A DNA stretch of 64,000 nucleotides from Girardia tigrina (Eukaryota). Position 1 is the first letter of the stretch, and each line of letters begins with the position of its first letter. Shown here piece by piece: positions 1-64,000 of this stretch. Both the position numbers and the translations under genes were made by a program. The notes under the pieces were generated by a model. That model was not told the origin of the DNA. It saw only the letters and a list, made by a program, of their open reading frames with translations, and did not search any database. The stretch lies in the NCBI GenBank assembly GCA_001938485.1, contig MQRK01167228.1, positions 1-64,000 of the forward strand. Direction: 5' to 3'.

Positions 1-844
1 GGGACCGAATGCCCATTTTCCCCCTACTCATAGCTCTTAACTGAAGTCCTTTTGAAGTACCGTGTATAACATATATATAAAATGTATAAAACATATATTA
101 AGTAATAATTGAAGTATTTATTTGTTATTATATCTATTTCAGTGATCGTGTCTTTGAAAAAATTTTAAGGTGTCCATTACATCAAAAAGATAAAGAACCA
201 CAGCTCGAAACCCTTAAGAATATGGTATTTTAATGATTTGTTTGAGTTATTCAATATGTTTTTCCTTTAATCCTTTCTTAACCTGTGTTTATGCACATAA
301 TTTGTACAATATGACATTCATTTATACTCCATTTGTTTTTGAGTACACCTTTGATACTTTGATTATCGATCGAGAGAAGAAAACAATTGAAAAACTTAAT
401 AATAGATCAATATTAAAAAATGTTGTGGTGCTTGTGTAAAAAAGAAAAAATTGAATAAAAAAATTAACAATAAAAACAATTAACATTTGCTTTAAAAAAC
501 TGTTGGTAACAATATTGTTAAGAGAACTCACATTTGAAACTACATTTATTGCAATCACAATTTGGATCATTTTTTATGACTATTCGTAATAACTCCTCTC
601 AAATTTATATATCAATGTTTAATACTTCTCATCCAAAATCTGAACTAACTTAAAGAGAATTATTTTATTTAAAATATTTACTTTAAATTTTATTGGTTAA
701 AATAAAATTACTTTTTATAATTTTATAAAAACATTAATTTGATTTAATTATTAAAAAAAATTACAATAAAAATAAATTAAAGATTTGAATATTAAATCTA
801 AATTTGAATAAATTAGTTTCAGATTATAAGAATTAAAATATTAT

Positions 845-960
845 TCATCCATCTGATTAGGAGAGACACAAACCCAAATTAACACAAAACATTGAAACAT
901 GCAAACAATACACAAAACATCAACATTCCAAATTTTCTTCACAAACACAAATTCGAATTT
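845..960 (-). other. Conserved GU-rich hairpin motif, copy A (others at ~29690-29780, 50742-50830, 62710-62812)
   Basis: Minus-strand consensus TGTGA[AG]GA...T[GT]GAAT - TG-rich 45-65 nt - TCTCC[TC]A..CAG..TGGA[TA]GA, seen in three dispersed copies plus one partial copy. Confidence 0.7.
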
Positions 961-1280
961 TGATGAAATTAAGAGTAAATATTACTCTTTATTTTTTTAT
1001 CTTTGTGCTTAAATTTTCCATGCGGCGCTTATCAATCCACGCCACTCCGCAATGTCGGATCTCAACCTGATAATTCAATCGAGCAGCCTATAATCCGAGA
1101 CGAAAGCCACTGCCGCACGTGTGGCGACCTGTCCGACTATAGATATCCGAGAACACGCCGATCGGTAACCACTGAGTCTAATCGGCTCACAAGGGAAATC
1201 AAATCACTGGAACAATTCCTTCGATCACCGAGCTCCAGCACAGTCAAGAGGTCCTGGTAGTTGTGACTTGCCCCAGCAAC

Positions 1281-1380
1281 CAGTACTTCAATAGTAAAAA
1301 ATTAATTGTTGTTTTAATAATATCGGACACTTTTTGTGAAAATTAAAAAATATGATTGTCAGATCGACTTTTCTTTACAT
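1281..1380. repeat. ~100-bp direct repeat, second copy at 2787-2889
   Basis: CAGTACTTCAATAGTAAAAAA...TCGGACACTTTTTGTGAAAATT...GTCAGATCGACTTTTCTTT is nearly identical at both sites. Confidence 0.9.
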
Positions 1381-3122
1381 TCACTACTACCGATTTAATA
1401 ATGTTCACTTCAAATGATTGTGTCGAAGCGCTGAAGCTTTTTCGATAGATCCCGAAAAGAAATCAGCTCACTGCAACCGACGGTCCGAGCTCGTGAAAAT
1501 GCGACTCTTGTAAAGGAAATCCACTTTGAACCGTGATCGAATCTGTCGAGAAAAAATAATAAGATTAATTTAACATTATATTCACTCATTAAAAATTACT
1601 ATTCAGAATAAAATGAACTTTGAAACAAAAGAAACAATTTACTCTAAAAACATTATTAATCAAACTTATTATTCATACTTTATTAAAAATGTTTTAGTTT
1701 TCAATGATAGTTGTAAACTTAATCTGCGTTTATTTAATAATTTTTAGATTACCTTAAAATCGTTTAAATATATAAAATAACTCGTGGAGAAACCCGTTGT
1801 GAATTTAGAAAGTCTAATCGAACGTATTAAATGTAACAGCAAATGATTTCATAATAAAACATTTTAAAATCGCAAACAGCTCTCACATTTTGTTTCTGTT
1901 CCATTTTGATTTTCATATTCAAAATAAATCGGACGTGTTAATAAGAACTAAATAAATAAGAACTCAAACACTCTTCGGCCACCTTCGCTCTCAACATACT
2001 TTTATACTTTGAAATATTGAAATCCCATTTGTTGTTTCTATAAGCTGCCTTTATCAAAGTCAAGGATGATTTTTTTGCAAAGTTGGCGTTGACCTTCAAT
2101 GATTATGCTTTTAAAAATTAACCACTTCATAATTGAATTTAGAAAAGAATTTCGAAAAAAATATAAATTCCTTCTTTTGAAGACTGCAATTTAAAACTTT
2201 TCCCCTAATAGACCCAGATAATTATCATTTTAACAAAAACATTTTCTATTAAAGCCTGAAATAATAAGAAACAAAAGTTTTAAATATCTAAGTGTCACTT
2301 GCAGAAGCATTCACTTTAAACTACGACTCAAAGTAAAATGAACTTTAAAAACAAAACAGAAATAATTTATTCTAATAAACCAATATTAATCGAACTGTTG
2401 TTTTATTTTCTTTTTCTCGAACTCAATCGTCCTAATAGTCGTATTTTGGTAATAATATTTATGCCAAACGACTCAACGATGTTTTCCTAATTAAATCTCT
2501 CTTCCCGGCCAAAGAAATTTTGGTTTGGCAAGTCACTTCTCGTCATATTAGAAATTAAATTCCCATCACCTAATTTTATATCCCAGAAATGTTTTCTTAT
2601 CTTACTGACATCAATTGTTCCGGAATTAAAGACCACTATGTCAAGATTATTCAGCAAATACCGATGTAAGACCTGTAGACCTGATGCTGAAAAAATATTT
2701 TTGACGATATTATTTTATTGATCGGTGATATTATTAAGGTCAACGCAAACATTTTTGAATTACATAAAATCGTGCATAATATTGTTCAGTACTTCAATAG
2801 TAAAAAAAAATGAATTGTTGTTTTAATAATGTCGGACACTTTTTGTGAAAATTAAAAATATGATTGTCAGATCGACTTTTCTTTGCATTAACAATAGATA
2901 CAATGACAAACTAATAAAAATAATTAAAATTTAAAAATAAATATTTAATGAAAATTGACTTATTTCAAAATTTAAGACCCTCGAAATAACTCATTTAACT
3001 AGTTTCCCAAATGAATTAATAATAACTGTCAATCAATATCAATTAAATTTCATTTTATTAAACGTTTTGAATAATGAAATTAGAATGTACCATCATCCTG
3101 GATACCACCAATATAATATATA

Positions 3123-4712
3123 CAGTAAACTCCAGATTATCCTGAATAATGGTGGGGAGAACCGGCATGTATAATCGAAAAACACGGATAATACATTTCA
3201 CTGTCTAATTCATCACTAATTCCCAATCGCAAATTTTGGCCCTAAACAGGGCCGTATGTCTTTCTCCTTCATGAGTCTCGGCGGTTGCAAGAACACTTTG
3301 CACGAGCAACAGATTCGCTATCGCGCGTGCTTTTTTGTTCCCAACATTAAGACAGCCGATAATTTCCACCACGAATCGATTGAGGAAGGAACTCGTTTCA
3401 GTTGCACCGACAATCAGTTTCATTGCGTTGTAAACACACTTCAGTCGGCATTTCGCGAGTCCGCAGAGACGGTCGCGCCGCTTGCCTGCAGTAGCCCCAG
3501 AAGGCGCTCGAGATACCTCTTACTGTAATTGAGACTCGCGTCCGTGTCCGCCGCTATAATCGCCTCTAGAAATCGATAGACACGTTTCTCCAGCTGATTG
3601 CTACTGCAACTCTCACCACCCCTCTCTTTCTTCATTTTCGATTCCTCATTGTCGACAATTTTGATTTTGCTTTTCTTAGAATTTCTTTCTTCTTTTGCGG
3701 ACATTTATATATATATATATNNNNNNNNNNNNNNNNNNNNNNNNNNNNNNNNNNNNNNNNNNNNNNNNNNNNNNNNNNNNNNNNNNNNNNNNNNNNNNNN
3801 NNNNNNNNNNNNNNNNNNNNNNNNNNNNNNNNNNNNNNNNNNNNNNNNNNNNNNNNNNNNNNNNNNNNNNNNNNNNNNNNNNNNNNNNNNNNNNNNNNNN
3901 NNNNNNTTTTATTAAAACATTTTTTTGACAAATCTAATTTTTTATTTTCCAATTTTAATAAAATTTTTAATTCATTCTGGAACAATCCGCAAAATAATAA
4001 TGCAATATACTAGTATAATACAAAAACGATGAAAATAAATTCAATGCTTTATTAAAAATTCGGTAATTTTGGTTTGTTTAAGTGAATTTCTCAATGACGT
4101 TTTAATATCCTCTCGAGCACCATTTATTGATGTTGAATGAATCTTAAAAGGATTTGGCTTTATGTGCAATTAAAGAGCATGTATAATAATTGGCATTCCG
4201 TCTCATCTTTTTTGATTAAACTATTTAAACATAGCTGTATTTAAATCTTCATATGATGACAATTTCTTACTTTACCGAGTTGAAGGCCCTACAATACTAT
4301 CCCAATCTCTTGTAAACTTCTCCAATCTTCTTTTTCGCTTAATTATATCGCGAACAGTTTGAGCACCAACTCCGTTTTCTTCCGAAAGTTTCGATGTGGA
4401 TTTACCCTTTTTCAATCAATTCAATTAACTGAAGTTTTGTTTCACAGTCAGTACGACTTGCGATTATTTGACATTGTGATAAGGTATTTTTCTAAAATAA
4501 TTTTAAATTAAAAAATTTTAATTTTTAATTGTAATTAAAATTTTAATTATCATAAGGTATTCAAAACCTAAAAAACCCTAAATCAATAGCAAATCGATAA
4601 AATTCAAATTGTACTTTTAAAATAAATAGATGCGTATTTAATTAAACAATTATGCATTTTCTAAATATTATCCATGGATATTCCGTAAACGTGGGATAAT
4701 CGGGAGTATATG
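3123..4712 (-). mobile_element. pogo/Tigger (Jerky-like) DNA transposon remnant enclosing the RRP12-like fragment and an N gap
   Basis: TA then CAGTAAACTCCAGATTATCC at 3123, with a degenerate inverted copy GGATAATCGGGAGTATATG at 4694-4712. Minus-strand HTH remnant (VLTV..KLQLIELI..GKSTSKLSEENGVGAQTVRDIIKRK, frameshifted) at about 4150-4470. Confidence 0.65.
3299..3600 (-). pseudogene. Frameshifted internal fragment resembling RRP12 (HEAT-repeat ribosome biogenesis factor)
   Basis: Two ORFs joined across a 1-nt frameshift near 3447 read QLEKRVYRFLEAII...YLERLLGLLQAS...SRNA(R)LKCVYNAMK...FVVEIIGCLNVGNKKARAIANLLLVQ. This resembles the RRP12 segment QKKAYRVLEE...RLKCL...EVILCTKEVSVGARKNAFALLV as recalled. 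No other RRP12 sequence nearby. Confidence 0.65.
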
Positions 4713-4723
4713 GATTAGGTATA

Positions 4724-5918
4724 CATAGTGCGCTCAATAAATACTGAGCCTAACATAAAAATAATATTCTGATTCCAATGATTTTTTTTCATAACAAGCA
4801 AGTTATTAAGGTAATATTTGTGATATTTGTTTTAACCTATTATTTGTGTTTAGGTTAGAGAACGCATAAGTTCGAAAATGTCATTGAAAAACATCCAATA
4901 TCGAAGCGTTATTCGTTTCTTGTTAATGAAATGGAAAAGCCGAGAAGAAATATTCGTAGAGCTTAGTTCTGTTTATGGTGAAGAGAATCCATCCATATCT
5001 ACTGTCAAACGATGATTCAACCATTTTCGAGATGGTCGAACGTCTGTTTTTGATGAAGAAAAGTCAGGTAGACCATGTGAAATTGGCAAAGAAATAGCTA
5101 AAAAAACTCAAGAAAATCGTGCAGTGTGAGCGACTGCGGAAACTGGAATTAGAAAATTGTGTTCACGCTTCGTGCAACGGTTTTTAACAGCAGACATGAA
5201 GGATCGGCGATTGATGTGCTGCCATGCAAACTTAAACCTCCTTGAACGTATTGGAGACCGCTTCTTACAGAATATTATGACAATGGATGAAACACCACTT
5301 GCCCTTTATGTTCCAGAATCAAGACGTGAGTCTCAAGAGTGGAAGCTGCCAGGGGAAGGGTGTTCGAAGAAGATGCGATCATCATCCTATCACAAAAAAG
5401 TTCTCATGCTCACCACTTTTTGGGATGCAAATGGAATGATCCTTGCTGATTTTGCGGAAGCAGGTGTTCGTATCAACAGTGAATACTACTCTCGGCTCGT
5501 GCTACAGGCCAGAAAGCTGAGAAGGAAGAGCAGAGTTTGTGAGTTATTATTTGCACGACAATGCAACCATCCACACAAGTGGGCTGTCAATGTCATCAAT
5601 TGAGGGTTGTGGCCTCACCCTGCTCTCACACCCTCCGGATCTGGCGCCATCCGATTATCATCTCTTCAACCACCTCAAGCGAACTCTCAGGGGTCAGCAT
5701 TTCGCTACGAAAGAAGACTTGAAGGATGCAGTCTCAAATTTCTTGACTCAACAGCCACCGAAATTCTTCGAAAAAGCCTTTCTGGACCTTGTTGTGCGCT
5801 GGAAAAATTGTTTTGGTGTGAATGGAGATTTCTTTGAGAAATGAAACCTTTATAACTTGCTAGTTATGAAAAATAAATTTCATTGGAATCGGATTATTAT
5901 TATATTGAGCGCACCACG
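4724..5918 (+). mobile_element. mariner (DD34D) element, full length but frameshifted
   Basis: TA-flanked terminal inverted repeats (TIRs) CATAGTGCGCTCAATA / TATTGAGCGCACCACG, with inverted similarity extending about 90 bp. Transposase motifs TMDET, LHDNA, PDLAPSDYHLF. Confidence 0.93.
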
Positions 5919-6748
5919 TAGACTACGTTAGGGTATCCATAAACCCAAATATTTATACACATTTCTGATTCTAAATTTATTTAGAATAGAAACTGAAAAA
6001 TTATTTTAATAACTAAAAAATAAAAACAAATATTTAGTGTAATTTAACTTATCCTAAAATTGGGGACCTGTTACTTTGGTAACCTGTGTTAAGCCAGTCG
6101 GACATACCTCGGCGTGGTGTCCCTGGGAAACTAGAGTTCGCTTTAGGCTGAAGTGTCCGAAGCTTGCCTTGTTGGGGTGCTGACCAACATAGTACTGCAA
6201 TCCACCTCTTTGAAAGGCAATGATATCTGAGCGGGATCGTGGAAGCATCTAAAGGCGGGGCACATGATCAGTTGAGGGGTGACACTCAATGATACAACCA
6301 ACTCAGCTCCTTATAGACTCTACGAGTCTATCACGGGTAAGAACAGCATGAATTCTATCCAGGTTGATGTGCTGCCACCGTGGGGAGGAGGCCTAACTTA
6401 AAATTAAAGACGCTAGAAATAAGAATTAATTTAACTCACTTCCTTATCGAATTGATAAAAATTAAACAATATAATAAATAATTAACACATTGTTGATTGG
6501 CAATTCTACACTGAATCTATCTCGTGGCACCGACTTATTTCTTAATTCAATGTGGAAGTCAAACAATATAAATAACCTTCATTAATCTTTTTTTATAATA
6601 ATAATGTGTGAATATCAATAAAATTATATTCTATTAAACATATTTTCGACTTATGAAAGACAACTTTAAAGTACTTTCAAACAAATTCACAACAATTCAA
6701 AAAAAAAGAAAAAATTTATTCTAATAAAAAGAACTATTCTTAATCACA

Positions 6749-7558
6749 CTACTCATTCTTCTTGTCTCCTTCAATCGATTCAGATCTCTTGACGACTCCC
6801 GAGTTCGTTTCCGTCAGTAACTCATTTAACTCGAACGACTGAACGATATTTTCCCAATTGAAAGTGTACTTCTGCACGACTTTGCCCGCCAAATTGATTC
6901 CCGGTCGTCGAGTCACTTCTCTGCCGTTGCGGAACAAAATAATCGTCGGTAAATTCGTCGACCAATTTGTCGTATCGATTCGATATTTCAACGCGGCCTC
7001 TGTGTTCTTACTCACATCGATTTTGCCGAATTTCAACAACTCATTCCCGTAATACTGGGACAACTCGGCGAAAATCGGTGCCAGATTGATGCAAGCCGGC
7101 GACCAAGCGTTGTAGAAAGCGACCAGCCAGATGACTCGAGTGTCTCGAATCAGCTCTTCTTTCAGGCTCACATCGTTGAAGTAAATGACGCGGTCCTCGC
7201 CCCGATAGACCGGGGGAGAGATCAGAGACACTTGGAGCACCCACAACAATCCGTAGGCGATCGCGTAGAGAATGTTTTGCTGAAAGAACATGAAGAGACT
7301 GGCCAATTTACCGAACATGCAAAAGTGAGACACGTAATTGACGATAGTCGAATATCGTTTGCTTCTCAACGTGACCATTGAGCAGAGAAAGATGAGAATT
7401 TGGTATTCGTTAAAATCGATATGGCAAGACGAGTACATGACGGAACAGACGGGTTCGATTGTTTTCGAGAGGAAATAGAGCGATATGAGAAAATAATTGG
7501 CGATGAAGAACGGGTGATAGAGTTTTTTTAGTTCTCGTTTGAAATGTGAACTCACCAT
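6749..7558 (-). CDS. TMX2: Thioredoxin-related transmembrane protein 2 (TMX2/TXNDC14), intronless, 269 aa
   Basis: Intact ORF with hydrophobic N-terminal segments, then a thioredoxin fold with the TMX2-type SxxC site (WSPAC), FAELS..Y, LKFGKIDV, LPTIILFRNGREVTRRP and a C-terminal di-lysine ER-retrieval-like end (DKKNE). Confidence 0.93.
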   Translation of the reverse strand: MVSSHFKRELKKLYHPFFIANYFLISLYFLSKTIEPVCSVMYSSCHIDFNEYQILIFLCSMVTLRSKRYSTIVNYVSHFCMFGKLASLFMFFQQNILYAIAYGLLWVLQVSLISPPVYRGEDRVIYFNDVSLKEELIRDTRVIWLVAFYNAWSPACINLAPIFAELSQYYGNELLKFGKIDVSKNTEAALKYRIDTTNWSTNLPTIILFRNGREVTRRPGINLAGKVVQKYTFNWENIVQSFELNELLTETNSGVVKRSESIEGDKKNE

Positions 7559-8478
7559 TTTTATTACTATTATTACTTTTACTGTTATTAAATATTGGCG
7601 TTACGATAAATTTTTTGTGATCACAAAAGACAAATTCGAATAATGAAAAAAAATATTTAAGACAAATTTGTTACTTTGAACTTTGATATTTAAAACAAAA
7701 TGATTTCATTAAATTTAATGAAATATTTTTCTATTGATTCATGAATTTGAATTTCGATAAATTGTATATTGAATTTGATTATTGTTTTTTTTCTTAATTG
7801 TAATGGAAATAATGTATTCAATTTTTTGTAGTTTTTTTTAAAATATTTAGTTTAATATTTTCGAAAACTTATTTATGAAAAAAATTTATTATTTGAAAAA
7901 GTTAATTTTGTATTTTTTCAATGTGAAGAAAATTTTTCTTAAATAATTCTTTTATTTGATTTAATATATGTTGTAAAGAACTCGTTTTTTCATTTTTTAA
8001 AATCTAACTGTAAGAAACTGGAATGTCTGAATTACGGTGATTGCATTAGTTAAATTCTCAAATTATTTTTTGGAAATTAAAATTTTCAAAATTAAATTTT
8101 ATGACACGACATAATTTCATTACAAGCGGTTCTTTTTAATTGGAAAATTAAATTATTTTTTAACAAAATACAGAGGCACATAGGAATACGGTATATTTCT
8201 TATAAAAGTAATTTCCAGGTTAAATATTTTTTTATGATTATACATCCGTTAATTGGGATTCTAAAATAAATTAAAAATTTGCTCTCTTTTTCACATTAAG
8301 TGTCAGATTAACTTTTTCAATGCATTATAGATGAAATTAAAGTAAATATATATTTTTTAAATAACATAGTGTAAAAATTAATTATGTAGACTCCTGAAGT
8401 TTGATATTTATTACAAATTTAATATAATAAGCAAGTAGAATTTCATGATTATTGTTTATTCGAATTTTTAACCGTTAA

Positions 8479-8709
8479 CCCTTTCTCTCGCAGTGTTTTT
8501 TACAACAACATTAAGTTTATTAGCTGAGAAATTTTAAGCAACAGAAATTCCGCTATTTATTTCAGTGTTGTGTTACAACAACATTGGGAATATTTATATT
8601 GATTTATGGAAACTTAAATGAATTAATTTTATGTTTTCACGCTTGAAGTGTAATTAAAAATAACATGTAAACTTAATGTTGTTGTAAAATAACACTGCGA
8701 GAGAAAGGG
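8479..8709. mobile_element. piggyBac-type MITE
   Basis: TTAA on both sides. About 40-bp TIRs CCCTTTCTCTCGCAGTGTT...ACAACAACATTAAGTTTA / TAAACTTAATGTTGTTGT...AACACTGCGAGAGAAAGGG. Confidence 0.88.
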
Positions 8710-9087
8710 TTAATAGTTATTTTAAGATTTTATTTTGTCGATATTGTAAAATGACTCGAAGTCACTAAAATTTCTCGTGTTAAAATCTGTATTCTGAACT
8801 GGACATATGTCAAGGTACCACGCTAAACGAAAAATAAGATTATTAGAATAAAAAAACTATTAATAAATGCATTTTACAATTAAATTCGAAACTGTAAAAA
8901 TTGTAAATTGTCTTCAGTCAAAGAAAATTGTTTATTTAATAATATTAAAATAAAAAAGAATAGTTTTTTGATGATCGCATGCTTCTTTTATATTTGTTCA
9001 AATGATGCAGAATAGTCAATTTATTTCATTGAAATTCGATTTAAAAGTCCTTAATTCCTTCTCCAAACCTTTATTCTTTTGTATAGA

Positions 9088-9334
9088 ATATTAAATATCG
9101 ATTTACAACCGATATAAAGTTGGTAGGCATCCCTTTACCATAATCTCGCGAATCATATATTAAAAGAAAAAATCTGTTTGATAACATTTATTTATCATTC
9201 TTCAATTACAAATATTAAATATCGGTTTACAACCGATATAAAGTTGGTAGGCATCCCTTTACCATAATCTCGCGAATCATATATTAAAAGAAAAAATCTG
9301 TTTGAGAACATTTATTTATCATTCTTCAATTACA
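9088..9334. repeat. Tandem duplication, 2 x ~123 bp
   Basis: AATATTAAATATCG...GTTGGTAGGCATCCC...TTCTTCAATTACAA occurs twice head-to-tail with about 2 differences. Confidence 0.9.
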
Positions 9335-10736
9335 AACCTTGTAATTGAAGAATTTTTACCATTGAAGAATTCATTATTCATGTCCAAGTCCATTTAAACA
9401 CTGATATCTTTGTTTTAAAATATTACCATTAAATGACATATATTTAATTTTCGATAATTTAATCTTTATCATGCAATCCCAAAAACATAAAACACAAAAA
9501 ATAACTTCCAATTTTTCTTAAGCATATTTTTGCAATTTAAACTTCATTTATTTGAAATATCTATGATAAAATTTGAATCACAACAAACGTTAATATAAAA
9601 ACAACCATATTTCATAGTGCCAAATATGTTGTACGTCACAACTCAGAGCTTAGACTACTTTCAGATTTTCAACTGTTTTGTTTCATGCAAAATTGTTTCT
9701 TCAGTCAATTACTTATACGATTTTTTTTACTGACAAAAACCTAAAGGAAAGACAATTATCATATGCATCAACCGATGAGTTTTGAAGCAAGTTTCGCAAG
9801 TAACCAAGTTCGTAAAAGTGAAAACGCTCACACTTTCTTAGCTAGTATTTGTCTATTTATGTAGAGAACAGGGGCAATTGAAATAAGAAAATTTGATTGA
9901 AGACATCTATGATTTTAATGATTCAGACAGCAACTCAGAAGTTCAATTTGGGAAGCAAGAAAACAATGGACCCCAACCCACGATAGCTATCTCGTCCGTC
10001 GGGTTGCATCAATAACGGAAATAAATTTCTGAGATAGAAAAAATACAGAGTAGAATAAGAAGATGTATCAGAAGAGAGATGGTAGATTATGGAGCAGGTT
10101 TGTATGCAATGGGACAGATTTCGAGAAGTTGTGGGATTCAGGAGCCTCCGTTTCAGTAATGAATGTATCATGTTGGAAGGAAATGGGTGGTCCACTGTTG
10201 AAGCCGTCAAGTGAGAAATTGATGGGTGCTTTTTCGTCGGGCAGTGGAGCAGTTGGAAGTCATTTTAAGAAACTTGGATTCGTCAGTAAACTCGATATGT
10301 GGTTACCACATGAACTGAAAGAAATTCTATACAAACAGAACACAATATAAGTATATGTTGTAAAGGGCTTATACCAGTCTTTATCTGGATGTAGACATCA
10401 TGAAGATGTTCGGAGTATATCTTAAAGAAGTGTTCGTGATGGAAACACAAGAAGCAGCTGTACAGATAAATACTCAGTTGAGAGTGGACAAAGCACTTAA
10501 TATTTTTGCTTCAAAGAATATCCATAACCTTATTCAACAATATGGAGATATATTCATGGCTTCTACTTTCGCTTTGGGATACACAACGGTTTTAAAACAT
10601 CACATTAAAACAACTGGTTCATCAGTGGTCATAAATCAGAGAATATTACCTCTACATTTGGAAACTGAAGTGAATATCTTGATAAAGCAGTTATTAGAAA
10701 ATCAAGTCGTAAAGCCGTGTTAAAGTCTATGGAACT

Positions 10737-13471
10737 TGGTCGCACTGCGATAGCCTTAAACCCTTTATTTGTAATTTAAATAAAAAAATTAATTAAACTA
10801 ATAAAAATAGAATTAAATAAGTAATTAAAATAAAAAAGAAAAAAAATAAATAAGATTTAATTGAATTAAATAATTAAAAAAATATAAGTATATACATAGA
10901 TATATAAATATGAATCATCACGTTCATATGGTTTTGTGATGATTGAAAATTAATTTGATTTTTTCCGTTTTAATTAAATTTAAACAATGATGTTCGGCTT
11001 CTGTGGGGTTCAGTTTCGATTTCAATTCAACGACAATCGTTATTTTATAATTACAAATCGGAGACCAATTCAACAAACAAATTGCATCGAAAATAAAATA
11101 TCGAATTAAAATGTGTCGGTCGCAATTAATTGATTTAAATAAAGACAATTGATTATTTTTTTGTGAATTAAATTCACATTTTGAAATGAATTTTGTTCAT
11201 TGTTTTTTTGAATTGACCAATTGGGTTCAATTTGATTTAAAGAATCCAATAGATTTTGTGTGACAGTTCAGAGAGTGTGTGTGTTGAGTGTAATCGGATT
11301 GAAAAACGATTTTTTTGTCACTAATGTTTACAATTGTCTAAATTTTTCAATATGGTTGAATTAAAGATTTTTCAATTATAAAAATAAATTTAATTTTGTA
11401 TCAACTTGGAATTGATTTAATTAACGCTTATTAGTATTTTGATTTCCAATAAGTTTTTAAATAAAAACGAATGAATATAAATCGATAATAATGTTTATAA
11501 AATCATCAATGAAAATGATTGATGTTGCCGAATCTGTGATTAATAAGAAATTCTGTGATGAATATCATTTGATATTTGTACCAGACTGTTTATCTTGTCG
11601 AAGTGAATACATAGATGGAAAAGGTCTCCAGTCAAAATTAAAAAATATCTCTAAATTTAAATGTTATGGAGTACCTTTATATAATGATCTTATATCTCTT
11701 GAGAATCCTTATTTCATATTGAATATAAATGATTTACCAACTTTGTATGAATTGACCAAAACAATTAATAGTGATGATGATTCAAATTTTGAATTAAATT
11801 TAAAAAATCAGGCTCAAAAGGTCATAGATTTCAGCAACAAAATCGATATGGGCGTGCAGATATTCATTTTGAATTTGAGTAGAGCCCATCAAGAAATCGA
11901 CCAAATCGAAAGAAACTCTACAACGGTAATCGCACATTTCTATATTAAAGACGGTCAGTTCGTCAAGAAAATCGATTCAAAATTAAGTAAATTTATTGTC
12001 GATTCAGATGATTCGTTCGTTGAATCGAGTTCCGATAAATCCGATCGGAAATTATCGAGAAATAACTCGAATGAAATCAAAGCGTCTTCATCTATCATTC
12101 CTGACAACCGAATCAAATCTCAATCAAATCAAATCGATAAACCGCGTCGAAGAACGATCAACGAATTTCTATTGGAAACGAGCACAATATGCAATTTGAA
12201 GTCGGTAATGGAACAATATTTGGCGACAAAATTGTGGAAGAGCTTTGGTTGAAATAATTTACATCTTGATCGAACTTAAGCAGAATTAATTAAAGAAACA
12301 TGTTTTTTTTAAAATAAATTAAATAAAGTAATTTATTAGAAATTTTAATTAAGTTAAAAATTTAAGTAAAATCTAAATTTAAATTTCTAGTGTAAATACT
12401 TCCAAGAAAACACAACTTTTTGGTATAAAGGAAATAAAAATGTAAATATAATTTATATATATGTATAAAGTTGGTAAATAATTTTGTACAAAGTTGGTAA
12501 ATCATTTATATTCAATATAAAATAAGGATTCTCAAGAGATATAAGATCATTATAATATATAATGTAAAAAGTTGTTTGTTTAAATAATAGCGGAATCACC
12601 GCACAATTTTTCAAAATAAAAAGTTTTGCGTTTCTGATTTTGTTGAATTTGAATGATTTGTGGTAAAACCGAATTAATGAACAAAGAATCTGTTAAATCG
12701 GATAATTTTGAATCGATCTCCAAAGAAGTTGATAAAGCGCGAATTATCAATAATAAATCTTATAATAAGAAACTATCAATCAATTTTATATCACAAAAAT
12801 ACTGGCAAAAGCATTTAAACTTTACTAATTCCATTGCAAATGATAGGGATGATAAGAAATTAATTAATAATTCTCTGGAATATTCCCGGATTTTCATGAA
12901 TTCATGTTCGTCATCATCAGTACAGAATTCCATTCGCAGAGAAACAAGAATTCGATCGCATGGCAAAGAAAGAGAACGAGAAAAAGTCCTCTTGAGGGCT
13001 AAAATTATTGATTGGATGCGCAGCGCGACACCAAGCTTGTTTCGAATTGTCGCTTTGATTCGCAGACGGAAAAATTATGCAATTGTGATATTCAGTGCCA
13101 AGAAACTCGCCAACTGTTCTCCACACTATATTCGTGTGATAGATGTGATTCCAGTTAATAATGAAACTAAAATCAGTGACGATCTAATTCGATCCAGTAG
13201 CGGCACGATACAACCAGCAGTCTTAACCGGTGAAGATTTTTCTCTTAATTAATTCGATCCGATTTCAAATCCAATTGATTCTCAACCTCCAATCAATCAA
13301 TCGAATATGAAAGAATATCATTTAAGCTTCAAGGAAAACGAAGTCTTTACAAGTTTTAATTGGCTGCAAAAATTAAGGGATGGAGCGGAATCATCGTCCG
13401 AACAGTCATTCGAACCAAAATTTATCAGAATCTGATTATGATTTACGAAAACCCTCTGCTGAGATACAACA
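10737..13471 (+). mobile_element. Unclassified 2735-bp TG...CA insertion with 5-bp TSD carrying host-gene fragments
   Basis: GAACT at 10732-10736 and 13472-13476. Removing the insert and one TSD copy restores the Gypsy frame KPC*SLWN|SQLVVVKKKD. Ends are TGGTCG... and ...TACAACA. Confidence 0.85.
11491..11765 (+). pseudogene. VPS33 (Sec1/Munc18 family)-like fragment at the start of chimeric ORF 11491-12252
   Basis: FIKSSMKMIDVAESV...YHLIFVP...GLQSKL...VPLYNDLISLE...DLPTLYELTKTI resembles VPS33 FVRP..MDIIAENV..FHILFVPR...LIPFDGDLLSME..DQTSLYHAAKGL as recalled. The rest of the ORF is unrelated, low-complexity sequence. Confidence 0.7.
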
Positions 13472-16376
13472 GAACTCTCAGCTGGTAGTAGTAAAGAAAA
13501 AGGATAATAATAATCGAATGTGCTTGGATTTCCGACCATTAAATGCGATTACAGAAAAATTTACATTTCCGGTACCAGATATCTGCGGCCTTTTGGATGC
13601 ACTGAGTGGAGCAGTTATGTTCTCTTCTATCGATTTAGATAATGCTTACTACCAAGTGGAGTTAACAGAGGAATCAAAATTGAAAACCGCTTTTAGTACC
13701 AAAATTGGACAATTTTGCTTCAATCGCTTACCTTTTGGATTGTGCACTGTTCCAGCAACTTTTCAAGTTTTAATGCATCAAATATTTCACGATATGCTGT
13801 ATAAAGGAGTGATTGTGTATTTGGATGATATTTTAGTTTACAGTTCCTCTGAGATGGGTCATGATGTTCTGCTCGAAGAAGTTTTTAGTCGTACTGCAAG
13901 TGCAGGTCTTAAAATCAATCGTCAGAAAGGCCGTTTGAAGGAGTTTGAAGTAAGATTTTTAGGACATGTAGTAAGTAGCAAAGGAATAGAAACATTTGAA
14001 GATAAAATCAAATCGATTAATGAAGCACCGGTTCCAAAATGTGCAACTCAATTGTGTTCTTTCTTGGGTCTTGCCAATTACTACCGGCGATTTATCAACA
14101 ATTTTGTTAAAATATCAAAGCCTTTATATGCGACCAGTGCCACTGAAGAGAAATTTTACTGGTCACTGGAGTGTGCAGACAGTTTTGATGAACTTAAAAA
14201 GTGTCTTTCTACAAGTCCGGTATTATGCTTCCCAAATATTAACCAAAAAATGGTGCTAGATACAGATGTCAGCTTCTCTGCTATTGTAGGTGTATTAAGT
14301 CAAATTCAAGAAGATGGATCAGAACGGGTGATAGCTTATGAATCAAGAACCCTGAGTGAGCACGAAAAGGGCTTCTATGTTACCAGAAATGAATTGCTAG
14401 CATTAAGAGATTACATGCTGCATTTCAAGCATTATTTATATGGAAAAAAGTTCTTGGCTCGTACCGATCATAAAGCACTTTTATTTATGTCCAAGACAAG
14501 CACACCACTCAGTTATCAAATTTCAGACATGAATTGAAGGTCTGACGGGTTTTCAATATGACTTGCAGTACAGGAAAGGATCAGAACATTCAAATGCAGA
14601 TGAGATCTCAAGATAGTCAGAAGCATTGTGCGCTCAATTTATGACGAAACATGTCGGAGCTAAAATAAGTAAGAGTGAAGTAAAGTATTTAAACACTTGT
14701 AGCACGATGGATCACCACCATATCAAAGACATCCAACGAGAAGATAAAAATATTCTGGAAATTATTACTTCATTAGAACTTAATGAAACACCTTCAATAG
14801 ATCAGTTACAAGGTCCCTTGTGGGAACACATTAATCACTTAATATTAGAAGATGAATTTCTGTTCTATCGGGATGGACATATAAAACGCGTGGTTGTCCC
14901 AGAAGCTGCTCAACATCGATTAATTCAGTACACTCATCAAGATTTATGTCACATAGGATATAAAAAGTTGTATGAATATATGCGGGATATCTATTTCTGG
15001 CCACAAATGCCACAGATAATTGAGAAAGTTTCTAGAGAATGTGTTATTTGTGCAAAACGGAAGGTACTAACAACACCATCTAAGGAGACATTTTTACCTC
15101 GAGATGATAAAACATTATTTGAAGAAGTTGTAATGGATATTGCACATTTTTACCTTCTAAAAGGGGAAAGAAATATGTACTTGTGATGGTTGAAAGATTT
15201 AGCAAGGTCGTTGCATTGGTACCACTTCGTAATTAAGATGAAAACACGTTGATTGCTGCTATTAAAAATAAATGAATTTATCGATTCGGGAAACCCAGAT
15301 CATTTTTATCAGACAGGGGAAAAACTTTGGAGGCAACAAGTTGCGGGATATGTGTAAAACCTTCAATATATCTCAAGAATTTTCGTCTCCGTACCAACAC
15401 CAATCCAATGGATTAGCAGAGCGCACGATTCGTTCATTGCGAGATATGGTAGTTACTTCTAGTGCATCTGAAAATGATTCTCCAGATTGGGAAGAACTAC
15501 TTCGAAAAATTGAATTTCTTTTGAATACAACTTGGCAAAGTTCTATCGGATGTACTCCATTTGATGTTTTATTTAGACAGAAGCTTAATTTACATGGCAC
15601 ATTCAATATATTACCCCATACACAATCAAATCCGATGACAGTTGAGCATATTTGTAACTCTGCCTATCGATTACAGATGCAAGATGATGAAAAACGAGGA
15701 CATCGGAATTTTCAGGTGGGAGAGGTAGTGTTAGTAAAGGTGGAACCTCACGAATTGAGGAAAGAAGGATTCAGATATGACGAGCCATATAAAATTGTAA
15801 AATTCCTCACTCCTCATCAAGTGGTTCTGAAGTATCCCAGAAAAGTATACAAGACCTTCAAATTAAAGAGGCGGAAGTAGGATAATTGAATGTTATTTTA
15901 TGTTTTTAGCATTTCATGATTGTCGACTTTCCTTAATTTAATTTTAAATTTATTTAATAAATTCATTCCTGAAATTATTTTAGGTGATAATTAATCGGCT
16001 ACATAAAATTTAATATTTTCCTTTTCACTATCAATTTGCATTAACTTTTCCGTAAATTTTTAATGAGCTATCATTGTTATAAAATATTTTATCATCTGAA
16101 ACATCTATTTTAATATTTATAATTTTATCAATTATACTTTTATCTTATACACTTATTCGGGCACTTGTATCAAGTAAGCAATTCATCAACATTTGATTTA
16201 ATTTAATTTTTAAACTGGGTCGGCTGTTTATTTCATTATATACAATTTTATGTTTAAATCCAAGATGTGAGATATTATTAATACTTTTAAATTCGTTTAG
16301 TAAATAAATTTTATTATCATTACTATACTTTAAAAAATTATATTTATTTTTACAATAATTAAAAAAAATTTTTAAA

Positions 16377-17345
16377 TTCGAGATATCCGAGTTTCGAGAT
16401 CACTGATGTTGTAATTAGATTTACCCTTGATGAGAATATCATGCTGCTTTAATTCAGAAATTCTCCCTAGACATTAATGGAATCTAATCCCTCAAAATAA
16501 AAAACCCTAATTCACGTTTTAAAAAAACTCAAATTCAAAATAAAACACGAGGAGAATTAATGGATCATAATCATAGAATAATGTGCAATACATACAGTAA
16601 AGTATATTACTGACAGCAAAAAAAACAAAGATTAACGAAAGAAACCTGTTATGAAAGTCTGCTTTTTCTTTCCCGTGATGGCCATTTCTTCAAGGTGAGT
16701 TAGCATTGCGATTTCATCAGTTGAAACTCCATCATTGTACTTCGCTTAATTCTATTTTATACAATAAAATATTTTCTAAATAATTTTAAAAGTCAAATTT
16801 TAAAAAAAAGTTGTTTCATAATTCAAGTTAAATTAAAGAATTACTCGAAAATTTAAAAACGGAGTAAAATCAAATAATATAACTCTAAAATTAATTTAAT
16901 GTTTAAACGTATGGCTAAATAACGAAAGTAAATTATGTACAGAAGATTTTAAAATGATTGTTAAAATAAGATTATTAAAAATATTTATAATTTAAATAAA
17001 CTTTATATATTGATATTTAGCAATTTTGATCTGTTTTGTGCAAGATAAGAAAAACATTGTTCCTCCTAAATTAGTTTGAAAAAAATAGTTAATTGTTATA
17101 TTAATAAATATGTTGCATTATGAACTTTTTCGTAGATCACGAACCCAACGCATACTATAACCACTATTTATAAAACAAATTAAAATTATAAAAATTCGAG
17201 ATAAACGTGCAAATTTAAACATTTTTTTGTAAATTTGCTTCGAGATAGCCGATTAAAAAGATAAAGAAACAATATATTAAAAACTTGGGACCAGAAAATG
17301 TCTTCGACATAACCATGTATTCGAAATATCCGAGTCCCACAGTAG
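16377..17345 (-). mobile_element. pogo/Tigger remnant
   Basis: Tigger-type subterminal motifs TTCGAGATATCCGAG (16377) and TTCGAAATATCCGAG (~17320). Minus-strand C-terminal motif KKQTFITGFF near 16640-16700. Confidence 0.5.
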
Positions 17346-17628
17346 TTTAAAAACTTATTTCCTTGTCTGAATTAGTAAAATGTAGCAACAAGTTATGCTG
17401 AAAAAGAATAACTTTATTTATTATCATAGATAAATGAAACGAATTTTAAATTAATTTTCAAAATATTACTGAATAGCTATAGCTATCAAAATTTTCTTGG
17501 ATAATTTTATTTGTAAAACTGCAATTTTTGTGTATTCAATAGCTTTATTTCCATTATAATGTCAACATGTCTGGGACTTGAATCATAATTTTAAAGGATT
17601 CATATTTTCAGACATCTTGAATGGCATA

Positions 17629-18141
17629 CAGTCGAGTTTCGATATAACAAAATCCACGATATTACGAATTATTTTCTAGAGATGGTTGGCCGGCCATTAG
17701 ACCGTATAAAAATATTTTTGATATCCCAGAAGTTTTTAACTTTATTTGATTGAAAATTTTGTCTCGATATTACGAAGTCAGAATTGGTATATCAAACATA
17801 TCACATGAATAAAAATCAAAATAGGTATTACACACAAAAAGATTTTAAAAAACTTTTTTTATTGGAAATAATGAAAAATGATAAAAGCCCAACTGAAGAA
17901 GCGATCCTATAAAGAATACAAAGCAGTGCAAAATAACTGATTTCCATTAGATTGTCCTTTTACTTAAAAAATATTTGTATGTTTGGGGTTCATTACATCA
18001 CTTTCATTGCAGATGCCACCTCCAATTGAGGTGAAACGCCTCCTAAATTGAAATTTTAGACGGAATATCTGATCATAGTGGAATTTTCGATATAACAGTT
18101 TTTGTCGGTCCATTGAAATTCGTTAAATCGAGACTCGACTG
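17629..18141. mobile_element. Tigger/pogo-type MITE
   Basis: TA-flanked TIRs CAGTCGAGTTTCGATATAAC / GTTAAATCGAGACTCGACTG. Confidence 0.85.
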
Positions 18142-18564
18142 TAGCAACAGGAAGTATCGACTGTTCTTTAAACAAATTTTAAACGTTTATTTGAAAATAA
18201 CAAAATAATGTTTTGAGAAAATCCAAAATTTATATATAAAATATAATTATTAAATATTTAAAATCTCCATTTAATTATGTGAATAAATAAACGTCTAATG
18301 TTAAACAATTACAATACATTTTATTTCATTTCCGATATTTCGACCTATAAATCTGTATAAACGAGTTTTTAAATCATTAATTTGAATTTATAAGAAGCCC
18401 AAACATTATTTTGTCGATAAAAATAATAAAATATAAAACTAAATCTCGATAAAAAAACAACAATTATTAGTGACTCTGTATATTGAAATATAAACGAACA
18501 TTAGAACAAAAGTATAATAGTTAGAGTTTCTTTGTTAATTCATAAGGAATTGCAAAGCATGCAT

Positions 18565-19749
18565 TTATGCTGGATGAACTTTGTTAGCGATTCTGTCCGT
18601 TCTTTGTGAATCATACAAATAACTCTGACCAATAATATCCGATTGTGAAGTTGAAGGTGGCGGCGGTGCGACAGACGGTACTATCTGTTGTGGTAATGGT
18701 GGTAAAAATTTGCGTTTTGTAACAGGAGCGTTGGAAAATCCAGAGGGTTGTTGGAGCAACGGTGGAACATTAGTATCACTGGCAGGTTTTGATGTGACTT
18801 CGCTGGAAAGATTTACACCTTGATTAGAAAGAGCCCAACGTGCATTGACAATGTGTCCCAACTCGTGCCACTCACTGATCATTTTTGCTGCTTTCGCAGC
18901 TGTTTCGCGACTCGTGAATTTGATTGACCAACAATCAATCAACCGAGCAACGGAACGAACTTCTCCAAACTGACTGAAATATTTCATCGTATCATTTTCC
19001 CCGTATTCATTCGGTAATCCCGACACTTCGATTGTCGTTATCGATAAATCCTCGGGAGGTTGAATCATCGATTTACGAATAGATTCGTATTTTTCGATGA
19101 TTCGGTTGGCGATATTATCATCAACTCCGTAGTATCGATCCCTAATGTGTTGTTCGTTAATCGGGTCGTATGGTTCTGATGGGGCTTCATGACGGAATGG
19201 ACACGATTCCCCCCGTTTACATTCTCCTTTCACGTAGAATGTGCAGATGCTCAGTTTGTTTCTTGAGTAGGGCTCGGTTTGAGCGAGTTTCGAGAGCATT
19301 CGAATTGTGTTGTTTGTCATCTTCCCGGGATTTTTGAAGTTTTGGTAAGGAGTAGAGATATCGCCACCCAGTTCCATTTCTCGCTCTATCACCTGCTGGT
19401 TGTATTCCAAATTCACCGGACCCTTCGGAATGTTCTGTCCGATATTGAGATACTGGTCTCTAACTTGCACCGGTAAACCAAAATCCAGATCCATAATACA
19501 CGATTGACAAACGTTTTTCGTCCGGCAACAAATTTGACAGATTTCTGTTTGACGTTGTTTTCCATTTTCATCTGCAATCCAACGGAAAACTGTGTAAGGT
19601 CGAGTACAAACTCCACATTCTTTTCCATAATGACTTTTAATCATTCTCATGAAAGGATTGCTGCCAAAACATGCTTCACAAACTATTGGGAAGTCAGATT
19701 CTTCCCAATTCAATTGATTATATCGACTTGTTCCTTTGCTAGTTGTCAT
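18565..19749 (-). CDS. RBM22: Pre-mRNA-splicing factor RBM22 (Cwc2/Slt11 family), intronless, 394 aa
   Basis: Intact ORF with N-terminal YNQLNWEESDFPIVCEACFGSNPFMRM, TEICQICCRTKNVCQSCIMDLDFGLPVQVRD, CCCH finger ICTFYVKGECKRGESCPFRHE, PPEDLSITT followed by an RRM, and a Pro-rich tail. Confidence 0.96.
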   Translation of the reverse strand: MTTSKGTSRYNQLNWEESDFPIVCEACFGSNPFMRMIKSHYGKECGVCTRPYTVFRWIADENGKQRQTEICQICCRTKNVCQSCIMDLDFGLPVQVRDQYLNIGQNIPKGPVNLEYNQQVIEREMELGGDISTPYQNFKNPGKMTNNTIRMLSKLAQTEPYSRNKLSICTFYVKGECKRGESCPFRHEAPSEPYDPINEQHIRDRYYGVDDNIANRIIEKYESIRKSMIQPPEDLSITTIEVSGLPNEYGENDTMKYFSQFGEVRSVARLIDCWSIKFTSRETAAKAAKMISEWHELGHIVNARWALSNQGVNLSSEVTSKPASDTNVPPLLQQPSGFSNAPVTKRKFLPPLPQQIVPSVAPPPPSTSQSDIIGQSYLYDSQRTDRIANKVHPA

Positions 19750-20439
19750 GATATAATAATTTTTGAAATAAATACAAAAACTAATATTATTAAAACTAAT
19801 TTAATTTAACATTTTCTTTTAATAAAATTCAAAAAAACAATGACACAATGCTTTTTTTAAATATAAACTGTCAATTCACCACTTTTTTAAATAACGATTT
19901 TTGTAATTTACCAACAACATTAAATTTAAATAAAAAATAATAATTTAATTTTTATTCAACGGAAATTATTCATAATTTTACGGAAAGTATCTTAGTTAGT
20001 AATGTTGAGTTTATCAGTACTAATGTAATGATTTGACAAATGTAAAAATCATAAAATTTAAGTAAATTAGTTTTGGTAAAACATCTGGTAAAAAAAGGAA
20101 TTGTTAATTAAATTTTAAAATTAAAATAGATTTCCTTTATGTCAAAGTTCGTATACAATAACAATAATTTTTTATAAGAAAAAGTGCAATTTAATAATTA
20201 AAATTTGATTTTAATTATTATTATACCCTAAAAGATTATTTCACTTGATTTCTATATTATTTAATATAAAATTCTTTTTATTATCAAATATAATTTTATC
20301 CGAGTTCATATTTCATTAGTCACGTTTGTATTATTTAAGTTCCATTTGTCTATTCTATTAGTTATTCATATTATTGATAGTGAAACTTAACCATTAAAAA
20401 TATATTAAGAAGCTCTTTTTACAGGGTTATTCACTCATA

Positions 20440-23180
20440 TAAACACCATTCAAATTATAAAAACTTCTATTCATTGATATAAACACCTTCATTCAAATTA
20501 TAACCCCTATTCAAATTATAAACACTTCTGTTCAAACTTTAATTCATTTTTATAAATAATATTATTCACTTTTATAAAAAAATTAAAATTCGTTATTTAT
20601 TATTTTAAAATATTTTATCAATGGAAATATATTGTCTTTCTTTTGAACATACAATACAATTTTGAGGATTTCTAAAATATTTCCCTTTTTGAGTATAATT
20701 ATGGTAAATTTATAAACTTATTGCAGATTTAGATGGAACTTGAGTTGATTGTATTTTATGGCATTCGTTGTGTTCCATTACTATTCAGTTTATAGTTAAA
20801 ATTTGTAAAATTAATGTATTATTGATTTTGTGATTTGATATCACTTAATCGGCACGGTTAAATTAAATTCAATTAAATTAAAAGAAGTTTATTTCTTTTG
20901 AATTAATAATAAATTAGAAAACTCTTTTAGGTTGTATATTATTTATTTTAGTAATTAAAAAATTGTAAATAATTAGAATGAATTTAAGTATAATTTACTT
21001 TAAAAATTTTCCTTATTTAGATAATCAAATTTAAAAATATTTTAAATTTTGATATTCTTCTGAAAATATTATCTTTAATTTTTTTTATGATTTTTAAATA
21101 ATTGAAAGTTTTTATTTACAATTTTTGTATTATAATATAGTATAATGTATCTTATAATATAAAAATATTAATATAAAATAAAATAAAATTGATTTTATTT
21201 TAATTTATTAAAAGTAATAAATAAATTTTAATAAATTTATAAACTTATAGCAGATTTAGATGGAACTTGAATCGATTGTATTTTATGGCATTCATTGTGT
21301 TCCATTACTATACATTTTAAAGATAAAATTTGTAAAATTAATGTATTATTGAATTTGTGATTTGATATCACCTAATCGGTGCGATTAAATTAAATTAAAT
21401 TAAATTAAAAGGAATTTATTTCTTTTAAATTAATAATAAATTAGAAAACTTTTTTAGTTTGGATACTATTTATTTTTATAATTAAAAATTTGTAAATAAT
21501 TAGAATGAATTAAAGTATAATTTATTTTAAAAATATTTTTTGTTATTTAGATAATCAAATTTTAAAATATTTTAAATTGTGATATTCTTCTGAAAATTTT
21601 ATCTTCAATTTTTCAATGATTTTTAAATAGTTGAAAGTTTTTATTCACAATTTTTATATTATATTTATTACATTTTTATAAGAAAAATATGTAAGTAAAT
21701 TAAAAAATCTAAAAGCAGATGTTACTCAAAAATCCTAATTTATTGATTATTTTAGGTATTAGATATAAATTTCATGTTATTAAAAATAAATAAATGATGA
21801 AATTAATTTTACATTTCATTTAAATATTTATTTAAAAGTAATAAACGAATAACAATATAAGAAATGAATTAAATAAAACATTCAGATGAAATAAAAATAA
21901 AACTTTCTATTACTCAAATATGACATTTGAAAAAAGGAGATACGTGTTTTATTCACACAGATTTTGATTACAGATGTAATTATAGAATAGTAATTAATTA
22001 TTACATAAAATTTTAAATAAAAACTTTAAATTATTGAGAAATCAAATAATTAAAGATATTCCAAGAATATCATTTCAATTTCAAATAATTTAATTTACAG
22101 ATCTGCAAATGTAAATGACTAATTTACTTATCATTAAAAATTTTCTACATAATAAAATACGAAAAAAATTTTCTAAATATAAATTATATTTTAATTAATT
22201 CTAATTATTTAAAAATTTTGAATTATAAAAATAAATAACATACAAACTATTTCAAAAATTTGTTTATTACTTTTAATAAAATAAAATAAAATCAATTTTA
22301 TTTTATTTTAATATTAATATTTTTATATTATAAGATACATTATACTATATTATTTAAAATATTTTAAATTGTGATATTCTTCTGAAAATATTATCTTTAA
22401 TTTTTTTATGATTTTTAAATAATTGAATGTTTTTATTTACAATTTTTGTATTATATTGTATTATTATAATACAAAAATTGTAAATAAAAACTTTCAATTA
22501 TTTAAAAATCATAAAAAAATTAAAGATAATATTTTCAGAAGAATATCACAATTTAAAATATTTTAAATTTGATTATCTAAATAACAAAAAATATTTTTAA
22601 AATAAATTATACTTTAATTCATTCTAATTATTTACAATTTTTTAATTATAAAAATAAATAATATACAACCTAAAAAGGTTTTCTAATTTATTATTAATTC
22701 AAAAGAAATAAACTTCTTTTAATTTAATTGAATTTAATTTAACCGTGCCGATTAAGTGATATCAAATCACAAAATCAATAATACATTAATTTTACAAATT
22801 TTAACTATAAACTGAATAGTAATGGAACACAACGAATGCCATAAAATACAATCAACTCAAGTTCCATCTAAATCTGCAAAAAGTTTATAAATTTACCATA
22901 ATTATACTCAAAAAGGGAAATATTTTAGAAATCCTCAAAATTGTATTGTATGTTCAAAAGAAAGACAATATATTTTCATTGATAAAATATTTTAAAATAA
23001 TAAATAACGAATTTTAATTTTTTTATAAAAGTGAATAATATTATTTATAAAAATTAATAAAAGTCTTTATACTTTAAATAGAAGTGTTTATAATTTTAAT
23101 AGGGGTGTTGATAATTTGAATGAAGGTGTTTATATCAATGAATATTAGTATTTATAATTTGAATAGAAGTGTTTATAATT
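20440..23180. repeat. Large AT-rich inverted repeat (foldback) with internal tandem duplication
   Basis: About 20545-21135 is a near-perfect reverse complement of about 22462-23055. About 20708-21135 is duplicated in tandem at about 21234-21665. An extra ~105-bp-arm hairpin is centred near 22460. Confidence 0.9.
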
Positions 23181-23399
23181 GAATTACGATTTAAAGCATA
23201 TTAAAAATTTTAAATGAAGTTATTTCCATTTTTTAAGTACATACCTGTAGCATAATAAAAAGGCTGAGAAAGTTAACTTTTATTTAATTTAAAATAGATG
23301 AAACGTAATATAAAATTCATGAATCATTATCATATAGAATATAAAAGATAAAATGCTCCACAATGACGAAAAATATAAAAAAATCACAGCAGTCTTCCC

Positions 23400-24200
23400 T
23401 GCTCAATTTAATATCTATCGTTATTCGTCAGGTGTTGTGATTGATGCATTGTGTCCAAAACGTGACACCAAATTATTTTCACCCATTACGGAAGATTTAC
23501 CAGTAAGTACTTCTTATAAAGCAGTTGTAGACAATCTGGAAATATTCGTTATTGTATCGTCGAATCATGAAATCACTGATTTATAATAATAATTTATTGC
23601 ATTCCTCCGCCATATCATTCATGTACCATTTTATACATAAGTTAAATCATTTCACTACTGCTTCAAGCTCCATGATATTTATGTGTCTTGAATCGTTTTT
23701 CTTTCTTAGCCATGATCCGTCTTCTATAGTTATACCATCGACTTCTAATAAATCCCGTGATAGCAGAGTGGATTGCTGCAGCACGTTACGATGTTTCGCC
23801 GCAGCGGTCATCCGTATGTTTTTCATCCCTCTAGTGCTATCCCTCTGCCCGAGACGTCTGTAGCACGTGACAACCGCACGGAACCAGGCCTTCTTGTGGG
23901 TTTCCTTTGCCAAATGGAATTTTTAAACCAAGTTGGTTGAATGTTCAGACAGTATTTCCGTAACAATGGAATCATTTTATAGAATGCCGATACCGAAGGT
24001 TTATTTCACCGACAATTCACATAAGCGGATCGGATGTTCCTTCCACTCTCCCTTCTGTTTCTTGTTTGCGTGAATCTACAAGCTGATCCATTTTCTAATA
24101 ACGAGTATTTCTTTGCCAATTCACCGAATAAGGTACGTCGACTTTACCGCGACGACCTTTCGGCGGACGACTTTATCGCGGGTGACTTTAACACAGAAAA
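23400..24200 (-). mobile_element. Gypsy-type RT/RNaseH remnant
   Basis: LLEVDGITIEDGSWLRKKNDSRHINIMELEAVVK is an LTR-retrotransposon RNaseH signature. Frames are broken. Confidence 0.7.
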
Positions 24201-24429
24201 TTTACAACAAAATTTTCAATAAGTGAATAATGTCATCTAATAATTTTAAAACATTAATGGATAGAAAATTAGTAAATTCCAGAATTTAAAAAATTCAAAT
24301 AACATTCTAGAACAAATGAATATCGCACCAAAAAAATTTAATGTGTAAATAGAAGGATACAAAAAAACATTAAACTGATATATTAAATTAATGGAATAGT
24401 AAATATATACTTTAATCAAAAAAGCTTAA

Positions 24430-24800
24430 GTTATGAGCAACGCTTCTAAAATAATTCAATATTGATAAATTATTGCATTCAATAATTATTCCGTTCAATC
24501 CTCTCACTTTTGCTTAAATTTGCGATGAAAATTGTGGGAATTCTTCACCTTCTCTAATGCGCTGCCAAATTAGTTAAACAAAATCTTGATTTATTGATTT
24601 ATCAAACTATAAACAGTTGGGTGATTATAAGCGATATAATTTTGAAACGCACGATGCCAACCTTCTATTGCATTATTTGTGCGTGGTAGATGCGAAAGAA
24701 CGCTGTCATATAATAACAAATATTTTATATTATATACAGGGTTGTCAACTAAGTTTTTTTTCCAATGCATTTGTCGTTGTATTTGGGGATCTATGACCGC
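24430..24800 (-). mobile_element. Mutator (MULE) transposase C-terminal remnant
   Basis: LPRTNNAIEGWHRAF...NHPTVYSLI matches the MULE RTNNxxEGWH motif. Confidence 0.75.
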
Positions 24801-24853
24801 TAAGAAATCCAAATTTGGTGTGCATATTGTATGATTAATACACATTATAACTA

Positions 24854-25267
24854 ACGGATAACATCAAATAGTAGGTGGACATGAAATAGTAGGTGTAATG
24901 AAGTTTTCAAAAAATTTTCCACCTACTATTAAAATAGTAGGTGGAATCAAATAGTAGGTGNNNNNNNNNNNNNNNNNNNNNNNNNNNNNNNNNNNNNNNN
25001 NNNNNNNNNNAAAAAAAGTATTTGTCGGAATCCCAAAAAGAAACTGATCACAGTGATAGTGAAGAAATATTAACTGATGATGCTTTTATTATCTATGATG
25101 AATAAATTCTTATTTTTCCAGTTTAATTCATATTTATTTTTCAAGTTTAAGACAAGTTCAAAACAAAAGCACCAAATAGTAGGTGTAAACCAATATTGGG
25201 CGCCTTTTCAATTTTTTTCCCACCTACTATTAAAATAGTAGGTGTCCTACTATTTCATGTTATCCGT
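24854..25267. mobile_element. TA-flanked MITE with AAATAGTAGGTG subterminal repeats (spans a gap)
   Basis: TIRs ACGGATAACATCAAATAGTAGG / CCTACTATTTCATGTTATCCGT, with repeated AATAGTAGGTG units in both orientations. Confidence 0.75.
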
Positions 25268-25339
25268 TATTAAAAGTTTATTAATATTTATTTCAGTTTA
25301 CATTATAAAAAATGCAATAAATTAAAAATTGTTTATTTA

Positions 25340-26220
25340 GAGTAAAAAACGAATTCTAGAGGAAAACAGATTTGCCGCAACGAGATTCATTGGCCAAGAA
25401 ATTGGAATTAGCCACGAAGCAGTGCGTCAGAATCTCATGAAAATGAACAAACGTTACCTCGCCAACGTGTGGGTTTCACATGTTTTAACAGAAGCTGCTA
25501 AGGAAAAGAGAATGTCTGTGTAGAAAAACTGCTTGCTATGTACCGCAGCAACAATTTCCTGCACCGTATAGTGACTGTGGATGAGATGTGGGTATTCTGT
25601 GAGAATACATCCTCATACACACAAATCTTGACGTGGAAGTGGCGATGAGCCTACTACAGAATCCAAAGGGAGGTTAACTACGAGGAAGCATCTGGCTACC
25701 GTCTCCTGGGATTCGAAAGGTGTGATCTTGATGGATGTGTTAGAAAATACAAAAACAATTACGGCAAAATACTACTGCAGTTTGCTGGAAAAGCTGAAGA
25801 CAGCTATCCTGGTAAAACGACGACGGAAAACCACGGACGGTTTTCTGTACCTTCTTCAGGACAAAACATGTCCATATACGGCACATCTCAGCCAGGGGAA
25901 GATTGCCGAAATGCATCTAAACATCTTGCCACATCTCCTCTATTCGCCGGATCTGGCTCCTTCAGACTACTATCTATTTTCACATATGAAAGGAGCTTTG
26001 AAAGGTTAGAACTGTGCATCTTCTGAGGAGGTTCAGGACAAACTTCAGGAGTGGTTGAACACCAAGGCCGGATCCTTCTTCGAGAATGGTATCAATAAGT
26101 TGCCAGGACGTTGGCAACGTTGCATTGACAATAATGGCTGCTATTTTGAACACTTGGCTGATGATGATGATACTTAATTTGTTATTCTGATATAAATATT
26201 TTGCCGTCTCAAACAGTTAA
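25340..26220 (+). mobile_element. mariner transposase pseudogene
   Basis: WVSHVL, IVTVDEMWV, LYSPDLAPSDYYLF and LPGRWQRCIDNNGCYFE, with stops and frameshifts. Confidence 0.88.
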
Positions 26221-26609
26221 ACTCTTCCTATGATTCTGTTTCCAGGTGAAGAATGTATTTTAAAATGAATCTAGAAAATTTCGCGGCACCAGAACAAATT
26301 TTAATGAAAAAATGCTAAGACTTTAGATAACAATTAGACAGAAAACCTTCATGGCAAGTACATGTTGCTCAAGATATAGCACAGGGACGTATTGACGTGA
26401 CTGTAGAGCGCTTTGAGCAGATTTCACTTTGGAATTAGCGCTTTATAAGAACCCAAATTATTATTATTATAAAAATAAAGTGCTAAAAATACCCACACCT
26501 TCGTAGCCCCTTAGAGCCATTATTCTCACTAAGTCGAAAACAAGTTTTTCACCTAAATTTGCATTATGGCCTCCCCTCCCAAGAACAAAATCGTATGCAC
26601 GTCCCTGCA

Positions 26610-29600
26610 GGGAAGGGATGTACACATGATGGACCATCAGGACGCACCGAGACAGTGCGAAAAGCACCGTCTATCCACGATCGAGATGACATCTTGGTCA
26701 AGTGAACGGGTGTTCACTCTCAGAAGGATCAGCAGTTCGTACTAGCAGATATGTACTAGCATCCGTAAGGGATTTCAGAGGAATGAAAATGTTGCGAAAC
26801 AAGTAAGTCAGCTTGGACAAGAGGAAAATAAGGAATGCCTGAATCTGTTGCAACGGATGGAGAGTGGAATCAGCCACCAGACCCAACTCCAAGATGACCT
26901 TGTCAAAGGTGTGGTCAGGTGAAATCCGTAGCCTGCGAATAAAAACACAACCTAAGACAAGACCTCTCCCATCAAGTGGAATATGTTGGATAGGTTCACC
27001 AACAACAGATAGTGATTTTTCAGCACGTAATGACAATTCAAGGACTGAGCACTTATTAGGACGCAGTTTCATGTCCATGGGTCTAATGAAGGTAGAAAAA
27101 GCATCAGTTAAGACTTGCAAGTAGCGAGGATTGGATGATAATAACATTACATCATTTGCTTAAGCCAGGCACTTGATAAGATGCGCATTGTGTGACAATC
27201 GACTATAAGGAAGGCGGTCGAGATAGTTGAGAACGGGATTAATGCCAACACAGAAGAGTGTCATGAAGAGGGACAGCCCTGACGAACCACTCGAATCGCA
27301 GGAATAGAGTCAATAAAGACATCGTCGAATGTGTAAGATGAGATGCAGTCTTTATATAATTGACCCAAGAGTCTCGTGGATGTTTGAGAAGCTCCCATCA
27401 AAGAAAGAAAATCCAGATGTGCTCACTGAAGGTGGAATTGAAGACGTTCTCGGCATCAAAGAAGCCAAAAAATACAGATTTCTTCATTACCTGTCTGTAT
27501 AATAGGAAAATGGCACGTAATGTGCTCTGCACATCCATTCATGGGGTCCATACATGTCTACAGAGGGTGAAGGAGCCCATTCTGATTAATCCAGTACATC
27601 AATTGTTTGCACAACAAGGAGGTAAGGATCTTTTATAAACACTCCTGGAGTGCAATAGGATGCCAACTAGCTGGATCAGGATAGTGACCTTGTTTATTGG
27701 GTTTAGGGATTAGCAAGGTGTGAAAGAGCTTTCAAAAACGGGGTTCTTTACCTCTTTCAATAATACAATTAATAAGTTCTGCCACAAGAGATCCATCAGG
27801 GTCGCTAAAGAAAATGTCTCGATAAGTGATGTTCGACGGACCAGGGGACGACATTGGTTTCCCTTTCAGACATTCAACGATTTCTGAGGGCAAGACAGGC
27901 CGAAAAGAAAAGGAAGGGTCAGTCTTAGCATACTCCTTAAGTTCAGGTAACTTCGTAAAGGGCGTATCCAGAATGTTGACAAATAAGAACTTCTGAGGTC
28001 ATCCTCAGATGGAGCACACTCAGAAGGGACCTTGTTGATGATAAGTTTTACTGCGGCTCGGCGATTGAATTTATGAAGTTCCGGTAAAATGCGATCATTC
28101 TTGCGGTCTCTAACATTGCCAAGGAAGACAGCATGTGGCTTGATGGGTCTCAGCGAAGAGATATAATCGTGGATCACATGCAGGAATGCATTAATTGGAA
28201 AGTCCCGATGAGCATCTCGGACAGAGTAGGCCTTGTCAATACGAGTAGCGACAGTTAATGTATTTGTTATGTTGCGAGCTTTCTGCTGTTTTTTGGTGCG
28301 TGGAATTTCTTTCTGGGCAAAAGCCAGGGTATGATTGATTCACTAATCTTAAGACAATCAACGCTCAAAAAGGATGCTCCATTAACAATTGACCGCATGT
28401 ATCCACAAATCAACGGTCCAGGATCGGTAAGCTTGTTAGAGATCATGTGTGGAGGCTGGTCAGATGAAATGGAAATCTTGTGTTGAGGAGCATAGATTTT
28501 CAAGACCAGCACACCCATATGATGACAAGCTAAGGAAAGTGTAGAGTCGGTACTACAATCAGCCGGGTCAATAAGATTGAAGCTTCTCTTGTCCATGTTC
28601 AGGTGGAAGAGAATCCAGTGATGGTTGAGAAAGTATGTAGGGAACAAGACATGGTGGAAGTACATAGCTTCCATAAAACCACAAAGGAACGCCCTAGCAA
28701 TATGTGGGGAAATGCAGAGGACGCGCTTACAATCAATAAACTTTCTGCAATAGATGTCAATACACTAGTCGTCAAAGGCCAGAAAGTTTAGAAGATTATT
28801 GTAATTTGCCGGACCACCACCTTTCAATTCAGTGCCAGTTTTAGCCTTGTGTTGGATGGAGTAACAGAGGTGACATACCGCTTATGGATTCAGAAAATCA
28901 AGGGGTTCGTAGTGCGCAAAAGCAAAGGCAAAACAACAAACGAAAGGCTCACAGGCGTATCCATTGAACTGGTATGGATGTGGTTTTGCAAACAAGTTGG
29001 GGTCAGAGAGACTCTTAAGACGATAAAATCTCTTCAGATATTCAATAAGCCGATTCTGGGTCGAGGAAATCAAGCCACTAAGTCCATCCAGTCCTGAAGT
29101 CAGAGTATAGCAACGCCCAGTGAGATTTATCCAGGTTCATTGGGCAAAGAAGGGTAGTTGCTGTGGACAGAAGATTATCATCAAGAAGCAAGTCTATAGC
29201 ATCTGGGGACAAGTATAGATGTGGGCATGTTTTAAAATTTTCTGAACGTTTAAACGTTTAATCTTCGTTTAGCGTAATGAACGTTTAAAAAACGTTTAAA
29301 CAATTTCTAACTTGATTATACGAAGAAATTAGTTTGCGTTTTGAGGGAACTCACACAATATTTACAACATACAATTAGGATTATCTTTCACTCAATCTGA
29401 ATAAACTTTAATAACATAAATGCATTGAAAACATTTAATACGAATGTAAATTATTTTCAATTGCCATGAAAATTGCCCAGAAAAACGAACCACGAAGGAA
29501 ATACAAATATTACATAAAACATCGATCTATAGAAAGCTAGTGTGATGAAGCTTTACAAAGGTATTTACTACCGCAATCTTTGGTGTTAGTACTAATAATT

Positions 29601-32600
29601 TTTGTTTACCAAAAACTAAACAATCATAATATATTAAACATAAATTTGAGTATTTAACATAAATTAATTCAGATAATAATATATATCAAGCATCTAATAT
29701 AATCCCAAATCAACACTCAAATTAACATTGAAACACAAAACATCATCAATTGTTTTCATTAACGAATTCTTCCTCCATAAATTTCTATGTTTTACTGGTG
29801 CAACCGGTTCCATTTTACTTTTTGCGAAATTGAAAAGCTTGATTTAATAATTATACATTTATTAAATTTAACTGCTTAATAAATGGAATCACAATATTGT
29901 TTTATTACTACCATTCAAAATTCTTTTTCTTGGAAAATAGTATCAAAGATTCAAATAATAAAAATAATTCAATCATCAAAAAGTTAAAATTCGCAGTATA
30001 ATTTTATATATTATAACACGCTTTTACACGAATTATCAAAGGACGTGATAGTCAGCCTCTAGGATATTGATGTTGTTACCGCTAGTCACGATCGTACCGT
30101 TATTGATATCTTGATCATCTTTATCTATTTCGACAGAATTTTCCAGAAAGATATTCATAAATGGATCGAATCCCTTGTCATGATTCTCTTCACTTGACGA
30201 TTCTCGTTCAATTTCACAAATTGCGATGAAGAAACTACAGAAAATATAAATAAATCTTACAGATTATTTTCTTGTCCATATATCTACAATTATGAACAAT
30301 TAATAAGAGAAAAAAATATCGCTGTCAATCTTTGTTACTTTTTCAGTTCTGTTGAATGTACGCAATTCATTTTCTAACGTTTTTACATTATTTATGTTTT
30401 ATTTATGATATGTATTAATTATTTTATAACTATTATAATCATAAATAAAAAATCAATCAAAATATTTGGAGCGGAAAATTGTTCATTAACCGAACAATTT
30501 GCCAAAATTTGGGGTAGAAATAAATTTTAATTAAATTAAATAAAAACTTAAAATAAAGTAAATTAAATAGATAATTAAATTAGATTAAATTAAAGAAAAA
30601 ATTATTTAATAAAAATATATATATTAATTAAATATTGAAACCACCACTTTTGTGATGCTACTTTTTTGCCCAATGCAAATTGTTGACGTTTTTCTTTTTT
30701 TGTCTTCACGTTCAACTACTATTCATCTCGGATCGCTTTCGCTCTAATTTGTCATATCAAGTCTGATCGATGTAAATGATGAACTCGTAGAAATTGCGAG
30801 AAACAAAAAGAAGTTGTTAGAACAAACATTGATTAATGTTCTATATGATCATTTATTTGAATTTCTTTGTTTCATTTAAATGGATCAATTGCGTGATTTT
30901 GACTTATTAGACTTTGCATTGTTTCCAAGAAATTAAGAACCATAAATAATCTACAAGATTCCGAAATAAGCTTTAATTTACGATGATAGAAGAAATAAAG
31001 ATGTATTTATTTTACAAAATCAAACTTCCAAACAAGACGAATATTTTGCTGGCCTTATCAAATAGAATCAACAATTAACAAAAAAATACTTATTATTCTA
31101 ATTACAGAGAAAATAATAAGCCAAATCCACAATTACAATCATCCTTATTTCAAGTTATATATTGACATTATCTGTAAAAGAAACTAATTGTATATGAACG
31201 TTAATCCCTCGACCAAAAAAACGAATTCTTACTAAACAATGAACCAATTCACAGTTCCAATTGTTCATTTCCTTTTTTTAAAAAAAATGTAAATATTATT
31301 GTAAATTTAATTAATATAATTTTTTATTGATTATTTGAATTTCATTTTTTGAAAGAATTAATAAATGCGAATTTTAACTTTTATTTCATTTTTTTTGTGA
31401 TAAGAAGAATTATTTTTTTAATTTATAAAAAAATAATTTCGTCAATAAAACTAATTATTTTATCGTTTTAAAATCGTGGAAAATGTGTAATTATAACTGC
31501 TATTACTTTTCACTTATTTGATTCAAATGAATTTATTTTATTGTGCTGAATTAAAGCAGAATTTTCAATTTTAAAATGAAAAACCTTTTTAATGCCATTT
31601 AAATATATTTTTATATACGTAAAACCAATCATAAAATTTCAAAAAAAAGTATAACCCATGTCGTGAGTTTTGAAATTCGAAATTAAGAATTACCCGCTCG
31701 TTTATAAATCTCTAAATGTTTAAACGCCTTAAAAAACGAAAACGTTTAAACAGTCGTTTAAATGCTAAACGTGCCCACCTCTAGACAAGTAAGACTGAAC
31801 AAAATCTGATGAGATAGTAATGACATTTGCCACATTAATAAAAGTATTGAAAAAGAATTCAATGTCATCACTATAAAACTCAGTCTTTCTGGATGTAGTA
31901 GGAGGATCAGGAAGGTCATCAGACAGCGCCAGAATGTCATGTGGCAGAATGTCTGATGACCCGAACCGACAATCATTTTCTCCAGAGGAGATCTTGGAGA
32001 GAGCACGGTGAATGCAGGGCTCCGAGTATTGGTCGAGATGGTACTACCAGGGTCAGACGCAACGCTCTCAGTGTGGCGAAGTTCAATATTATTCGAGTCT
32101 GGTTCCACTTCATTCAGCCTCTCGGCACCTTGCAATAGAAAAGCCTCAAGACGGGGACTCGCTTTAATGTTCTCAGGAGGGCTGGCATCCTTAAAGAAAT
32201 TTCTTGGGTCCACAAGGGCTTGATCATATCTAGATTTTGAGAATTAGAGACCGTTAACCGCTTAAGGACTTTGTTCTCAAAATTGCTTTTGTAGTTTGGC
32301 TGCTTCAATTATTTATCGATAAATGCATGCACAGTCGGATCCTCAATAGGCGTGGTAACACAGCGCTCCAAAGAATTTCGAGATGAGCTCGATCGGTAGT
32401 GGTTCTAAACTGCTTCGAGAATTGCTGCTTTATTGTGCAGTTCATCGGCTATTTGTTTAGCTTATGCATCCAAGTCTACCTCAGGTTGTTCCGAAACAGA
32501 AGGGAGGATTACCTTTTGGCGCGGCAAAGGAAGATAAATAGACAGTGGTAGCGTAGTAATTGTCGGAGGTGGTGTAATATGAGTGACTGCTTGGGGTAGC

Positions 32601-32830
32601 ACATTGGTGTCATTTGAAGGCGGGACAATGACTCAGGTATGGGCTCTATAACCTCTTCAACTTTCCTGATAACCTCATCCAAACAGGCATTGTGAGTGGA
32701 TTTAGACAGAGAAGCAACAGTCAGGTAAATAACCGGCGTCAAGATGGTGAACTGGTTCGGGGACTTCAAATACAACTTCGTCAGGTTTGCTGATGGAACG
32801 CAGGGGATGGACAGTTTCCAACCATCAGCC
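26610..32830 (-). mobile_element. NeSL/R2-type (REL-class) non-LTR retrotransposon with Ulp1-like protease domain, decayed and split by a hAT insertion
   Basis: HHWILF...NLIDP...TDPGPLICGY (C48 protease-like), FNRRAAVKLI, SPGPSNITY, LRPNKCSVL, LHPLQQIQA. Many stops. 3' endonuclease region not seen. Confidence 0.78.
29216..31783. mobile_element. Non-autonomous hAT element (2568 bp)
   Basis: Perfect 8-bp TSD GACAAGTA (29208-29215, 31784-31791). TIRs TAGATGTGGGCATGTTT / AAACGTGCCCACCTCTA. Subterminal AACGTTTAAA repeats. No transposase recognised inside. Confidence 0.9.
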
Positions 32831-34339
32831 AAAATATATATTAACGAAAAAAAACATAAAAATAAAAAGATGACAATGCTATCACAGAGTGAAGAATAAA
32901 TAATAATGAAATAGGGAGAAATAACAAATAAAAATTAGTTACTTTGGTCCCAGAACAGATATTGAATACTATCGGATTATAAATTATTGATATGATCTTC
33001 AAATAGTTGTGGAAAATTTTTTTGGGACTGTTTGTTCCAGGACAATGAACAATCTTATCGTACAATAAAACAAAGAAATGTTTCTGTTTAAAGCAAAAGC
33101 ATCAGCGAAATAAGTTTTAGCTAATAGTCTTTTCAGGAATTGTTGTAAATAAATGATCTTAGACTGATGTACAATAAAAAATGACTGGAACGTTATCACA
33201 GATTAATAATTAACGTTAATAATATAAATTATTTGCGTTTATTAAAATCGATTTTGTATTTTAAATTCCAAATTTCTTTTCGAATACTCCATAAAAACAT
33301 TATTATCGCTATGGAATATATAAAATCCCATATATAATTACTATAACTATTATAGTCAATTCTCGGCCAGCCAAAAATAAAAATAAAATAAATAAATGAA
33401 TATAAAAATAAAAATGAATACAAAAAAGTGAATAAATAATATGACATGCATGAGAAAGAAAAAGAATACATCACAAAAGGAAAATATAAGAAATGGCTCA
33501 AACTACAACAAAAAGATAAATAAGCGTCTAAATGTACAATTGAATAAAAATGAATAAATAAGTATTATATAAATTTAATTATAAATAAAACAAAATCAAA
33601 GGACTACGAAGAGAAAACGACTAAATTGTTGACGTCAAAAAAACATTTGTATGTGGAAATAGTGGGTACACCACATACCATCTGGAAACATTATTAATTT
33701 ATCATTTTCATTGTACTATTCAGTGACCATGCAGAAATCTCTTATGCTGTGAATGATAGAAAAGAAGAGTCAACCACACAAGAAAACCCAAATGAAAATA
33801 TGTACGACATTGGTGCACATGTCAGTGCATCTTCTATTCCATTTGATTTAAAATTAAAGATTCTCCTAAACACAATAGTTTTTAAAAATACGATTTTAAA
33901 AAAGATTAAACTTGTAAAGGGTGTTTTCGATTTCTTTGAATAGAAGATATTCACCATAGTTTTGTTATTCAATAATTAAAAAGGTACATTTTGAAAATAA
34001 TGTGTCCCTTTTTTAACCAAAAATTCATTGAAGTGTTAATGGGACATTAATAAAATTAGAATTTATAAACTACAGTTATGATTATGTAGCTGCTAGAAGT
34101 CATTCGACATTGCTATGGCACAAAGAAGCAACTGTTGATGTGATACATATTATTACCATTAACAAATATCCCGAAAAAATATAATTAGTTAAATAGATTC
34201 TGCAGCACAGGCAACTAAAAATTCTAATCAAATAAAACTAGATTCAATTTTTTTCTTTACAAAATATAATAAGTAGAAATTATTAAAAAAATATTTTTAA
34301 ACAATTTTTACTTTAATAATTTTACATTCACAATTTAAT

Positions 34340-36405
34340 AAAGATTATCCGAGTAATCCGCTACCCAGGATTGTTGAATCGAGGTAGAGTAAGGCTACCG
34401 TATGACCACGCTCCAGCTCATACATCATGAAGGCTGCTCGACGGCTGTGCTGAGCATAACTTTCTCATTAGGACGATCCTGGACAAGTACGTTTCATTGA
34501 TAGATGGGGTACAGTTTCATGCCACTATGCTGGACAATGCTGATGCATTCGGTTCAGTTTAAATGAAGATTATTCTGAAACTGTTGAGAAGGATGGGTGT
34601 AGGAAAGGATTCCTGTGACCTGATTTGGCAGCTGTACAAGGACTGCTCGTCTGCATAAAAGTGAGACATCACGGAGACGAAACAGATCCCAAACTTGGTA
34701 AGGGTTTCCTCTCTTCATGTTGCTGTTTAACATCACTATTAATCCTGTTCTAATGGACTTGGACAAGGTCTTATTATAGCAAATCACCACGTTAGTTGCT
34801 TAACATATGCAAACGACTTGGTCCTGTTAGCCAATAATCAGGAGAGAATGCAGGCAATGGTTGACAGAGCAGTAGAGCTTGCCGACATCTTAGGTATCAA
34901 ATTCCGCCCATCAAAGTGTGCGCAAATTACTATTCCATATAGAGAAAACAACAGAATTCAAATATATGGAAGCGTGATACCTGAGATAGAGGAGTGTGAT
35001 TTTGTGGTTTATTTGGGGGGTCACTTTTCAGAGAGCATCAGAGACGTCCACTTTAGAAAAGCTTACGGCAGTGCCATAAGAAACTAGGCAGTTAGCAGAA
35101 TCTGTTTTGTTTCCGTGGCAAAATCTGCAAGCCTATATGATATATTTGCACTCCAAGTTAATCTTCGCCTTCAGAATCTTTTATATTCCGTATGGGATTC
35201 TGGATGGCAAGAGCCACAGTTTCGACAATATGATCAGACTGTTGCTCAAGAAGGTGCTTGGATTGTCCAAAATGCATCTAATGCATATCTATACACGCCG
35301 AGAGAAAATGGGGGGGTCGGGATTAAATCAGTGCTCGATGAGTACTTTACTATGGACGCTGCGGTCTTCTCCACCCAGAGAGGTGCAACAGATTCTAAAA
35401 AGTGGAACTTATTGTCAATTGAGACAGCATTGGACTAGCTCAACGCAGGAACCACTTCGTGGAAGATCAAGAACTGGTGGGCGAAGATCAAGTTCGTCAT
35501 ACATAAGATTAAGAAACTGCACCGAATTGATGTGAATCTGGTGCAAAATAAACAAGGAATATGTCTCCATCTCCACCAATCCATTGTATCGGAAAGGAAT
35601 TTTACTAATGGGGAGACGGAGACTATAAGAGATGAAAGGGACGAGAACATACTGCTCACGTTCCTCCTGAAGGACAGTGTGTCCAGTACTTTAAGAAGAC
35701 TGGTAGAGAAATCCTGCACAGACAATTGAACGAAACAAAGCAGTGCCGGTCGATTTGCGGCATTAGCATTAATATATTGACAACCCTAAAGATCCCACCA
35801 AAGATGATACTACAAATTGCAATCGGCTGCTCTGTATCAAATGTTAAGTACTCGGCAGCATAATGGATGTATCAATGGGACGGTGTGATCCTTAGTGTGA
35901 CTCAGAGAATAAGAAAGATAGTGATAGAGGACATAGAAGAAGCTCAGGAATTAATGTTCATGATGGAGGAAAGAGATTATGATCATGCAGAGCCTAAGGA
36001 CACCAAGGATTTTGATCCAGCCGCCCTGGATGCACTCCTACAGTCATACAACTTTAAGATTCGAGCGCAATAGGGGGGGTGAAGAAGATCAAGTCAAGGA
36101 TGTCGAATCATCTGACGACGAAACGCAAGTCTCCCTCACATATAAGAGGCGGGTTAGAGACTCGTCTGACGATGAAAACAACCCATCATGGGAGGAAGAA
36201 TTATCCTCCGATGATGAGTTAATAAGGTGGTGAGTAGAAGTATCGGGCTTGGCGGAAACGATCACTCAATTAAAGGGTGCGGAGGGGACCGCGAGTAAAG
36301 AACCCCCGTGAAAACCAGGGAACATGTTGAAGACGGCTTCGGCCCGAAATATGGTGCGATGAATTAATATAACAACTGGGCACTTTTGCTCACAGACAAA
36401 AAAAA
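34340..36405 (+). mobile_element. Second NeSL/R2-type non-LTR element, 5'-truncated, with structured 3' end and A tail
   Basis: LTYANDLVLLA, IKFRPSKCA, LFPWQNLQAY, YLYTPRENGGVGI. GC-richer 3' region ends in an A run at about 36398-36405. Confidence 0.75.
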
Positions 36406-36419
36406 CAACAAATTAAGGA

Positions 36420-36740
36420 ACCGCAAGGAATCGAAGCCATTCCCCACCAAGCGTATAGCCTGGACCTTCCCCTGCTGATTATTATCTGTTTGGTCTCTCT
36501 CATTTTTTTACAAAAGAGACGCTTTGTTTCAGAAGAAGAGGTCAAAACTGAAGTGGCCGAATTTTTTACCTCTAAGGCTAAGGCTTGGTATCGCCATGGG
36601 ATTGAGCAATTGACAGAAAGATTGTTTCAAGTCATTGAAAATGATGGACTATATTTCGAGGAATAATTCTGTTAGTGTCATAAAAATTTGTACAAACATA
36701 ATAGTCGCATAAAAACATTAATAACTTTATAGCTAACTAA
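36420..36740 (+). mobile_element. mariner 3' remnant
   Basis: YSLDLPPADYYLF...WYRHGIEQLTERLFQVIENDGLYFEE*. Confidence 0.8.
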
Positions 36741-38779
36741 TGAAGAAAACAGAAATAAAAATAAAACCAATTTTACAATATTATTCTATAGTAATTTTTG
36801 AGTGTGTTGTTATTCTTATTTGTATTTTTTTATCTTTTTAGAAAATTGAAAATTGTGTTTTTTGGCTTTTGATTTTCTATTTTAGATTCTCAAATAGTAA
36901 TTGTGGTGGAATTTAGATCTAATATTTTTTAAAATTCCAAATGAATTTTTTATCTTGAAACAATTAAACGTTTTTATTTTAACGCATCCAAAAACAATGT
37001 AAAATAGCATACGGAAAAAATTTTGACGGAATTTTCAAAACTTAATTTATTTAAAGTTACGTTTCATGTGACGCTTTTTGAGCTTTTTTTATGACGGTGA
37101 AAAAAATACCGTATTTGTCAATCCCGAAAGTCATCAATGATTTTGGCTATATGGCATTGAAATTATTGCCGCTTCGACGAGACCTTCAGGGATTGTTCCC
37201 TGATCGAGACTTGGCGAATGAGATTCATCCATTAACGACGATTTGCCTCCAATACAAACCGAAAAATGGAAAATCGAAGTCTCATGGATTCATTGTCAGT
37301 GGGACGGAGTGCAGTATTGGTGGCGAAGCAACAGAATCGTGAGAGAAAATTTGATTTAGAGAAGATGTCAATATTAATTTTAGATTATCTTTAGCAAGTT
37401 GTGGAAGTATTTGGTTTGTGCTCAAAAGAATCAAATTAAGAATAGTTCTCAATATCACACAAAATAATTGACAATGTATACGTTCGATTTTAGTTCCACA
37501 AACGTAATAATTTCAAACGATTTATCATCTCGTATGTCCATATAACGCATTACATCTAACACTGATTTAAAAAGAGCAACTGATCGAGTTATTCCGTCAA
37601 GGTGTTTTTTATTTGCTTTTAATTCAACAATATAACAATTAAAACATTTTGGAATTAATTCAACATGGAATCTTTATTCAATTCCGAAAATTGATCAATA
37701 CTCTGCGTCGATTGCAAACGACTTATTTCGTCTTTTAAATGAATTTCATCGATATTCGATGATTTATCATCCGCGTATTTGATCATTTCGACAAATAAAT
37801 ATGCATATGACGTTAAATTAGTTTCTCCACGTAATTGACAAATTCCTTTCACAAGGTTGGCAAGATTTTGCCATTTCAAAATTTGATTATAATTAAATGG
37901 AAAAATTCAAAATTAAAAGGCAATTTAAACTTTTTCCAAACTTTATTTATCATAATTAATCGATTTAAACAAAAAAACATTTGTGTCATTATTTTCCCGA
38001 ATTGTGTATTTATTGAAATTCTGATAACATATCAACAATACACACATACACTATTACATCTCACATATCAATTACATTCAAACACACCTGAATCATTTTA
38101 TATTACAATTTATACACACAGACACATATCGAGAAATCAATGAAATCATCGATCATTTTTACTCGGATTTCATTTTGATTTCAAATCTGAACGAAATTTC
38201 GGTAATTGGCGAACGATATCCGGAGATCTTCCAGCAGAATAGTGTATTTTATCGTTTCGCTATTAATTTAATTAAATTATTTAAATTGTTTATTTTACTT
38301 GTTTATTTTTACTTTAATTAATTTACTTTAATTTAATGATTTTATTTAATTATTATTTTAATTTAATTACTTTATTTACATTTACTTTTAATTTAATACT
38401 GCATTTAATTTTTTAATTTCCTTTACTTATTTAATTTTATTTTATTTATTTAAAATTTTAATTTAAATTTGGCTCAAGTAATGGTCAAAGACAATCGCAA
38501 CGCGAACAGTATACAAACAAATTGTTCCCTTAAAAATTTTGCTAGGTTTGTGAACGGGCAATAAATCATGATCAAAAAGGCTCGTGGCTGCGTTCAGGAG
38601 AGGAATAGTGAACGTATCAAAGAAGCAAGATTCAATTATGCATATAGATACGGTGCCAAAAGCTGGAAAATGCGCCAATGTATATATACAGATAAAATTG
38701 GATTACGCCTGTGAACCCAAAGACCATACGGTAGATCGCAGAAAGGATGTCCGGTAAATGTAACCGTACTGACAAACCG

Positions 38780-40070
38780 TGGCAGTAACATAACGTTGTT
38801 AGGATTATGATCTTATTAATAGTTCAAAAATCATCTTATCTCGAATGGAACCGATTTTACGTTCTGCTAATCCATTAGACTAGTGCTGTTATTGAGATGA
38901 TAATTCTTGGATAATACAAAATTGCCTACAACTTCGCTTCTCCATAGTTCATTAAAATATTATTACCTCAGTCAGACAAGAGCGATTTGAATTTCGCATA
39001 ATAATCCAAAAGTTTAGATTTACCCTGACTATCGGTTCTTCTTCATAATATCAGAGCCACGAAGACGACCATTTAGTTAAAATTGTCAGTTAATACTAAA
39101 ACCTTTTATCTATGAAAACTTTCTTGAAAAATTGGAAATTCCTGTGTAGAAAAAGTTCTTTAATGGATGTTATCGTAAATTGCTTTTTCTACTTTGTGAG
39201 GAATATATTCTAGTGGTGTTTCTAAAATGCTGTATTTTGTATGTTGGTATGAAAATATATCTCCGCTATTCAGATAGAAGAGGGCTATTGTGAGTGTCTT
39301 TGATACTCATGTTAGTCGTATAATATTTATTAAATTGTAAATACAAAATTTTTACGTTAAAAATATTTCAAAATAATTATGGAACTTTTAATTTTAAGAT
39401 TAACTAAAATGTCTATTATTTTTTTTTCTTTTTGTTTGATTGTTTTATCACTAAATAAAGATACTTTATTTGCATGTGTTATATATTTTATAAAGGTTTT
39501 GAATTGCTCTATCATAATACATAATTGATAATTGATAATACATAATTCATAATTGCTCTATCATAATATAATCGAACATTTATTGAATTATAAAAAAATT
39601 AAGTTTGTCCTTTGACGCCATTATTGGAAACAAGACTTCTGACAAGTAGTTGATTCAAAAAGATTAATGTTTTTAAGTGCATGTTTATATTACATTTAAA
39701 CAACGTTACTAATTAATATTTATTAATTTTTTATATAACACACCTATTTATTTTCCTGAGTTGAAAACCTTGTAATTGACTGAAAGCCAATTCTTATTTA
39801 TTTTTAAAGTTTGATTTTATAATTTCATTTCATTCCGTTCCTCACTTTCTTCATCTTTGCCCTGCTCTTCTTCTTTATCATACATTAACTTAATTTGGTC
39901 TTCGTGGGCCAGAAGAGGTACTTGAGAACCGTTGCGTTCGATAATAAAATGATTTATTTATTTTCTGCAATTATCTTAGCTGCATTACCATTAAAATGTT
40001 ATTTTACAAGTGAACCAGTTTGAACATAATATGAGACCCTGATTTGCCGTCCCATTAAGAGTACCGCATA
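38780..40070 (-). mobile_element. Highly decayed Gypsy integrase remnants
   Basis: QH*SNGLAERKIGSIRD near 38840-38890; AVLLMGRQIR near 40040-40068. Confidence 0.5.
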
Positions 40071-40844
40071 TTTTTATGTTGTTCTTTTAAAATAGTTAAG
40101 TAAAGCTTTTTCAAGGTGTACATCAAAATTTCCGAATTGTGATTTCCAAATATTCATTTCTTTCTTTGGTCCAAAGTAATGATATTTTTAGAAATGGACA
40201 ATGATTGATTTTCATATGAGGTATTGATAAAGTTTTCAATATTACGGAAGAAATTGCAGCTCTGAAAGACATTCATGGATATATCACTAGTGAAGTCATA
40301 TATTCACAAGTGTTGAAGATTTTTAACATGTACAACTTAAAATTGTTCAATTTAAGAAGTGTAGCAATAGATGGGAAATTACGAAGTCAGAGTATATCAT
40401 ATATATCATACAGACGATGCATATATTTCAGTTCATTCTGTGATCTGTGCGTTAGAATGTCCCTTATTGGTTATCTGTAAATGCGTGTACCATCATGCTG
40501 ACATGCCAAATTCTTATAAATATACTGTAGAGAACGGTGACACTCTTGCTATAGGCAAATTCCCACATAATATGCGTACACAGACAGGCACACATGTAGA
40601 TTGCTCAGAACCAATTAGATGATGACTCAATGGACTCTGCAAATATGTGGTCAAGTGTTGAATGATGAGTGTTTTGCACAATCTACTAAAGTTATGTAGC
40701 TCACTGTTCGATGAGTAGTTAGACACACACACAAAGTTAAACATTGTCTCTACTTCTTATTGGTTTATACAATCATGATGGAAAATGAGACAGAAAGACA
40801 GATATCTGTAGTATTTCTTTATTATGTCAGTGAGCATTGTAACA

Positions 40845-42450
40845 ATGGCTGATATAAATCGTGAAACAAAGGGTAAAGTGCTACTTTTGGCGGATAAAGT
40901 GATCATTATTCGGGCTCTGGACGCTTGTTGTAAGAAGAGTAAAGTGGTAAGCGAGTTCAAAATTCCACCGAGTTACTTAAGTACCATTTTAAAAGCAAAA
41001 GCGCAGATCTTGACGAATATCAAAAGTATGGAGCTCACAGTAGTGACCGAAAGTGAATAAAACTGTCTCCAGTACAACCAGTAGAAAATGCACTGGAATT
41101 ATGGCATACGAAAAAGCCAGTGAACGGTACCCCAATATCTAGAACGTTACTTAAAACAAAAGCTATGGGATTTGCAGCCCGAATTGGATTTTCTACCTTC
41201 CAAGCAAGCATAAGTTTTTTAGAGAACTTCAAGAAACGTCATGGAATCAGATTTAAAACAATCCAAGATGACGGTTCCTCCGTCGATCAAGAAGCAGCAG
41301 ATATATAGATGAAAAATGAATGACTGCTACTATGTGAGAAATTTAAACCGGAGGATATTTTCAACGCTGACAAAACTGATTTATTCTTGAGACTGCAACC
41401 TAATAAAACTTTGACATTCAAAGAAGACAAATGCTTTGAAGGAAAAAAGTCGAAAGAAAGCATCACAATCCTATTGTGCAGCAAAATGACCGGAACAGAG
41501 AAGCGACTCTTAGTCATCGGAATAGTGAGGAACCCTCGCTGTTTCAAAAATGTGCACCAATTGCCGACCTCCTTTACGGCAAATTGCAAAGCGTGGATGG
41601 CCGCCGATACCTGGGAAGAATGGGTGAAAGCTCTAAACGAGGACACGAAAAATCAGAATCGAAGAGTTATTTTAATCACTGACAATGCATCTGTTCATCA
41701 CCAAGGGCTGCATTTTAATCAAGTCTATCTGATATTGCTTTCCCAAACGTAACCAGCAGAATCCAGTCAATGGACAAAGGAATCATTCAGTATGCAAAAG
41801 TTCTTTACCGCACAGCATTTCTAAAGAGACTGATTCTTCATTTTGAAGCTAGTCTGCATGTGAGCGACTTCACATTCTCTCTACTCGATGTCTCGTGTAT
41901 TCTTGATGTTTCATAGGGGAGTGTCACTGCATCTACAATCAGGAACTGTTTTCAGAACACAGCGTGGAATGCAGATTCAATTCCGATTGAGGATGGCAAC
42001 ATTAAGGTAGGATACTGTACAACTTATTCATTTTTGGGGCTCGTCACCCTACCTCTAATCTCTTCCTCTCTTTTGTTTTTCTTTGCAACTCATGCAGGAT
42101 TATTTGGAAAAGTTGACAGCTACTACTAACTTATTGTTGGGGAACAGACGGAAAAAATTCCCTTTGATGTGTATGCTAAGGTGGATGAGAACGTCCTTAT
42201 CGAGAGAGACCTAACCGACACCAACATCTTATAAAATGTCAGGACGAGTGGAGGTGAGAATGAAATTTCTACGGAAGACGAGGATGAGAAATCTACCCAA
42301 GCGTTACCATCATTGGCAGAAACACTTGCTGCCATTTCTGTCATCAGACAGTACTGTTCCAAGATGATTTAGTAATCACAAACAAGTGAAGAAAGAATCC
42401 TTGAAAGTCGAATGAAGAATACAAAGCAGAGTAAAATAACTAATTATTAT
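40845..42450 (+). mobile_element. Tigger/pogo (CENP-B HTH + DDE_1) transposase pseudogene
   Basis: FQASISFLENFKKRHGI, IFNADKTDLF, SKESITILLC, NCKAWM, ILITDNASVH, IQSMDKGII, terminal KQSKITNYY. Several stops. Confidence 0.88.
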
Positions 42451-42689
42451 GCATTCTTGAATATATCAAATGTCTATTATTATTAAAATGATTATCATGA
42501 CCAATAATGAAAATTATAATTGCATAATTTTGAAAATGATAACTTGTGCCAATTGATTAGCTGTCCACATAGCAAATAACACTACACACAAACTAACATT
42601 TGTTTCATCATGAAAGCTTTTATGGCTGGGTAACAAGAAGATAATTTTATTCACATAAATTCACACAAATATGGGAGAAATAACCAGTT

Positions 42690-43883
42690 ACTGGGTATGA
42701 ACCAGGTCATTTTCACATTAATGATGTGAAAAATAATCATATTTCATTTATTTACTTGTTTCTGAAATGGAAAAGAAGAAAGATACTACAGAGTCCCAAA
42801 AGGCTGGTTGCTCTTCTTAAAGGTGGTAGACATGCAATTGTGAAATCGCAGATCACATTGGAGTCTGTACAAGGACCGTCCAGCGTATCAAGAAACAAGA
42901 TACTTCCAGTACTTCTCGAATTGGGCAATGTGGACGCAAAAGTGCGACATCCTTTCAGACAGATCGCCAAATTCGTCGGCTTATGCTGCATAACCCCTAA
43001 GCAACTTCACATTAATTGGCTGGTGCTCTTCAAACCACTGGAGTGTCAGGTGTGTCCTACAACAGTGCAAAGTAGACTCAAGGAGCAAGGAGTTATGAGT
43101 GTAAAATCAATTCCTAAGCCTTTACTGACTGCTGCAATGCGCAAGAAACGTCTTCAGTGGCCCAATGATCATGCTGGTTGGAGTGTCGAGGATTGGTCAA
43201 AAGTTTGTTTTTCAGTCGAGTCCTCCTTTCAGTGTAAAGGAGCAGATTGTGCAGGTTGCAGGTTGTAGAGAAAACTATGAACTCCGATCAATATATGGAA
43301 GTTCTCACAACTCAGATGATTCCACAAGGACATGAGTGGTTTCCTACTGGTGATTTAGTATTTATACAAGATGGGGCACCTTGCCACACCAGAAGGAAAT
43401 CCATGCAATGCCTCGCCGACAATCATGTTTCAGTTTTACCATGGTCGAGCAATAGTCCAGTCCTCAACCAAATTGAGACCCTCTGGGCTATTGTCAAGCG
43501 CAGTTTACAAAAGCAAACAATTCTTACTAAAGAAGGAATCGTCACCTCTCTCTTATCTGCTTGGATAACGGATATTTCTATTATGGTTACCTGTCGAAAG
43601 TTGATTGAGTCAATGCCACAGTGGGTACAAGCCATTATTGCAGCAAAAGGTGGTAATACCAAATTTTGACTTTAATGTATTATTTATTAAACGGATATTC
43701 ATTATGTAAATTTCTTTTAAATCCTGGAAATAAAGTATTGAATAGTTGTTACTGCCTTTCAATATCTCTTTCCTTGTAAAAGTAAGAAATTTTATATGCA
43801 CATGCGAATTTGAAACATTTAAGCAAATGTATCTGTAAAAACCTAAAATTTTATGGGGGTAAATATTAATTTGTACCCTACTG
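42690..43883 (+). mobile_element. Tc1-like (DD34E) element, decayed
   Basis: KPLLTAAMRKKRLQW, WSKVCFSVES, FIQDGAPCHT, WSSNSPVLNQIETLW, AIIAAKGGNTKF. Right end ...ACCCTACTG followed by TA. Confidence 0.88.
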
Positions 43884-44204
43884 TATACCCGGAAACAAAT
43901 TTTATACCAAGGAATACCGAGATTTTTTAATCGGAAAAATATATTAAAAAATAATTTCAAGTTACTAAAAAGAAGTCTGTAACAATACATTTTACGGTAA
44001 CGAGTTAATGCCCGAAAATCATTTCCCGTTTTTATTTGTAACAGATTTAAGTAAACATTTATTTGTTTTGTAAAAGTTTTCCCTGTGAACATTTGAATTG
44101 TTTAATTAAAACGAATCCAATTTTCTATCGCATTTCATTGTCAATCAAGAAATAAGAAACATAATTTGATAATAACAGTAAAACATATCTGTGTTTGGTC
44201 GTCA

Positions 44205-47200
44205 TTAAAATGACGAGGCAAAATCATTAGTAATATTAGAAATATGTTGAAGAATGTTTTTCGTTTCCGGATTTGCAAGCCAATGGTTGAGATTTTTTGG
44301 ATTATCGACTATGTTTAGAAACGCTAAATAAAGTATTATAGGTTATTTAAATCGATTGTAGAGTAATATGGGGAAATGTGATGTAAATACTTTTCTCACC
44401 TAACAAAGAGTAAATATTCAACAGTCCGAGTTGAATATCGGGATTTGATAGAATAGTCATTATTAATTCGTGATCTAACGAATAACCTTCGATATCGTTT
44501 TCGTTTTCCGAATCGATTATTAAACTAGACGGATTCAGCAAAGAATCGACCTACCGACAGATGTTTATTTTCATACATGACAGACAAATGAAATTAATTA
44601 CAGCAGCCATTTCATTATTATTATTGATTCTGAGAGCTTCATTTACAGTTGATTCCTCAAATCCCATATCAATCAACCGTTCTCGAATCGCAACATGAGG
44701 TCGGAAAAATTTACGATTATAATCTCGATAAAGTTTCAAAATAACTTTGGCTGGCATTGGTTTAACGAACATTTCCCCGTTGGTGTCTTTAATCCATTTA
44801 ATACTGATATCAGTCATGTCCTAAATCAGAGTCATTTTTATAAATCTCTTTCTGTATTCTATCGCCAAAATAGCGCAATATAATTCAAATCAAATACAAA
44901 AGAAGTGACTTGTTTTGGAAAACAAAATAAATAAATCAAAAAGTCCGTAAAATCTTTTTCAACAGTTACATCCTTCTTATAATCAAAACAAAATTTATAA
45001 TGACAATATATTAATGAATAAAATCACTGATTTTTTTATACTTCTAAAACCCGTCAAGTTCAGGTGCAAAATAAAATTTTATTAGTGATTCATGTATATT
45101 CTTAGTAGTTCAGTAATAATAGAAAGGCTGAATTGTCAAAATATGGTCAAAATTTAAGGGATAAGAATTTTTTGTATGAACTGTAAATGATTGTCTAAGG
45201 TGCAGCCCGTACGGGAATGGTGGTACGGACATGGGCACGGGCTTGGATTTCATTAATTGTTATATAATACACTATATATATATATATATTGCATTATATA
45301 TAATAAATTTTTTATATATTAAAACATTAATAAAAACAAATAAAGGAAAAATAAAATTAATACAATGAGCCGCATATTTCAAGGGTAGAACCGAAGGCCT
45401 TTTTAGAAGAAACTGCATTAGTAGCATCAATCATATTTTTGGCATTATCTATAATTCACGAAATTACAACAATCTCGTAATTGCGCCCAAATTCCAAAGC
45501 TTGTAAAATAAAATTCGAAGCAAGTAAGAAAAGCAGGTGTATTTGGATTGAAAGATGCTTTTCATGGGAAAAAAATTTTTCCATCCATCAGTGGCCAACA
45601 ACTCCCCTTTTCCATGTCGGTTTTAAAAAAATTCCTTTTCAGATTTGTAGCAAATTTTCTATTTCACCTCGAACAATATCACGAGAAATTTTAGGAACGT
45701 TTAATCCCTTTAACTATGATTGGATCGACAAAAAAATTGTTAAGGCAAAACATGTTTGGAACAGCATAAAGTTAAGACAGCTTTGGAGGTATTTGATAAT
45801 CAGAAAAACGATTCTTTTTCAATCTTTGAAAAGTTAAAATTGAGAATGGACCGTTGACTAGATGAACTTCTCATTTTTGTTTAATGGTAAAAACACAACA
45901 ATTATTAAAAATCAAATATTTATTTTATTATGGTTTTATTATTAATGACATTTTAAAAAGTTTGGTTAAAAATAAATAGTAAAAAACAAAATAATTGATA
46001 AAAATCAAATATTAATTTTATTAAAATTTTAAAATTAACTACTTAGTCAGATATTTAGAAAGGTCAATTCCCGTACGGACACGGGCCTAAAAATACGGCG
46101 ACGGGCACAGACGGGCAAAATATTATGGGCAGCGTGCACGGGCATGGTTCGGGCCGCACCCTAGATGATCGTATTGAAATAGTTTAAAACACGAATGATA
46201 AAATGTATAATAAGAGAAGATATTTCGATCCCTTAACAAAGATTTTGTAATAGTTGAATGAAATGATGTAAAAGATTTTTATACGTGGAATTAAGAGACT
46301 GAAAACAATAATTAATTGAAAAGTTTGCGAAGCGTCATCTATTAATCAGCACTAAGAGCGAACAACTATTCTATTTCAAAGTTTCATCTTTTATATGATC
46401 ATATGTTGAATTTCAATTCGGTCTATCAATAGGGTTGCCATCAACTAATTAGAAAAAGTAAGGACACATTCGAAATAAGGACGGTAACTACCCAACCCTT
46501 ATACATCGCTCCCCAGACTGTAGAGGGGCGTAGGTACTTTACTGTCCACATATTTTTAAATCTCTTATTCATTTTGATTACAAGATTACAATCCCACAAA
46601 CAAACAGAAATTACTGGGTTCCAATGTTGAATATGTATATCATCTCTTAATGTTGATATTAATGTAGTGTGAAATCCACACACAAAGTTGTTGAAAAGAA
46701 AATAAATTTTCTCAAAAAGGTTGGGTCAATAATTTTAAGCAAAGTAAGAAAAAAAGTAAGAACTGTCCATATCAAGTAAGGTGGCAAACCTATCTGTCAA
46801 ATCAATCGTATTAAAAATTACTTTAAGTACACGTGTCGATGTTAGTTTTCAAAATGAAAAAAAACGATTTACTCTATAGTTTATTTTTGCGAACTGTAAA
46901 AAACATTTTCATGACAAAAAATCTAAAGATCATGGAAATGCCTAGATAATTGGTAAATGTGTTTGGAAATACTTATCCTTCGAAATCATTGGTTTCTAAG
47001 TGAATAGGTGGTTGTGAAAACTATAGAATACTACGAGACACGAAGGTAGCGTCAAAAAGTACTACTTCCGTAAAAATAATTATTCTACACATGAATATAG
47101 ATGACAGATTAATTACATTTCAACTGAAAAACTGTTTCACATAGAATTTCTTAAATTTTGTATGAAAAATATGCCGTTTCTTAACAATTAGAAAGATGGA

Positions 47201-50200
47201 GTCACAGCTTGTTCTCCTCTAGCACTAAATTTGATATCAAAATTTATGAAATTTCTTGAAGATCAAATCGATAAATGAACTATATAAAGTTTAACTGGGA
47301 TGTGTTACCACGCAAATCATTTAGTTCTGATATGGCCCAATAAGATTTTCGCATGTTTTTTCCATGTAAATTTTTTTCATTTTGGGTAAAATTTTATTTT
47401 AGACAACCACGGTAAAACGTATTTGGAAAAATTTTTCGCTGAAAAAAGAAATATTCTACAAAAGAGAAATGATAAAGTGACCTGAAAAATGATAAACGAT
47501 TATAAAAAAAATGGTCGATATATTAATTACTGGAGTGCCTTTTGAATTCCTTAATATTATGATAAAACCGAAACAACTTTTGAGCAATTAAGCAGATTCT
47601 TTACGTGAAAGAATATTACGTACAATCTATTTAAAAGACAAGTTTATTAAACTATGCGTTAACTTAATTAGATGGTAAGAAACTCTAAATTTTTTAAATC
47701 TTGTAAACAATCAAAAATAAAAATTGTTTAATTCCAATAAACATTAAAAATTAAAGCTAAAATCATTTAATAAATATTGATAAATCAACTTTGTTAAATA
47801 TATCATTAAAAGTAATCGAGATTGATTAAAACAAACTTAATTATCACTGTTAGGGGGTTTTTGGGGACTTAAATTTTTGAATAATTAATTTGAAATATCA
47901 TAATTAAATAAGTTCAAATAATTTATTTATATAAATTTTTAAAAAATAAATATTTCGGATTAATAAGAAAAATTGTAATTAAATTTTAATTTATTAGACA
48001 AGAATATTTGGAAATAAATAATTCGGAGTAACAAACATTGTAAAATAAAATTAAGTTGTAAAATAAAACAATTAATTGTAACTCAAAATTTGTATTCAAA
48101 AAATAATTATAATCAAATGTTTTTAAAAATTGAGTTGTAAAATAAAAATTCATGTTTTATTTAAGTTAAATCTCCAAGTTTCACTTCAGAATTCATAATA
48201 ACAACAAGTAGAATTTATTTAATATTTACAATCTTTTTAGAATACTTAAACAAATTAATTATCACAACTGTCCCCTCTTTTATAATTCGTTATTTACTTT
48301 CTTAATCCACTCGATTCTTCGACGATTTATGTTTCCATCTTTCAGATTCTGTAGTTCCAATTGATGTGGCGATATATGTCTTAAAATTTGGTGAAATTAT
48401 TGTGAAGAAATTATTGATTTGTGTGAAGAATTAATGTATGATAATTCTGACTGTGAATGAAGTACTTGAACAATGATGCAATGTAAGAACTTAAGTTTTC
48501 TGCCAAAATGTACCATTTCTTTTTAAAGATGAATGATGCATTCAGAAAGATAGAGTCGCAATAGGTTCCAAATTAGCACCAATGTTAGTGTAAAAGAGCT
48601 AACTGAAAACGTGTTTCAATGAACTCCTTTAACGTAAAAAAATAAAGATAAATATGTATAAAACTTTTATTTTTACAGAATATAAATAAACATATATAAC
48701 AAAAAAAATCACATACGAGAGAGAGAACGGCACAGATAAATTTCGATTTCGATTTGTGTTTGTTGTTCAAAGGTTTCTTCTATTGTAACAATATCGATGG
48801 AAACGTAAGAGAATCATTCGGTTGCACAACGAGAATTTTGAGAAAATAGATCACATAAAGAGGAGCACTTTCAAGGGGAATATTGATCAATTGGTTTGCA
48901 GAAAACTCCTTTACGAACCGCTTTTACAAGAAAACGCCCCGCAGGCAATATAGTATAATTGTAAACAGTAATATTAATGATTGTTTTTATCGATTGTTTT
49001 TTTATATATAATTTATATATAATAATTGACTGGGTCACTACAGTTAGCATATTTTTTTTAAGTATTTTGAGGATAAAATCAACACATAACCTCGGGAAAA
49101 ATCTGTACTGTACAAGAGATATGTAGATGATATTTTTATTGTTTTCAGAAACCAATTCCGGATAAAACCATTTTTATCATTCTTGAAATGCCTTCATCTT
49201 AATATTAAATTCATAACGGAATCATAAGTAAATAACAAGCTTCTTTTTCTTGACATTCTTGTCACTAGGACGAATGGGAAATATCGAACTGAATTGTACA
49301 GAAAGACAACAGATACAGGTCTACAAAACTCCTCAGAGCTTTTGTGAAGAAAAATATAGAGAGTATGATAAATGGCTTAGTTCACAGTGTTTGGTATTTG
49401 TCTTCGAATTTCGAAATAACAGATCATGGTTTAAATATTCTTAGAGGCCACATGAGGGATAACACGTGCACAAGCTAATGCATTCAGTACCATTTACTAA
49501 GTTTCTTTTGAAATAATGTCATTTCTAACTTCATTAAATTCACATACTAATCAATTAATTTTACATAAAAATCAAATAAAAATATTGATGGAAATAATTT
49601 CTGATAAAACACAAAATGAGTTAATGAAGCTGATATTTAAAGAAAATGTGAATGAAGTTTGTAATAAAACAGTACAAAAATTCGACTTCATAATAGTAAA
49701 ACTACAAAAATTAAATAATAATAATGATTAATAATGATAATAATTAATAACGAATGAGTATTATAAAAGTCGGGTGTAGTTCCGTGCGGGCCCCAGCAAC
49801 AATAAAAGTATGACGATATGTCAAAGATTATCAGCGTTCCAGGAAAAATAATTTAAAAATTAAAAAAAATTATTTAAAATGTTTTTAAAGTCACAAATGT
49901 TAATGGGAAATATGAGTGTTGATTACATAATCACTGGCTTCACTGACTTTTTTTGGTACCGTAGCCTTTGGGCCGTGGGTGCACTCGATTATTCACAAGC
50001 ATATGGCTTGGGTTTGCATATTTTTGAGTGTCTCAGTAGGCGAGGAACCTGGTGGCGCCTATCTCCTCTCCAGGTATGGATGGCCGTTGGCTCCAAGGAG
50101 CTCATCCGCCCTTTGCTAGGTTTTGTTTTTCATCCTGCTAGGTGATCACACACCTCTTCACCCAGGTTGCTCTGGGTGAGACAGCCGGTTTAGTCGCCAA

Positions 50201-53200
50201 CTATTCGACCATGGGACAGGTATTACAGGCTTACATGGTACCTGCAGCAGACAGCTTGCCTGACCTGACCTGTCTTACTCTAGATTTACTGACTTACTCT
50301 AGAAATTATTCGACTTAATTTAGGAAATATTTGTACCGCGATTTCAGAATGAAATAAATGTTTAATAATTTGTTTCATATGTTTAGGTTTAATATATTTA
50401 CTTATTATTAAGATCATTAATTGGGTTTCCTTTACATTTATTTGCATCACAATTTGAATTGCCGCTAGAACAATTCTCCGTAAAACTTGCGTAGCTCGTC
50501 ATCGTTCTTGATTGATAATCTTTAATAATATTCTTTAACGTCTCATTATTCAAACAAATTTAAATTACAATTTAAATATTACAAAAATAATTTATACTTT
50601 AAATTTGAAATAAATTTTATTTATTTTAAGAAAATATTATTAAAATATTATTTATGAAGTATTAGTTTAATTTTAAAGTGATTATTTAAATTTTAATAAT
50701 TGATTAAACAACCCGACGTTTTAAAATATTTAAAATATCAATCTTCCATCCTGGTGGGAGAAACACAATACTAAAACAACACACAATAAACACCATTCAA
50801 AAATACTCCTCACATATATAAAGTTTAATTTAAAAATATACATAAAATAAGTCGGAGAAGTCGGTGATTATGTAATCAATATATGTATTTTTCATTCAGG
50901 TTAGATTACTTTAAAAAAATTTGAAATAAATTTTTTAAAATTTTCAAATTATTTTTCCTGGAATGCCGATAATTTTGTATATATTGTCCTTCTTTTATAT
51001 TTGCTGGGGCCCGTACGGAACTTTACCCGAAAATTCATTTGAAGTTAAAATAAAGATTGAAAATATTGAAAACATTTTTAATAAATAAGATTACATCTGA
51101 CGAGAGCGAATCTGGGGACGATTGAAATTCCGAAGATGGATTTGAAAAAATTATATTTAAAGCATTATTCAAACTGTTGTTCGACAATTTTAAAGCGTCG
51201 GAAGCTTTTTCTCTGGAAATTCCCATTTCTAGAAGTGTATGAATCAAATTTTGATCGGCGTTGACCAATATCTGTTCACTCTGATTGGAGATTTCCTCTG
51301 GAATAACATTTCAGTCGTTGAGACTCGATTTACAAAACGGTAACTAATGATTACTTTGCACGTATTGGAACAAATCTGATGCCGTTTTATTCAAACAGAG
51401 AATGTTTTGTGAAACCTCAATGAGTGTAACCAAAACCGATCTCAGAATTCGATCAGTGTTTATTTTGGACTTTTCATTAATCGTTCTGAGATTTATTCCT
51501 TCCAAATTTTTTGTTGCTTCTTCGATATCTCTGTCGGTGATTTTAGTGTCACTAATCTGATAAAAATTTATTGTTCCAAGAAAATCTCTAAAGGACAATT
51601 TATTGTTACTTGTTGAATCTCCGTATTTGAAGGACGATTTGGAATGGAGAGAATGATTTCATCTATAATATGGAACTGATTGAGAGATCGAGATTTGGTA
51701 TATTATATTGTAAAATTATTATTATTAAACAACGAATTTAATATTTTTCATATATTTGTACGATATTTAAATTATTGTTTTGCTAATTTTTATGTTATAT
51801 TTTAGCATTAAACTGTAATTATTTCAAATTTATATATCAATAAATTTAAAATGTCAAAGGCTCTTATCAATTTCGATTTTTCAAGTCTACAAAATTAAAA
51901 AATTTGTACTTTTAAAACAGTTACCAAAATTATTTTTTGATATAATAGCAGTTTAAAAGAGCGATGAAAAGTTCAAATGTCCCATTCGTGACTGTATAAA
52001 GTCTACAAACACAGCCAGAATCATCGAGAATCATGGAACATAAAGTCATGACTAATCTTTTCTAACAAGAAAACAGAAAAGATCTCGAAGAATGAAGCAA
52101 TCCGACCCCGTAGGGGGGCTATCGATGGCTGCTAGACACTATTTAGTTTGACAATTAAAAATTAAGTTTTAAACAATTAAAATTTTACAAGTAAAATTTT
52201 TCAAGCACTACCCTATATATAAAATGTGAATACGTAATCAACTTATTTATTAGCTAATTAAATACTTTCAACATTCGTTCAAATTCACTATCGTATTGCC
52301 ATCCTTCGTCGTCTACTTCTTCATTTTGAAGCAAAGTAGGACATATCAAAATTCTCAATTAACATCATAGATGCTCACAGTATGTGTAATGATGCCTGAT
52401 TGAAGGTTATACCCGAAACAATCTAAGGTTGTTTTCGTCATGCTGGCCTTATGAAAAAGAACTCTATTAAATCAACTATTCAAATAAATGAAAATAGCGA
52501 GAAAGAATATCTCAATGTCTTTTCCTGCATTCAATCTAACTTTAGTGAAAAATATAGCATTTCTATCCAAATTACTCCAGGAAATTATTTGGCTATCGAT
52601 GATGAAACTACAGTCGAAGAAATTTTAGGAGATGAAGCAATTCGCGATAAGTGTTCCCTTAGACAATAACGAAAATGAAGCAGAACAATTACCATATCAT
52701 CCTGTTTTACTTACAGATGCTCTGCGTAGTATTTCAATATTGCGATCATTCTTCATTGAAAAGGGGTTATCAACAACCAGTTTGGATGTTATTGAGCAAG
52801 AGATAATTGGATAAATAATGAGCAACCAAAGACAAACGTTGATAAATGATTTCATACACAAAGAAAGAGGGCAACTGTTAAATTGATTTATTTTAATATA
52901 CAAAATGTATCAGAATTTTTGGGATCCTATCTTATGCAATTAATAAAGGTCATATACGAAATAAAGAACTTTGTTAATTGTAATTCTACTTGAATTTTTA
53001 GCTTTCTGGTCACATTTAGTATTCCGAGTCAAAAGATTTATTACCGTATATCACCGCGTATAATGCGAAAAAATTATACCACTTTTGTCCTCATGAAAAC
53101 ATAGTCACATTATACGTGAGTAATAAATTCAAAGTAAGTTATCTAAATCAACTATTATTAATGAGTAATGATTACTACGTGTCGGGCCCATCTGAGTGAC

Positions 53201-55425
53201 AGTTGCAAGAAAACTGCACGTGAAATGAAAACCGATCTTGCGGTTATTCCAGGCGGTCTGACATCGGTCCTGCAGCCATTGGATGTTTGCATTAATAAAC
53301 TATTCAAAGACCGGCTACGCGCCAAATGGACGGACTGGATGTCGTCTGGAGCTCCAACTTTAACCAAACACGGAAATTTACAGAAGCCGGACATTACCCG
53401 TATTACAACTTGGGTGAAAGAAGCATGGAAGTCCATTCACCGGACATAGTAAAAAATTCATTTTTGAAATGTGGTATCAGCAATGCTTTGGATGGGACTG
53501 AAAATGATGCCATTTATGGAAGTGGCAATGAAGAACAGGAAGACGTGGACGATGATGATGGATATACAGGTGATGATTTGGCAACAGATGAATTTTTGGC
53601 CGAAATGTTCGGAGAGAGTGACGATGAAGAATTTAATTAATAAATGATTTGTTTTTTGGATGATTAATTTTTTATGTTAAAACTGTTTTTACGGTTTGAA
53701 GGTTTGAAAGGGCTTAAAAAATATAGGGATCGCATTTTACGTGGACGCTAGGTTTCTGCGGGATATCCTTGTCAAAATTATAGGGAATACGCGGTAATAT
53801 ACGGTAAATTTCCTTATAACGAAATAATTTTGAAGGTCCCTTGAATTTCGTTACAGAGAGATTCTATTGTATAGAAAAATATAAATAATAAATATTCCAT
53901 AGAAAATCCAATCGAACCGAAATCATCGAATTTATAGAAATCAAAATATCTCTCATTCTCCACTAATTTTTATTCTTTCACATAGAACTAATTGCATTTT
54001 TTAAATTAAAAAATTTTTCCCTTAATTGACGATTGCACCGGGTGTGACCTTTACAATCTTTTTTTTATCGTTGAGCAAAAGTGCCCGGTTGAAACATAAA
54101 TAAATTCGCCGCATGCACCGGTCCTTGTTTCCACAGGGGTTCTTTTTCTAGCGGCCTCCCCCCGCACCCATCAATTGGGTGAACGTTTCCGCCAAGCCCG
54201 ACACTTCTGCTCAACCTAACCTTAATAACTCATCATCGAAGGCTGGGTCGTCCTCCCATGATGAGTTATCTACATCTTCTGATGAATCTCCAATCCTAGA
54301 CCTATATAGTTTGGGGACTAGCTCATCATCGGATGGATCATCTTGAGTTTGATCCTCAATCACAAAAGTTCCCCCTGTCGCACTCCTACTCTATAATTGA
54401 AAGATTGTATGAGTGCATCCAGGGCGGCTGGATCAAACTCTTCTACGCCCTCAGGAGTGACATGTTCATAATCGGTCTCTTCCATTGCTAACATGCCCTC
54501 CTGAGGTTCATCATATTTCTCTATGTTTATTCGGCTGGGGTTTCTTTTTCACCCCCACTTAATTTTTAATCTTAACGTAAGTATTCTATATTTTACTAAA
54601 ATCGAAAAATTAAGTGGGGATGAAAAAGAAACCCCAGCCGAATTATTGGGAGAAAGTGACTCGTGTGAAGTGTTACATATAAGATCTTTGAATACTAGAA
54701 TTGACGTTCAAAATGCACTGTCGACAACTTTATTAAAAGTTTTTAAATGATTTATTGAGGACGTATTGATTACATAATCGTTACCGGCAGTGCGTAAGTA
54801 ACTTTCTTTTTAAAAAATCACTTGTTCTGACGATGACGGTTGATCCGTTGATATTAAAAGACTTATAATAAAAAATTTCAATTTGATTGTTAATTTAAAT
54901 ATATTTTTTAATGAATAATTTATGTTCCAACATTAAGTTTTAAATATCTGTTTGTATTTGTAACTTTATAATATCGACGCTCTATTCAAATGTAAACAAG
55001 TGAAAAAATGCTGATGATGGAATCAGAAACTTCGAAACATGTTCAATAATCAATTTCTTAGAAAAGCTTTAACAAAATTATTCTCCAAATATATAAAAAT
55101 ACAAATAATAAATATTCCACACAAAATCCAATCGAACCGAAATCATCGAATTTATAGAAATCCAAATGTCTCTCATTCTCCAGTAATTGATATTTTTTTA
55201 CATAGAACAAATTGCATTTCATTAAATCCAAATTATTGATGTTATTAACGGAACTGAAAAGATTTTCCAAATTGAAAATCTGAAATTTCTCTCCAATTCA
55301 CAATGACAGAATTTGAAATAAATTTCTCTTACTTTTTCTTTCAAATTCAAAACCGAAAGATTGGTTTTCAAACTCAATAAAACTGTGAAGTTATTATTCA
55401 CGATTTTCAATTTGATCAGAGACAT
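44205..55425 (-). CDS. UBAC1: Ubiquitin-associated domain-containing protein 1 (UBAC1/KPC2; UBL-UBA-UBA-STI1), 8 exons, 393 aa
   Basis: Exons read by eye with GT-AG introns and consistent phases: 55425-55333, 55279-55138, 51662-51610, 51556-51355, 51297-51095, 44820-44602, 44550-44400, 44323-44205 (1182 nt including TAA). Motifs: LRSVLVTLIEVSQNILCLN; UBA1 LLEMGISREKASDALKL; UBA2 LIDMGFEESTVNEALRINNNNEMAA; STI1-like ILSNPDIQLGL...AFLNIVDNPKNLNHWLANPET. Confidence 0.9.
45195..46164 (-). mobile_element. Internally deleted hAT element in UBAC1 intron 5
   Basis: TIRs CTAAGGTGCAGCCCG / CGGGCCGCACCCTAG, 8-bp TSD ATGATTGT/ATGATCGT, ACGGG subterminal repeats. Minus-strand catalytic remnants LATDGW, DNAKNM, KYAAH. 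Confidence 0.85.
46430..46792. mobile_element. hAT MITE
   Basis: TIRs TAGGGTTGCCA / TGGCAAACCTA; TSD TCTATCAA/TCTGTCAA. Confidence 0.85.
46850..47580 (+). mobile_element. Very decayed mariner remnant
   Basis: NWDVLP..SFSSDMAQ*DF near 47295-47350 resembles WEVLPHPPYSPDLAPSD. Confidence 0.5.
48500..49480 (+). mobile_element. Penelope-like RT remnant
   Basis: QKDRVAIGSKLAPML (~48540-48590); YVDDIFIVF, LHLNIKF, LLFLDILV, YRKTTDTGL (~49120-49325). Confidence 0.7.
49940..50275 (-). mobile_element. GC-rich retroelement fragment, possibly an RTE-type 5' UTR
   Basis: GC-rich island in an AT-rich intron. Minus-strand GGCGACTAAACC...GGATGAAAAACAAAACC...GGCGGATGAGC...CAACGGCCATCC resembles RTE 5' regions as recalled. 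Confidence 0.35.
52250..53870 (+). mobile_element. Tigger 3' half interrupted by a nested pogo element
   Basis: CFRHAG...YLAIDDE...QRQTLINDF transposase tail. Right end ...GGTCCCTTGAATTTCGTTACAGAGAGATTCTATTG followed by TA. Confidence 0.65.
53044..53804 (+). mobile_element. pogo (POGK-like) internally deleted element
   Basis: TA-flanked TIRs CCGTATATCACCGCGTAT / ATACGCGGTAATATACGG; DLAVIPGGLTSVLQPLDVCINKLFKDRLR, SFLKCGI. Confidence 0.88.
53874..54000 (-). pseudogene. Decayed duplicate of UBAC1 exon 2 (3' part plus donor site)
   Basis: High identity to 55095-55220 (e.g. AAAATCCAATCGAACCGAAATCATCGAATTTATAGAAATC). The copy has TAG and TAA stops in the coding frame. Confidence 0.85.
54055..54525 (-). 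mobile_element. 3' end fragment of the same non-LTR family as 34340-36405
   Basis: Reverse-complement match to about 35920-36400 (GATGATGAGTT..TAAGG, TCGGGCTTGGCGGAAACG, GGGCACTTTTGCTCA, A tail). Confidence 0.85.
54530..54642. mobile_element. Small hairpin MITE
   Basis: About 38-bp TIRs TTCGGCTGGGGTTTCTTTTTCACCCCCACTTAATTTTT / AAAAATTAAGTGGGGATGAAAAAGAAACCCCAGCCGAA; TTA on both sides. Confidence 0.8.
54643..54900 (+). mobile_element. Penelope-like 3' end (end of GIY-YIG ORF and pseudo-LTR, pLTR)
   Basis: Similar to 58426-58640 (TTATTGGGAGA..GTG..TGTGAAG, GTTCAAA..GCACT, TGATTACATAATC). CEVLHIRSLNTRIDVQ. Confidence 0.7.
55011..55054 (+). ncRNA. Minimal PLE-type hammerhead motif
   Basis: CTGATGA-TGGAATCAGAAACTTC-GAAA-CATG-TTC with palindromic AACATGTT. 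Stem I is weak. Confidence 0.5.
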
Positions 55426-57487
55426 TTGAAATATCTATTTACATACGATTGATTGATTTAAACAAACGAGTTTGATGATTTTGCCGAGATGATTCGTTTT
55501 CGGTTTTTTATTTTTAATCGGAAATATCGCATGCGAAATGTATTTTATTTTCACTTTTATATAAATTTTGTGAAAAAAATTATTTAACATGATAATTATT
55601 TTTTATATTTGTTAAATTTAACATGAAATCAAAGTTAGTGCTATTTGAAATCTGAACTAAAAAATGTTATGAAAAGAAAAATTTCTATTAAGAATAGCTG
55701 ATTATAAATTGCATTTTTAAATGATATTATGAGTTTTTTATTTTAGACTAATATCATAAAAATTGCTGGCAACTACTTTGCATTAAATATCACTTTCAAC
55801 ATTATCATTATATATTATTTTTTTGCTAATTTCCAATGATTACTCTTGAGTCTAGTTGAGTCTTTCTAGTTACAAAATCCATCTATTTGTATTAACTTTC
55901 TTTAAATCTTTCCGGAACAGTTAACTTGAATAATTGATATTCCTTTCAGTAAACAAAATTAAAGTGCGAAAATTAACAAAAAGCTAAAGTCGAAAAACTT
56001 ATGAAATAAAATCAAAATTTAAACTCATGAAAAATACTTTTCCCGAAAAGAACATTTTTAAAAAGTTACAGCATTTTGTTTGATTATAAAAGTAACATTT
56101 TAGCCAATGTAGACTCAATAAAATGTATATTTCATGAAAAAGAATTATTTAAGAGAAATATCAATTTAAATTATATTAAATTCAAGCATTATGCAATTTA
56201 TTAATGTGTTACATAACATTTTAAATACAAATGGGAAAAGGTCAAATTAATTTAAAATTTGTGTAAAATAAAATCAGGGTGAATAATTTTGAATAATACG
56301 TTGGGATTTAAGGCAATTAATTTCCTGATTCCTTAACAGCCTCCAACCGATTATTGAGCGGGCCTGAGGTTGTTGGAAGCCCTTGGCAGATCTAAAAGGA
56401 AAAATAGGTTTAAATAATAAAAATAAAAATATATAATTAATTGATAAATTGATCCATAGGTTGATACATTGAAATAATTGATCTATCAATTGACGGGTAA
56501 ATCAGAAAAGATTGAAATCGATACCAAGTTGGAGGTCTCTTGTGATTATTTTGAATTTTTTTTGGGGCCTTCCATCATAATGCACTCGAGTATCTTGTTT
56601 TGATGGATGTCTCTATGAGTAAGCTCTGGTGTTTCTTTTGTTAGGACTTCTATAATGATGAGATAAACAGTGTATCGTTTTATGTTTTGATTTAAGTCTC
56701 ATGCATGTGAACTTTTTGTTAATTGTCATTTATTTTGTTCGCCAATTTTTAATACATTTACGGTGTTGTGAAATTCCGTCCCATTATCGATTTACAGACC
56801 AACTATTTAGAAGTGTTTGAAGACTCAAAGGAAGGTAAAATCTCTACAAATAGAGATCACAAAAATCACTTTTTTGTGTTCCTTAATTAACAAAAGCTTT
56901 TTTGTTTTTTCTGTTCTTGACTATGACTGAAACCGAAAAAATTAAAATCATATAGCAAAATATTGAATTTGTTCATTTTAATATGAATAAGACACAAAAT
57001 TATGTTAATATATAAAAATAAACTTGCAAAAAAGATGGCAATTTTTTATTTTAAACAAATAAACGCCATTTAAAAATATATTTTGTGATAATATATTTCG
57101 AAGGTTTAACCGTCATCATCAGTTTATGTTCTTTTTTATTGCTTTTATATAAGAAACGAATGATTATGTAATCTAATTGAAAACTCTTAATATGTTTTAA
57201 AATGCTTGCACAAAATTTTAAAATCATTTGTACTCAAATTATATTAATTTATTATCTTAACATTTACTACTTCAAATATTCATTTTCTATTTAATAGGGA
57301 ATGGTACAAACAAATAGATGGGGTTGCAATGGGTTCACCATTAGCTAAAACGTTAGTCTCTAGATTTCTTTCTTCCATTGAAGAAAAGAGAGAATTGTTT
57401 TTTGGGAAAAAACCACTACTTTATGCAAGATATGTGGATGAAATATTTCTAGTCTTTGAATCTCGAGAACATGTTTCTCCTTTTCTA

Positions 57488-57975
57488 TTAGGTTGAGGAA
57501 TACGTTCCCCCCGTTTTTTGAATTTTTAATCAATTTAATATTTAAACCAAATTTTTTGATGTAATATTATATATTATTTGAAAACTATTATTTTGCTCTA
57601 AAAAATAGTGTATTTTGTTTTTTTATTCAGATTAATTTTTGTCGATTTTTAGACCATTAAAATGGAGTGTCAAATCGACAAAAAAGGAAATTTCCGACAC
57701 CATCTATTGTTTGCGTATAATCGAGGCGCCAAAGCCGCAGACGCTGCCTGAGAGCTTTGTGCTGTATACGGAGAAGGTGCTATAACTGATAGAACCGCTC
57801 GTGATTGGTTCGCAAAATTTAAAATTGGCAATTTTGACCCCAAGGATGTACCTCGTTCAAGACGACCAAATGAATTCGATGAGGAGCGTTTAAACAAACT
57901 TTTGCATGAAGACGTGCGTCAAACCACTCGAAAATTGGCGGAACAAATAGATTGTGATCAAATGGATTGTGATCA
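57488..57975 (+). mobile_element. mariner 5' half inserted in the Penelope RT
   Basis: TA then TTAGGTTGAGGAATAC left end. MECQIDKKGNFRHHLLF...VYGEGAI..RTARDWFAKFK..PRSRRP. Truncated. Confidence 0.85.
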
Positions 57976-58596
57976 TATTTACAGTGGAATAGGAAATAAA
58001 CGGAAAATTACCATTCCTTGATTTGTTAATTGAAAGGAAAAATGATCATTATGAAACTGAAATATATCGAAAGAAAACTGATACTGGTTTGTACACCTCC
58101 ATAAATAGTTTTTGTGAGTTTAAATATAAAAGGAATATAATCAAAGGTTTGTTATACCGCTCTTGGTCTCTTTCATCATTTAAAGTTGAGAATAGGTTTT
58201 GCAATAAATCACATATTTCTTTAGGATTGTGTTCGGACATTGTTTATCAATACACATGTAATGGGTGCAATGCCACATACATCAGAGAGACTGTCCGTCA
58301 TCTCTGCAAAAGAGTCCAAGAACACAGTCAAAAAGGGGGAAAGAGTAATATTGCTGAGCATAAAAAAACGTGTAAATGTAATATGAGCATAAATGATTTT
58401 AAGATTTTGTGCAAGTATTTAAAAATTATTGGGAGAGAGTGTCATGTGAAGCATTGTTGATAATATCATGTGATCCAAAAGTCAATGTTCAAACAGCACT
58501 CTCAACGAATTTGTTAAGAGTTTTCGATTAGACTTACGTTAGTGATTACATAATCATTCATTTCTTCTATAAAAGCAATAAAAAAGAACATGATCA

Positions 58597-58639
58597 GTGA
58601 TTTGATGATGACGTTTAAACCTTCGAAATATATTATCAC
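58597..58639 (+). ncRNA. Minimal PLE-type hammerhead ribozyme motif, degenerate (inverted copy at 57085-57122)
   Basis: GTGA-T-TTGATGA-(stem II)-GAAA-TATATTA-TCAC with palindromic AATATATT. The minus-strand copy retains the CTGATGA core. Confidence 0.65.
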
Positions 58640-59139
58640 AAAATATATTTTTAAATGTCGTTTATTTGCTTATAATATATAAAAATTATAACAATCTATA
58701 TGGAATACGAACTCATTTAACAAAGATAACTAAAGAACAAAAAACTTATAATATTATAGAAGTAAAATCTGCCACATGATGATATTCATTGTAGGATTTA
58801 TAGCAAACAGTTTCTTCAAAGAACTCGGAAGGTATCAGAATTGGTTCCTGGTAAGGTTATAGGATTGAATGAACTGGTACGACACAAATCATTTACTGGT
58901 GTCAGAAGGGGATTGATAATTGAGATTCTTGTATAAGTTGATGATTAAAATAGATTAAAAGGAAAGTACATTTAAAACTCTGGTACAAATCCAACAAATA
59001 TATAATAATAGGATTCTAAATTTTCAAATAACTAAACTTTTCAAAATTAGCATAAAATCATAAAATAATCATTTCAATGAGTTTTATATCAAAAACAGAT
59101 TTTCAATCATGAATCAATGAAAGAGAACATTGTGAATAG

Positions 59140-59577
59140 TGTCACGACCTCGTTGAGTTATAACATTTCTGTTGACTCTTGAGCCCCCAGTGGTTATTAA
59201 GGGTCAACCACATCCCAACATCTATTTTAATATTTATTTATATCTGTCTATATAACGGGTCGGACGCCTCTTCTCGCTCGACATCTGGCTAGCAGTGCCG
59301 AGTCTGAAGGGCCTTCGGGTTCGAATAAAGATGGAATGAGCTATGGGCCCCCCACCTAGCAAAGTGTCGCTCGGGGATGATCTATCTATTGTATTCAGAA
59401 TCATCATCTTTATGTATTATAAAACTTGTTGCACTGTTACGTTATGTTGTGTTGAACTTAGGGCAATGTTATATAACTTGTTTTGTGTCATTAAGGTGTC
59501 TACGTGTAACTTATGGCAATATTAGGAGACTTGTGTCACTGTTATGTATCTGAAGAAGTTATATTGTGTTCCTTACA
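59140..59577 (+). mobile_element. Possible solo LTR
   Basis: TGTCAC...TTACA ends, TATA-like CTATATAA (~59248), AATAAA (~59323), flanks ATAG/TTAG (3 of 4 match). Confidence 0.5.
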
Positions 59578-59745
59578 TTAGACCGCAAATCCTCAACCAG
59601 GCTTGTCAAATAGATTTAACTCATCGATAGATACGGTATATAGGTTATCAGCTCTGTTTCGTCATTAAGAATCGTTACCAGAATGCTATCAATTTTATAA
59701 GCGAGGTATCATTATCATTGTTAGACATTGTTCAGATATCGACAA

Positions 59746-60065
59746 TATATATTATAAAAGCCCAAGTCACTCACTGCCTGCTTCACTAACGCTGACGTAA
59801 TAATTGTTGACGTAATAATAGTATTATTTGTTGAAAAATAAATGTGAAAAAATATCAATTNNNNNNNNNNNNNNNNNNNNNNNNNNNNNNNNNNNNNNNN
59901 NNNNNNNNNNNNNNNNNNNNNNNNNNNNNNNNNNNNNNNNNNNNNNNNNNNCCTTACAGCATTAGTGAGGCAGTGAGGCAGGCAGTGAGTGACTTGGGCT
60001 TTTATAATATAAAAAAAATTGAACCCCCGGCAAGAGAGGGCCGCGAAGCGGGCCGAGCGCGCTAG
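59746..60065 (+). mobile_element. Non-autonomous Helitron-like element (spans a gap)
   Basis: 5'-type TATATATTATAAAAGCCCAAGTCACTCACTG. GC-rich hairpin GGCCGCGAAGCGGGCC shortly before CTAG|T at 60062-60066. Confidence 0.65.
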
Positions 60066-63000
60066 TAGTTCTATAATTTTACTTTCAATTACTGTTATCA
60101 TTACCCTCGATTAGATTAGTACTTATTTAGACCATCTCTATTTGTGTCATAAAAATAGATTTAACGAATAACTTAACTAAATTGGATCTCTTATTTTCTT
60201 ATTTTATTTCTCTAAATTCTTTCGATTGGTAATTATTTCAACCTTAACTAAATAGCGAATTGAATTAGAAAATGACAATCAACGAATAAATAAAAAGTTT
60301 TAATTATTATTAAAATGATAATCCACGAAGATATAAAAAGTTTTAAGCATTAGTAAAATACAAAAATTAGTTATCCCAAGATTAGAATTATCAAAATTTT
60401 CTCGTTTGTTTTACCGGATCAATTCTAATCTCAACGTCGTGTTGATAAACCGAATTTCAATAACATCTATTCCTCATTTTTCGATCAAACGGATTTGTAC
60501 ATCGGTGTCGTTAGATCGTTCGATATGAACAGATTCGCGGTCCTATTCCGCCGAGAACCGATTGAAAGAACCGAGGCCCTCATTGAAAGATTCCATCGAT
60601 ATCGTCATTATATTGATGATGATTGGGCTCGTGTGGACCCCTTCTCTCTCTAGCGATTCGATCGCGGGTAAATTATTTTGGGGCATGTAAAAATATGAAG
60701 GACGGCGGCGGCGACGGCTGGGAATTACTGTTCGACTATGGTTCTAATAGACGTGGAACTGTGTCCTTATTGGCCCCCAATAGAATCACTTTCAAGCAAG
60801 TTAATATTCATAATTAAACGCAACTAATAGTAAAAAAAATTCAATGATAAAATCACTTTATTATGGGTATAAAACAACAATCGGCTAAAACTTATTAATT
60901 CAATTAATAATTAGCAAAAATAGAAGGTGATCAAATACATAGAATTAAAGCTAAAGATTTACAGCAGTGATGTGGTTCTCCGGTGGCTTGTTACTCAACT
61001 CGATTTGCGGTGAGATTTCCGTTTCGCTCGTCGGCGCGTCATTCGATTGAAGCGCTATTGGTAAACTCGTCCTAAGGTTCGGGTTTCTCTATCTCGGTGT
61101 CTTGCACTCGTTGCTCGATAGGTAACGAATCATCGTAGGTCTCGATTTATTGAAATCACTCGTATCCGTTTGTTGTCTCTTCGTGCATTTTCTCGTTCGG
61201 TTTTTCTTTGTGTGTTTTTTGTCGTGAAGTCGTCTCAAAGATGTAACGGCAGTAATGGCAATATTAATAATCGATTGTTCGAAATTCAAACTGTCTCTCT
61301 GTTCAAAAATGACTCTTCTCTTATACTAGGGTGATGCAACCCTGTCGATTCTTCTTGGCCAATCATCTGGTGCCAACCGATTGTCTAGAGTTTTCTATGA
61401 TGCAGATTAGTCAATCCGGGTAAGTGTGTCTCTAAAAGATTTTTCAAAATTTAAAACTTTTTATTTTACTATAGGAATTGGTGTCAGTGTGTCGCTGCAT
61501 GCTCTAAAATTCTTAGAGTTCATGTGCGGGTGAGTCAAATGGAGGCGTCAGCTGGTGTCTATTATTGGACTTATTGCTGACTCATGGTAACTTTTTAGTT
61601 AAGCTTTGTTCTTATTTATTAATTTGTATATCTTTACAGGGTTATATATTCTCAGGGGAGTACATCAGAATCTTGCGGGTTTCATTCAGGAATTGGCCTC
61701 ACAAGGGGCTATGTGGGGAGGGTAACTTTATTAATTTCGGGCTCATTTTTAATTAATTTTTTCTTTTTTAGGGTCTATAACTTCTTTTCGGAAAATATTA
61801 CGATCTCGCGGGTTTCGAAATTGGATCACCCGTGCGACGGCCTTTCGGAAGAGGGTCAGTTGTTTTCTTTCGACCACTGGGTGAGCCTTGATATAACTTT
61901 TTATTCTTTCTTATTTATACGGTTATTTTAGTCTCCAAACATCTCAATGCCGTTCGTTGGAATCACAAGGGACTTTACAGGTGTCGTGCCGCAACATATG
62001 TATTTGTCATGTGTTAAATATATGTATTACATCTACTTGTCCTTTTTCTTTTCTTTGTCATTTTGCAATTTCTTTAATGCTTATCGTTTATAAGGGATTT
62101 GTATTTGAATTCTCGACCGCAACTACTCAATATTGGACCGTAACAATAGTTTATCTAACTGTGTCTTAGAAGATTAGACGCATGTTACAATGTTGCCAAT
62201 GTGAGGAATATTTTCGAATCATATAGGTCATATTCTGCATTTGGTATGTAATTTTAGAGAGGTGCAGCTGCAACCAGATGGCAGCTTTATATTCTAAATT
62301 TTTCAAAAAATATTCGCATACAATTTCAAAATTTTAAAATTAAATTTATTAGGAATAATTTAATATTAAAAAATCTGTCAATTAAAATTAATGGACATAT
62401 TAACAACATCAATATGAGTTTTACAACATTTATTAATATCACAAGCGCATTCTCTATTTGACATTTTTCTTGATCGATATATTTCTGAGTTCATACTAAT
62501 TATTTTCAATAAATGAAAATCTGTTAATAAAAATTATTAATTATAAAGAATCTAATTGGTTAAAATTAAATCTAAACATTTTTTTAAAAAAGAACATATT
62601 AAATTAATCTATTAAAATTTTAAATCACATTCAAAAATTATTTTAAATCTTTTTTACTTTAAAATTAAATTAAATTATTTTTAATTAGTAGGAATCAAAG
62701 AAAATACCAATCATCCAACTGTGTAGGAGATGTACATTCCGAATCAACATACAACATGCACAATATCAACACACAATTCAAAACATTCCTCACAGGACAT
62801 AAACTAAATTTTTTAAAAAAATTGAGTAAGCGTAAGTGTTATATAATAATAAAAATTTCCATAAAAATAATCATAATTTGATAAAATATTGATTCTGGAG
62901 CAAAAAACAATCACAGAGCGAATGAATATTTGCCATAAATAATATACAGACTTTGGTCATTTGTTACTGATACAATTTGAAGATTTTCGATCTCTTAAAC

Positions 63001-63805
63001 GATCTACTTCTCACACGCGATCGAATTTTATCGGTATTTCAGAACTTTTACGATAACTATTAACAAGTGGTTCATTTGACGTAAATCGCGAACTATTAAC
63101 GTAATTGGAGTTTTTTCCATCGAGCATGGTTTGACCGTCTACAACTTTACTAAGATCATATATATGATGAAATGATCACGGATTACATGGTGATGCACGA
63201 ATTCTGAGATATATGAACTGGATATTCGGACGAAATTTTGTTTGTACAAAATTTAACCGATGTTGATTATTGAGAATTAATTTATTGTTTCGAATGGCCA
63301 TCAGGGACGCGAATCCCCATGCGAGACACGAGGTACGTTATGTTTTGACAAAATAATAATTTGTACAATAATTTATTATTAAAAAACTTTTTTGTAAATT
63401 ATAAAATCAAATTAATATTATAAAATGATAATTAGTAATTTTAATTTTAAGTAATATCATTTATAGTAAATATTTGTAAAAGAAAATGTATGTTCAAATT
63501 AGTTCAGATTCTGGGATTAAAAGTATGAAACTTTAATCGATGAATATGAGTGAGAGCACTAATACTGATTGTCATAAAGATGATATAAATTGTAATCGTA
63601 ATACATGTGAGTTCTCTTAATAGTCCTTTCGTAAAACTCTATTCTTTACTTTTTGTATAAAACTAATTTTTTTGAAAAAGAAAGATTATATTGATTACCA
63701 GCACTATGTTCCTAAACATTTAATTTTTATACTCTTTTGATAAATCTTTGCTCTTTACTACCTTTCTAAAAACCTATTTTTTTCGAAAAATAAAAAATAT
63801 CACAT

Positions 63806-64000
63806 TTATGTATACTTTCTCTTAGTTAACACACCGAAAAACGAATTCTCTTCCTTTTCCAATCTATTTGCACGATTTTCTAGAATTTCAAATTCCAAAT
63901 CTTCGATCGACTCTTCGGTCAACAGTCTGTCATGTGGCAACATCAATTTACTCAAATCCAATCGACTTCCATCGAGTGCTTGCAACAGTTTCGCTGTCAA
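63806..64000 (-). CDS. 3' end of an ORF running off the window, product unknown
   Basis: Open 64-codon frame with protein-like composition, ending in TAA. No motif recognised; it could be another captured fragment. Confidence 0.35.
   Translation of the reverse strand: MTAKLLQALDGSRLDLSKLMLPHDRLLTEESIEDLEFEILENRANRLEKEENSFFGVLTKRKYT

Follow-up and report, generated by a model that had tools for sequence, protein, structure and literature searches.

A dispersed two-box motif of Girardia tigrina is almost certainly the 5' end of the LTRs of a high-copy Ty3/Gypsy retrotransposon family

In animals, the long terminal repeats (LTRs) of Ty3/Gypsy retrotransposons have been described with inverted TG...CA ends reaching ~7 bp inward, an AT-rich stretch, a variable U3 and an AATAAA near the 3' end; in the available part of the same account, the LTRs of Sushi and rGmr1 combine a T-rich U3 with an AATAAA near the 3' end, and the ~7 bp conserved at LTR ends are regarded as integrase sites (PMC3601003). 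Solo LTRs of the lennie/ta-TRIM elements start transcripts, according to the excerpts at hand (PMC4558846), and tissue-specific Gypsy activation has been reported in planarians, no motif being named in the accessible portion of that work (PMC8532177). In a stretch of 64,000 nucleotides from one contig of Girardia tigrina (hereafter the window), a motif with two conserved boxes recurs three times. Almost certainly, it forms the 5' end of the LTR in a Ty3/Gypsy retrotransposon family present in many copies, and the three examples are solo LTRs. As far as the available description goes, ends of the TG...CA type, a 3' AATAAA, an AT-rich stretch and a variable U3 are common to animal Ty3/Gypsy LTRs and to the present family (PMC3601003). 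The present 5' end, however, reads TGTGAGG and not TGTTRNR, two subfamilies end in ATA, and the same excerpt notes no counterpart either to the second box or to a gag start located inside the LTR (PMC3601003).

The motif had been proposed to be a ~110-nt unit with one conserved box at its 5' end (box 1) and another at its 3' end (box 2). Three minus-strand copies with both boxes were indeed recovered, box 2 of the second copy requiring two mismatches to the search pattern, and a scan of the window for box 2 returned only the sites of these three copies. The proposed length proved wrong: genome searches with each copy and its flanks delimit a repeat unit of 397–428 bp whose first bases are the TGTGA of box 1; in each interval originally reported, 16–18 nt are unrelated flank. 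Among the best matches in the genome, homology breaks off at the same two ends for all three copies, and both boxes of each copy fall within the first 73–99 nt of its LTR. The ends are sharp, with a TG start in all subfamilies, an ACA end in the group of copy 1 and an ATA end in the groups of copies 2 and 3, the latter departing from the canonical CA. The window copies belong to three different subfamilies, each copy being 83–96% identical to its own best matches, and identity between subfamilies is ~67–80% over the alignable parts. The sharing of the boxes is far beyond chance, as originally claimed: in the 1.43-Gb assembly, box 2 alone has 14,261 exact matches and the two boxes separated by 40–70 nt have 18,100, against 0 for the reversed-pattern control in both cases. 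The two-box matches listed are dominated by a subfamily with near-identical heads, often found at contig ends and without a member in the window; this pattern suggests a recent burst.

Copy 1 (516..943, minus strand, 428 bp, TGT...ACA), delimited by the ends of genome homology, carries box 1 at 933..943 (minus strand), which forms the LTR 5' end and the putative integrase att end, and box 2 at 845..864 (minus strand), a conserved U3 motif with a CAGATG core and a candidate promoter or enhancer site; its peptide in the gag frame is broken, with 19 codons open. Copy 2 (50406..50814, minus strand, 409 bp, TGT...ATA), from another subfamily, has its box 2 at 50742..50761 (minus strand) with an altered CANNTG core, and encodes a frame of 32 codons starting at an ATG (50407..50502, minus strand), which shares the reading frame of gag in the linked copies and overlaps an AATAAA at 50437–50442. 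Copy 3 (62398..62794, minus strand, 397 bp, TGT...ATA) represents a third subfamily, with box 2 at 62711..62730 (minus strand, CAGTTG core) and a Cys-rich frame of 32 codons, also starting at an ATG (62399..62494, minus strand) and overlapping an AATAAA at 62429–62434. It is flanked by a perfect 5-bp target-site duplication (TSD), TGTCC, at 62795..62799 (5' copy) and 62393..62397 (3' copy) on the minus strand. In copies 1 and 2 the 5-bp flanks agree at 3/5 positions each, and their TSDs are not individually demonstrated. A fourth, headless fragment of the family, overlooked in the original prediction, lies at 63357..63608 on the plus strand and covers LTR positions ~161–407 at 77% identity.

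The assignment to LTRs rests on the anatomy of loci gathered genome-wide. Within a set of 46 of 60 loci (7 duplicates, 5 loci with a primer site after the end and 2 without clean ends having been dropped), 26 carry a perfect TSD of 5 bp and 36 are within one mismatch, while a perfect TSD of 4 or 6 bp occurs in none of the 46; among 2070 mismatched flank pairs used as control, 0.8% were perfect and 5.6% within one mismatch. A polypurine tract immediately precedes 3' LTRs, and a primer-binding site immediately follows 5' LTRs: the tract followed by box 1 gives 2,199 genome matches (control 0), and the LTR end followed by TGG gives 790. TGG directly follows the LTR end in 21 of the 30 loci fetched, 15 of these 21 running on into the same gag start. 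The genome carries tRNA-Arg genes whose 3' end is complementary to this primer site, the match running, over 18 distinct junctions, for 3, 6, 6, 7 (seven junctions), 9, 10 (four junctions), 11, 16 and 17 nt; 7–10 nt is typical, and at several sites the complementarity is as short as 3–7 nt. At three loci (L071, L091 and L097), the LTR end is followed by 15–17 of 18 nt matching tRNA-Arg, i.e., longer than the usual site of the family, the sequence continuing into gag in L097 and into unrelated DNA in L071 and L091. Elsewhere, four tRNA-Arg genes lie within 1.2 kb (L150:116-1274), one read with anticodon GCG, and at L114:1438-1573 a whole tRNA-Arg(ACG), including its 3' CCA, is joined to the CACA end of another repeat; this joint seems to have arisen when a primer was reverse-transcribed and became part of the genome, at a repeat end which is not that of the LTR studied here.

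Between the LTRs, the internal frames match Pfam families for protease, RT, RNase H, integrase and the CCHC zinc knuckle. The only case with two LTRs among the 13 stretches fetched, L109, has LTRs that are 96% identical, a common 5-bp TSD outside both, and RNase H and integrase between them. The Gypsy order (PR-RT-RH-IN) was pieced together from broken copies, namely L105 (gag-RT-IN), L104 (PR-RT), L109 (RH-IN) and L108 (gag-PR, then RH-like and IN-like frames); an intact full-length element was not seen, all linked copies inspected being deleted or frameshifted. Those Pol homologues that bear a transposon name, among 120 listed and mostly unnamed, are all of the Gypsy type (17.6, 297, 412, Ty3-G, Tf2). 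The motif is hence a segment of a transposon, as its TSDs and its linkage to gag-pol show. The original prediction had considered a cis-element of a mobile module, which was right as to kind, the motif being the U3 end of an LTR, and mistaken as to the module, which is an ordinary Gypsy-type LTR retrotransposon.

Box 1 corresponds to the first bases of the LTR, and bases 3–5 form a TGA which serves as the stop of pol (integrase) in 3' LTRs, the integrase frame passing through the polypurine tract to reach it. At least 300 nt of upstream sequence were at hand for 21 loci, and in 19 of them no open frame is longer than that closed by this TGA; it reads as an integrase C-terminus, of which the final codons were forced by the search pattern and the upstream residues were not. 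Box 1 may be kept because integrase would bind there and because the pol stop lies within it. Box 2 is located 62–86 nt into the LTR and is present in 22 of 26 LTR heads for which the polypurine tract was the sole basis of selection (4 of the 30 heads being too short). Of 92 aligned heads, 80 have its CANNTG core, which we take to be an E-box. The position within U3 makes box 2 a likely promoter element, at which a transcription factor would bind the DNA. Between the boxes, the TG-rich middle consists of short degenerate units, and its length varies because such units are gained and lost between subfamilies; the first 40 nt of the LTR contain 1% C and 30% G.

Alternatively, box 2 might belong to an LTR head and yet act in the RNA of the element, in strand transfer, packaging or 3' end formation, in the manner of Ty1 CYC3. 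The U3 of the 3' LTR is contained in the full-length element RNA, so that box 2 would lie in the genomic transcript, and its conservation across subfamilies is compatible with such a role. In Ty1, 5'–3' pairing of this kind is documented in the part of the report available (PMC5454406). In seven of seven elements, however, box 2 paired with the 5'-terminal 500 nt of the element carrying it no better than shuffled boxes did (24–86% of the shuffles doing equally well), nor was covariation found. We consider an RNA-level function of box 2 improbable, and a promoter site remains our preferred reading of this box.

Beyond box 2, the GC content of the LTR drops to 7–12% for ~160 nt and then climbs, and the last 96 nt form an open frame, often Cys-rich, which is continuous with gag. 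An AT-rich spacer and a coding-like stretch had been noticed behind each copy and taken as separate from the motif; both are real and lie inside the same repeat on the minus strand. At least 25 codons are open in the gag frame in 66 of 77 full LTRs, as compared with 27 LTRs in the second frame and 7.5% of shuffles, the third frame being closed by the end motif used to pick these 77 LTRs. An ATG lies exactly 32 codons from the LTR end in 50 of the 77 LTRs, and occurs in all six clusters with at least three members (12/22, 16/19, 13/15, 5/10, 1/4 and 2/3), while an AATAAA at -37, within the codons, is found in 59 of 77; the 77 LTRs are related by descent and these counts of frame, ATG and AATAAA are not independent. 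The gag-linked frame is retained in window copies 2 and 3, and in L105 it extends out of the LTR, across the primer site and into gag. A second ATG, which straddles the junction between LTR and primer site, is an alternative candidate for the gag start. A literature search found no gag start inside a Gypsy LTR, a weak negative given that wording varies.

Put together, these features allow the life cycle of the family to be sketched. Transcription would begin in the 5' LTR, downstream of box 2 and upstream of the LTR-internal ATG, and would end with the AATAAA at -37 of the 3' LTR; tRNA-Arg would prime reverse transcription, and integrase would insert the element with a target duplication of 5 bp. 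Recombination between both LTRs of an inserted element then likely leaves the solo LTRs. A bolder proposal, which we hold to be rather unlikely, is that the LTR constitutes an unusually complete mini-gene: a conserved promoter site resembling an E-box, an ATG of its own and 32 codons, often rich in Cys, with a poly(A) signal embedded in them, so that solo LTRs could express short Cys-rich peptides or start fusions with the host DNA beside them. If true, the family having 18,000 or more copies, its solo LTRs would spread a single transcription-factor site throughout the genome, and the 32 codons would form the N-terminus of Gag.

The conserved boxes around a free middle had also been taken to suggest an independent structured ncRNA gene, the boxes pairing or binding a protein around a G-U-rich hairpin, a possibility which is now very improbable. 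The motif was said to fold on one strand only, and across the heads of the LTRs the raw energy does favour the sense strand (-14.4 vs -6.8 kcal/mol for 92 heads); shuffled sequences, however, show an equal gap (-14.8 vs -6.0 kcal/mol), and the asymmetry is compositional. The mean folding z is +0.15, one of the 92 heads falling under -2, and window copies 1, 2 and 3 reach +0.33, +0.93 and -0.52 when folded from the LTR start and -0.10, +0.49 and -0.98 over the intervals originally reported. These 92 heads were retained from 116 distinct ones after removal by hand of 24 that were mis-anchored or near-duplicate; they were chosen on the boxes, and neutrally decaying solo copies among them dilute any structural signal. 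Columns of the boxes are more conserved than those of the middle (0.93–0.96 vs 0.80), a difference biased by this selection. A stem of seven pairs between box 1 and box 2 can be formed in 82% of cells, while sliding it by two columns pairs 83.7%, and the same hand-drawn stem has one two-sided change, equalled by 274 of 500 shuffles. RNAalifold returned 0 pairs on the 92 heads, and a hairpin inside box 2 did not exceed shuffles either (113/500), so that covariation is not beyond controls. Two of the outcomes that the original prediction had named as refuting it, a lack of covariation above controls and a match to part of a transposon, were observed. Rfam gave 0 matches at the gathering score in the 64-kb window, and of the 3 weak matches obtained with E up to 1 at the three LTR loci, none is on an LTR. 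Moreover, the inherited unit is the whole LTR with its TSDs.

Expression data were available as contigs, which cannot show strand, start or level: among 16 assemblies, none contained half of the query words. Two metatranscriptome assemblies compared with L105 contain members of the family, with a summed depth in the motif bin of 37.9 and 8.9 against ~75–435 over most of pol in both, and in two assemblies whose type is uncertain the greatest depth on L105 falls in the motif bin, contig depth being in all these cases unable to rank the parts of the element. Among the contig joints listed on L105, none is an intron-like joint in the AT-rich spacer. The motif as a whole illustrates a trap for sequence-only reading, as folding is always better for a G/T-rich strand than for the complementary one, and the heads of LTRs mimic two boxes with a free middle.

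Hardly any credence can be given to a SINE, a MITE or the head of a module capturing gene fragments instead of an LTR, for although the repeat is short, very numerous and mostly stand-alone, its fixed 5-bp TSD, its primer site and polypurine tract, the paired copies around gag-pol, the anatomy of L109 and L105, the unrelated flanks of the window copies and the 24 of 25 scanned frames without Pfam match all speak against it. The copies had been pictured as heads of fragment-carrying modules; as solo LTRs, they sit in flanks that share no similarity among the three. The scanned frames comprised 23 of 38 flank frames and two LTR peptides, and the sole Pfam match was a UBA-domain frame at 51038–51310 on the minus strand (UBA_7, E 1.7e-8), amid short broken frames, 220 nt upstream of copy 2 and beyond an inverted-repeat arm. 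Copy 2 itself lies between 120-nt inverted arms that are 80% complementary (window 49770–51030), and this inverted-arm element is probably a DNA-transposon derivative.

Other features of the window were recorded along with the LTRs. A separate decayed Gypsy element at 10364–15880, with RT, RNase H and integrase, has no adjoining LTR of the present family, and a 68-nt inverted pair within it (11680–12554) brackets most of an unrelated frame of 263 codons. A very AT-rich, large foldback lies at 20392–23216; its arms measure 482 nt at 97%, and it contains repeats of 527 nt. The TMX2-like gene (6749–7600) and the RBM22-like gene (18565–19800) are each a single uninterrupted frame, and Pfam supports the frames of both genes, in agreement with the original gene calls.

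As found, the result matters little beyond annotating one abundant Gypsy family and removing a false ncRNA candidate. A modest interest remains in the overlap of coding sequence and cis-signals at either LTR end, and in a box kept across subfamilies at more than 14,000 sites. Should a host factor bind box 2, this family would supply regulatory sites, already formed, in large numbers.

A search of the literature on planarian, Gypsy and LTR elements found no description of the present LTR family, which may already stand catalogued in Repbase, Dfam or GyDB. Its Gag has two zinc knuckles, which, we presume, recall those of Mag. In the part of the Culex survey available, a 5-bp TSD is given for nearly all listed elements of the Mag lineage, one of which has a tRNA-Arg primer site as here, whereas Mag LTRs measure 119–304 bp and mostly use tRNA-Leu or tRNA-Ser primers, unlike the present family (PMC3286476). 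Conversely, the elements of the Mdg1/412 lineage listed there share with the present family a tRNA-Arg primer site and a similar LTR length (431–444 bp), but have TSDs of 4 bp, a length at which none of our 46 loci is perfect (PMC3286476). Judged by these partial descriptions, the clade hints thus conflict, the TSD length fitting Mag and the primer and LTR length fitting Mdg1. Outside the Gypsy group, the available part of the work on Ty1 places the GAG start after a 5' UTR of 53 nt, ahead of a coding 10-nt primer site (nt 95–104), which is reminiscent of the arrangement seen here; Ty1 is, however, of the Copia type and primed by tRNA-iMet, and the present box 2 has no pairing like that of CYC5:CYC3 (PMC5454406). 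Finally, lennie/ta-TRIM of taeniid cestodes differs in its tRNA-Leu primer, as against tRNA-Arg here, and yet, likened by description only and as far as the available excerpts go, it resembles the present family in its 8-nt primer sites, its many solo LTRs and its TSDs of 4–5 bp (PMC4558846).
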